NCBI GenBank assembly: GCA_030390025.1
Contig: CM059432.1
Coordinates: 74,526,001-74,586,000, forward strand
Length of the DNA: 60,000 nucleotides
Source of the DNA: Squalus acanthias
Taxonomy: Eukaryota
Direction of reading: 5' to 3'
Shown: piece after piece, positions 1-60,000 of the stretch
Layout: every line of letters starts with the position of its first letter
Position numbering within the stretch: position 1 is the stretch's first letter
Made by a program: the position numbers and the translations under genes
Notes under the pieces: generated by a model
Told to the model about the DNA's origin: nothing
The model's input: only the letters and a program-made list of their open reading frames with translations
Database searches by the model: none

Positions 1-142
1 GAAGCTGAGCCTAATTGTAGCACCCAAACTGCCATGCCAACCGAAAACAACAAACACAACACAGACTGGGAATTGGCCCTTTCAACTTCTGGTCTATTTT
101 TGGCTTAGTGTTGCACTAGGCAGTGCCTTTGCCCAATAAGCC
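1..142 (-). repeat. Decayed tRNA-derived SINE fragment (same unnamed family as 24560-25020 and 48935-49321)
   Basis: Loose similarity to the head region of the 48935-49321 copy (CACAGACTGGG...AATTG...TTCTGGTCT...GGCTTAG). Boundaries approximate. Confidence 0.3.
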
Positions 143-1479
143 AAGATGTCTAGTTTTAAAACTTAAGTTACTCGTAGTTACCTACCAGTGCTAGCTTACA
201 GTGTTGTTACAAATTAGGTGTGCCGTAGATACTTTCTCAGGTTCAGTGGCTCTCATAAACAGATCTGTAGTCCCTTACCTTCCAGAGTTGACTCATGCAG
301 CTCAATGTCTACTTATACAACAGTGTAATCTGGGGTTGTAACAATTTGCTCTGCTTGACATACAAACTGGATATCAAGCGAGTGAATCTTCGCGGGGGTT
401 CTTCCGAATGTTCATATAACTTTGGTAGAAGAGCTATGGAAAGTTACAATGGAAAAGCGGGAGAACTCATGGAAATTTACCCCCCCATGTCTTTTGCGCT
501 TTCCCTCATGCGCTCTTCTTCAATATTTCAGTAGGGGGACTATTTATACTTTAGTGAGTTAAGACAACAACAAAATATTAATTTGTTTTATTCCTCGAAC
601 AGTAAGTGAACATATAGAGCAATAGTTATGATCTGACTCACTTAATTCAAATCAGTACAACTTGTCTTTGCACAGTAACACAATATAATGAACATTACCC
701 ATCCTCACATCAGTGGTACATCTTGTCTGGCTTAAACAAAGTAATTTCAAGTTACCCTCCTATGACCTTATCTTATGAATTTGGGCAAAAGCCTGCCCTA
801 GCAATTTTCTGCTTAAAAACCACACTGTCAGAGTGTGTTTCTGTACTTATTTGATCTCCCTGTGTTTATAATCGGAGGAGGGTCTATGCCAGGCAATCCC
901 TGCCAAGCACCTGGAACCAGGAATTTTCCAACACAATGGCCGGAATTTTCACATTGGAGAGCGTGCGGGTTTGGGGGTGGGTTGGCAGTTAAAAGTGCAG
1001 AAATTGACAGCGCGTTGAGAACCCGCTGTCATCCCACCGACTTCCGCCTTTCACTGGGGCGCGTTTCGAGGTGTGCCACGGACCCGCTCGGGAGAGGTGG
1101 GCAACCACATTGAGGTTGTTAACTGCTCATTTACAGACTCTTAACTACCTTTTAAATGTCAGGTTTGAACTTTAACTGGTTGTGCATGGGATTCACGCAC
1201 CTCGGGAACCTCGCCTGTGAAGGGGAGGCAGAAGCTCAGTGGCCATTGTGCGAGTTCATTAAGTGACAGCTGGAAAAAAACACATAAACCATACACCTGC
1301 TTCCTTGCCTAAGGGAATGGCTGTTGCTGACACAATTTTGTGCAGAGATTTAGCTTTCAGGAGTTTGCAGGTGATTTCTGCAACCTCTGAAGCCACTCTC
1401 ACCACATTGCTAGTCACTCTCAGTACATTGAAGGATTGTGCCTCTGATCTCCACTTGACCTGGCATCTATTACATCAGC

Positions 1480-2638
1480 ATGGGTGCCGCTTATGCTGTC
1501 TCACCTTGGACCTCAGAATCGGACCAAGATGAGCCCCAGCACCAACAACACCAGCCACACCAGCAGCAGCAGCCATAACAGCAGCCTTCTCCTCAAAGAC
1601 CTGATGCTGCAGAGGAGAGAGGGGGTCAGCACAAAGGTGCATCGTGCCGGAGGTGATACCCCCAACACAGGGTATACAGGCAGAGGATGAGCTTCCTGGA
1701 CATGACTGAGCAGCAGTGCTTCAGGAGGCTCACATTATTGCGCCAGGTCGTCGCAGATGTTTGTAGCTTGCTGGAACAAGACCTGCTGCCCAGAGGACCT
1801 GGTGGTCAAAGTCACCACCACCCTCAACTTCTTCGCCTCAGGCTCCTTCCAGGGATCTGCAGCAGACATTTGCAGGATCTCGCAGTCGGCCGCCCACAAG
1901 CATCACCCATGTTTTGACAAGTCAGCCAATTATGCCAACTTTGCCAATGATGAAGCCAGTTTTACTGAGTGGGCGCTCGGCTTTGCGGCTCTGGCTGGAT
2001 TCCCACAGGTGCAGGACGTCATTGACTGTACACATGTGGCCTTCAAGGCACCTGCAGATCACCCAGGAGTGTTTGTGAACCGCAAGAACTTCCACTCTGT
2101 CAATGTGCAGCTCGTCTGCAACCATAAAAAGATCATCATGCATGTGTGTGCCAGTTTCCCTGGCAGCTGTCATGACTCTTTCCTGCTGCGCCAGTCCACC
2201 CTCCCTCAGCTCTTCTCATCTCCAAACAGACTTACTGGCTGGCTGCTTGGAGACAAGGGCGATCCACTGAAGATGTAGTTGAGGGGGCCAAGCAATGAGG
2301 CCAAGGAGTGCTATAATGACAGCCACATGTCCACCAGATGTGTTATAGAGCAAGCAATCGGCATGATGAAGGTGCACTTTAGATACCTTGACAGATCTGG
2401 TGGAGCCCTTCAGTACGCACCAGCCAGGGTCTCCGGAATCATCATCGTTTGCTGCGCACTGCACCACAGAGTGCAGCAGCAAGGATTGGAGCTGCAGGAG
2501 GAGCAAGGCGCAGAGCAGACAGCCTCTTTGGAGGAGGAAGAGGAGGAGGAGGAACCTGAGGTGGAGATGACACCAGAAGTGGCGCACATTGCTGCCCGGG
2601 AGGCCTAGGATGGCCTCATAATGGCTCAATTTACTTAA
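1480..2638 (+). pseudogene. Harbinger DDE transposase (HARBI1-like), disrupted
   Basis: Motifs [66 protein letters not shown]. Has frameshifts and stops, Q-rich N-terminus and poly-E C-terminus. Confidence 0.9.
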
Positions 2639-2902
2639 CTTGCACCAGTGCACCCATGTGGCTGCCAGACGCTGTACCAACTTCCCCCCGCCCCCCACCC
2701 AACAACACCACAAAGCAGCCCAACAATGACCAAGCCATTCCTGTCAACCAAACCCCCATTGCTCGAGGTTAATAACATCTCACCATTCACTCCAAGTGAC
2801 AAGACCACTTCCCAAGTAGCAGGCAAAAATGGACAAGATGGGAAAGTAGTGCGAAGCAATAAATTTATGTGCATCATAAATAAAACTGAAACTTAACACT
2901 TA

Positions 2903-4462
2903 GGCCGTGATTTTGCTGGCGCTCAGAGGGTGGGTTTGGAGGTGGGTCAGAGGTTAAAGTCGTTTTGATTGACAGTGGGTTCGGAACCCGCTGTCATCCT
3001 GCCTCCACACAACCTTCCCAAGTGTCGGTCCCCGATTTGCGAATGGACCCGACACCTAGCGGCGGGAAACGGAGTAAAGGCAATTAACTGCCTATTAACA
3101 GGTACTTGTGAGCAGTTTTCAGGGTCTTTTTTGATTTTCCAGCTTCTGGGTCAGTTTTACGACGTCCGGACAACACACCAGGTTAAGTGTGGCGTGTTGT
3201 GAGTCCAGTCTGATGTTTGTGAAAAGATGACAGCTGCAGAAGTGGTGTCAAGGATGTCATGTTGCACATGGTGAGTTTCAGAGCAAAGAAAATGTTCATT
3301 ACTGCATTTTTAATACATATACAGATTTCTTTAGCTTACAAGTTTTTAAATCCAACTGTAGGTCCAGTGCCACCTCATTGGGAGAACCTCTCTCACCAGT
3401 GACAGATCGCTTCTGTCATCTCACCAGCAGCTGCCATCTATTCCAGCAACATCAGAGCCAATGAAACAATCAGACCTTGGTCCTCCGAATCCTTCCACAA
3501 TCATCCCCAACACCAACATCACCAACCTCATCACCAACCTTCACCGCCATCACCTGATGCTGCACTGGACACAGGACATCAGCCCCTGTCAACATTGCTG
3601 GCCAGGAGGCCAGCGATGGCATCACCATGGCCAGACTTTCTTCCCTTGATGCTGTAAACCCTGGCTGCCACGTGATGCGCCAGGTTGACACCATCCCACA
3701 CCAGCACCGTGAAGCATCCCTTTAATGTCCAAGCCATTCCATGCACACACATCACTATAGCGGGGTGGGGGGGGGGGGGGGGGGGGGGGGAGGAGTTATG
3801 ACTGAACAATCACTGAACTCAGTAAGACACTTCTCAATGTGCGCTCAGATCAGTCCAATAAGATGGCACTTTTTGAAAAAGAGATTTCACTATATGACAA
3901 CACATTACCAGAAACTTCACATGGACATTGGCTAAACATCTCAAATGCCCACCCTTGTGTGTTGTTAGTTGGTATGCTTGCAGTAGAATGAGGGTGAGTG
4001 TGAGGGGTCGCTAGTGAGATGGGGAAGTGATAAAGTAAATAGAGAGGGTTGGGTGGAGGTGCAAGGTAAGTTGGTGTCCTGGGGAGGTCTCTTCCACCCT
4101 TGGAAGGGAAGAGAACCTCCCTGGACACTGTGACTCCCTCCATAAGCATATGGAGGGAGTCATTGGAGAGAGTGTGTGCAAGAGTTCACCTTTGTGCAGT
4201 GATTGTCAGTGTTTTCAGCACCTCAATGCTGTCAAACACTGAAAAATCAACTGTCAAAATAAAATTGTGTATGGTCCCTTTAAGGAAACGGGCAGATGAC
4301 GCGACATCAAGTGATGTCATCAGACCCACTTCCTGTTAATTGGCCGGCAAGGCCAATCAAGGGAAAATCACGTCTGTAGAGCGGAGGCAGCTGGGGGTGG
4401 GACCAGAATCCGTAAACCAGCTGTCCCGCACCCATCCCGACACCGATGAGAAAATCGCGTTC
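2903..4462 (+). mobile_element. Non-autonomous Harbinger deletion derivative nested between the two genes of copy A
   Basis: Ends GGCCGTGATTTT / AAAATCGCGTTC, flanked by TTA/TAA. Internal remnants of transposase N- and C-termini (3420-3700) and Myb exon 1 (EGVTVSREVLFPSKG, 4080-4150). Body matches 20442-22194 in reverse. Confidence 0.75.
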
Positions 4463-4501
4463 TAACATTTTGGCAAACACCCTTGTGCATACACTGTGCA
4501 T

Positions 4502-6324
4502 CTACGATTGTGTTTCTTTTCTATTCCGAGTGCTTCTACGAGGTGCAACCCCTATGGCTTCAGCAGAGGTAGAGGCAGGCTGCTCACTTCCCTGCTGCGA
4601 CTGCTTTAACACTTTTGATGGACATCCTCTGGGTTTAGGGCCCGTGAGGGCCCCGCCAAAGACTGCTCCTCCTGCAACTGGGCAGGGGCAGACTTGGCCA
4701 TCGGGATCCGAGGCAGCATGTGGGGCTCTGGCTGATGGATAGGCAAAGGGGGAGAAGTGGGAGCGCTTTGAGCAGAGCCCCCACTTCCATGTCCCCTCTC
4801 ATCTTCATCCCTCTCATGGGCCACCTGCACTTCCCTGCTAGCAAGGAGCTGGAGAGCTCCTTGCTGCACATCAGTGGGGCGATGAACGCCCAAGTCTAGG
4901 TTGGTATCCCTCCTCGAGATGAGGTCAGTGAGCGTCTGCTCACAGCAAGCATGTTCTCATTCAACTGGCACATTAGCTGCTCCATGCAGGTGGCCGCCCT
5001 TTCCATGGAACAGCACATCGTCGCCATCACCTGTGAGATGCTGGTGCTTATGTTGGAGATGGACTCCTCCATTCTCTGTACAAACGTGCACATCGCGGCT
5101 GGAAAAGCTGCCAGTGCCTCGCACATTTGTTGCTGCTCCTCCAAGATCACCCTCTTTATCGATGGCCCCCGAGGTACAGCATCTGCATCCAGCTGAGCAG
5201 AGTTTGGAGCATCCTGCACCCTCTGACGAGGAGTCTCCACTGCTGTCCCTGTCTCCACCATCTGCTATTGCTCACTTGCGATGTGTGAGACACCAGGTGA
5301 CAACACTACTCTATGTCTCGCAGGACCCACCGAGGTGTGCGTATCTGCACTGGTGCTGGGTGCGCATGGGTCTGGTGACGGTGCACCCTCATAGAGTGGA
5401 GCTTCCCCTTCCTCCTTCATCTTCCTCCTCCGGCTGGACAGTGTGGTGGGGGTGGGGGGCCACTTGATGGATCTGTGAGAGAGTAAAGACATGAATTAGA
5501 AATGTAATGATAAGAATGTGCGACGTTACCATTATGCACATGATGACATTTCACTCAAGTCACCATGAGTGACTGCTGTATGCATGTGGCGGTATGAGAT
5601 TTAATTCCGTCTCTCCTTCTCGCACCGCCAGCAGCTCTGCAACTCTAGTGATTTGCAGCACCTCCTCCTCTGCTGGAGTCAAGTTGGTTTAAGTTGGAGG
5701 GACACTTCCGGTTCGTTGCCTCTCCCTGTTGTTGTGCGCTCTCTTCTCCTGCAAGGAGGGAAAGAAGAGAACTTTGAGTGAGAGTGATGGAATGCGTGTA
5801 AGGAATGGATGGACTACATCTGTAGAGGGTGACTATGAGGGAGTGGTGTGACATTGCCAAATGGCCTCCTTCTGTGGCGTTACTTCCTATGATTGCATTA
5901 GGATGAGGGTGAGTGTGAGGGGCGGTTAGTCAGATGGGGATGTGAGTAGGTGCATAAAGAGAGAGGGATGGGTGGACCTGCAAGGTAGGTTGATGTGAGG
6001 AGTGATGTGCAGGAGTAGGCTTGGGAAGGCAGAGTGATGTGGTTGGGGTGACACGCACATCAGGATGTAGTTGAATGTGGCATTGCACTCACCTTTCCTG
6101 ACCTCATGAGATCATTAAATTGTTTCCATCACTGTATCCTGGACCACCTTACGACATCCCTGCTGCTGACCTCCTCTGCAATCTCCAGCCATGTGCTCTT
6201 GGTCTCACTGGAATGTCTCTTGTGCCAATACCCAGGGAACAGGATTTACTTGAACTCCCTGGAGCAGGACTTCCTGGCAGGAATCAGAGAATCTCAGCAC
6301 TGCCTTCTGTCGCTGGGACTGCAT
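4502..6324 (-). pseudogene. Harbinger Myb/SANT-like DNA-binding protein gene (NAIF1-like), 3 exons, disrupted
   Basis: Exon 1 6324-6093 (MQSQRQKAVLRFSDS..., donor GTGAGT). Exon 2 from 5748 (TTGCAG acceptor). Exon 3 5472-4502 ending RRSTRNRKETQS*. Homologous to the Myb genes at 16204-18097, 51981-53899 and 58060-58803. Confidence 0.8.
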
Positions 6325-6764
6325 GCTTCCCTCAAACCTCAGATGGAAAATCTTTACTTTTTGAACAACCATACCTCTGCCAAAGAGCTCTGATCCTCCT
6401 CCAACAACCTTCAAGTGTGATGTGTGGAAAGCCCCTTTAAATATCTAAGCTCAAGGCGAGTCATCGATGACATCATCAGACCCGCTCCATTTAATTGGCC
6501 AGGAAACCCGCACGCCTAACTCAATTGACACAATTCAGTTAAAGACAAGGTGGACAGCGCGCTGCCGAGTGCTGCGTGAGGCCAACCCACTATGCAGCCC
6601 CCACCCCCGTACCCAATTTACCTCACAGGTAAAAATTCCAGCCAATGGGTGTGAGGTGTTTATCGATTACAAAGACAGGCTAACAAATTGCATATTGTTT
6701 TTGGTCTTTGTGTAACCAACTTCAATGTCAACCTCAATAACATTTTAACCACCTTACACCTCAG

Positions 6765-6912
6765 CAATGTTCCCCGAAGGCATACGGTCGCATGGCCACG
6801 CACCGATTGTGAAGTCCCGTGCAGGCCGCCCTCCAGCTGCTGCCGCTGGAAGAGATAGAGAGCAGCAAATTTAAAGGGTCCGTGCAGGGAGGAAAAATTA
6901 GAGGGAACATTG
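6765..6912. mobile_element. hAT-like MITE
   Basis: TIR CAATGTTCCC / GGGAACATTG. Imperfect 8-bp TSD CACCTCAG / CATTTCAG. Confidence 0.6.
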
Positions 6913-7004
6913 CATTTCAGTGCATTTTTTTAACGTGTGCCTACACTTTGCTTTAAAAATTCCACATTTAAACATACCTAATTTCCAAAACCTAGGTATT
7001 CTCT

Positions 7005-9043
7005 ACTGCTAACCGTCTTCTTAAACCCCTCTCCCCTGTCTCCTCCACCCTCACCTCCGATAACAAGTGTGAGGAGCTCATGGACTTCTTTGTCTCTATA
7101 ATTGAGACCATCCGCTGGGTGGGACTGCACTCACCTGGTTCCATTCTTATCTATCTAATTATAGCCAGAGAATCACCTGCAATGGCTTCTCTTCCCGCTC
7201 CCGCATTGTTACCTCTGGTGTCCCCCAAGGATCTATCCTTGGCCCCCTCCTATTTCTCATCTACATGTTGCCCCTTGGCGACATCATCTGAAAACACAGT
7301 GTCAGTTTCCACATGTACGCTGACGACACCCAGCTCTACCTCCCTACCTCTTCTCTCGACCCCTCCACGGTGTCTAAATTGTCAGACTGCTTGTCCGACA
7401 TACAGTTCTGGATGAGCAAAAATTTTCTCCAATTAAATATTAGGAAGACCGAAGCCATTGTTTTCGGTCCCTGCCACAAACTCCGTTCCCTAGCCACTGA
7501 CTCCATTCCTCTCCCTAACATCTGTCTGAGGCTGAACCACACTGTTCACAACCTTGGTGTCATATTTGACCCTGAAATGAGCTTCCAACCACATATCCGC
7601 AGCATAACAAAGAGCGCCTACTTCCACCTCCGTAACATCGCCTGTCTCCGCCCTTGCCTCTGCTCATCCGCTGCTGAAACCCTCATTCATTCCTTTGTTA
7701 TCTCTAGACTTGATTATTCTAATGCACTCCTGGCTGGCCTCCCACATTCTACTCTACGTAAACTTGAGGTCATTCAAAACTCGGCTGCCCGTATCCTAAC
7801 TCACACCAAGTCCCGTTCACCCATCACCCCTGTGCTTGCTGACCTACACTGGCTCCCGGTTAAGCAGCGCCTCGATTTCAAAATTATCATCCTTGTTTTC
7901 AAATCCCTCCATGGCCCTGCCCCTTCCTATCTCTGTAATCTCCTTCAGCCCCACAACGCCCCCGAGATATCTGCGCTCTTCTAATTCTGCCCTCTTGAGC
8001 ATCCCTGATTATAATCGCTCAACCATTGGTGGCTGTGCCTTCTGTTGCCTAGGCCCTAAGCTCTGGAATTCCATGCCTAAACCTCTCTACCTCTTTCCTC
8101 CTTTAAGACGCTCCTTAAAACCTACCTCTTTGACCAAGCGTTTGGGCACTTGCCCTAATTTATCCTTATGTGTATCAGTGTCAAATTTTTTTTTGTCTTA
8201 AAATACTCCTGTGCAGGGCCTTGGGACATTTTACTACGTTAAAGGCGCTATATAAATACAAGGGGCTGGATTTTGAATGACCCATGGAGTCGGGTTTGGA
8301 GGCGTGTGGGGGGTTAAATTTGCGGGGTCGGGGGTCCCGACCCCATCCCGACTCCATCCCGCCTCCACACAATTTTGACAAAATCAGTCATGGGGTTCCC
8401 GACTCCGTCCCGCCTCCAAGAGGCGGGAGAGGCCATTAAAGCCCTTAACAAGCCCTAAATTGGCTCTGTAATGCCATTTTGAAACATTTTAGCTAGTTTA
8501 ACCCTTTTCCGACGTGAAGCATGCCTGGTGTGAAACACTCCAGTGAAACCTGGCGGGAGCACAAGTGGATAGCTGACTATCGGCTGCAGGTCCACTATTA
8601 CAACGGAGATTTGATGAAGGTAGTAGTAGTAGTATTAGGTCTGAAAGTCGCCTCTGATGCTGCTGCATTGAATATCTTTAGAGACTGCATGGCCTTTGCT
8701 GTGAGAGGACTTGGATGCAAAAAATGCTCTCTCTCTCTCTCTCTGTCTCCCGCCCCGCCACCCCCATCCAGGTCCACTCACATCAAAAGCCAGGCTCCTC
8801 TCTCACCAACAGCCAGACAATCTCTGAGACCAGTCAGCAATGATGACATCATCAGAGGCAACTTTCAGACTCAAACCACTAATTAGTTCATGGGTTCCCA
8901 CATGCTGGAACTCAATTGCCCAATTAAGTGAAAATTGCATCATTGATCCACATTAATCTGCAGTCGGGTGGGGAACACGAAATGCAGATAACACGACCCC
9001 AACCCGACCCCAAGACAAAATCCAGCCCAAGTTGTTGTTGTTG
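7005..9043 (+). mobile_element. L2-clade LINE, 5'-truncated, 3' tail split by the MITE at 8263-9028
   Basis: GVPQGSILGP, YADDTQLY, SRLDYSNALL, LHWLPVKQR. L2 tail GGCGCTATATAAATACAAG resumes as (TTG)n at 9032. Confidence 0.9.
8263..9028. mobile_element. Harbinger-type MITE
   Basis: Perfect 13-bp TIR GGGCTGGATTTTG / CAAAATCCAGCCC. TSD AAG (8260-8262, 9029-9031). Confidence 0.85.
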
Positions 9044-9367
9044 TATATGATAAGTCAATTAACTTATTTCACAGATGCGTGCGGGCCATTTGAAGAGGCT
9101 GCAGTCGAAGCAAAAACGTGGTTAGGTTTTGAGGCCTTAGCCTCATTTACAACAGGCCAAATGGGCGTCCCGATGCAGCTCACCAGATTAAGGCCTACCA
9201 ATATTGGACCGCTTCAGCCACCAGTAAGATAAGTTTGGGGCGGGGGATCGTGATCACGGCGGGAGGTGGAGGTGGTGGGGCCCAGATTATTTTTGCGGAG
9301 TTTGGTGGAGAAATCTTGCTTCTCCCGACCTCACAAAATTAATTCCATACTTACCTTTGCTGGGTCG

Positions 9368-10206
9368 TAGCCAGAGAATCACCTGCAATGGCTGCTCTTC
9401 CTGCTCCTGCACCTTTGTCTCTGGAGTCTATCCTTGGCCCCTTCAAATTTCTCATCTACATGCTGTCCCTCGGCGACATCATCCGAAAACATGTTAGGTT
9501 CCACATGTATGCTGCGACACCCAGCTCTACCTCACCACCATCTCTCTCGACCCCTCCATTATTTCTTATTTGTCACACTGCTTGTCCGACATCCAGTTGC
9601 TGCTGAAACCCTCATCCATGCCTTTGTTACCTCTAGGCTTGTCTATTCCAATGCAATCCTGGCAGACCTTGCATCTTCCACCCGACATAAACCTAAGCTC
9701 ATCCAAAACTCTGCTGCCCATATTCTTAGTTGCACCAAGTCCTGTTCACCCATCACCCCTGTGCTTGCTGACCTGCATTGGCTCCTGGTCCGGCAATGCC
9801 TCGATTTTAAAATTCTCAACCTTGTTTTGAAATCCTTCCATGGCCTTGCCCCTCCCTATCTTTGTAACCTCCTCCAGCCCTACAACCCTCCGAGATCTCT
9901 GTGTTCCTCCAATTCTGGCCTCTTGCGCATCCCGATTTTAATCGCTCCACTATTTGGCAACCCTGCCTTCAGCTGCCTAGGCTCTAAGCTCCGGAATTCC
10001 CTCCCTAAACCCCTCCGCCTTTCTACCTCTCCTCCTTTAAGATGCTCCTTAAAACTTACGTCTTTGACCAAGCTTTTGGTCATCTCTCCTAATATCTCCT
10101 TATGTGCCTCGGTGTCAAATTTTGTTTGGTAACACTCCTGTGAAACGCCTTTGGACATTTTACTACGTTAAAGGCGCTATTTAAATGCAAGTTGTCGTTG
10201 TTGTTG
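9368..10206 (+). mobile_element. L2 LINE 3' fragment with internal deletions
   Basis: AETLIHAFVTSRL, LHWLLVRQ. Tail GGCGCTATTTAAATGCAAGTTGTCGTTG. Confidence 0.85.
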
Positions 10207-10315
10207 GGTCTTTTTGGCTCTATCGCCTATGGAACTGATCGAAGCCTGCACGACAAAAATAAATATGAGCAGAATCATCCTGTTCACAGCCATAAATGTC
10301 CTTTTAATAGTACAT

Positions 10316-10736
10316 AGAAAGAAGGACTTGCATTTATATAGCACCTTTCATGACCTCAGGATGTCCCAAAGCGCTTTACAGCCAATGAAGTACTTTTTGA
10401 AATGTAGTCACTGTTGTAATGTAGGAAACGTGGCAACCAATTTGCGCACAAGGTTCTACATGCAGCAATGTAATAATGACCAGATAATCTGTTTTTTTAA
10501 TGATGTTAGTTGAGGGATAAATATTGGCCAGGACAACAGGGAGAACTGCCCTGCTCTTCTTTGAAATAATGGCATGGGATCTTTTATGTCCAGCTGAGAG
10601 GGCAGATGGGGCCTCGGTTTAACGTCTCATCTGAAAGACGGCACCTCCCACAGTGCAGCACTCCCTCAGTACTGCACTGGAGCGTCAGCCTAGATTTAGT
10701 GCTCACGTCTTTAGAGTGGGACTTCAACTCACAAAC

Positions 10737-10768
<32 letters not shown>

Positions 10769-10778
10769 GGCTGACACC
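10316..10778 (-). repeat. SacSINE1/DeuSINE-like SINE
   Basis: Reverse complement of Deu-domain-like TCAGATGAGACGTTAAACCGAGGCCCC...AAAAGATCCCATG. L2-like tail GCTATATAAATGCAAG. tRNA-like head near 10720-10778. Confidence 0.8.
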
Positions 10779-12141
10779 TAAAAGGAACAATAAATAACAA
10801 AGCAAATAAGACATTCAGCAAACTACATACCTCCCAAATGTCTCAAATGAGCAAGTAAATTTTATCTCCTGATGTCCTGTATGGACACTTGCTTCCCACT
10901 TACATTTCCACGCCAATACATCCAGCAAAGTTATATTTTCAAATTTTCTTCTGTGTTGGGAAATCATTACACATCCCTTCACCTGAAGCTCTTGTACTTG
11001 CATTCACTTCCAAATCACCTATGTGCCTTTGAGTCCGTCTTCTTGGCTGATGTGCACTGCAGTCCCCATACAGGCCACATTGCAGCCTCCTATTAAATAT
11101 TGTTTCCTCTTTGCTCTCAGCCAGAGCTCTGGAATGTTACTTGGAGAGAAAGGTATTCCAGTCCCCATGCCATGAAACAGGTATTTTCTCCATTGTGAGA
11201 ATAGACCTGTTTTACATTGCAGGGAAGGCTATGACAGCCCCACATCCCAGTGGTATTACATGAGTGGTAGTGAGAGAAAAGGGTTGGGGGCTGGGTGCGG
11301 GGGGGGGGGGCGGAGGGTGCTGTGGTGGGAGGCAGTTATGTTTCATATGAAATGCATGAATGGCCAGGATAGGGACTTCTACATATCAGGTGAGAATGCA
11401 GATTCAGTCAGAGATATGGGAGCAGTTAGGAAAGTGATTCAAGGAACAATAAATAAAACAAATAAGACATTCTGCAAACAAATAGATGAGAATATTGACA
11501 TTTTTTCTTATCAACTACATGATAAAGAAATTAACATTATCCACTTCATGTAAACAAACCCTTTATCTAATTTTTAATGCATTAATATATGAAGTAAACC
11601 AAGATATTTTGCTGGCCAGTAGCTACTCTTAGAAAAACAGTGGCTCAAGTGTGATTGACAAGGCAAGGTACCACATAATAATGAGAAGCTGGAAAGACAC
11701 TGATAAAATGACAGTGACGCAGCATACAAAAGGACTGAGTAACTGCATGAAGGAATATGACAGCAGCACGAACACAATGACACAAGCCATATGTCTCAGG
11801 GAGAAGAGGCACAGGCAGGGATGTAACACAGCTGGCCCATCACAGCAGGAGGAGCCAAGGGGAATATCAGCCACACAGCATAACATCTGGAATAGCAAAG
11901 AAGAGCCATAAAGGAGCTGCTTTCCAAATGTGACTGTCAGGCTGCTCTTCAGCTCAAACTAATGAAGATTCTACAGAATGAACTGGAACAGGTTACAAAA
12001 GGGTAATTTTTTCGCAGCACCAGACATCAATGAGGCATTTTATATATTAAAATAGACCAGTTCAATTAATAACGGACCAAATAATTAGGGTTGGCAAATC
12101 TACTGAAAACCCACTAATTTCACTAACATATACGAGTCCAC

Positions 12142-12327
12142 GGGGTAGCTCTTGACTTTGTGCGATAGCGTAAAACGGGTGATAGTGAGTCAGCAGCCCA
12201 TTTTACATCTCTCCCAATTTTTATTTCTATTGACTTCAATGGACATAAAAGTCAAGAGAGATGTAAAATAGGCTGCTGACGCACCATCACCCGTTTTTCA
12301 CTATCGCACAAAGTCAAGAGCTACCCC
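12142..12327. mobile_element. Palindromic (hairpin) MITE
   Basis: Whole element is an inverted repeat, GGGGTAGCTCTTGACTTTGTGCGATAG ... CTATCGCACAAAGTCAAGAGCTACCCC. Second copy at 33325-33477. Confidence 0.85.
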
Positions 12328-13433
12328 ATTTCTGTCACAAAACCTTTAACGGGCTTACATTAATCTCCTCTCGTCTCTCAAATAAACCAGCTAAAATTAA
12401 ACATAGCCATCAACACCAATCTGATTTTCTTCAAGGCAAGCTGTTATAAAAATGTCATCAGAATCTGTTCACACTGAAGAAATGTTTATAGTTCATTGAA
12501 AATTGATAACTCAAAGTAGTGCTTGATATACATCATTTCTCCATAGAAACCAGGGAGCCAGTAGCTCTGAAATTCCACAGAGGTCCTCCTGGTCTTCACC
12601 ATAACTTCAGCGGTGGAACCTCCATGGATACTCCAGAGAAATGGCGTGGACTGTCGCTTTTAGCTGTTTACATTGTTTCTCTGGGTGGTTCACCAGATTC
12701 CTGCCGAGGTTACGGTGGACGGCCAGGAGAATTTTAGGACCAGTGTGATATTTCATACACTTTGAAATATTGTAAAAGATGAGCTTGACCTTTGGAGATA
12801 TAGGCCGACGTTTTCCATTTCAGCACAACTGACACACAGTGAGAGCATTTATTGGGAAATTGTGCACCCCCAGCCCATGCTTTTCTAATCATTGTTTGAA
12901 AATCACAGGTTGGGGTACCCAATTTCCCAATATGCATCTTGGCATGGACCAGGAATTCTGGAGTGGAGAATCCAGCTCTGGGACACTCCAGTACCACACA
13001 TATTAATCATGGCCTACCTCATCTGTATATATTTTGTGATCTCCAGCATTTACTTATTCTTTTTATCAATACCTAATCCATGAGCATTCCCTTTTTTCAA
13101 ATCTGCACAAACAGCATTGATGCTAATTTGGTGCACTGCCCAGTGAAACAATGTCTGTTGTAAATATTTAGCTTAAAGTTGCTTCCAAATAAAAAAGAAA
13201 ACAAATGTTTAAAAGAGTTCTAAATGTATTTTTAAAACTAAAAATGCATGAAATCCTATTACCACAAAAGGACAAGCATCCTGTTCAATGTGTGAAATAT
13301 ATTGTCTTATCCCCATGAAGTTAAGAATGTGTTTGCCTAGTTCAGTTAAACTGGACCAAATCTGAACATTTTCCAATTTACAAAAATATTCAACTGTAGA
13401 TGTTAACACCATTTTAATGTCTTGGGAATGTTT

Positions 13434-14278
13434 GGGCTGGATTTTCTCAGCCCTGAGGAGGCGGGTATGGAGGCGGGACTGCCGGGAAAGTTGCAGAATT
13501 TGGGGTGGGTGGCAAACCCGCCCCCAACCCGCCTCCGTGCCCTCTTGCCAGGAGGCGGGAAGCCATTCGGCCCCGGGTCCCGTCTCCTTGGAGGCGGAAG
13601 GAATTAAAGCCTATTAACTGTCTGTTAACAGGTTTTTAACAGGCAGAAAATAGGATTATCCCCATTTTTCGTGCTGAAATGCGGGCTTCTATACCTGGGG
13701 GATCCCTGCCGGGGTGTAGGAGGTGAGTAGGAGGTCTGCGGGGGTCGGAGTGGTCTGAAAGTGCGATGTAGAGGTGTGTGATGGGTGCAAGTGTGGAGTG
13801 GTAAGTATGTGAGGTGAGTGTAAAGTGTTAGAAAATGTTAACTTACCTTTGTTTCTACCTACAGCCTTCAGCCGCTGTGGAGCTGGAGTCCCTGACATCT
13901 CCATTGTAGAGATCACAGACTGGCTGTTGCATCCTCCGATCCATCAGCCAGCTGATTTCTGCAAAGTAGAAAGGTTTGATGAGTCCTGAACACAAGGTCT
14001 CATCAAACTACACAGAATGTCAGTGTTTGACAGCTTCACAGAGCTGTCAAACGATGACATTTCTTCTTGCAAAAGTTCTTGACAGATGACACGTCATACG
14101 TTGACGTGCTCTGTCTCTGACTTCCCCCTAATTGGCCTGCTGAGCACACCGGGCGGGCCTTAACAAGGTCAATCAGGGGAAAATCCCGCTGGTTGGCCAG
14201 AAGCTGATGGAGGTGGGACTGAAACCCGGCAAGCAGCAGTCCCGCCTCCAAAAGCTTCCCTTTCAGAAAATCCAGCCC
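13434..14278. mobile_element. Harbinger-type non-autonomous element
   Basis: Perfect 14-bp TIR GGGCTGGATTTTCT / AGAAAATCCAGCCC. TSD TTT. Confidence 0.85.
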
Positions 14279-14831
14279 TTTATCTCTGTCATGTTATAGA
14301 GTCATAGGCCACGATTTTGCCGGTGCTCAGAGGGCAGGTTTGGAGGTGGGTCAGGTGGTAAAATCACAAATATTGCCGGCGGGTTCCGATCCTGCCATCA
14401 ACCCGCTTCCGTGCAACTTTCCCAAAGGCGGCCTCCCAGATTCCCGATCGGTCTTGCCACCAAGCGACGGGATAGGCCCTTCAGCAGTTAACTGCTTATT
14501 AACTGCCTGGATAATGCTATTTTGACAGCGGCTTTAGATTTTGCCACTTTTTCTGCCTGTTCCACGCCGTTCCCAAACCACGCCAGCTGATTGTGTCGGG
14601 TTCACAAGTGGCTGCCTTCTTCACAGCTGCAGCTCCAGCATAAAAACGGAGCTCTCAACAAGGCTCAGTTGCAGATGGCAGAACTTTGTTTTTCCAGGTC
14701 TTGGAAAACTTTTTGCAGGTCTACTGATCTTGGAAGTGGTGAAGCTGAGATCCATCTCCACTGTGACTTCCTGGGAAAACCCTCTCCCACATTGACTGAG
14801 CACTTCCTCAACTGAGATATCTACCAGCAGC

Positions 14832-15938
14832 ATAGGAACTATTTATTTCCTTTCATCCTGGTCCTCAGATTCGAAGGAAGAGCAGCCGCGGCAGCAGCAG
14901 AACCAGGCACAACAGCAGCACCAACAGCAGGAACGCCAACCTCCTGCTCACCCACCTGATGCTGCACAGGGCAGAAGGCGTCAGCGCAGGGCTGCACCTC
15001 GCCGCAGGAAATACCCCCAACACAGGGTTTACTGGCCGAGGATGAGCTTCCTCAACATGACTGAGCAGCAGTGCCAAAGGAGGCTGAGACTTTCGCGAGA
15101 GGTAGTCGGTGACATCTGCGCAATGCTGCACTAACACCTGGAGCCCAGAGGAACGGGTGGACACCCCTTACCAGTGGCTGTCAAAGTCACCACCGCACTC
15201 AATTTTTTTGCTTCAGGTTCCTTCCAGGGCTCATCAGCAGACATCAGCGGCATCTCCCAGTCGGCCGCACACACTTGCATCACGCAGGTAACCGATGCCC
15301 TCTTTGCAAAGGCGCACAATTACATCCACTTTCCATTGAATTCTGATGAAGCAAGTGTAACCGCGTGTGCGGTTGGCTTTGCAAATATGGCAGGCTTGCC
15401 AAGGGTGCAGGGCATCATAGACTGCCCACATGTGGCCCTTAGGGCACCCCATCACAACCCAGCTGTTTTTTTCAACCGCAAGGGCTTCCACCCCCTTAAC
15501 GTGCAGCTGGTGTGTAACCATAGGAAGGACATTTTGCATGTTTGCGCGAAGTACCCTGGCAGTTGTCATGACTTGTTCATCCTGCGGCAGACTAGTAGCT
15601 ACAATACCAGCCACATTTCGACCAGATCCATCATCGAGCAAACCATCGGCTTGCTGAAGATGCGATTCAGATGCCTTGACAGATCAGGTGGAGCCCTACA
15701 GTACTCAGCAGCCAGGGTCTCCAGAATCATCGTGGTCTGCTGTGCACTGCACAACATCGCACAGCTTCGTGGCTTGCAGCTGCCTGAGGAACAAGTGGCT
15801 CAGCGCATAGCCTCCTCAGATGAGGAGGAAGAGGAGGAAGAAGACCATGCGGAGGTGGATGAGCCAGCTGCAGCAGCACGCGAGCACATTGCTGCCCGGA
15901 ATGCAAGGGATGCACTAATCTTTGCCAGATTCGCTTAG
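14832..15938 (+). pseudogene. Harbinger DDE transposase with lost start (ATA), premature stop and in-frame deletion of the GDKGY segment
   Basis: ORF 15174-15938 has IIDCPHV and IIEQTIG, but LRQTS joins directly to SYNTSH. The LLGDKGYP segment seen in copy C is missing. Confidence 0.9.
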
Positions 15939-16203
15939 GTAGACGAATCAAACATATGTGGCGGGCACCTTCTTATCACACCATAGACAATGGACAAGAA
16001 CCTGTGGGTTTCTGTCACTATGACCACCATCATTACAAATGCAAGTCGCCCTGAGCCCTCAATGTGCAACTTTCATTTCCCAGATCATATAGGCCAGAAG
16101 TTCAAATGTTTGCCATCACTTCTGTTTAATGAATGCACAAAAGGATGACAATGGCAAAAATTAAAGACAACAGAACAGAACACCCAAGTGACTACCATTG
16201 TGA

Positions 16204-18097
16204 CTAATTGTGCTTTATCTTCCTCTTACGCATGCTTCTACGTGGTGCTTCCCCTGTGGCTTCAGCAGATGTGGAGGCCACTTGCTCACTCTCATGCTGC
16301 TCCTGCTTCGTCACCTTTGGCGGGCGTCCTCTAGGTTTGCGAGCTTATGAGGGCTCGGCAACAGTCTGCTCCTCCTGCGGCTGTGCAGGAGCTGAGACGC
16401 CCACCTCAGTTGGGTGAGGACTCTGGTGGGGCTCTGACCGAGGGCTACTCAGTGGCATGGGAGTGTGAGCAGTTGGAGAGGAGCCCCCACTTCCTTGTTG
16501 CCTGTCACCAACATCCTTCTCATGGGTCAGCCCCACTTCAGTGCTAGCAAATGGCTTGACAGCACCTTGCTGCACATCAGGGGGGCCATGAGGACCCGTA
16601 TCTGCACTGGCAGTCCTCCTCAAAAGAACTTCCATGAAGCTCTGGTTTCTCTGCTCAATAGCTGCCCATCGCTCCTCCAGAGATGTCAGTCTATTCTGAA
16701 CATTCACCATGTTTTCCTGACTCTGGCGACTTATTTCCTCCATGACCGTAGCCAGCCTTTCAATGGAGGTTGCCATCCTTTCCGTGGTGGTGCGTTCATG
16801 TGCCATTGACTCCACAAAGGCACTGCTCATGTTAGACATGGACTCCTCCATCCTCTCCACACTCACAGTAACCCTGGATGCAAAACCTGCCAGAGACTCC
16901 CAGCACCTGTTCCTGGAGTTCCAGCACCGCTCTCTTTCTGGATGGCCCCAGAGGCACAGGGTCCACTTGCAGCTGAGCAGAGCTGGGAGCGTGCTGCGGC
17001 CTCCGACGAGGACTCTCCACTGCTGTCCCTATCTCCACCATCTGCTGATGCTCACTTGTGAGCTGTGATACACCAGGTGACAACACTACTCTATGTCGCG
17101 AAGGTCCCACTGAGGTGTGCGTCTCTGCGCTGGTGCTGGGTGCGCTGAATTCTGCTGATGCTGCACCCTCAGAGGTTGCAGGTTCCTCTGAGGAGTCTTC
17201 TGGCTCAGGCTCTTCCTCCTGGACAGTGGGAAGGGGGGCTGTCGATGGTCCTGTGGGGGAGTAAAGGCATGAGTTAGACATGTGATATTAATGTAGCATG
17301 AACATGGAATTGTGCAGATGATCATAAGTCAATCTGTATGAGCATCAGATGCTATATCAATCACTCATGCAATGTAAATGAGAGAGATGCAAATCTATTC
17401 TGTCACCAGCTTGCTCTGTTGCGCCTGTCTGACCATCCCCCACTTCCAGATCCTCATCACCTCCGATGATTTCCAGGGCCACCTCCTCAGCGTTGGTGAG
17501 ATTGGAAATGGAAGATGGCCCTCCTCCTGTCTTAGCCCTCTCCCTCTTATTGTGGGCTCTCTTTACCTGCAATGAGGGAGACAAGTGGAGTTTGAGTGAG
17601 AATGATGGAGTGAGTGTAGAGAATCCATAGCATAGATGCTGTTGTTAGTTGTTGTCATAGCATAACAGTGATAGGGAGTGTGAGGGCAGCATAGTCGAAT
17701 AGTGAAGTGATTGTGCACAGAGAGAGAGATGGAATGGTTCAGGGTGCAAGGGATGTAAGGGTAAAGTGGGATGTGTAGGAGTAGGTTGACAATGCAGAGT
17801 GCTGGTGATGAGAGGAGATGGGGAGCAGATTGAGGCCAAGTGTGATGTTATACTCGCTTTTCCTAAGCGGACCAGGTTATTGAACCTTTTTCTGCACTGC
17901 CCCCAGGTTCGAGGGCACATAGATCTGGAGTTCACCTCCTGAGCAATTTGCAGCCAGACTGCTTTGGTTTGCTGTGGAGGCTTCTTCCGCCCAGAGGATG
18001 GGAAGAGTACCACCTTGCGCCCTCTGATTCCCTCCACAAGAGCATGGAGGGAGTCATCATCAAATTGGGGAGAGGCCTTGGCCTTTGAGGTAGTCAT
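16204..18097 (-). pseudogene. Harbinger Myb/SANT protein gene, 3 exons (18097-17858, 17566-17407, 17250-16204), disrupted
   Basis: Exon 1 (240 nt): MTTSKAKASPQFDDDSLHALVEG...WLQIAQEVN...RTWGQCRKRFNNL, with donor GCGAGT. Exon 2 is 160 nt. Exon 3 has a frameshift/stop and ends RGRPPK...RRSMRKRKIKHN*. Confidence 0.85.
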
Positions 18098-18372
18098 GGC
18101 AGCAGTTGTCACAAGGAAATCCAGCAGCAAATAATGAGAGAATGAACCAAGGCTGCATGGTCCCCTTAAATGCAGCTGGCTAACAGACGTCAGCAGAGGC
18201 GAGTTGCAGACCTAAAACACTAATTGGCCAGGGGCGCGCACACGCAGGGACTCAATTGCCCAATTAGGGCAAAATCGCAAATTTTTACCAGCTGAAAGCG
18301 GTGGCGGGATCGGAACCCGCCGACCACCTGACCCGCACCCAACCCGCTACCAATGGGAAAATCGTGGCCATA

Positions 18373-19778
18373 ATGGCACAGAAGGAGGCCATTCGGCCCA
18401 TCGGGTCCATGCCGGCTCTCTGTAGAGCAATCCAGTCAGTCCCATTCCCCCGCTCTATCTCCGTAGCCCTGCAAGTTTATTTCCCTCAAGTGCCTATCCA
18501 GTCTCCCCTTGAAAACATGAGTGTCTCCGCTTCCACCAATTCCGTCGGCAGCGAATTCCAGGTCATCACCACTCGCTGCGTAAAAAAGTTTTTCCTCACG
18601 TCCCCCCTGTATCTCTTGCCAAAACCTTAAATCTGTGTCCCCTAGTCCTTGTACCATCAACTAGTGGGAACAGCCTTTCCCCGTCTAGCCTATCCAAACC
18701 CGTCATAATCTTGTACCTTTATCAAATCACCCCTCAACCTCCTTTGCTCCAATGAAAACAAATCCAGGTTCTCCAACCTGTCCTTGTAACTAAGATACCC
18801 CATCCCCGGAACCATTCTGGTAAATCTCGTCTGCACCCTCTCAAGTGCCTTCACATCCTTCCTAAAGTGTGGTGACCAGAACTGGATGCAATACTCCAGT
18901 TGTGGCCTAACCAGCGCTTTCTAAAGGTTCAGCATAACTTCTCTACTTTTGTACTCAATACCTCTATTTATGAAGCCCAAGATCCCATATGCTTTGTTAA
19001 CCACTCTCTCAATATGTCCTGCCACCTTCAGGGACCTATGCACATTAACCCCCTCTGTCCCTCTGTCCCTGCACACTCTTTAAAACTGTGCCATTAAGTG
19101 TATATTGCCTCTCCCTGTTCCTTCTGGCAAAATGTATCATCACACTTCTCTGTATTAAATTCAATCTACCACTTGTCTGCCCATTCTGCTAGCCTTTCTA
19201 TGTCCTGTTGCAGTTAATTGGTATCCTCATCACTGTTTACCACACCCCCAAGTTTGATGTCATTGGCAAATTTAGAAATTCTACTCTTTATTCCAATATC
19301 CAGGATATTTATATATATCAAAAAAAGCAGTGGCCCCAGCACTGACCTGTGGGGAACACCACTGTCTACCATCCTCCAGTCTGAAAAACAGCCATTTACC
19401 ACAACTCGCTGTTTTCTGTCCTTAAGCCAATTCCTTATCCAAGCTGCCACTGACCCACCTATTCCATGAGCCTCAATTTTGTTAACCAGCCTTCTATGTG
19501 GAACTTTGTCAAACGCCTTCCGAAAATCCATATAGACAACATCCATTGCATTCCCTTCATCAATCCTCTCTGTTACTTCATCAAAAAATTCAATTAGATT
19601 AGTCAAACACGATCTGCCTTTTACAAATCCTTGTTGGCTCTCCTTAATTAGCTTAAACCTCTCCAAGTGCCCTTTAATTTTTCCTTGATTATTGTTTCTA
19701 AAACTTTACTCACCACTGATGTTAAACTGACGGGCCTGTAGTTATTAGGATTGTCCTTATACCCTTTCTTGAGTAATG
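18373..19778 (-). mobile_element. CR1 LINE (HER1-like) 3' part
   Basis: SQQGFVKGRSCLTNLIEFFD, YMDFRKAFDKVPH, KFANDIKLG. 3' end GGGCCGAATGGCCTCCTTCTGTGCC. Confidence 0.9.
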
Positions 19779-20441
19779 GTTAACTGAGGTTTGCTCTTGC
19801 AGTACAAGGAGAATAGAGGAAAACTGCCACACAGGAGCTTGAGTCGCAGCCATTGTCAAGTGGGAGTGAATACCTTGAGGGGTCTGCTTGATTTTCTTTT
19901 TCTTCCTTCAACTTGGTCTCGGACTTAGATCATAGGATGAGTTATGATTAAATCAATTTGAAGGTGCACAGTTTTTTAGCTTTACCATGAAAAAATTATC
20001 ATCAAATCTTTTCAAATGCATGCATCTCACACCCTTTTATCTACAATAAATATCGTATTGTACACTCTCTAGCCCTAGTAATTGAAACAAATCATGTGAC
20101 AATAGCCACTAACCTAAGGTAACTAATTAACAGTTAGTATCAATTTAATATTTCAATATTCCTATTACAGAAAACAATTTTACACAATTTAAAGACATTT
20201 TATACTGTTAAGATATGAGTCAAAGTATTCCGTAAGTTGCTACAAAATTTCACATGAAATTCAAAAACCAAACTCGACAGAAATGTTTTTAACATTTTGA
20301 ATGAAATTAAAGTATTTGTAAATTGCAATAATGTGATAGCTGCCAAGGAGAAATTACTGTAATTTATTTTTTATGATGCATCCAAAATTGGCTCAGTGGC
20401 AGGAACAAAGGGTAATGGTCGATGGGTGTTTTTGTGACTGG

Positions 20442-22194
20442 GGCTGCGATTTTACGAACCTCGGCGGGTCCGCTGGCGAGCGATGTCGGTGGCGGGTCGC
20501 GACCCCGCTGCTGTCTCCATCCCGGCCTCTGAAATGAATTTCCCCTGATTGGGCTTGTTAAGCCGACCCAGCGCGTTTCCCGGCCAATTAGAGGATGCGG
20601 GTCTGGTGACGCCATTTGATGACGCGTCATCAGCCGGTTTCCTTAAAGGGACGAAGGGTCACAGACCTGAAACTTTAACTCTGTTTCTCTCTCCACGGAT
20701 ACTGTCTGACCTGCTGAGTGTCTCCAGCATTTTCTGTTGTTATTCCTTAAAGGAACCATATGCTTATGGAGGGAGTCACAGCACACAGGGAGGTCCTCTT
20801 GCCCTCCAATGGGCAGAAGAGACCTCCCTAGGAGATCAACACAGCCTGGTTGCACTTGCAGAGGAGGGCACAAGCAGGGATGTGATCAGGAGGACCTGGG
20901 TGCAGTGCCGCAAACGTTTCAATGATCTCAGTAGATCACAAAATGTTGGGACAAAGCCACACTCAACCTCATCCTGCTGTGCCTCTCATCACATCCCCAT
21001 TACTCTGCCTTCCCTACCCTACTCCTGCACATCCTTACTCACACTAACTTACCTTGCACCTCTATCCATCCCTCTCGATCTACATTATCACATTCCCATC
21101 TCACTAGCCACCCTTCACACTCACCCTCATCCTAGTGTAATCATACCAACTAACAACACACAAGGGTAGACACTTGGGTGTTTTATCCAATGTTCATGTA
21201 AAGTTTCTGTTAATGTGATGTCAAACATTGAAACCTTTATTTTCAACACTTTGCGTTCTTGGACAGATTTGTGTGCACATTTGGAAGTGGCTTAGTGAGT
21301 TGCAGTGAATGGTGAGACATAACGTTACCCCTCGCAATGATGATGAGTGTGAAAGGAATGGCTTGAGCATTGTAGGGATGCTTTATTGTGTTGGTGTGGG
21401 TGGTGCCAACCTGGTGCATCATGTGGCAGCCAGGGTGTACAGCATCAAGTGACATAAATCTGGCCATGGTGAGGCCATCCCTGGTCTCCCGGGCAGCAAT
21501 GTGGTCAGGTGCTGATGCCCTCTGTCCTGTGCAGCAACAATTGATTGTGGAGAAGGTTGGTGCTGCTGGTGTGCCTGGTGCTGCTGGTGTTGGGGCTGAT
21601 CGTGGTGGGATTCTGAGGACCAAGATGAGAGAGTATAAAGGGCACCCATGCTGATGGAATAGATGGCAGGTGAAGTAGAGGTGACATAAACGATCTGTCA
21701 ATGATGAGAGAGGTAATGAGGTCAGACTGGATGGAGACTTGTGCAAAGACTTGCAGCATGGTGAATCTGTTGTGGAAATGCAGTGAGGAAGAGTTTGTGG
21801 CTGAGGGAAGATATCTCTGTAAGGTAGGAGCTTTTACTCTACATTTGAAGCCGTCAACTCAACAGCTGATTTAATGGCCACTGAACTCCCGCCTCAGCTT
21901 GACAGATGTGGTCCACGACCAGTGTGGACCCTGTGGGCGAGTTGCCAAATGCAGAAGGTGAGCTTAAATTCATTCTTAAGTGGCTCTAAACAAGCCACTA
22001 ATTACCTGAATTGGGTCCCCAGCTGTGAACCCGCCGCTGCGTGTCGGACTGCTCAGCGCTGACAGACCCGACATCGGGGAAAGGCGCATGGTGGCAGGTT
22101 CACAGCGGGGTCCTGACCCGCTGGGGAATAAAACCACTTTCCCACCCGACCCGCCACTGATCTCACCCGCTAAACCCCCCACAAAATCCAGCCC
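20442..22194 (-). mobile_element. Internally deleted Harbinger element
   Basis: Ends GGCTGCGATTTT / AAAATCCAGCCC. TSD TGG. Myb exon 1 remnant (RRTWVQCRKRFNDL, +) and fused transposase N/C termini (MGALYTLSSWSSES...HIAARETRDGLTMARF, -). Confidence 0.85.
20650..20742 (+). repeat. Penelope-like element 3'-end fragment with 11-bp TSD
   Basis: GACGAAGGGTCACAGACCTGAAAC...GACCTGCTGAGTGTCTCCAGCATTTTCTG, flanked by TTCCTTAAAGG (20639-20649, 20743-20753). Similar to 57440-57550. Confidence 0.6.
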
Positions 22195-23760
22195 TGGAAG
22201 GCTGTTTCCAGTGGGGTTCCACAGGGCTCAGTACTAGGTCCCTTGCTTTTCGTGGTATATATCAATGATTTAGACTTCAATGTACGGGGCATGATTAAGA
22301 AGTTTGCAGATGATACAAAAATTGGCCATGTGGTTTATAGTGAGGAAGAAAGCTGTTGACTGCAGGAAGATATCAATGGACTGGTCAGGTGGGCAGAAAA
22401 GTGGCAAATGGAATTCAATCTAGAGAAGTGTGAAGTAATCCATTTGGGGAGAGCTACAAGGCAAGGGAATACACAATAAATGGTAGGATATTGAGAAGTG
22501 TAGAGGAGCAGAGAGACCTTGGAGTGCATGTTCAGAGATCCCTGAAGGTAGCAGGACAGGTAGATAAGGTGGTTAAGAAGGCATACGGGATACTTTCCTT
22601 TTTGTGCGAGGCATAGAATATAAAGCAGGGAGGTTATCCTCGAACTGTATAAAACACTAGCTAGGCCACAGCTAGAGTACTGCGTACAGTTCTGGTCACC
22701 ACATTACAGGAAAGGTGTGATTGCACTGGAGAGGGTACAGAGGAGATTTACAAAGATGTTGCCGGGAGTAGAGAATTTTAGCTATGAGGAAACATTGGAT
22801 AGGCTGGGGTTATTTTCTTTGGAACAGAGGAGGCTGAGGGGAGACTTAATTGAGGTGCATAAAATTATGAGGGGCCTAGATAAAGTGGATAGGAAAGACC
22901 TATTTCCCTTAGCAGATAGGTCAATAACCAGGGGACATAAATTTAAAGTAATTGGTAGAAGGATTAGAGGGGAGTTGAGGAGAGCATTTTTCACCCAGTC
23001 GGTGGTGGGGGTCTGGAACTCACTGCCTGAAAGGGTGGTAGAGGCAGAAACTCTCATCACATTTAAAAATTACTTGAAAATGCACTTGAAGTGCTGTAAC
23101 CTACAAGGCTACAGGCCAAGAGCTGGAAAGACGGATTAGGCTGGATAGCTCTTTTTCGGTCAGCACAGACATGATGGGCCGAATGGCCTCTTTCTGTGCC
23201 GTAAATGTCTATGATTCTATGATCCACTTGTGCAAAATTTGCTACTTTTTCTATGTTGCTTTAGAAAAGAAAATGATAAATTATCAACCTTCCTCAACAA
23301 TAACTAGCTTTGAGCATTCTAACAACAAATTATTTTTTCTAACATTTCCCACTCTGGTAGTTTGTAATAAAATTTAATAAAATTGCAAAATTTAATTCTG
23401 AAATCCTGCACAATTTGTTTGGTATGAAGTGTCAAAGTAATGCAGTTTCAGTAGCAAAGCTTAGCAAGATGGAATTAAACGGGCTGAGGTTCAAAAATTA
23501 CAAATTCATCACTTTTTGAAATAAGTAATGAAGAGAAATCCTGATCCAAGCATAAAATTTGTTGGCAAATTATTTTCTACATTTGTCAGGTTTCAAGTGC
23601 CGCAGATAATTAGAGGTCAAAATATCCCAGAGGCTCCATTTCTTATCCGCCTCTATTAAATAAAGAGAACACAAAAGGACACTGAAGTAATGACTGGCAT
23701 ATATTCTATGGAGGTTATTTTATACTCTCCGTACCCTTTTGTACATAATAAACAAAAAAG

Positions 23761-24360
23761 GGAGTAGAAATTGAACCTCTTCCACCCGTTTTATGGGCAT
23801 AAAACAGGTGCAATGAGGGCCAATCTTGTGGACCAACTTCCTGCATGCCAAGGGCGCCTAAAAGACGTCTGACCCAAACAGGCTTAAAACAGGCAATAAG
23901 ACCCTTGCATATGCTAATTAGGGGCCTAACGCCTGTTTTAGGATCCCTGAGGGAAATTGGGCTGTCCTGAGCAGAGCAGGCGTCTGATCTGCTCCACTCA
24001 GGTTTTCCAGGCGTGGATGGGGCCTAGCAAGCAGCTGCCAGCAAAATGGTTATTTTTTTTTTAGCTTTGCTGTGGAGCCAGGAGAATCTGGAGGGCTCCA
24101 CTTCACTCTCGAGGGCTGGTGCTGGCCCGCAATCAGCCCCCTCCCATTCTCTTCCTACTCTGGGACTTAGGTTTGGGCTCCTTGCTTCACCGGCAGTGAC
24201 CCGACATTTACCCATGAAATGGGCCAGTTGCATGTGGTGATGCGACAGCCACCAGCAGCTCGCCAAAATAAAGTTAATGGGGCTCGAGGCCAGTCGGGCC
24301 GGCCTCTGGCCTCCCGGTTGGGGCACATGCTCCCTGTGCGATGGCCATTTCAGGCAATTA
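23761..24360. mobile_element. Decayed non-autonomous DNA-transposon-like element
   Basis: Starts GGGAGTAGAAATTG. GC-rich body resembles the other MITEs here. Right end not clear. Confidence 0.35.
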
Positions 24361-24559
24361 CTGCAATTGCTGCCTCTATTAATGTATCTTCCTACACATG
24401 CAAAGGGGCATAGATGAAATTACATTGTAATAATAGTACAGTTAATTTCTGGGAGCAAAGTGATTCTACAATAGTTATTGTTCAATTAATTAATCAAGAG
24501 ATCCTCTAATAGTTTAATGGGTAAATGCACCAAGTGATTGGGAGAGAGATACAAAGCCC

Positions 24560-25020
24560 AGAAGGTCCCAGGTCTGTTCCCAGTCTGTGCTGAGTTAGCT
24601 GCTATGAAATCTGTAACAACAGCAACAAATTGTATTTATATGTCGTCTTTAACATAGTAAAACATCCCAAGGCGCGAGCCGCGCCCTAACAGGGACAAGA
24701 ACCTTGGAACCTCAGATAAAAAGTCTGATGCTCTACCGACGGAGAGCACTATCCAGGTAAGAGCACTATCATTACTCTCAGCGCTCCTGGACTATGGAGA
24801 AGAAATCAAGCCAGGGCTGCTGCTCCTGATCCTGATCGGCTCCTGACCCTGATGAAACTGTGCATTTGTGGACACTGGATGAAGATAGGAGATAGGAACA
24901 GGCCCGATTGAGATATCTCCCATGGTTTAATAATTTGCTGGCTCCCGCTTTCTAGGTGCATCCATGAAGAATGGTTATTTGGTTAAATATCTGAAGGGTT
25001 ACCAGCACATGTGGAACCTT
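24560..25020 (+). repeat. tRNA-derived SINE (unnamed family), interrupted at 24615-24757
   Basis: AGAAGGTCCCAGGT...CTGTGCTGAGTTAGC...ATGAAGAATGG matches copies at 46040-46215 (+) and 48935-49321 (-). Confidence 0.55.
24615..24757 (-). pseudogene. tRNA-Lys(UUU) pseudogene fused to an L2 3' tail (short SINE-like chimera)
   Basis: 24757-24682 reads CCTGGATAGTGCTCTCCGTCGGTAGAGCATCAGACTTTTTATCTGAGGTTCCAAGGTTCTTGTCCCTGTTAGGGCG, close to vertebrate tRNA-Lys3. Followed by CGCCTTGGGATGTTTTACTATGTTAAAG...ATATAAATACAA(TTG)n, matching the L2 tails in this window. Confidence 0.8.
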
Positions 25021-25622
25021 AGCAAGATTCAGTGCCTTCAGGAGAGGAGAAAAATGGAAAATAACATGAATTTCCCTTACCAGGAAAGACCTAAGTCTTC
25101 TTGTTTTGTTCAATTTATTCACTGTAAGTCAAATTATCTTATTTAAATCTACTAACTTAAAGCCAATCTTCACATTATACATTCTAGTTGTGATTCTATA
25201 TTGGAATACTTAAGAAATACAATAGTACCGTAGCTCAAATGCTCATTTTTAAGGGTTCAAAATATTTAATTCATATTTTCAATCATTTTTAGAGACATGG
25301 GTCGGATCAGAAAATAGTTATAATTATCATTTAAATACATCATGTATCACAGGAAATGTTTGTCCTGGCATTTCATGCCCTCGTCTTCTTTACATTATAT
25401 GGTAAGGATGAAAGTCAATCCAAGCAAATGATAGCATGAATTTTTACACCTTGTTTTCCAAAAGAAAGATTTATATAATTTTACAGAATTTACATATAAA
25501 ATAATGATCAGACTTTAAATAAAAATATATCTCACTTTTAAGTGCTAGGAAGACATATAACTGTGCTACTGGTAAAAAATAAAGATAACTTAAAATATTA
25601 AATTCTCTGAAATTAAACTGTA

Positions 25623-26170
25623 GGGCCACAAAATTAGAGCCTTTAGCGCGGGCCGTTAAGGTCAGTTTGGAAGAGAAAATGGCGGCCCACTTCCACCCGC
25701 TTCCGGCGGGTCCCGCGGCAGCTTCCATTTTGGGAAGCTCGGCAGCGCTGCAGATATTTAGATGAGGCAGATCGTGACGTCAATGAATGTGCAACGCTGA
25801 TTTGACGCACAGATCTGCCATTTTCGACGTCGCCACTCCATTTAACACCTCTCCTAATCATGACCAGCTGACCATGTGTACAGCAGCAGGAAGGAGCCCA
25901 CAGCAGCGCCATTTAAAGGGATCATCAACAATTTGCAGCTGACTTGCTTTTTCATTTCTACTGGCGCTGTGTAAGTTTGTGTATGTTTGGAGCTTTCTAC
26001 AGTTATTTAAAGTTGATGAGGTGACAGGGAGTGCTGCAAGTGGGAAAGGCTTTGCTTCTGATTCGTAAGATAATGTGTGGTTGAATACCTTTGCACTTGT
26101 TATTGTTGGGGCCTTTAGTTGTCCCAGAATGGGGCCTATGCCTGCTTTCAGCAGACGTAGCCTTGCTGGG
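25623..26170 (+). mobile_element. Terminal fragment of a Harbinger-like element
   Basis: GGGCCACAAAATT terminus, then TGACGTCA and ATTTAAAGGG motifs as in other Harbinger ends. No matching second TIR. Confidence 0.35.
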
Positions 26171-26414
26171 TCTATCAGGATAATTTGGGCAGAATTCCCA
26201 GAAAACCACCCCAACATTCCTCATAAACTGCCTGTGCATTGGGGTATGCTTAAGAACATTGACAGACCAAAAGATCTAATCTTTAGTTGGCAAGCGTATT
26301 ATGAGGGGTGGAAACCAGGAGGATCTATGTCCTGCCCCAAATTACAGGCCTGCCCCCCACAGGGATAAGGGCTGAATTATGCCTCAATAAATTGTACAAT
26401 TTATTTCCTCATTT

Positions 26415-26855
26415 GTGCGTCAGCCATGGCTCGTCTCTGAGTCAGAAGGCTGTAGGTTCAAGTCCCACTCCAGAGATCACAAAAATCTAGGCAGTCACTC
26501 CAGTGCAGTACTGAGGGAGTGCTTCACTTTTGGAGGTGCCATCTTTTGGATGAGACGTTAAACCGAGGCCCTGTCTGCTCTCTCAGGTGAACGTAAAAGA
26601 TCCTATGGCAGTATTTCGAAGAAGAGCAGGGGCGTTATCCCCGGTGTCCTGGCCAATATTTATACCTCAATCAACATCACTAAAACTGATTATCTGGTCA
26701 TTACCACATTGCAATTTGTGGGAGCTTGCTGTGTACAAATTGGCTGCCACATTTCCTACATTGCAACACTTCAAAAAGTACGTCATTGGCTGTAAAGAGC
26801 TTTGAGATGTCCGGTGGTCATGAAAGGCGCTATATAAATGTAAGTCTTTTTTTTT
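26415..26855 (+). repeat. SacSINE1/DeuSINE-like SINE
   Basis: B-box GGTTCAAGTCC. GGATGAGACGTTAAACCGAGGCCC...AAAAGATCC. Tail GGCGCTATATAAATGTAAG. Confidence 0.85.
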
Positions 26856-27042
26856 CTCATCCAATAGTAATAAAGGAATGTTGGGTATATCTATAGCTTA
26901 AGGTAGACGCTTGTGTCCCACTGCACTTTCAAAATAATTACTTGTTTTCACATTTCATAGGCTGATATTCAGAACTGTTTTTGAATTGTCAATGTTTTTA
27001 TAACTTATAGTCAACTTTTGCGAGTTTTCTAGATTTTTTAAA

Positions 27043-29625
27043 ATTCATTCATGGGATGTGGGCATCGCTGGCAAGGCCAGAATTATTCGCCCATCCTTAA
27101 TTGCCCTTGAGAAGGTGGTGGTGAGCCACCTTCTTGAACCGCTGCAGTCCGTGTGGTGAAGGTACTCCCACAGTGCTGTTAGGGAGGGAGTTCCAGGATT
27201 TTGACCGAGCGACGATGAAGGAACGGCGATATATTTCCAAGTAAGGATGGTGTGAGACTTGGAGGGGAACTTGGAGGTGGTGGTGTTCCCATGCGCCTGC
27301 TGCCCTTGTCCTTCTAGGTGGAAGAGGTCGCAGGTTTGGGAGGTGCTGCCGAAGAAGCCTTGGCGAGTTGCTGCAGTGCATCTTGTAGATGGTACACACT
27401 GCAGCTATGGTATGCCGCTGGTGGAGGGAGTGAATGTTTAAGGTGGTGGATGGGGTGCCAATCAAGCGGGCTGCTTTGTCCTGGATGGTGTCGAGCTTCT
27501 TGAGTGTTGTTAGAGCTGCACTCATCCAGGTAAGTAGAGAATATTCCATCACACTCCTTATTTGTGCCTTGTAGATGGTGGAAAGGCTTTGGGGAGTCAG
27601 GAGGTGAGACACTCGCCGCAGAATACCTAGCCTCTGACCTGCTCTTGTTGCCACAGTATTTATGTGGCTGGTCCAGTTAAGTTTCTGGTCAATGGAGACC
27701 CCCAGGATGTTGATGGTGGCGGATTTGGCGATGGTAATGCCGTTGAATGTCAAGGGGCGGTGGTTAGACTCTCGCTTGTTGGAGATACTCATTGCCTGGC
27801 ACTTGTGTGGCGCGAATGTTACCTGCCACTTATCAGCCCAAGCCTGAATGTCGTCCAGGTCTTATTGCATGCGGGCATAGACTGCTTCATTATCTGAGGA
27901 GTTGCGAATGGCATTGAACACTGTGCAGTCATCAGCGAACATCCCCATTTCTGACCTTATGTTGGAGGGAAGGTCATTGATGAAGCAGCTGAAGATGGTT
28001 GGGCTTAGGACACTGCCTGAGGAACTCCTGCAGCGATGTCCTGGGGCTGTGATGATTGACCTCCAACCAACACAACCATCTTTCTTTGTGCTAGGTATGA
28101 CTCCAGCCAGTGGAGCGATTTCCCTCCGATTCCCAATGACTTCAGTTTTACTAGGGCTCTTTGATGCCACACTCGGTCAAATGCTACCAAGGGCAGTCAC
28201 TCTCACCTCACCTCTGGAATTCAGCTTCTTTGTCCATGTTTGGACCAAGGCTGTAATGAGGTCTGGAGCCGAGTGGTCCTGACGGAACCCAAACTGAGCA
28301 TCAGTGAGCAGGTGCCGCTTGATAGCACTTCGATCCTTCCATCACTTTGCTGATGATTGAGAGTAGACTGATGGGGCGGTAATTGGCCGGATTAGATTTG
28401 TCCTGCTTTTTGTGGACAGGACATACCTGGGCAGTTTTCCACATTGTCCGATAGATGCCAGTGTTGTAGCTGTACTGGGACAGCTTGGCTAGAGGTGTGG
28501 CCAGTTCTGGAGCACAAGCCTTCAGCACGACAGCGGGATGTATTCGAGGCCCATAGCCTTTGCTGTATCCAGCGCGCTCAGCCGTTTCTTGATATCACGT
28601 GGAGTGAATCGAATTGGCTGAAGACTGGCTTCTGTGATGGTGGGGACCTCAGGAGGAGGCTGATATGGATCATCCACTCGGCACTTCTGGCTGAAGATGG
28701 TTGCAAACGCTTCAGCCTTGTCTTTTGCACTCACATGCTTAGCTCCACCATCATTGAGGATGGGGATATTCATGGAGCCTCCTTCTGCCGTTAGTTGTTT
28801 AATGGTCCACCACCATTCACGATTGGATGTGGCAGGACTGCAGAGATTTGATTGTGGGATCACTTAGCCCGCTTTTTAGCATGCATGTAGTCCTGTGTTG
28901 CAGCTTCCAGGTTGGCACTTTTAGGTACTGCTCCTGTCATGCTCTTCTACACTCATAATTGAACCAGGGTTGGTCCCCTGGCTTGATGATAATGGCAGAG
29001 TGAGGGATATGCTGGGCCATGAGGTTACAGATTGTGGTGGAATACAATTGCTATTGCTGCTGCTGCTGATGGATGCCAGCTGATCTGTTCTGAATCTGTC
29101 CCATTTGGCACGGTGGTAGTGGCGCACAACACGATGGTGAAGACAGGACTTCATCTCCACAATGCAGGTGACAGGTAGATTGGTGAGGACAAGTAGGTTT
29201 TTCCCTCATGTTGGTTCTCTCACCTCCTGTCGCAGGCCCAGACCCAGACTGGCAGCTATGTCCTTCATGATGTGGGACATGATGTTGGTGAGGAGGACTT
29301 AGCAGGGTCGACTGGGCTGGGTGTGCGTGTCCGTATTCTTATTCTTATTTCAGTTTGTTACAACTGAATGGCTTGCTAGGCCATTTCAGAGGGCAGTTAA
29401 GAGTCAACCACATTGCTGTCACATATAGGCCAGACCAGGTAAGGATGGCAGATTTCCTTCCCTAAAGGACATTTTACGACAATCCGATTGTTTCATGGTC
29501 ACCATTACTGATACTAGCTTTTTATTCCAGATTTATTTAATTAACCCCAGCTGCCATTGGTGGGTATTTGAACTCATGTCTCTGGATTACTAGTCCAGTA
29601 ACAGGACGGCTATGCTACCGTTCCC
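27043..29625 (-). mobile_element. CR1-group non-LTR retrotransposon, internally deleted, with a tRNA-like 5' head
   Basis: NPANYRPISLLS, AFDRVWH, GVPQ, FADDC, YKAQIRSVMEY. Tail CCCATGAATGAAT. 5' end 29625-29560 has A/B-box-like motifs and a CTGGA-CTAGTAA-TCCAG anticodon-like arm. Confidence 0.85.
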
Positions 29626-29812
29626 GATTGGTAATATAGGTCGTTATATAAAAAAGGAGTGCCATTCTGTGAAATACATTTAAAAGGCTTTTTCATGCTA
29701 ACTGCAAAAACCAATTAAACTTGTCATTACTTTAGCCTATTGAGTTTCTAAAAAAATTTCACCTTTGAAAGTATGAACATAGTTTTTTGTTTTATATCTG
29801 CAAAACTTTGTA

Positions 29813-30122
29813 ATCATAGAATCATAGAAATTTACGGCACAGAAGGAGGCCATTTGGCCCATCTTGTCTGTGCCGGCCAAAAAAGAGCTGTCCAGGCCTA
29901 ATCCCACTTTTCAACTCTTGGTCCGTAGCCTTGTAGGTTACAGCACTTCAAGTGCATATACAAGTACTTTTTAAATGTGCTGAGGGTTTCTGCCCCCTAC
30001 ATTGAAGTCTAAATCATTGATATTTACCACAAAAAGCAAGGGACCTAGTACTGAGCCCTGCAGAGTCCCACTGGAAACAGCCTTCCAGTCACAAAAACAT
30101 CCGTCGACCATTACCCTTTGCT
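29813..30122 (-). mobile_element. CR1 fragment (3' tail joined to an RT piece by internal deletion)
   Basis: ATCATAGAATCATAGAA tail. Matches 23060-23225 and 22195-22290 in reverse. Confidence 0.8.
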
Positions 30123-32533
30123 GACTATGCTGAATATCAAAAATTGGAATCAGAGAATAAGGACAATAGAATATTTAGTTTATAATATCATTTGATAGAC
30201 AAAAAAAATCTAATCTTTAATGCTGTTTTTTTCCGCATACACCACCTACACTTTTGTGTCCCCACAGGAGGTGATTTTTACAATAGCGTTCTTGCAGTGG
30301 GAGACCTGGGCAATAGGCTTCTCCGCAAGCCCTGTCAAACCCATTCTGATCTGACAGGAGGCATCAGCCGGTACACGTGCATCTTTTTGCAGTGTGAAGT
30401 GTAGCATGGGCAGTGAACATCCATTGGATGCCTGGAAGCAGGTAGATTTGCTGCAGATCAGATATTAGCCATTCCTTCCGCTTATAATGAAATATGCAGA
30501 GTTATGAGTTGCTCGAGCTAGTAGGTCAACTACTAATTCACAAAATTCCACATATCCTTCCACCTCAAACCTAATTGTGGCAGGCAGGCAGGCTCGAGTG
30601 ACAGGTGGACAAACCGGATTTGAAGCAGGCGCTATACCTTTAAAGTGCACAACTATACTGTACTCTTTTAACTTTGATTTTGGTTCAGAATAGCTAAACT
30701 ACACTGTAATTTCCCTTTTGATTTAAGAATATAATGGTAAGCGTTTGAAAGATTAAAAAAGCCTCAAGCTATGACGACCAGTGTTTCAGTATGCAAATAA
30801 GTACCTAGACTAGAGAAAAAGACAAGGGGTCTCATGGTTGTCAGTGTACCTATAAAAGTTAGCTGTGCAATGGTCTTTGACAGACTTTTAGGCTTGTTGT
30901 TTCAGCCTTTTAGTCAACCGTTCCCTGCAGCTAGCCTTAGGAGTTTTCAGTCATATTTTATCAGTGAATAATGCTGAAGTGCTGAAAATGACATCCAACA
31001 TCTACTGGGAGGGCAGAGTTTCAATCCATAAATACTTCACACAGTTTAAGCCTCCAAGGAATTCTTTCACAGTAGATTTGTGAGACAATGACACGGATAG
31101 AAAGCCTGGTTTCAAGGTTTTGAATAAGGTAACGGCCAAAAAGGAAAATTAAATACAAAAGGAAGAGGGGGGAGGGGGGAGACAGGATTATCGCAAACCT
31201 GCTTTTCCTTTAGACTACAGTTTTTCGCCTGCATTTTTCCAGTGATCATTCTTTTGTATATTTTATCCATGACTTAAAATGCAACATGAAAAAGTATTAA
31301 ATTGCTCTGATTTTTTCCCCCAAACTATAAAGGAACAAGATCTGTTAAGTCTCCTAATTAGCTTGTGATACCCATTTGAGTGGTACATTTCATAGAAAGA
31401 AAAAAATAATCCGCTTATTAATTTTGCTTCAGTTAAAATACCTTACTTCAGCCCAAAGAAACATTGCTCTATTAAGAAAAGAAAACCCAAAAGGGAGTGA
31501 CTGCAGAAGTGCAATCCTGGCTGACTTCAACCCCGGCACCCACCCCCTCCCCCCTCTCTTTTGCACGGGGACACTGAGATTTGGTAGCTCAGTACAGACT
31601 AGGTGCTGAACCTGGGGTCTACCTAAGGCCTGTAATATGCCCAAGGTGCTCAGTGCCCCAAACTGCAGCTGCTCAACCTGTTGGCATAAACTTAGCCCAT
31701 TGCGCAAACTGTGCACAAAGCTCATTAAGGCATCAGGAAATATTTATATTAGAGGGACTCCCAATAACATAACTAGATTGACTGAGCAGCGCCCCAATTG
31801 TGGAATGCTTTTTGGAATAAGCACTTCAATGGAGGCTAGTGGGACAGAAGAAAAAGTTTGATCCGAGATTGCCTTCCCCTTAATATGCTGTCTCCCATAC
31901 TCATTCCCCAGTTTTTTTGTTTTGCCAACACTGGCTAAATTGTGCAAAGGGACTTAAGTCCTCAGTAGCTGGAGGCAGGAAAAAATTGGCAGCAATGATT
32001 GGACAGCCTTCCGTTGTTGTTGGCACCTGACATTCTAACTCCAGATCTCCATAGTGCTTCCAGTTCTTCATTTGCCACACTCTGGGAGCATCCAAAAAAT
32101 TAGATGCTGATTGGACACATGAGTGGATAAGTCCCGATGATCGGTGTGCATTATTGGGCCTATATAGTGAGGCCATGCTCAGTGTTATCACATTTGTAAT
32201 GTGATTGAGATCAATGTCTTCCTTTCAACTATTAGAACCCCTACTGCACTGATGTAAACTTTTCCATTTCCCACTGCAGCCACTCTTATAGCCTCTCTGA
32301 GGCAGATTTTGTGTCAATGTATAAGCAGTTCATGTTCTGGGCTAACTACGAACTAGGTTGAGGCTGTCCAAACTCATCTCCTGTAAGATCCTTATAACTG
32401 GCGGTTAGAGGATTTTCATCCATCAGTTAAGGCTGGATTTGAATCCAGAATTCACGCGTGAGGATTACACCACCTCAATGGAAGGTTTCCTCCATTCTCT
32501 ATTTATAGGGAAATCATAAATTCATTCTTTGTA

Positions 32534-32897
32534 CAGGAAACTCTTTATTAACCGGCACCGACGGGACCGGCGTGGTGCCGGTTAATCAAAAAGTCCGGAT
32601 AACGGAGAGTTATATCTCCCAACGTACAAGAGCCCCGTACACATTGACATGCGCCTGCATTCGGAGCTCCGTCTCCCCGGGGACTGCCAGCTGACCATCT
32701 GTCGTGTCCGCTGCCTACCCGGGGTGCACATTCCCCTCCCAATCTACACGCTCCGATACAAGGCAAACGCCTCGGGGTTTTTTTTAAAGTTAATTTTAAA
32801 CGAGAGATGAAGGAAAACCCCGGTTACCTACTCAAGAATTTTGCCGGTTAAGAGAGATTTCCGGATATTTGGGTGCCGGTTAATAAAGAGTTTCCTG
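32534..32897. mobile_element. Tc1/mariner superfamily (pogo/Tigger-like) MITE
   Basis: Perfect 26-bp TIR CAGGAAACTCTTTATTAACCGGCACC. TA TSD. Subterminal CCGG(T/A)TAA repeats. Confidence 0.9.
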
Positions 32898-33324
32898 TAC
32901 CTGCATTTTCAATTTTGTTACAAATTGCAAATAGAGGAAATCTTTCCCCCCTAACCTCCAGTTGATTAGTAATGGTTGAAGCATTGTATAAGAGGAAGAG
33001 AGCATAAGACACAATATATTCTTCACCTATCTAACATTTTTTAAACCAATGTCTGCTATCTACAGTAAATTAAAACATTTAAAATATGAATCCTAGCTGC
33101 ACATGTAATATCAAGAACAACATGCTTGATAGAACAGTACGATCTCTATTTGCCCATATTTTCCTGCCATGTTCTTTTCTCCCCTACCCGTCTTGTTTGT
33201 TGTTTCTACTCTACCACTCTTTTCCTAGCATCTGCATAGAATTTATTAAAGCTGTTAAAATTGCTTCAAGTGTGAGCTTCAGTCACAGAACTATTAACTC
33301 CTAAATGCATGTTTTAAACTCCTT

Positions 33325-33477
33325 GGGGGTAATTTTGACTTTGTGCGATAGTGAAAAACGGGTGATAATGAATTAGCAACCAGTTTTACATCTCTCCCGA
33401 TTTTTATTTCCATTGACTTCAATAGAAATAAAAATCGGAAGGGTTTTTCACTATCGCACAAAGTCAAAATTACCCCC
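33325..33477. mobile_element. Palindromic MITE (family of 12142-12327) with one arm partly deleted
   Basis: GGGGGTAATTTTGACTTTGTGCGATAGTGAAAAAC ... GTTTTTCACTATCGCACAAAGTCAAAATTACCCCC. Confidence 0.85.
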
Positions 33478-33495
33478 AAGGAATTTAGAAGGTTT

Positions 33496-33870
33496 ATGGG
33501 TAATCTAATCGAGATGTTTAAAATGATAAAGGGATTCAATAGGGTAGATACGGAGAAACTATTCCCTCTGGTGGGGGAATCCAGAACAAGAGGGCATCAT
33601 CTTAAAATTAGAGCTAGGCCATTTAGGAGGGAAATCAGGAAGTATTTTTTCACAAAAAGGGTAGTTGGTATCTGGAACACTCTCCCCCTGTGGATGCTAG
33701 GTCAATAGAAATTTTCAAGACTGAGATCGACAGATCTTTGTTAGGCAAAGGTATCAAGGGGTATGGAACAAGGGTGGGTAAATGGATTTGATGTACAGAT
33801 CAGCCATGATTTAACTGATTGGCGGAGCAGGCTCGAGGGTGTGAATAGCATGCTCCTGTTCTTATAATGT
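33496..33870 (+). mobile_element. CR1 3' fragment
   Basis: GNLIEMFKMIKGF...SRTRGH.LK...FFTKRVVGIWNTLP. 3' UTR GATCAGCCATGAT...GGAGCAGGCTCGAGGG. Confidence 0.85.
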
Positions 33871-34029
33871 TCTCTATTTCTGTTATTTATGTATTTCTTA
33901 GCTGTGCCTCTTTCAGTCTTTCTGTAATCTCTAGCTCTAGCTCTCCTCTTTAGAAAGAAAGAATTTGCAGTTCTATAGCATCTTATTGCACCATAAAGAC
34001 ATACCAATGTGCTTTACAACCAATAGAAT

Positions 34030-35127
34030 GGGCCAAAAATTCATCCCATAGAAACATAGAAACATAGAATCTAGGAACAGGAGTAGGCCATTCGGCCCGT
34101 CGAGCCTGCTCCACCATTCAATACGATCATGGCTGATCATCCAAGTCCAGTACCCTGTCCCTGCTTTAATCCCCACAGTACACATATCCCACCCTACCCC
34201 CGTAACCCCACATATTTAATTCCCCTTAACATATCCCATCCTATCCCCATAACCCCACATATTTAATCCCCCCCTAACACTAAGGGTCAATTTTATCATA
34301 GCCAAATCAACCTAACCCGCACATTTTTGGACTGTGGGAGGAAACCGGAGCACCCGGAGAAAACCCACGCAGACACGGGGAGAATGTGCAAACTCCACAC
34401 AGTGCGCGAGAGTACGCAGTGCGTACTCTCGCGTATTCCCTCTGCAATTGCCGGTTTTCTGCATGCCCTGCGCATGCGCTGAAAACCGGCAATTGCTCTT
34501 TTGAAAAGGGGGCGGTTCCTCGGTGCATCGCGTGCGCGCTACAGGCTGCGCGCACGCTGTGCACTTCATGCTTTGGACGCGCAGGTAAGTACTGAAGATT
34601 TTAGAAATGGAAAAAGGAGGAGTAAGACCCACTTTTAACAAGGTAAGTAGTGAATTAAGTATTTTTTTGAATTTTTTTTAACAGCTATATCTTTTTTAGA
34701 GACTTTCAAGACAGGTAAGTTTATTTTTATAACTTTTTAAAAGATTTTAAATTTTTTCAAAAATTTAATTTTTTATTTAAAATGGTTAATTTATTTAACT
34801 ATACTTATTTTATTAATGTGATGGGTTTTTAAAAAAAATTTAATTGAGGTTTAGCTGTTATTTTGGGGGGGTGTAAGATTCATAGATTTCACAGCACGTA
34901 TGTGAAACTTATGAATGGAAGATGGTGTGCTGCCATTGGCTCTAACTGAGTCACGTGATCCCACAGCTCGCACGAATTCACTACGCCGGTGGGATACGCA
35001 AGCACTGCCCGGCTGATGTCTGGAACATCAAGTTCGTGCGAGCTGGATCTGAAAAAGCACAAGCGGAGTGAGAGATCGCGGGGAAGGCTTACCCCTGCGG
35101 GAACAGAGCGAGATCAATTTCTGGGCC
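34030..35127. mobile_element. Non-autonomous DNA transposon (GGCCCAGAAATT-type TIR) with AT-rich core and internal hairpins
   Basis: Ends GGGCCAAAAATT / AATTTCTGGGCC, flanks AAT/ATT. Homologous in reverse to 36904-37430. Confidence 0.7.
34047..34402 (-). repeat. HE1-type V-SINE, 5'-truncated
   Basis: V-domain reverse complement GGGAGGAAACCGGAGCACCCGGAGAAAACCCACGCAGACACGGGGAGAATGTGCAAACTCCACACAG. ~47-bp internal tandem repeat. CR1/HER1-like tail (CATAGAAA)n. Confidence 0.9.
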
Positions 35128-36903
35128 ATTATCTTTGAGGAATAATCACAGTTCTTACGTAGGCAAAAAGTAGCAAGCAATTTGCAAACAGCAAGTGAAT
35201 GAATGTTCAGATAATCTCTTATTTTGCTCTTGGTTGAGGGAGCACTGTTAGCCAGGACCCCAGGCAAGCTACTTGCTCTTTCTCAAATAGTGCTATATGA
35301 TCTTTTACATCTGTCTTAGCATGCTATATAGGGATGGCAGTGCAGGTGGTGTGCCGCAACTGCAGCATGTAGGATTTTGTGGAGTGCATCGCGATCCAGG
35401 ACGATCATGTCTGCAGTAAGTGTCTGCATCGCGAGGAACTTCAGCTTAGAGTTATTGAGCTGGAGTCCGAGGTCCAGACATTGTGAGGCATCAGGGGGTC
35501 ACGCACAAATTGGCATAGGGACAAGCAGATCAGAGAGTTAAATGTGAGGCTCAAAGAGTAGCGTGGGAGGAAGGGGTTTCAATTCATGGGGTACTGGAGA
35601 AAGAGGGAGCTGTTCTGTTGGGACCAGTGTCCTGGCGAATTGAATAACTAGGGCTGTAGACAGGGCTTTAAACTAAAAAGGGGCGGGGGGAGGGGTCCGG
35701 TGAGGGGAAATTTAGAAATCTAAAGAGAAAAGCCAAGGCAATGGAGCAGTGTAGCGATTTGGGTAAAGATAAGCAGAGTGTGACAGGAAGGGACAGAGAG
35801 TTTAATAGAAATAGTGCATCCGTGAATAAGGTGAAAACAGGGAATAATGGTAAAATGGTAAAATTAAAGGTTCTTTATCTGAATACACGAAGCATTCGTA
35901 ACAAGATAGATGAATTAGTGGCATAAATAGAGATAAACGGCTTTGATCTAATAGCCATTACAGAGACGTGGTTGCAATGGTGACCAAGGTTGGGAACTAA
36001 ATATTTCAGAGTACTTGATATTTTGAAAAGACAGGCAGAATGGAAAGGGAGGGGGGTAACCCTAATAATAAAGGATGATATAAGGACAGTAGTGAGGAAG
36101 GATCTTGGCTCGGAAGATCAGGAAGTAGAATCAGTATGGGTGGAGATAAGAAATAACAAGGAGAGAAAACACTGGTGGGAGTAGTTTATAGGCCCCCTAA
36201 CAGTAGCTATATTGTTGGACAGAGTATTAATCAACAAATAATAGGAGCTTGTAACAAAGGTAATACAATAATCATGGGGCACTTTACTCTTCATATAGAT
36301 TGGGCAAATCAAATTTGCAAAGGTAGTCTGGAGGATGAGTTCATGGAATGCATTCAAGACAGTTTCCTACAACAATACATCATGGAACCAACCAGGGAAC
36401 AGGTTACTTTAGATCTTGTATTATGTACTGAGACAGGGTTAATTAATAATCACATAGTAAAGGATCCTCTGCAGAAGAGTGATCATAATATGATAGAATT
36501 TTACATTGGGTTTGAGAGTGAAATACTTAAGTTTGAAACGAGAGTTTTAAACTTAAATAAAGCCAATTATATAGGTATGAGTGGTGAGTTGGCTAAGGTA
36601 GATTGGGAAATTAGATTAAAAGTATGATGGTAGATAACTAGTGGCAAACATTTAAAGAAATATTCCAAAATTCTCAACAAACCTACATTCCATTGAGAAA
36701 TAAAAACTCCACAGGAAAAGTGATCCATCTGTGGCTAACTAAAGAAGTTAAAAATAGTATTAGATTAAAAGAAGAGACTTATAATGTTGCGAAGAATAGT
36801 AGTAAGCCTAAGGATTAGGAGAGCTTTAGAAACTAGAAAAGGATGACCAAAAAATTGATAAAAAGGGAGAAAATAGAATGAGTGTAAACTAGCAAGAAAT
36901 ATA

Positions 36904-37430
36904 GGCCCAGAAATTCGCCTCTCCGGCTTGCCGCGGGGGTAAGGATCGCGCGCGCACTTACCTACCGCGTCTGCCGTTCTGCTTCTGGCCCACGGGGACT
37001 TCAGCTCCTGGGCCTGCTCCAAGTGCCGGCGCGCAGTGCTTGCGTGTTCCAGGGGCGCAGTTAGTGCGATGCGTCCCCTGGGATCACGTGGGCCATGGAG
37101 AGCCAATGGCAGCAGACCATCTTTCATTCATAGATTTGACAGGAAGACCTGTCAAATCTATGAATTGAAATCGGCCCCAAAAGAACAGCTAAACGTCAAA
37201 TAAATTTTAAAAAGTCACATTTTTAAAATAACTATAAGTTAAATAAATTAATTACTTTAAACAAAAATTTAAATTTTTGAAAAAATTAAAATACTTTTTA
37301 ACAGTGCTAAAAATAAACTTACCTTTCTTTAAAGTATCTAAAAATGATAAACCTGTTGAAAAATATTTTAAATTATAATTAATTAACCACTTACCTTGTT
37401 GAAAACGGGTCCTGTGCCTCCTTTTTAAAA
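36904..37430. mobile_element. Truncated half of a GGCCCAGAAATT-type MITE
   Basis: Starts GGCCCAGAAATT after ATA in CR1. Homologous to 34612-35127 reversed. Cut off at the Penelope junction. Confidence 0.7.
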
Positions 37431-38806
37431 TGTGGAGATGCCGGCGTTGGACTGGGGTGGACAAAAATGAGAAGTCGCACAACACCAGGTTATAGTCCAA
37501 CAGATTTATTTAAAATTACAAGCTTTCGGAGCTATCCTGCCCCTTCTTCAGGTAAAGTTACACTGAGTGAATCTACAAAAGTTCACAATATAAACACAGA
37601 TACTACAGAGAAACAATCTTTCCTTACATCAAAGACACACCAAGAGCACAGCCAAGACAATGAGATGTGACCCAGGGGGTCCAACGTGTCAAATCCTGCT
37701 GTCTGCATATCCTCTCCATATCCCTTCCTCTCTCTCCGTCTTTTTTGGGGTTTGTATTTTGGGTTTGTTTTTTTGTGTTTGTTTTTTTAAAAACTGGAAA
37801 GACAGACAACGATGTCAAGTCACGTTCTGTAGCGTGACATGAACCCGATATCCCTATTGAGGCCGTCCTCATGAGTGCGGAACTTGGCTATCAGTTTCTG
37901 CTCGATGATTTTGCGTTGTCGTGTGTCTCGAAGGCCGCCTTGGAGAACGCTAACCCGCAGATCCGAGGCTGAATGCCCTTGACTGCTGAAGTGTTCCCCG
38001 ACTGGGAGGCAACTATCCTGCCTGGCGATTGTTGCGCGGTGTCCGTTCATACGTTGTCTCAGTGTTTGCATGGTCTCGCCGATGTACCATGCTCTGGGGC
38101 ATCCTTTCCTGCAACGTATCAGGTAGACAACGTTGGCCGAGTCACATGAGTATGTACCATGTACCTGGTGGGTAGTGTCCTCACATGTGATGACGGTATC
38201 TGTGTTGATGATCTGGCATGTCTTGCAGAGGTTGCCGTGGCAGGGTTGTGTGGTGTCGTGGTCGCTGTTCTCCTGACAGCTGGGTAATTTGTTGCGGACG
38301 ATGGTACTTTTGAGGTTAGGCGGCTGCTTGAAGGCGAGTAGTGGAGGCGTGGGGATGGCCTTAGCAAGGTGTTCGTCGTCATCGATGACATGTTGAAGGC
38401 TGCGAAGAACATGGCGTAGTTTCTCCGCTCCGGGGAAGTACTGGACGACGTAGGGTACTCTGTTGGTTGTGTCCCGTGTTCGCCTTCTGAGGAGGTCTAT
38501 GTGGTTTTTCGCCATGGCCCGTCGGAACTGTCGATCGACGAGTCGAGCGTCATATCCCGTTCTTACGAGGGCGTCTTTCAGTGTCCGTAGGTGTCCATCG
38601 CGTTCCTCCTCGTCTGAGCAGATCCTGTGTATTCGCAGGGCTTGTCCATAGGGGATGGCTTCTTTAACGTGGTTAGGGTGGAAGCTGGAGAAGTGGAGCA
38701 TCGTGAGGTTGTCCGTGGGCTTGTGGTAGAGTGAAGTGCTGAGGCGTCCGTCTTTGATGGAGATTCGTGTGTCCAAGAATGAAACCGATTCTGAGGAGTA
38801 GTCCAT
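37431..38806 (-). mobile_element. Penelope-like element (Neptune type), inverted 3' copy: RT thumb, Cys linker, GIY-YIG and 3' UTR
   Basis: ORF 38812-37820 uninterrupted: FLD, YHKPT, IPYGQALR, PCHGNLCKTC, NVVYLIRC...YIGET, RMNGH, VGEHF, EQKLI, GLN. Confidence 0.93.
37516..37555 (-). ncRNA. Minimal type-I hammerhead-ribozyme-like motif (PLE pseudo-LTR)
   Basis: TTAC CTGAAGA A GGGGC AGGATA GCTCC GAAA GC TT GTAA: CUGANGA and GAAA cores, stem II, stem I TTAC/GTAA, palindromic AGCT in place of stem III. Confidence 0.65.
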
Positions 38807-38822
38807 CGTCATACAGAACAGA

Positions 38823-40582
38823 ATGGACTATTGCAAAGAAGCATACCAACAACTGGACAACCAGGAACACTACAGACAGCTACCCGCAGATCCGACCAAA
38901 GAACACACCCGCCAACTCAATAGACTGATCAAGACCTTCGATCCAGACCTTCAAAACATCCTACGCGCTCTCATCCCACGTACTCCCCGCGTAGGAGACT
39001 TTTACTGCCTCCCAAAGATACACAAAGCCAACATACCCGGACGTCCTATCGTATCAGGCAATGGAACCCTGTGTGAGAACCTCTCTGGGTACGTCGAGGG
39101 CATCCTGAAACCCATCGTACAGGGAACCCCCAGCTTCTGTCGCGACACTACAGACTTCTTGCAGAAACTCAGCACCCATGGACCAGTTGAACCAGGAACA
39201 CTCCTCGCCACGATGGACGTATCGGCACTCTACACCAATATCCCCCACGATGACGGCATCGCTGCGACAGCCTCAGTACTCAACACCAACAACAGCCAAT
39301 CTCCAGACGCCATCCTACAACTCATTCGCTTCATCCTTGACCACAATGTCTTCACCTTCGACAACCAGTTTTTTACCCAAACACACGGAACAGCAATGGG
39401 GACCAAATTCGCACCCCAATACGCCAACATCTTCATGCACAAGTTCGAGCAAGACTTCTTTGCTGCACAGGACCTCCAACCAATGCTGTACACCAGCTAC
39501 ATCGACGACATCTTCTTCCTTTGGACCCACGGCGAAGGATCACTGAAAGGACTACACGATAGCATCAACAGGTTCCATCCCACCATCAAACTCACCATGG
39601 ACTACTCCTCAGAATCGGTTTCATTCTTGGACACACGAATCTCCATCAAAGACGGACGCCTCAGCACTTCACTCTACCGCAAGCCCACGGACAACCTCAC
39701 GATGCTCCACTTCTCCAGCTTCCACTCTAACCACGTTAAAGAAGCCATCCCCTATGGACAAGCCCTGCGAATACACAGGATCTGCTCAGACGAGGAGGAA
39801 CGCGATGGACACCTACGGACACTGAAAGACGCCCTCGTAAGAACGGGATATGACGCTCGACTCGTCGATCGACAGTTCCGACGGGCCACAGCGAAAAACC
39901 GCATAGACCTCCTCAGAAGGCGAACACAGGACACAACCAACAGAGTACCCTACGTCGTCCAGTACTTCCCCGGAGTGGAGAAACTACGCCATGTTCTTCG
40001 CAGCCTTCAACATGTCATCGATGACGACGAACACCTTGCTAAGGCCATCCCCACGCCTCCACTACTCGCCTTCAAGCAGCCGCTAACCTCAAAAGTACCA
40101 TCGTCCGCAGCAAATTACCCAGCTGTCAGGAGAACAGCGACCACGACACCACACAACCCTGCCACGGCAACCTCTGCAAGACATGCCAGATCATGAACAC
40201 AGATACCGTCATCACACGTGAGGACACTACCCACCAGGTACATGGTACATACTCATGTGACTCGGCCAACGTTGTCTACCTGATACGTTGCAGGAAAGGA
40301 TGCCCCAGAGCATGGTACATCGGCGAGACCATGCAAACACTGAGACAACGTATGAACGGACACCGCGCAACAATCGCCAGGCAGGATAGTTGCCTCCCAG
40401 TCGGGGAACACTTCAGCAGCCAGGGGCATTCAGCCTCGGATCTGCGGGTTAGCGTTCTCCAAGGCGGCCTTCGAGACACACGACAACGCAAAATCATCGA
40501 GCAGAAACTGATAGCCAAGTTCCGCACTCATGAGGACGGCCTCAATAGGGATATCGGGTTCATGTCACGCTGCAGAACGTGA
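38823..40582 (+). pseudogene. PLE reverse transcriptase/GIY-YIG endonuclease ORF, N-terminally truncated, one 1-bp frameshift near 40083
   Basis: ORFs 38823-40196 and 40193-40582 join if the C present in the left arm (CAGCCGCCTAACC vs CAGCCGCTAACC) is restored. Confidence 0.9.
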
Positions 40583-40835
40583 CTCGACATTGTTGTCTGT
40601 CTTTCCAGTTTTAAAAAAAAAAACACAAAAAAAACAAACCCCAAAAAACAAACCCCCCCAAAAAAACACTGCAGACAGCAGGATTTGACACGTTGGACCC
40701 CCTGTGACACATCTCATTGTCTTGGCTGTGCTCTTGGTGTGTCTTTGATGTAAGGACACCTTCCCTGAAAGATTGTATCTCTGCAGTTTCTGTGTTCATA
40801 TACTGTGAAATATTATAGATTCACTCATTGTAACT

Positions 40836-40873
40836 TTACCTGAGGAAGGGGCGACAGCTCCGAAAGCTTGTAA
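40836..40873 (+). ncRNA. Minimal type-I hammerhead-ribozyme-like motif (PLE pseudo-LTR)
   Basis: TTAC CTGAGGA A GGGGC GACA GCTCC GAAA GC TT GTAA. Confidence 0.65.
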
Positions 40874-42299
40874 TTTTAAATAAATCTGTTGGACTATAAC
40901 CTGGTGTTGTGCGACTTCTCATAACATGATTAGGCAGAGTCAACGTGATTTTCTGAAAGGAAAATTGTGTTTAACAAATTTATTAGAGTTTTTTGAGGAT
41001 GTAACTAGCAGGGTAGATAAAGGGGAACCAGTGGATGTAGTATATTTGAATTTCCAAAAGGCATTCGATAAGGTGCCACATAAAAGGTTATTACACAAGA
41101 TAAGGGCTCATGGGGTTGGGGGTAATATATTAACATGGATAGAGGATTGGTTAATGGACAGAAAACAGAGAGTAGGGATAAATGGGTCATCTCCGGTTGG
41201 CAAGCTGTAACTAGTGGGGTGCCACAAGGATCAGTGATTGGGCCTCAGCTATTTACAATCTGTATTATGACTTAGATGAAGGAACCGAGTGCAATATATC
41301 CATGTTTGCTGATGATACAAAGCTAGGTGGGAAATTAAGCTGTGAGGAGGACACAAAGAGCCTGCAAAGGGATAGACAGGTTAACTCTGGGAAATTCCTC
41401 TCCAACGGCAATCATGTAAGCTCCAGGAAACCACAGTGGCTGGGTGACACCAATCCCAATGATTCATTTACCTCTTATATGTAGAGATGTTTACCATTCA
41501 TTCAGCTCCCTTGTGAATGCTTGCAGCAAATCCATACTCACCACATTTATTAGCAACTTATTCTAGAGTAGATTGCATGGTCAAGTCTATAATGGAGCGT
41601 AAACCCACAACCTGTTAGCTCAGAAGTGAGAATGTTATCAATTGAGGCAAGCTGACACCACCCTCTTTGCCCCTATTCTCTCCACAATCTCCAAGTCTCA
41701 CTATCCTGATTTCTGTTGCTTTTTCTTCCATATAGACCGAGGCTCTGCTACTTCCAGCATACAGTAATACACAACCAGCCCACTCCTGCTACAGAAAGTG
41801 CATTCAAAGTAAGTAGTTTTTCTCAATTGTACTGAAACCCATTATGACATGTGCTATTCCAGACAGTATAAATATGACACATAACTCAGGTTCCATGTCT
41901 TACTGAGAAATAAATCACAAACTAGTTACTCTACATATCTCACTAAACATTCAGCGTTGTGCGTTATGTTACCCAATGACTTAGTAATTTCATCTCTGGT
42001 ATCCCACCAAGTTCTATCCTGTATCCTAAATTTAAATCCATTCTCTTGAAGTAAGTCTGACATTATATCCAGCTATCACCATAAATAGAGTAATATAATA
42101 GGAAATCAGTATTCTTAGCAGTTGTCTGAATATTGTTAAGGTTGAGTTGAGCCCAGGCCAAGTCAAAGTTTTTGGTTAGTCCAAAACTTACGCTAGTCTA
42201 AATGAGGTTACATTTCATAACAAATCAGTGCAGTGATACAGCAATTTATTAATAGCTATATTTTAGGATTTTAACATCTGCAGCCACCAGTAGCATAGT

Positions 42300-43260
42300 G
42301 GTGGAAAGGCATTGAGGAGTCAGGAGGTGAGACACTCACTGCAGAATACCCAACTCTGACCTGCTCTTGCTGCCACAGTATTTATGTGGTTGGTCCAGTT
42401 AAGTTTCTGGTCAATGATGACACCCAAGATGTTGATGGTGGGGGATTCGGCGATGGTAATGCCTTTGAATGTCAAGGGGCGGTGGTTAGACGCTCCCTTG
42501 TTGGATATAGTCATTGCCTGGCACTTGTGTGGCACGAATGTTACTTGTCACCTATCAGCCCAAGCCTGAATTTTGTCCAGGCCTTGCTGCATGCGGGCAT
42601 GGACTGCTTCATTAATGAGGAGTTGTGAATGGAACTGAACACTGGTGCAATCATCAGCGATCATCACTAACTCTGACCTTATGATGGAGGGAACATCATT
42701 GATGAAGCAGCTGAAGATGGTTGGGCCTAGGGCACTGCCCTGAGGAACTCCTGCAGCAATGTCCTGGGGCTGAGATGATTGGCCTCCAACAACCACAACC
42801 ATCTTCCTTTGTGCTAGGTATGACTCCAGCCAGTGGAGAGTTTTCACCATTTACTTCAATTTTACTAGGGCTCCTTGATGCCATACTTTGCCAAATGCTG
42901 CCTTGATGTCAGGGGCAGTCACTCTCACCTCACCTCTGGAATTCAGCTGTTTTGTCCATGTTTGGACTAAGGCTGTAATGAGGTCTGGAGCCAAATGCTG
43001 CCTTGATGTCAGGGGCAGTCACTTTCACCTCACCTCTGGAATTCAGCTGTTTTGTCCATGTTTGGACTAAGGCTGTAATGAGGTCTGGGGCCGAGTGGTC
43101 CTGGCGGAACCCAAACTGAGCATCGGTGAGCAAGTTATTGATGAGTAAGTGTCGCTTGATAGCACTGTCGACGACACCTTCCATCACTTTGCTGATGATT
43201 GAGAGTAGACTGATGGGGCGGTAATTGGCCGGATTGGATTTATCCTTCTTTGTGTGGACA
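42300..43260 (-). mobile_element. RT fragment of the same LINE family as 27043-29625
   Basis: DKSNPANYRPISLLSIISKVME, GVPQGSALGP, IADDC. Contains a 100-bp tandem duplication at 42891-43090. Confidence 0.88.
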
Positions 43261-43263
43261 ATT

Positions 43264-43885
43264 AAGCAGTGGTTGAGGCTAGTGGTGCAGTTGATAGGAT
43301 ATGGCACTTGAAGATGCATTCACTGACCTTGGCCCCTCGAGTGAGATCATTAAACGTCCTCCTGCACTGCATCCATGTTCTTGGAGCTATATGCCTGGCA
43401 ATGACCTCCTCTGCTATCTCTTGCCACTGTCTTCTGAGCATGTGTCTGGAGGGCCTCCGGCCCCACTGAGGGTACAGGGCATGTCTCCTTCTTTCTGCCT
43501 CTTGAACCAAGGCCTCCAGTGCAGCTTGTGAAAATGTTGGTGCCTGCTCTCTCATGGTCAGACATTCTTCACTCTTTCCCAGGTCAAATTCACTTGTACA
43601 AAGACTCCCAGCATCTATTCCAGCCACAATGCACCTCCCCCTTAAGAGATGCAGGCTACCTTTAAGTAGTGCAGGCTAGCTTTAGCCACTCACGATATTG
43701 AGGTTCCCCTGCTGATGCCTACAGCCAATGAACAGTATTGGGGATAGCTGGCTGCATGCAGCAATCATTATAATGAACAGGCAGCACAAAGTTGTCGTGT
43801 TGCCTGCATTACACTGAACAGGTGTGGGTTAATCGTGCATTGCGATCCCTGTGCTGTTTTCGGGGGCTAACCAATTTAACCCCCC
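43264..43885 (-). mobile_element. Terminal fragment of a different Harbinger-like family carrying Myb/SANT exon 1
   Basis: MREQAPTFSQAALEALVQE...WQEIAEEV...RTWMQCRRTFNDL, then donor GTCAGT. Terminus AATTTAACCCC. Confidence 0.7.
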
Positions 43886-43902
43886 TGGTGTTAAAAGACT
43901 CA

Positions 43903-44462
43903 GGTGTCGATTTTAACCCTGAGCGGTATTTAGGTGGGTGGGGATGGGCAAGTGTGAAATGCACTCACTAGCCTAAGTTTGAGACCCCGGGTATTTTAAC
44001 TCTCAGCCTCATCTACATGTGTGGGAGAGGAAGTTCGGGCGTCTGAAGACTGCCGGCCGGCACTACGGGGCGACTTGGCAGCAAGCAGGTAAACCGCGAG
44101 GAGGGGGCTTCTTGTGGGAGCTCTTCTGCTCCTGCCGGCCCCAGAGAGGAAGGTTTTACACTTATGTTGCAGATCCTCTTCTATCTGCAGACAAGCTGAA
44201 TACCTGCTTCAACCTGGCGGGAAAGCCCAGCGGCTTCCCTGCTCAGGCCCAGTTAAAATTGATTTAATAGGACCCCAATTTGCATAAATTTGTGAGGCTT
44301 CCACCTTCATTAGTCGGGTGCCACATTTATCTGCAGAACCCTGCTGGTTTAAAATGACAACGTCGGGAAAGGGTCGATTTACAAGTGAGTAAGTAACCCC
44401 CCTCGTTTTTAACTACACACCCACCTAGTTTCCACTGGGTAGTTCGGGTTATAATCAATCCC
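43903..44462. mobile_element. Decayed Harbinger-type MITE
   Basis: TIR GGTGTCGATTTTAACC vs reverse complement GGGATTGATTATAACC (12/16). TSD TCA. Confidence 0.6.
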
Positions 44463-44551
44463 TCACTGTGCAGTTTCATCCTTCTCTCATTCATAATCAT
44501 TTTATAGGTATTTCATGTATAAAATTTACAAAGCACACAACAGACATCTAA

Positions 44552-45120
44552 GGGACAATTTTAACCCTCTCGCCCAGCAGGAATGTTGCGGCGGAGTGGG
44601 CCAGATGATGGGGCCTTTGTGCCAAGTTCTCAATGCGATCATGCCCTCCACCATTTTTACTTACCTGTCTTCAGTGTCACGTCACAATGACATCATCGGG
44701 ATGCACAGCCATTTTAACTGCAAGCCTGACTATGGCCCGCATATTCTCCGGCCCACCAAAAAAACTGACAGCAGCAAGGATCTAGGCCAAGGGAGGTACT
44801 TTTAAAAAAAAATTCTTAAAGGAGTAAGAGCACTCCCCCTGGTCTCACAAAGATACCTTGGGCCTCCCCTGATCATGGACTTGTCGATCCCCACCCCCAC
44901 CAAAACGACAACTTACCTTGCCCAGGGACAGTTACTGTGAGTCCCCTGCGGTGGCTTGAGCACCCACCAATTTTTACTCTTGCCCACTGGAAGCCGACTT
45001 TGGGAAGGAGTCAGAGTCGGGGCATCCAAATTAGCCCAGGAAGTTAAAAAAACAGTTTGTCCACCCCCCGCTTCAGTTCCCACATCCCCAATTCCCCCCC
45101 ACAAATTAAAATCAGCCATC
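44552..45120. mobile_element. Decayed Harbinger-type MITE
   Basis: GGGACAATTTTAA ... TTAAAATCAGCCATC, flanked by TAA on both sides. Confidence 0.5.
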
Positions 45121-46039
45121 TAAAGCCAGCAAACTGCTCCTGGAATCCTGGTGACAGTGGAATCGTTTGGTTTCTGGTTTGTGTAGCCATCTTTAATTAT
45201 TTTCCTGTGACAAATGATAAGATTAGCTTTGCATGACTGTCTGCTAATCTTAAAGAAGAACTTAACTTTCTTTTTAAAACAGTACTAAATTCTAACAACT
45301 TACTCACCAATGCAGTCCTTTGTCATACAGCTCTCTACCCATATTGTTTTGCTCAGCTCATAGCGTTTCAGTATCCATTCATCCTAGATTGTTTATAGCA
45401 ACATACTTGGTTACTGTTTTGTGATGTATGTTTCTCTCATTACTTTTTAAAAATTAAATGGCAGGAAACATAAGACACATTCTGTTCTGGCATAATCAGG
45501 AACTGTACATTTTTAGAACCTATTTCATTTTTTTCATCTTCCCAAGGCAGTTAGGCTTCATTTATAATTAATATGGATGTAGATGAGCAACAAGACAGAA
45601 GCAGCAGGCAAGGGTAGAGTCAGCTCAGAGGTCACTCTAGTCATATCAACCAGCTTCTTCTGAGTGTCAGGGATTTAACTGATTCCTTCCTGTAGTTCAG
45701 CAGCATTGCTGTGTGTCCTGGATGATGTCAGTGGATAGAATTTATCTTACAATGAATTACCACACACTTTAGATGCTGATCTTAATGAACATCTTAAACT
45801 GTTTGACAGAAGAAGCTGATTTTAAGTGTCACATATTTTCAGCCATCCGATGACCACTTGGGGAAAGGCAATCAGTTGTGTTATGAAGCTAATATTGAAG
45901 TCAATTTTAACAGTTCCTGCCAAGCGGAAAATGGGTGAGAGTAAGTTGGCCGTCTGTTTTACACTCGCCTATTTTTTCTTTTCATTGAAATCAATAGTTT
46001 CTTGTCCAGTTGGAGCAGTTCAAATCGACCCCCATTGAC

Positions 46040-46215
46040 TAGAAAGTCCCAGGTTTGATTCCAGGTTTGTGCTAGTTAGCGGATTTCAGCCAGGGCAGCA
46101 GTTGGCCTCAGCAACCCTGGGTAGCCTGTCAACTATCACTGTCCAGGCTCCTATATGAAGATTGACTACTTGGGCAAAGTACCAGAGAACTATTGGTGCC
46201 CATGAAACCGTACCG
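46040..46215 (+). repeat. Internally deleted copy of the unnamed tRNA-derived SINE
   Basis: AGAAAGTCCCAGGTTTGATTCC...GTGCTAGTTAGC...ATGAAGATTG, like 24560-25020. Confidence 0.5.
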
Positions 46216-47849
46216 CAGCATGAGTCAGTGGTTATGGGAGCACTGGACACAGAGAGAGGATTATGGAACGTGGGGAGGGAAATGTGAGGCGGAAGACCCA
46301 TAGGCCCAGCAGGACTCAGGAGGAAGTTTTGGAGCAGTGTGGATTGCTGGAATCTGGCAGTATTGGGGCTACAGGGTCTGACACTCTAATGGGGCAGAGG
46401 GGCTGCAGGAGGCCTCCTTTCCAACCATCAAGTGCTGATCCACCATGTGTTCCATGTCAGGTACTCCAAACATCACTTTCCCCATCGTCAGCCAGTTCTT
46501 ATCTTTATGTTCTTGCCTTCAAGTATTTCAGTGTAAATGATTTGTTCATTAAAATTAATGGACAGAAAATCATGGGCCAAGGGTGCATGATTTCCTGATA
46601 TGCACTGCTGCTCCTCCCGGTTCCATATTAAAACCACGGGTGTTGGCGGCCACTGTTCGCCCCCTCCCTCCTGATTGCTTCCTTTTCTCTGGACTCACCT
46701 CAGGTCCTTGACCGGCGTCCAAGCTGGTCGAATTTGCTGCCTCCCTCCCCCTGTGAGTTGTCTCTGGGGACGTGAATAAACAAATGAGGCTGGTGGACCA
46801 ATTTGCTGTGGTCTTGCCGCCAAACTCTTTAGGCACTTCACCCGGAATTTGCCCCAATTTGGCGCAATCCAATTTCTAGGCCAATATATTTAATCAAATA
46901 TGATGATTGATTCAATGAAATTGCCACGGTGGCGGAGTGGATCACCTGCTCATTATAGAACTGATTCGATTTTTGTCCTATCGAAATCCCAGGCTACCCT
47001 GTTGAAAATGACCCCCAATCTGTTTTCTAACCAACACGCTGTTATTATTCCCATGTGTATTTTCTGTGAGGAGTTCATATTAGAAAAGCACAATTGTAAT
47101 ATATTTACATAAATGTGCGTCCTATCTGAAAAATTATTCTCCAATTTCTTTCAAAGCCTTGCAGATAAGACAAAATAACTCAGATCCTCACAGGTTGAGG
47201 GACATACCCTTTTACTCTTTAACTCCTGCTGATGAATAAATTGTACACTGGGAAATTCCAGAAAGTGCACATGCTCAGAATGAACAGATGTGATTGAAAC
47301 CTCTCTCAACTAAATATTTAGTCAAAGCCTAGGCTTTTCAGATAGGCTGAGGCCTTCAAGTAAAATCTTTAATAAAGGCATTAAAAGACACAAAAGATAA
47401 TTCGATGGATAAATGTAATCATATTGTTATGAAATATGTATTTTCTGATTTTTAAATTTTGTTTGAACCATTATTCAGAAATTTTAAATTAAAGTTACTG
47501 AGGAAAAAATGGCGAATAAAAAAAATTCAGATGAAGGTTGACAAATCTGCTCCACAACACCACCCAGTGGCCAGAACATGGAACTATAGAGTCACAGGCG
47601 ATTACATTCATAGGAAAATCTTATTAAAATGTGACAGGGCAGGAGTCACCAGATGTGGACAAAATATGGAAAAGCCGATAGACACTGTTGACATAAGCCT
47701 TTTGAATGGAAAGATAAGAGGACATACCATTTTAACAGTATATAAATATCATCTGGAATCCTCTGTCTTAGTCTTTTGGCTCAGTGGATGGCAGTAAGCC
47801 TATTCTTTAAATGCGATTCACCTCTAATCTTCTCATCTCCTCTCCTCAT

Positions 47850-48880
47850 GATGTCAGCATGGCTGTTTGTAGCACTCTGAGTCATGAAGATTGTGGGTTG
47901 AAGCACCTCTACAGGCTTCAGCACAAAATCCAGGTTGACACTTCAGTGCAGTACTGAGGGAGTTCTTCACTATCAGAGATGTTGGGGCCTAAATTCAATA
48001 GTGCCTGATAATGGGTGCGAAAAGATTGCGTGGTGAACTTGTGCGCTAGAAAAGAGAGGCCCGAGGACCGTGCTAAATTCGCCCTTGGGCATTATTACAA
48101 TAAATCCAGCAAGCTGCGGGCACCAATCAAGAGTCCCGATGCAGCGCACTAGCCTGGGCCCTTCAAATTTCGGCCAGCTTGGATGCTGAGCCCGCCCGTG
48201 GGTAAGTCCAGGAGGGGGGGCCACAGTATTAATGTAGAGGCAGGAGGAGCACTCTTGCTCCTCCTGGCCCTATATTAACAGAAGATAAAACACCTTACCT
48301 GCTGGTTTCTCCCACGGCCTCCAGCAGTCCCTTTAAGGATCACTGGTTAAGCCACTGCAAAGCCTGAAAAACAAATCAATTTTGTAAAGATAGGTGCAAA
48401 ACCCTCATTTCAATATTGAATTGAGTTCTGTGCTCATTTCAAGCGGGTGCCACAGCCGCCTAGAAAAAGGCCCTGACAAAGTTAGTGGCAGCCCGAATGC
48501 CTGCACAAATCAGGCATGTCCCTCTGCTAAATTCATCATCATTGCGCCTGTTCCACATCTGTAAAATGGGCATAACAATGTCAAACTTTTGGATGAGGCA
48601 ATAACTCAAAGTCCCATCTGCCTGCTCAGATGGCCATAAAAGATCCCATGGCACGATTCAAATAAGAACAGGGAAGTGTCTTTGGCAATATCCCTCCTTT
48701 AACCAATACTGTACCACCAAATAAACAGATTATCTAGTTATTCATTCATGCTGTTTGTGCGACCTGGTTTTGTGCAAAATGGCTGCCATGTTTGCCTACA
48801 TAACAAATGTAATCCACTGGTTGTAAAGTGCATTGAGACATCCTGAGTATGTGATAAGATGCTATATAAATGCAAGTTAT
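47850..48880 (+). repeat. SacSINE1/DeuSINE-like SINE split by a decayed MITE (~47984-48575)
   Basis: Head and CAGTGCAGTACTGAGGGAG at 47850-47980. Deu-like core and tail GCTATATAAATGCAAG at 48580-48880. Insert begins GGGGCCTAAATT. Confidence 0.7.
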
Positions 48881-48934
48881 CTTTGATTTGCTGATAAATG
48901 CTGAGGTCAGCAGTATTTTGAGAGGGCTCCTAGG

Positions 48935-49321
48935 GTTCCAGAAACACGAGATGGAGGTTGTCAGAGGAATGGATCTAGGATCACAGTCTTCGATTGACCT
49001 TTGGTCAATTATCTAAATGGCCATCCTCACGTGTGAGCCTAGACAGTGAGCACCAGGAGGAAATTTGAGCATCGTGGGACATCACAACTGAGCTGGGACC
49101 TGTTGTTCACACAGAAACATTTTCCAGCAGGGATCACTGGGTAGCAGTCAGGAGCTGGAATCATGGCTTACTTTTTATGTAGCCCAGTCTTGCTGGGGAC
49201 AATAGCATCCATATTGTCGCCTTGGCTGAGATCAGCTAACCCAGTGTAGAATGGGGCTCAAGCCTGGCACCTACGGGTCCTATACGGCTCAATTTTACAT
49301 TAGCCCTGCTAGCTGAGCCAC
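48935..49321 (-). repeat. Unnamed tRNA-derived SINE
   Basis: Head GTGGCTCAGCTAG on the minus strand. Body matches 24560-25020. Confidence 0.5.
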
Positions 49322-50811
49322 GGGTGATGGGGGTGGGTGGGGGGGGGAGGAGCCTGAAACTATTCTAAATAAATAGGAAATTTGAACTTAACCTGCATAT
49401 GTATCTCTGACACCAAGCCAGCCACACACCTGAATAAATGCTGCAGGGTATAAACTGTACAGGCAACATTTGTGATTTAGATGCTGGAAATAAAGGTGAT
49501 GCTTTAAATCTGATAGACACTCCTACAGCCTGCATTTATAGGGGGAGGGGTTGCGGTAGGAGGAATGGTGGCCCAGGCTGCCCTGAAGAATGAGTTAAGA
49601 AGCTGTCAGGTAGTCTGCCTCAGGAATGGTGTGAGAATGAAGTCTTACGTGAATGAAGTGCATTGAACTGAAACGGCAGTCAGCTGATGGGCACTGGGAA
49701 AGCACTGAGCCGCTCAGTGCTGAACAGATGTAGCCTATAGATCTTTAGGCTTTAGTCAGTACAAAGGGAATGTTATCAGGTTCACTTATCAGGAAAGAAA
49801 AATATTAGCCTAGGAAACCGTAAGAAGGAAGTGAACAGCAGCTCACACGCACTTTGCAGCTGTTGTTGGAAGAAACCACCCTCTTGTGCTGGTCTGTGAC
49901 TCCATCTTCACTAATTGAATTTACTAAACATTTAACGTTTGCCCCTTCTCCAGAGCACGTACATTATGATGTACTGTGCTGGAATACGTACTGACTGAGC
50001 AAAGTCCTGTTAATCAACATAAAGATCTTTAACAACCTTTTGTTAACATCACAAGGCATCTATTGTGAATGTGTGCTGTCAGTCTGCAAAAAGAAAAATG
50101 TGGTTCCGCTGTGGAATCAAAAGGCCAAAGACAAAAAAAGTCTAAAAATTAACATTAGCCAGAGAGTAATTCAAAGCTGTAATCTAATCTCAGAGTTCAA
50201 ATGACAATAATAAGCTTTGCTCTTGAGGTTTATGACATCATCTGAGCCCTTCACTTACATTATAAACTTGCTGCTCATTATTATTTTCTATTTATAAAAC
50301 AATGATTGTTTCAGCATGCTGGAAAACACAAGGCCAATCTTCCTGACCTTTACCCCGAGGAAATGCCTATTCTTTGGTTGCAAAGGTCAGGAAAAAAGGG
50401 GACAGTGATCTGTTATGCAAGATCTGTGCCTCTTTGCGTTGGCCTAGGATTTCTGAAACTTCCCCCAGGGTTGGATCAGGGTCAGCGTAGCAATGTTAAT
50501 GAGGTGGGTGTTGGTGTTCCCTGCCTCCCGCCTCTATCTCCTGTGACTGCAGTCTAAGGGCACCCAGGAACAGGCAAAAGGCCCCGAGGCCAGGAACACA
50601 GTTGTTGGCCTCTCGGGCTACGTTTCCTGGCTAGAGGGCAGGCCTACACTGGGGTGCGATCATTCCATCTTATTGGTCCACTAAATTTGGGCACAGCTTG
50701 GCCTGGACAGGAGCAGGGTTTTTAAAGTGTGCTGTGTTTGTTCAACGCCAAGGCAGAGAGGTGGGAGGTAGGAGTAGACAGCAGAATGTAAAGGCAGCAG
50801 TGGGAAAGAAG

Positions 50812-51140
50812 GAAGAAAAACTTGCATTTATATAGCACCTTTTACAACCTCAGGATGTCCTAAAAAGGCCCCACAAACAGCAATGTGACAATGACCAGAT
50901 AATCTGTATTTTTGTAATGTTGGTTGAGGGATAAATATTGGCCAGATTACCAGGGAGAACTCCCGTGTTCTTCAAAATAGTGCCATAGGATCTTTTACAT
51001 CCATCTGAGAGGGCAGAGGGACCTCAGTTTTAACGAGTCATCCAAAAGATGGCACCTCCGACAGTGCAGCGCTCCCTCAGCACTGCACTGGAGTGTGACT
51101 CACAGGTGAGAGTAATATCACTGACCCACAGCTGACACCT
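50812..51140 (-). repeat. SacSINE1/DeuSINE-like SINE with deletions
   Basis: CTTGCATTTATATAGCACC, GTTGAGGGATAAATATTGGCCAG, CTCCCTCAGCACTGCACTGGAG. Confidence 0.8.
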
Positions 51141-51837
51141 TAATTAATATATGGCAGTCACGTGGCCTGGGTCTGGAGCATAGGGCAGCACAGCTTCAGC
51201 AACAAAAAAGTTATATTATTCCAGTCAATGTGCTGCAGCATTGTACATGGGGAGTCAAGACCCAATGTATTCTTCAGATGAAGTGGGACTAGACTGCGGG
51301 GAATAATTGGACATGAGGACACAGACAATTCAGTCCTCATTTTATGCATTCTGTCCTTATTGATATATAATACTTGATTTTTCATTATTATTTATAGTTA
51401 CACGGCAAAACCTGCCACAAGAAGGAAAATGGAGGCCTTGATTTCCCTCTGCTGTCTGGCCCAAATCAGCTGGGATAGTGGCGGAAACAGTGTGAAAATG
51501 GGACAGTGACGCCTACAGCCACCCACCCGACCCAATATGGACTTTTCTTCCCCAGCCATCCTCTCTGGGATGGTCACTCCTAGTCTGATTATAAACTACA
51601 GCGTGCAAGTAGGACCCAGTAAGTAACCCCATTTTCCTGTCTTACTTGTGTTTTTTAAAGAAAGACATCAAGTTAGAATGAGGAAGGACACTATGGGCTC
51701 GATTTTGCCATTGGTGGCAGGTTGGGGGCGGGTAAGGTGGTCGGCGGGTCCTGATCCCACCTCCGCTGTCGGGTGGGGAAAAATTGCGATTTTGCCCTAA
51801 TTGGGCAATTGATTCCCAGCGTGTATGAACCCGTGGT

Positions 51838-51902
51838 CCAATTAGTTTTTTGGGCCTGAAACTCATCTCTGATGACGTCATTTCTCTAGCTGCATTTAAG
51901 GG
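51838..51902 (+). promoter_or_regulatory. Putative Myb-gene promoter module of Harbinger (CCAAT, CRE-like TGACGTCA, TATA-like ATTTAAGGG)
   Basis: Same ordered motifs recur upstream of Myb exon 1 in other copies (about 20585-20650 +, 57898-57962 +, 18160-18228 -, 6432-6498 -, 4276-4343 -). Confidence 0.4.
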
Positions 51903-51980
51903 CTCCAAGCAGTCTTGGTTCATTTTGTGCCTAAACGCTTGTGTTTGCTTCTGATCAAAATAGTTTTTGGAGCTAGTGCA

Positions 51981-53899
51981 ATGTCGACTTCAAGACCCAA
52001 GGCCTCAACACGCTTTAATGATGACTCACTCCATGCTCTGGTGGAGGGAGCCAGAGAAAAAAAGGAGGTGCCCTTTCCATCCTCTGGGAGGAAAAAACCT
52101 CCCCAGCAGACCAAAGCTGTGTTGCTGCAAGTTGCCCAGGAGGTCAGTTCCAGATCGACGTGCAGCAGAACCTGGCTGCAGTGCCGAAAGAGGGTCAATG
52201 ACCTTGTCCGAACAGGCAAACTGAGTATACCATCACCTTTACCCTCATTCTGCTCCCCATCTCCTCTCAGCACCATCACTCTGCATTGTCAACCTACTCC
52301 TACACATCCCACTTTACCCTAACATCCCTTGCACCCTTAACCATTCCATCTCTCTCTCTGTGCACAATCACTTCACTATTCGACTATGCTGCCCTCACAC
52401 TCTCTATCACTGTTATGCTATGACAACAACTAACAACACACAGGGAGGGCCCTTAGTATTGGAACCTCACTCCATCTTTGTGTCCTTCTAAGCATCTATG
52501 CTATGGATTATCTACACTCTCTCCATCATTCTCACTCAAACTCCACTTGTGTCCCTCATTGCAGGAAAAGAGAGCCCACAATAAGAGGGAAAGGGCGAAG
52601 ACCGGAGGAGAGCCACCCTCAATAGCCCATCTTACCAGCGCAGAGGAGGCGGCCCTTGAGATCGTTGGCGCCGAGGAGCATGTGGAAGTGGGGGACGGAC
52701 AGACGGGCACATCAGAGCAAGCTGGTGACAGAATAGTTTTTCATCTCTCTCATTGACATTGCATGAGTGACTGATATGGCTTCTGATGCTCAAACATGCT
52801 ACGTTTATATCACATGTCTAACTCATGCCTTTACTCCCCCACAGGACCATCGACAGCCCCCCCCCCACTGTCCAGGAGGAAGAGCCTGAGCTGGAAGATT
52901 CCTCAGAGGAACCTGCAACCTCTGAGGGCGCAGCGTCAGCAGAATTAAGCGCACCCAGCACCAGCGCAGATATGCACACCTCGGTGGGACCTTCGGGACA
53001 TCGAGTAGTGTTGTCACCTGGTGTATCACAGCTCACAAGTGAGCATCAGCAGATGGTGGAGACAGGGACAGCAGTGGAGAGTCCTCGTCGGAGGCCGCAG
53101 GCTGCTCCCAGCTCTGCTCAGCTGCATGTCGACCCTGTGCCTCTGGGTCCATCCAGAAGGAGAGCGGTGCTGGAACTCCAGGAACAGGTGTGGGAGTCTC
53201 TGGCAGGTTTTATCTCCAGGGTCACTGTGAGTGTGGAGCGGATGGAGGAGTCCAACGCTAACCTTTGTGGAGGCATTGGCGAATGAACACATCACCGCGG
53301 AAAGGATGGCAACCTCCGTGGAAAGGATGGCAACGGTAGAGGAGAGGATGGCTACGGCCATGGAGGAGCTAAGTTGCCAGAGTGAGAAAAACATGACGAA
53401 TGTTCAGAATAGACTGACATCTCTGGAGGAGTGATAGACAGCTATTGATCAGAGACACCAGACCTTCATGGAAGTCCTCTGGAGTAGGACTGCCAGTGCA
53501 GAAACGGGTCCTCATGGCCCCCCTGATGTGCAGCAAGGTGCTGTCAAGCCACTTGTTAGCTCTGAAGTGGGGCTGACCCATGAGAGGGATGTTGGTGGCA
53601 GAGAACAAGGAAGTGGGGGCTCCTCTCCAAGCGCTCACACTCCCATGCCACTGTGGAGCCCTCGGTCAGAGCCCCACCAGAGTCCTCACCCAACTGAGAT
53701 GGGCGTCTCATCCCCTGCACAGCCACAGGAGGAGCAGACTGTTGCCGAGCCCTCACAGGCTCGCAACCCCAGAGGACGCCCGCCAAAGGTGTCGAAGCAG
53801 GAGCAGCATGAGAGTGAGCAAGGGGCCTCCACATCTGCTGAAGCCACAGGGGAAGCACCATGTAGGAGCACGCGTAAGAGGAAGATAAAGCACAAGTAG
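51981..53899 (+). pseudogene. Harbinger Myb/SANT protein gene, 3 exons (51981-52220, 52565-52724, 52845-53899), disrupted
   Basis: RFNDDSLHALVEG...RTWLQCRKRVNDL. Exon 1 donor mutated (CTGAGT). Exon 3 has a frameshift and stops and ends RGRPPK...RSTRKRKIKHK*. Confidence 0.85.
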
Positions 53900-54157
53900 T
53901 CACAAGGGTAGTCACTTGGGTGTTCTGTTGTGTTTAATTGTTAAATGCTATCCTTTAGTCAATGTATTAAAATGAAGTGATGGCAAACTGTTGAAGTTCT
54001 AGACTCTGTCATTTCAGAAATGGAAGTTCCACATTGAGGGCTCAGGGCGAATGGTATTTGTCATGATGGTGGTCAGAGTGATAGGAAGCCACAGGTTCTT
54101 GTCAATTATCTATGGTGTGGTAAGAAGGTGCCAGGTACATGTGTTTGAATGGGCAAC

Positions 54158-55413
54158 TTAAGCAAATCTGGCCAAGATGAGTGCATCCCTTGCATCCCGG
54201 GCAGCAATGTGCTCGCGTGCTGCTGCAGCTGGTTGATGCGCATCCGCAAGGTTTTCGTTCTTCTCCTCCTCCTCCTCTCCTCCTCCTCATCCTCCTCCTC
54301 ATCTGAGGAGGCTATGCGCTGAGCCATTTGTTCCTCAGGCAGCTGCAAGCCACGATGATGTGCCATGTTGTGCAGTGCACAGCAGACCACGACGATTCTG
54401 GAGACCCTGGCTGTGGAGTACTGCAAGGCTCCACCTGATCTGTCAAGGCATCTGAATCACATCTTCAGCAAGCCGATGGTTTGCTCGATGATGGATCTGG
54501 TCAAAATGTGGCTGGAGTTGTAGTGCTCCTCAACTTAGTTGGATGGCCTCCTGAATGGTGTCATTAGCCACGTCTTCAGGGGATAGCCCTTGTCTCCAAG
54601 TAGCCATCTGCAAAGTTGGTTTGGCGGATTGAAGAGCAGAGGCACACTAGACTGCCGCAGGATGAACGAGTCATGGGAACTGCCACGGTACTTGGCGCAA
54701 ACATGCAAAATGTCCTTCTTGTGGTTACACACCAGCTGCACGTTGAGGGAGTGGAAGCCCTTGCGGTTGACAAAAAGAGCTGGGTTGTGATGGGGTGCCT
54801 TAAAGGTCACATGTGTGCAGTCTACGACACCCTGCACCCTTGGCAAGCCTGCCATATTTGCAAAGTCAACTGCACGCGCAGTTATACTTGCTTCATCCAT
54901 GGAGAAGTGGATGTAATTGTGCGCCTTTGCAAAGAGGGCATTGGTAACCTGCGTGATGCAAGTGTGCGCGGCCGACTGCGAGATGCCGCTGATGTCTGCT
55001 GATGATCCCTGGAAGGACCCTGAAGCAAAAAAGTTGAGTGCAGTGGTGACTTTGACAGCCACTGGCTAGGGGTGTCCACCCGCTCCTCTGGGCTCCAGGT
55101 GTTGGTGCAGCATTGCGCAGATGTCACTGACTACCTCTCACGAAAGTCTCAGCCTCCTTTGGCACTGCTGCTCAGTCATGTTGAGGAAGCTCATCCTCAT
55201 CCTGTAAACCCTGTTTTGGGGGTACCTCCTGCGGTGACGTGTTTCCCTGCACTGGCGCCTTCTGCCCTGTGCACCATCAGGTGGGTGAGCAGAAGGTCGG
55301 CGCTCCTGTTGTTGGTGCTGTTGGTGCTGCTGTTGTGCCTGGTGCTGCTGCTGCCGCGGCTGCTCGCCCTCCGAATCTGAAGACCAGGATGAAAGGAAAT
55401 AAATGGTTCCCAT
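54158..55413 (-). pseudogene. Harbinger DDE transposase, full length but with several nonsense changes and a frameshift
   Basis: All three catalytic motifs present (VVDCTH, LLGDKGY, IIEQTIG). Stops near 55138, 55067, 54535 and 54457. Confidence 0.92.
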
Positions 55414-57289
55414 GCTGCTGGTAGATATCTCCATTGAGGAAGCGCTCAGTCAATGTGGGGAGAGGGTTTTCCCAGGAGGTCACAGTGGAGATGGATCTCA
55501 GCTTCACCACTTCCAAGATCAGTGGACCTGCAAAAAGTTCTCCAAGACCTGAAAAAACAAAGTTCTGTCATCTGTAAGTGAGCCTTGTTGAGAGCACCGT
55601 TTTTATGGTGGAGCTGCAGCTGTTAGGAAGCCAGCTACTTGTCAACCCGACAGGATTAGCTGGCATGTTTCAGGAGAGACGTGCAGCACGCTGGAAATGT
55701 GGCAAAATTTGAAAGGTCTCTCAAAATGGGATTATAGAGGTACTTCAGTGGTAGTTAAGTACCTTAAGGGCCTATCCCACCGCCTGGAGCCGCGACCGAA
55801 ACTGACTCTGCAAGCCCGCCTCTGGCAAAGTTGCGCGGAGGCGGGTTGACGGCGGGATCGGAACCCGCCGTCATTTTTTCACATTTTCCCACCAGTTCCG
55901 CCTCCAAACCCGCCTCCTCAGGGCTGGTAAAATCTAGCCCTTATCTGTCTACCTTTCATTCTATCTGTCTGACTGGTGTTAGCAATTAGGATCTCTGTCT
56001 TACTGGAATAAGAAATTAGCAATTAGCTTTTCTATCAACAAAACATTCGTGGATAATTCAAACTTCAACTTATGTTTTTCAATATTGAGCTAACAGGTAG
56101 TTTCTCTGTTTGTCTCTCTACCCCTCTCCCTCACTTTCGCTATCTCTCTCTCTACCCCCAGCTTAATAAACTTTCTGAAGTTTATAGAACACAAAGCAAA
56201 TATTACAACAGGTATGTAATTAGAACAGTCATTTTCTTCTCATTCTGTCTGTCTCTCTCTCACACACAAACACACACATACAGCCTCTCTGTTTATGTAA
56301 AAAAAATCAATATAAATTTTACTTCAATAAAACTTTTGAAATTTGTCCTCTCATCTTCCAAAATTATTTGAAGAAAAGTTACTATGTAGAAAGTACCAGA
56401 AGCTAAATATTTCATTTGTACAGCTGACTAAATGGTACTGATGCATCCTGGGAAATTAGACACACTGCACATGCTCAGACTGCACAATCCAAATCCAGCC
56501 CACAGAGGTACAGCTCTGGCCAAAATAAGAAATCTAAGCCCAGGTTTTTGGGAGACTGAGGCACTCATGCTCCTCTTTTCCTCATAAGCAAAGTAAACAA
56601 AAAGTTCAAGAACTTAAGCTGTTTGGGCTTCTTCTTCTCAGGGTGGAGTTCGGGCAGGGCGAGACATCCACCTGCTCCTCTGTCTTTGCCTCAGCTCTCA
56701 CCTATTTTCCTGGGTCAAGGCGCATTACACATGCACGGTGGGAATCCTGCTGTTGAGAGGAAGCCTGCCAGCACAATGGCAGTGCTGCAACTGGGATGCT
56801 GAGACAGCACTAAGCGATCTGGGAGCAGCATTAAAGGGGCCGAAGGACCCTGAATATTAGAGCAGAGCAGCCCGAGTTTGGCCCAGATCAGCTTCATTCA
56901 TTTACATGAAAGTTTAGCACTTTAGACCAGCCAGGAGGCAATCTAGAGGCACTTGTGTTGGGAAAAATAGTACCAGCTGAATATAAAGCAGGAAACAATA
57001 CTAATTCCTTATTTTGCTTTACAGTAGAACCTTGCACGGATGAAGTTTCTGTTTCTGATGCCAAAACCAATTTTTTATCTGGTTTACCTTGGCTGGATGT
57101 TTTAATTTAATATTAGACATATCAATAATGTATTAAACAATCTTATGCCTGTGCACAGTTCCTGTCTACAAAACCATACTTCTGTTGTTAAAACACAAAA
57201 AGTCAAAATACTCAGCTGAGACACAAATATATATCTTGTATGTCTTTTTATTTCTTTTATTTCTCTCATTTATGCTGCCTTTGTCTCCT

Positions 57290-57550
57290 GCTAATATCAT
57301 GTCTGCCATTTAATCACCTCCTGTCCTCCACCCAAGCACGTCACAGGTCATTCTATTTATTTTCTTGTCTGTTAGTGTTTTTCCCCTCCCCCTTCCCTTG
57401 TTGTGTTCCTTTTTAAATGCTGCGCATCTGTAATATCTACCAGTCTGGGGGAAGAGCCAAAAGCCTGAAACGGATTCTGCGTGACCTACTGAGCATTTCC
57501 AGCTTTTCTGTTTCTAGTTTCAGATTTCAAGCATTAGCAGTATTTTTTTT
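57290..57550 (+). repeat. Decayed Penelope-like 3' UTR/pseudo-LTR remnant
   Basis: CAGTCTGGGGGAAG...CCTGAAACG...TGACCTACTGAGCATTTCCAGCTTTTCTGTTTC...TTTCAGATTTCAAGCA, similar to 20650-20742. Confidence 0.5.
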
Positions 57551-57747
57551 TGTTCTTACTTCTATTGTCATGTTTGTGTCACAGTATTATGTTGACTTTT
57601 TCCATTTATAATGGAAACAACCGATGTTAACTTGTCAAGCTTTAATTGCAGGGGGTGCTCTTGTTGACACTCATTTGCCTCAGTTTTATATCTCTCAGCT
57701 CCTCAGACTGTACTGCACAGAAACTCTTATCCTCCAACCAACTCTAT

Positions 57748-59211
57748 GGCCGGAATCTTTACCTGAGCATCGGGGCGGGTGCGTGCGGGCCGCATAGCGG
57801 GTCGCCAGCCCGAACTTTTTAACAGGATTGGAGCTGCAGGAGCCCTGCGCGTTTAACTCAATTACATCAATTGAAACAGTCATGCGAGTTTCCCGGTCCA
57901 ATTAAATGGAGCGGGTCTGCTGATGTCACCGATGACTCGTTTTCAGCACAGATATTTAAAGCAGCCTTGCACACATCCCAGTTGAAGGTTGTTGTAGGAG
58001 AGATAAAGGTGGTTGGGAGACGTAGAAATTGTTGGATATCACTGAGATTTGTGTGGGTCATGGAGTCACAGCGACAGAATGTTGCAATCAGATTCCCTGA
58101 TGCCTCCCTGGAAGTGCTAATCCAGGGAGTTAGAACACGCAGGGAGGTCCTGTTCCCTGAGGATGGATGCAAAAGACCAGCCAGAGACACCAAGAGGGCA
58201 TGGCTGGAGATCACGGAGGAGGTCAGCAGCAGGGATGTCGTAAGGCGTTCCTGGATCCAGTGCCGGAAAAGATTTGATGATCTCATGAGGTCAGGAAAGG
58301 TGAATGCAATGCCACATTCAACTACATCCTGAAGTGCCTGTCACCACAACCCCATCACTCTGCCGTCCCAAGCCTACTCCTGCACGTCAATCCTCACACC
58401 AACCTACTTGGCAGGTGCACCTATCCCTCACTCTCTATGCACCTACTCACATCCCCATCTGACTAACCACCATGGACACTCCCCCTCAGCCTAATTCAAT
58501 CATAGCAAGTAACACCACTGAAGGAGGTCATTTGGCAATGTCAATCCACTCCCTCATAGACACCCTTTACAGATGTAGCCCATCCATTCCTTACACTCAT
58601 TCCATCACTCTCACTCAAAGTTCTCTTCTTTCCCTCCTTGCAGGAGAAGAGAGCTCAGAACAACAAGGTGAGACAGCGAACTGGAGGTGACCCTCCAATA
58701 TTCACCAACTTGACTCCAGCAGAGGAGGAGGTGCTTGGAATCTCTGGAGTTGCAGAGCTGCTGGTGGTGGGAGACGGAGAGAGGGGGACCTCCCAGCAAC
58801 CTGGTGACAGAATTAAATCTCATACAATCACATGGCATACAACAGTCACTCATGGTGACTTGATATCAGCAGCCAGTGAAATATCATCATGTGCATAATG
58901 GTAACGTTACCCATTGCTTTGTGGTGTTGTTGGGGTGGGGTGGGTTGGGGGGAAGTTGGTACAGCATCTGGGAACCATATGGGTGGACTGGTGCAAGTTA
59001 AGTAAATCAGGCCATTATGAGGCCATCCTGGGACTCCCGGGAAGCAACATGCGCCGCTGCTGGTGCCATCTCCACCTCAGGTTCCTCCTCCTCCTCCTCT
59101 AAAAAGGCTGCGCGCTCTGCGCCTTGCTCCTCCTGCAGCTCCAATCCTCGCTGCTGCACTATGTTGTGCAGCGCACAGCATACAACGATGATTCTGGAGA
59201 CCCTGGCTGGT
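57748..59211 (-). mobile_element. One-ended Harbinger fragment (copy A family): Myb exons 1-2 joined to the transposase 3' end
   Basis: TIR GGCCGGAATCTTTAC at 57748. Transposase C-terminus [17 protein letters not shown]...EEEEE on the minus strand at 58997-59211. Second TIR absent. Confidence 0.8.
58060..58803 (+). CDS. Myb/SANT (NAIF1-like) exons 1-2 (58060-58299, 58644-58803), open frame, exon 3 deleted
   Basis: MESQRQNVAIRFPDASLEVLIQG...WLEITEEV...RSWIQCRKRFDDL. Canonical GT/AG sites, 240 + 160 nt, no stops. Confidence 0.55.
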
Positions 59212-59789
59212 GCCATAATACATGTGCAGTCTACCATAAGTCCATTAATCCAGCTTCTCTAAACGAGTGACTGCCAATTAAGTCAGAAACACTGTGCCGG
59301 CACCTTTGTTCTCAAGCTTGCTAGTAACATTTATCGTAGTTTTTCGTTGCAAACTGCTTCTCTTTTTCTCAGCTTCAGTTAATAATTGAGATAAATAACA
59401 GCAATAAATGCAATAGCCCCCTGCTCTCTTGGTTTAAATTGGTTGGAATGCATTTTTGCTCATCAATTAGCAAGGCTTTTGCAAACATTCATCTGGAAAT
59501 CCTTATCAAGAACATTTGTAGTACCCTATCAAGCACAGTACCTTGAAGCACCAACACACGCACAAGGAGTGGAAATATGCAGGTTTGTATCTGTGACTCC
59601 AGTCTCCGCTGTGCTCTATTAATTGTTTTCTTTAGGTACTGTGTACACCAGCCACCTTCTATCTTTTTCTTATGTGTGACAACCACCTAATAGAGTTTAC
59701 TTACTTTGTCAAAATCTACTGCAGGGTTACACTTAAAAGCAAGGTCCTGAGAAGTAATTTATTGCAGTACTTTACTGCGTAATATTTGG

Positions 59790-60000
59790 ACAACAACAAC
59801 AACGACAACAACAACAACTTGTATTTATATAGCGGCGTTAACATAGTAAATGTCCCAAGGCGCTTCACAGGACTATTAAAAGACAAAAAATTTGACACCG
59901 AGCCACATAAGGAGAAATTAGGGCAGGTGACCAAAAGCTTGGTCAAAGAGGTAGGTTTTAAGGAGCGTCTTAAAGGAGGAAAGAGAGGTAGCGAGGCGGA
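59790..60000 (-). mobile_element. L2 LINE 3' end (continues beyond window)
   Basis: (CAA)n tail and CTTGTATTTATATAGCG. Reverse match to 8085-8262. Confidence 0.88.

Follow-up and report, generated by a model that had tools for sequence, protein, structure and literature searches.

The head-to-head layout, a tail at one side only, palindromes at the junction and the occasional lack of a target site duplication (TSD) are all published features of Penelope-like elements (PLEs). The closest described systems, according to the available portions of the sources cited here, are the Pen2a_Av/Pen2_Av units of Adineta vaga (PMC3846280; scheme in PMC8557442), in which an inverted, 5′-truncated copy is joined at its 5′ end, the 3′ ends face outward, one end carries a tail of 30–40 bp, the junction holds a palindrome and the terminal repeat contains a hammerhead motif. 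In the same portions, head-to-head is the arrangement observed most frequently, with junction palindromes and a proposal of self-priming (PMC3846280), PLE copies that have a microhomology junction and no TSD are described, some of these units among them (PMC3846280), and the mechanism that generates inverted PLE units is stated as unresolved (PMC8557442; PMC3846280).

Two further systems have to be considered. [quoted passage not shown] In the L1 bridges, as far as the available part of their description goes (bioRxiv 10.1101/2024.08.27.596794), two primed cDNAs are joined by microcomplementarity, and in one of these bridges two inverted, 5′-truncated L1s, both of which keep a 3′ end, meet at their 5′ breakpoints, whereas classic L1 twin priming uses one RNA, from which largely non-overlapping segments are copied.

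The locus considered here lies in a window of 60,000 nucleotides of Squalus acanthias (the whole stretch of DNA analysed: assembly GCA_030390025.1, contig CM059432.1, positions 74,526,001 to 74,586,000), and its features are collected in Table 1. Two PLE copies, both 5′-truncated, lie inverted and adjacent, joined 5′-to-5′; the right copy spans 38803-40922 (2120 bp) and the left one runs from 38806 down to 37430 (1377 bp including its tail). Local alignment of the reverse complement of 37467-38809 with 39594-40922 gave 1278 matches, 31 mismatches and 54 gap columns (93.8% by blastn), and the tblastn frames (−3 and +3/+2) place the 3′ ends of both arms outward, which confirms the inverted arms, the 790-bp spacer and the outward ends of the original prediction; judged from the letters of the assembly, the observed structure is confirmed as real and located as claimed. 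The rarity that had been implied for such a layout finds no support, given its published frequency (PMC3846280, portion available). No direct repeat of the PLE (direct pLTR or partial tandem) was found within the 60-kb window, and no direct pLTR would be expected, since both copies are truncated; the only two family ends within the 60 kb are those of this pair. The locus shares with the A. vaga units all the features listed above, the lack of a TSD and the microhomology junction of some copies included, but it has neither a full-length copy nor a direct pLTR, its inverted copy has 1 kb of ORF, it misses about 0.75 kb of target, and its arms carry different UTRs on a shared ORF.

Table 1. Features of the inverted PLE pair and of its flanks (positions in the window).
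Feature	Position	Strand	Evidence
Decayed 5′ piece of a CR1-type LINE ORF2, covering the endonuclease region as far as about residue 370 of P0160	35759..36903	+	tblastn; Pfam Exo_endo_phos_2
MITE-like remnant that keeps one terminal inverted repeat (36904-36915) and lacks the opposite end	36904..37429		78% match to 34611-35011; terminal repeat search
PLE tail, 37 nt, left copy only	37430..37466	-	arm comparison; outer boundary uncertain by about 2 nt
Left arm (1340 bp): 5′-truncated PLE copy (end of RT thumb, Cys linker, GIY-YIG endonuclease, UTR)	37467..38806	-	alignment, tblastn
Minimal hammerhead-like motif (predicted), left copy (CTGANGA, stem II, GAAA, palindromic AAGCTT)	37524..37551	-	own descriptor; stem II in fold
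Local hairpin TAGTCCAT / ATGGACTA across the junction	38799..38830		folding, homologue residue check
5′-to-5′ junction, CCAT, microhomology of 2 to 4 nt	38803..38806		alignment, residue check
Spacer (790 bp): holds the RT core of the right copy; the truncation lies three codons past the DKG motif	38807..39596	+	Pfam RVT_1, comparison with P0001
Right arm (1326 bp): 3′ part of the longer copy (38803-40922), 1-bp deletion near 40083, without tail	39597..40922	+	alignment
Minimal hammerhead-like motif (predicted), right copy	40840..40865	+	own descriptor; fold
Continuation of CR1 ORF2 from about residue 551 of P0160; piece itself cut at its 3′ side	40920..41384	+	tblastn

On sequence grounds, the element is an endonuclease-bearing PLE with relatives in sharks. 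The frame of the right copy contains an RVT_1 domain (Pfam, E 1e-8), its best protein matches are all from cartilaginous fish, and it is 90% identical to a protein of Heptranchias (P0001), in which a DKG motif stands just ahead of the truncation point. The left frame (37823-38806) is open for 328 aa and, by inspection, shows a GIY-YIG core (VVYLIRCRKGC...WYIG), followed by R, H, E and N, together with a CCHH motif; direct Pfam scans gave no match to GIY-YIG, and this endonuclease aligns to P0034, a carrier of PF01541. The linker between the RT and the endonuclease, CHGNLCKTC (CX4CxxC), conforms to the CX2-5CxxC pattern which PMC8557442, in the part available, gives for Neptune and Nematis. From this motif, which Nematis also has, the clade is probably of the Neptune type, with which the locus shares the C-terminal GIY-YIG endonuclease with CCHH and the CX4CxxC linker upstream, although no microsatellite target is present at the locus. 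Among 146 homologous proteins searched for inverted PLE pieces, one (P0053) has a clear antisense piece, which is only a hint, as it stands in a gene model that is possibly spliced. A 20-base pattern of the 3′ end had no matches in metagenome contigs or in prokaryote genomes, and of 98 candidate stretches in metagenome contigs, scanned at the protein level, a single one was confirmed, which at 30% identity is no member of the family. As for public sequencing runs, among the 20 matches listed, five, from two studies, contain at least half of the query words, these shares, which are not specific to the junction, being given no weight here.

The original prediction had the CR1 ORF2 resuming on the right, and this is borne out, the left and right pieces being colinear by tblastn. 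About 180 codons (~540 bp) are missing between 36903 and 40920, and the same landmarks stand 193-200 residues apart in the 8 proteins, out of 19, that gave a valid position for both (P0167 was dropped for an empty match). The left flank, described earlier as half a MITE, is closer to 70% of the element, judged from a second copy in the window, which is bounded by terminal repeats (34030; 35116-35127) and interrupted by an insertion that looks by eye like a SINE; from the same copy, the part missing is estimated at near 230 bp. The flank missing in total would thus be ~0.75 kb, provided that both CR1 pieces belong to one copy, for which colinearity is the sole basis. Between 37385-37434 and 40918-40965 there is no common word of at least 6 bases (one mismatch permitted from 8 up), and just three A-rich 5-mers are common to the flanks, in agreement with the claimed absence of a TSD. 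The CAT at 40920-40922 fits both the end of the PLE and a His codon of CR1 (His in P0160, P0158 and P0163). The right CR1 piece is cut near 41384 and no 3′ end follows, so that unrelated deletions, without any PLE, do happen in the region. Of the loss of host DNA proposed earlier, the absence of the DNA is therefore supported, by the gap in the colinear CR1 and the missing end of the MITE, while we infer that it was lost at insertion. In the main texts that the literature searches covered, no large deletion of target DNA between head-to-head copies of a PLE is described, which is a weak negative.

What is new at the locus, beside the missing flank, is the mosaic character of the arms, a shared ORF with different UTRs. 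In the ORF part (986 columns) the arms differ by 13 substitutions, 6 of them non-CpG, and one 1-bp deletion; in the UTR part (320 columns), by 17 substitutions, 15 of them non-CpG, and 8 indels, which include one of 30 bp and one of 12 bp, so that the earlier term “palindrome” is not strictly true. Without the A-rich, low-complexity part at 40583-40669, to which 5 substitutions and 4 indels in 81 columns belong, the UTR has 12 non-CpG changes in 239 columns and 4 indels, against 6 changes in 986 columns of the ORF (Fisher p 1.4e-5). Fourfold sites differ between the ORF arms at 0 of 148 positions (p 0.004 against the UTR), and 10 of the 12 changed ORF codons are non-synonymous; polarised on the shark homologues, the ORF changes comprise 5 private to the left arm, 6 plus the deletion private to the right, and 2 synonymous ones left unpolarised. 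CpG positions make up 142 of 984 and hold 7 of the 13 differences, an enrichment (p 0.0009) toward which the class itself is biased, as it was drawn from the arms. The differences in the ORF resemble post-insertion decay only, and the two arms appear equally old, given the balance of private changes between left and right; the inner 1 kb would have been the same or nearly the same at birth, and the outer 250 bp would have come from different sources. A recent gene conversion from arm to arm is ruled out by the private frameshift and the balanced private changes.

With respect to the 3′ ends, the left end had been placed at 37467, which holds for the arm but overlooked the extra tail outside it, absent on the right; its length falls inside the range published for the one-sided tail of PLEs (PMC8557442, part available). 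The right copy, without tail, ends in CTTCTCAT, plausibly a native start site of reverse transcription. Near each 3′ end a minimal hammerhead-like motif is predicted, of a type taken from PMC4209133 (part available): our own descriptor, applied to both strands of the 60 kb, found two sites, one in each arm, and an Rfam scan gave no hammerhead match, its sole match being a chance snoRNA (E 4.5). The folding of the two 3′ ends is unremarkable (z 0.21, −1.53, −1.25).

The CCAT of the junction opens the left arm, and CCATGG is present at 39595-39600. The microhomology predicted there stands in part: AT, within a conserved Ile codon, belongs firmly to the right copy, and the first C, in a likely Ala codon, probably does, whereas the second C, which falls at a third codon position, only possibly does. 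At random junctions in the ORF, at least 4 shared bases would occur by chance in 1.3%, at least 3 in 4% and at least 2 in 14%. The predicted hairpin does fold as DNA (z −2.26, equally good in 4 of 200 shuffles), but the perfection of its 8 bp at insertion is doubtful, as it leans on the ATG at 38823, where the 19 shark homologues have Thr (16), Met (2) or Lys (1); with Thr in 16 of the 19, the hairpin at insertion probably had 7 of the 8 pairs, a later CpG transition having perfected it. The junction fits a fold-back and the annealing of two cDNAs equally, and offers no choice between them.

The best reading, for which confidence and doubt are evenly matched, is one event, in which two cDNAs were primed at nicks about 0.75 kb apart and joined at their 5′ ends. 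One nick by the PLE endonuclease would have opened the top strand near 37430, at an AT-rich spot of the MITE, and another the bottom strand near 40922, within CR1, the two sites being separated by ~0.75 kb before the insertion; each nicked 3′ end would have primed the reverse transcription of a PLE RNA, on the left at the distal start site, which includes the tail, and on the right at the proximal one, without it. The two template RNAs would have had nearly the same ORF and different UTR modules. The cDNAs would have stopped after about 1.38 and 2.12 kb and met at ATGG/CCAT, perhaps with the help of the local hairpin, each then serving as template for the second strand of the other; given a top nick that lies left of the bottom one, the intervening DNA would have been lost and not duplicated. 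The core of this, priming on opposite strands and annealing through ATGG/CCAT, had been proposed from the outset, and it agrees with the geometry, with a tail on one side only, and with arms of equal age but different UTRs. Both copies, moreover, end outward where a native end is plausible and where a short match to the target exists.

There are precedents for such an event. PAc nicks and extends both strands, as proposed here, and the two start sites bounding the tail and the AT-rich targets are also shared; however, it belongs to a different clade and starts reverse transcription without target homology, whereas the locus has possible matches of 2-3 nt. The L1 bridge mentioned above, with two inverted elements, has the same layout; here the UTRs differ, yet the ORFs show no silent lineage differences, and whereas L1 bridges join distant sites with heteroduplications, the ends at this locus are less than 1 kb apart and DNA was lost. 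Twin priming of the L1 type, from one RNA, is rejected, as both copies have 3′ ends and 1.3 kb in common. Against the simplest form of the two-template model, lineages 5% apart in the UTR should differ at silent sites of the ORF, and none of the fourfold sites does; two templates would therefore need a swapping of UTRs within the family, conversion from arm to arm, or a fold-back combined with a second cDNA. In addition, the verified microhomology may be of only 2-3 nt (14% and 4% by chance), and the region has other unexplained losses, such as the cut in the right CR1 piece.

A later rearrangement, its three versions taken jointly, is unlikely, though it has more in its favor than the other alternatives. 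Two separate insertions of opposite orientation could have been followed by a microhomology-mediated deletion between them; or recombination between the left arm of an ordinary head-to-head unit and a short solo copy, situated upstream in the MITE, could have removed the stretch separating them; or a deletion could have started later from the right end, through the CAT match. The lack of a TSD, the missing 0.75 kb and the different UTRs would all be accounted for, and the solo copy would also explain the mosaic of an identical inner ORF and a foreign outer UTR, in a region where other deletions are evident and in elements for which microhomology-mediated deletions are documented (PMC3846280, portion available). 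However, either a second independent copy is needed within about 1 kb, which is unexpected with just two family ends in the 60 kb, or a breakpoint exactly at the boundary of the tail, and the arms are equally old.

The alternative in which, within one event, the right cDNA folds back, copies itself for ~1 kb and then joins a short second cDNA by long homology is improbable. The ATGG end would have paired in the local hairpin, added ACTA and jumped to the ATGGACTA site, and the second cDNA, consisting of tail and UTR from another RNA, would have been primed at the left nick. It would give directly ORF arms without silent differences, a different UTR and a tail on the left only; the cDNA end does fold ATGG onto CCAT, though with z −0.64 for that strand alone, and the left arm opens with 8 nt that find a match 20 nt into the right copy (probability by chance 0.08% for an exact match, 1.4% when one mismatch is allowed). 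On the other hand, this scheme is longer, the hairpin probably still had a mismatch when the insertion took place, and no datum separates the scheme from a swapping of UTRs among source elements.

A pure fold-back, in which a single self-primed cDNA copied itself into the left arm, is very improbable. The geometry of the junction permits it, the ORF arms look identical at birth, and self-priming has been proposed for PLEs (PMC3846280, portion available), but this option of the original prediction fails on the UTR differences and the one-sided tail: it cannot yield a tail absent from its template, unless the right tail was later lost, nor UTRs 5% apart (12 of 239 non-CpG changes and indels of 30 and 12 bp) beside ORFs that differ by 6 of 986 and in private decay only. 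An artefact of assembly or reads, such as a fold-back chimera or a false join, is just as improbable, for although such structures trouble assemblies (PMC8557442, part available), the arm differences are enriched at CpG and balanced between the arms, unlike a mirrored read, and the flanks are colinear CR1.

In summary, the locus speaks against plain self-priming and in favor of two priming events. One decayed insertion cannot settle the mechanism of the PLEs, and the layout itself is already published; the mosaic arms and the missing flank are a useful single data point on the mechanism, not a new system. More tentatively, a PLE dimer could routinely build head-to-head units from two nicks and two RNA 3′ ends, one for each start site of reverse transcription, so that distant, reverse-staggered nicks would give host deletions on the order of a kilobase, and in this case a second cDNA may have been spliced to an inner 1 kb made by fold-back. 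If this were true, the abundant PLEs of sharks would be a source of deletions in the germline, and mosaic arms would record template switches.

The right piece of CR1, the LINE whose ORF2 lies around the head-to-head Penelope-like element (PLE) pair, ends abruptly at 41384, inside the RT region, and no 3′ end of this piece was found downstream of that position; the cut at this point is a second loss, separate from the PLE junctions. A tandem duplication of 100 bp, with 98% identity, occupies 42890-43092 within a LINE fragment that is also similar to 27576-28418.

The MITE remnant that forms the left flank of the PLE pair (36904-37429) has a second family member in the window, a MITE-like copy at 34030-35127, in the opposite orientation and carrying an internal insertion that by eye is SINE-like. 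The terminal repeat is matched once more, at 46871-46882, near which blast gave no similarity to the MITE bodies.

Repeat features of the second MITE-like copy
Feature	Position
Terminal repeats	34030-34041 and 35116-35127
Internal palindromes	34444-34496

Several decayed Harbinger-like transposons, in which DDE_Tnp_4 and Myb/SANT domains are present, are also found in the window, at 1.5-6.2 kb, 14.3-18.2 kb and 52-58.8 kb, and the stretches 14.3-18.1 kb and 52-55.9 kb are mutually inverted, at ~75-94%.

In the PLE pair itself, the left UTR contains, relative to the right, a purine-rich insertion of 30 bp (37707-37737) which adjoins the A-rich tract 3′ of the stop codon, and which is possibly a subfamily marker. 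Among the 146 homologous proteins searched for inverted PLE pieces, the eukaryote gene model P0053 begins with antisense PLE (residues 1-55), followed by the PLE ORF in forward sense, and possibly represents another inverted PLE unit.
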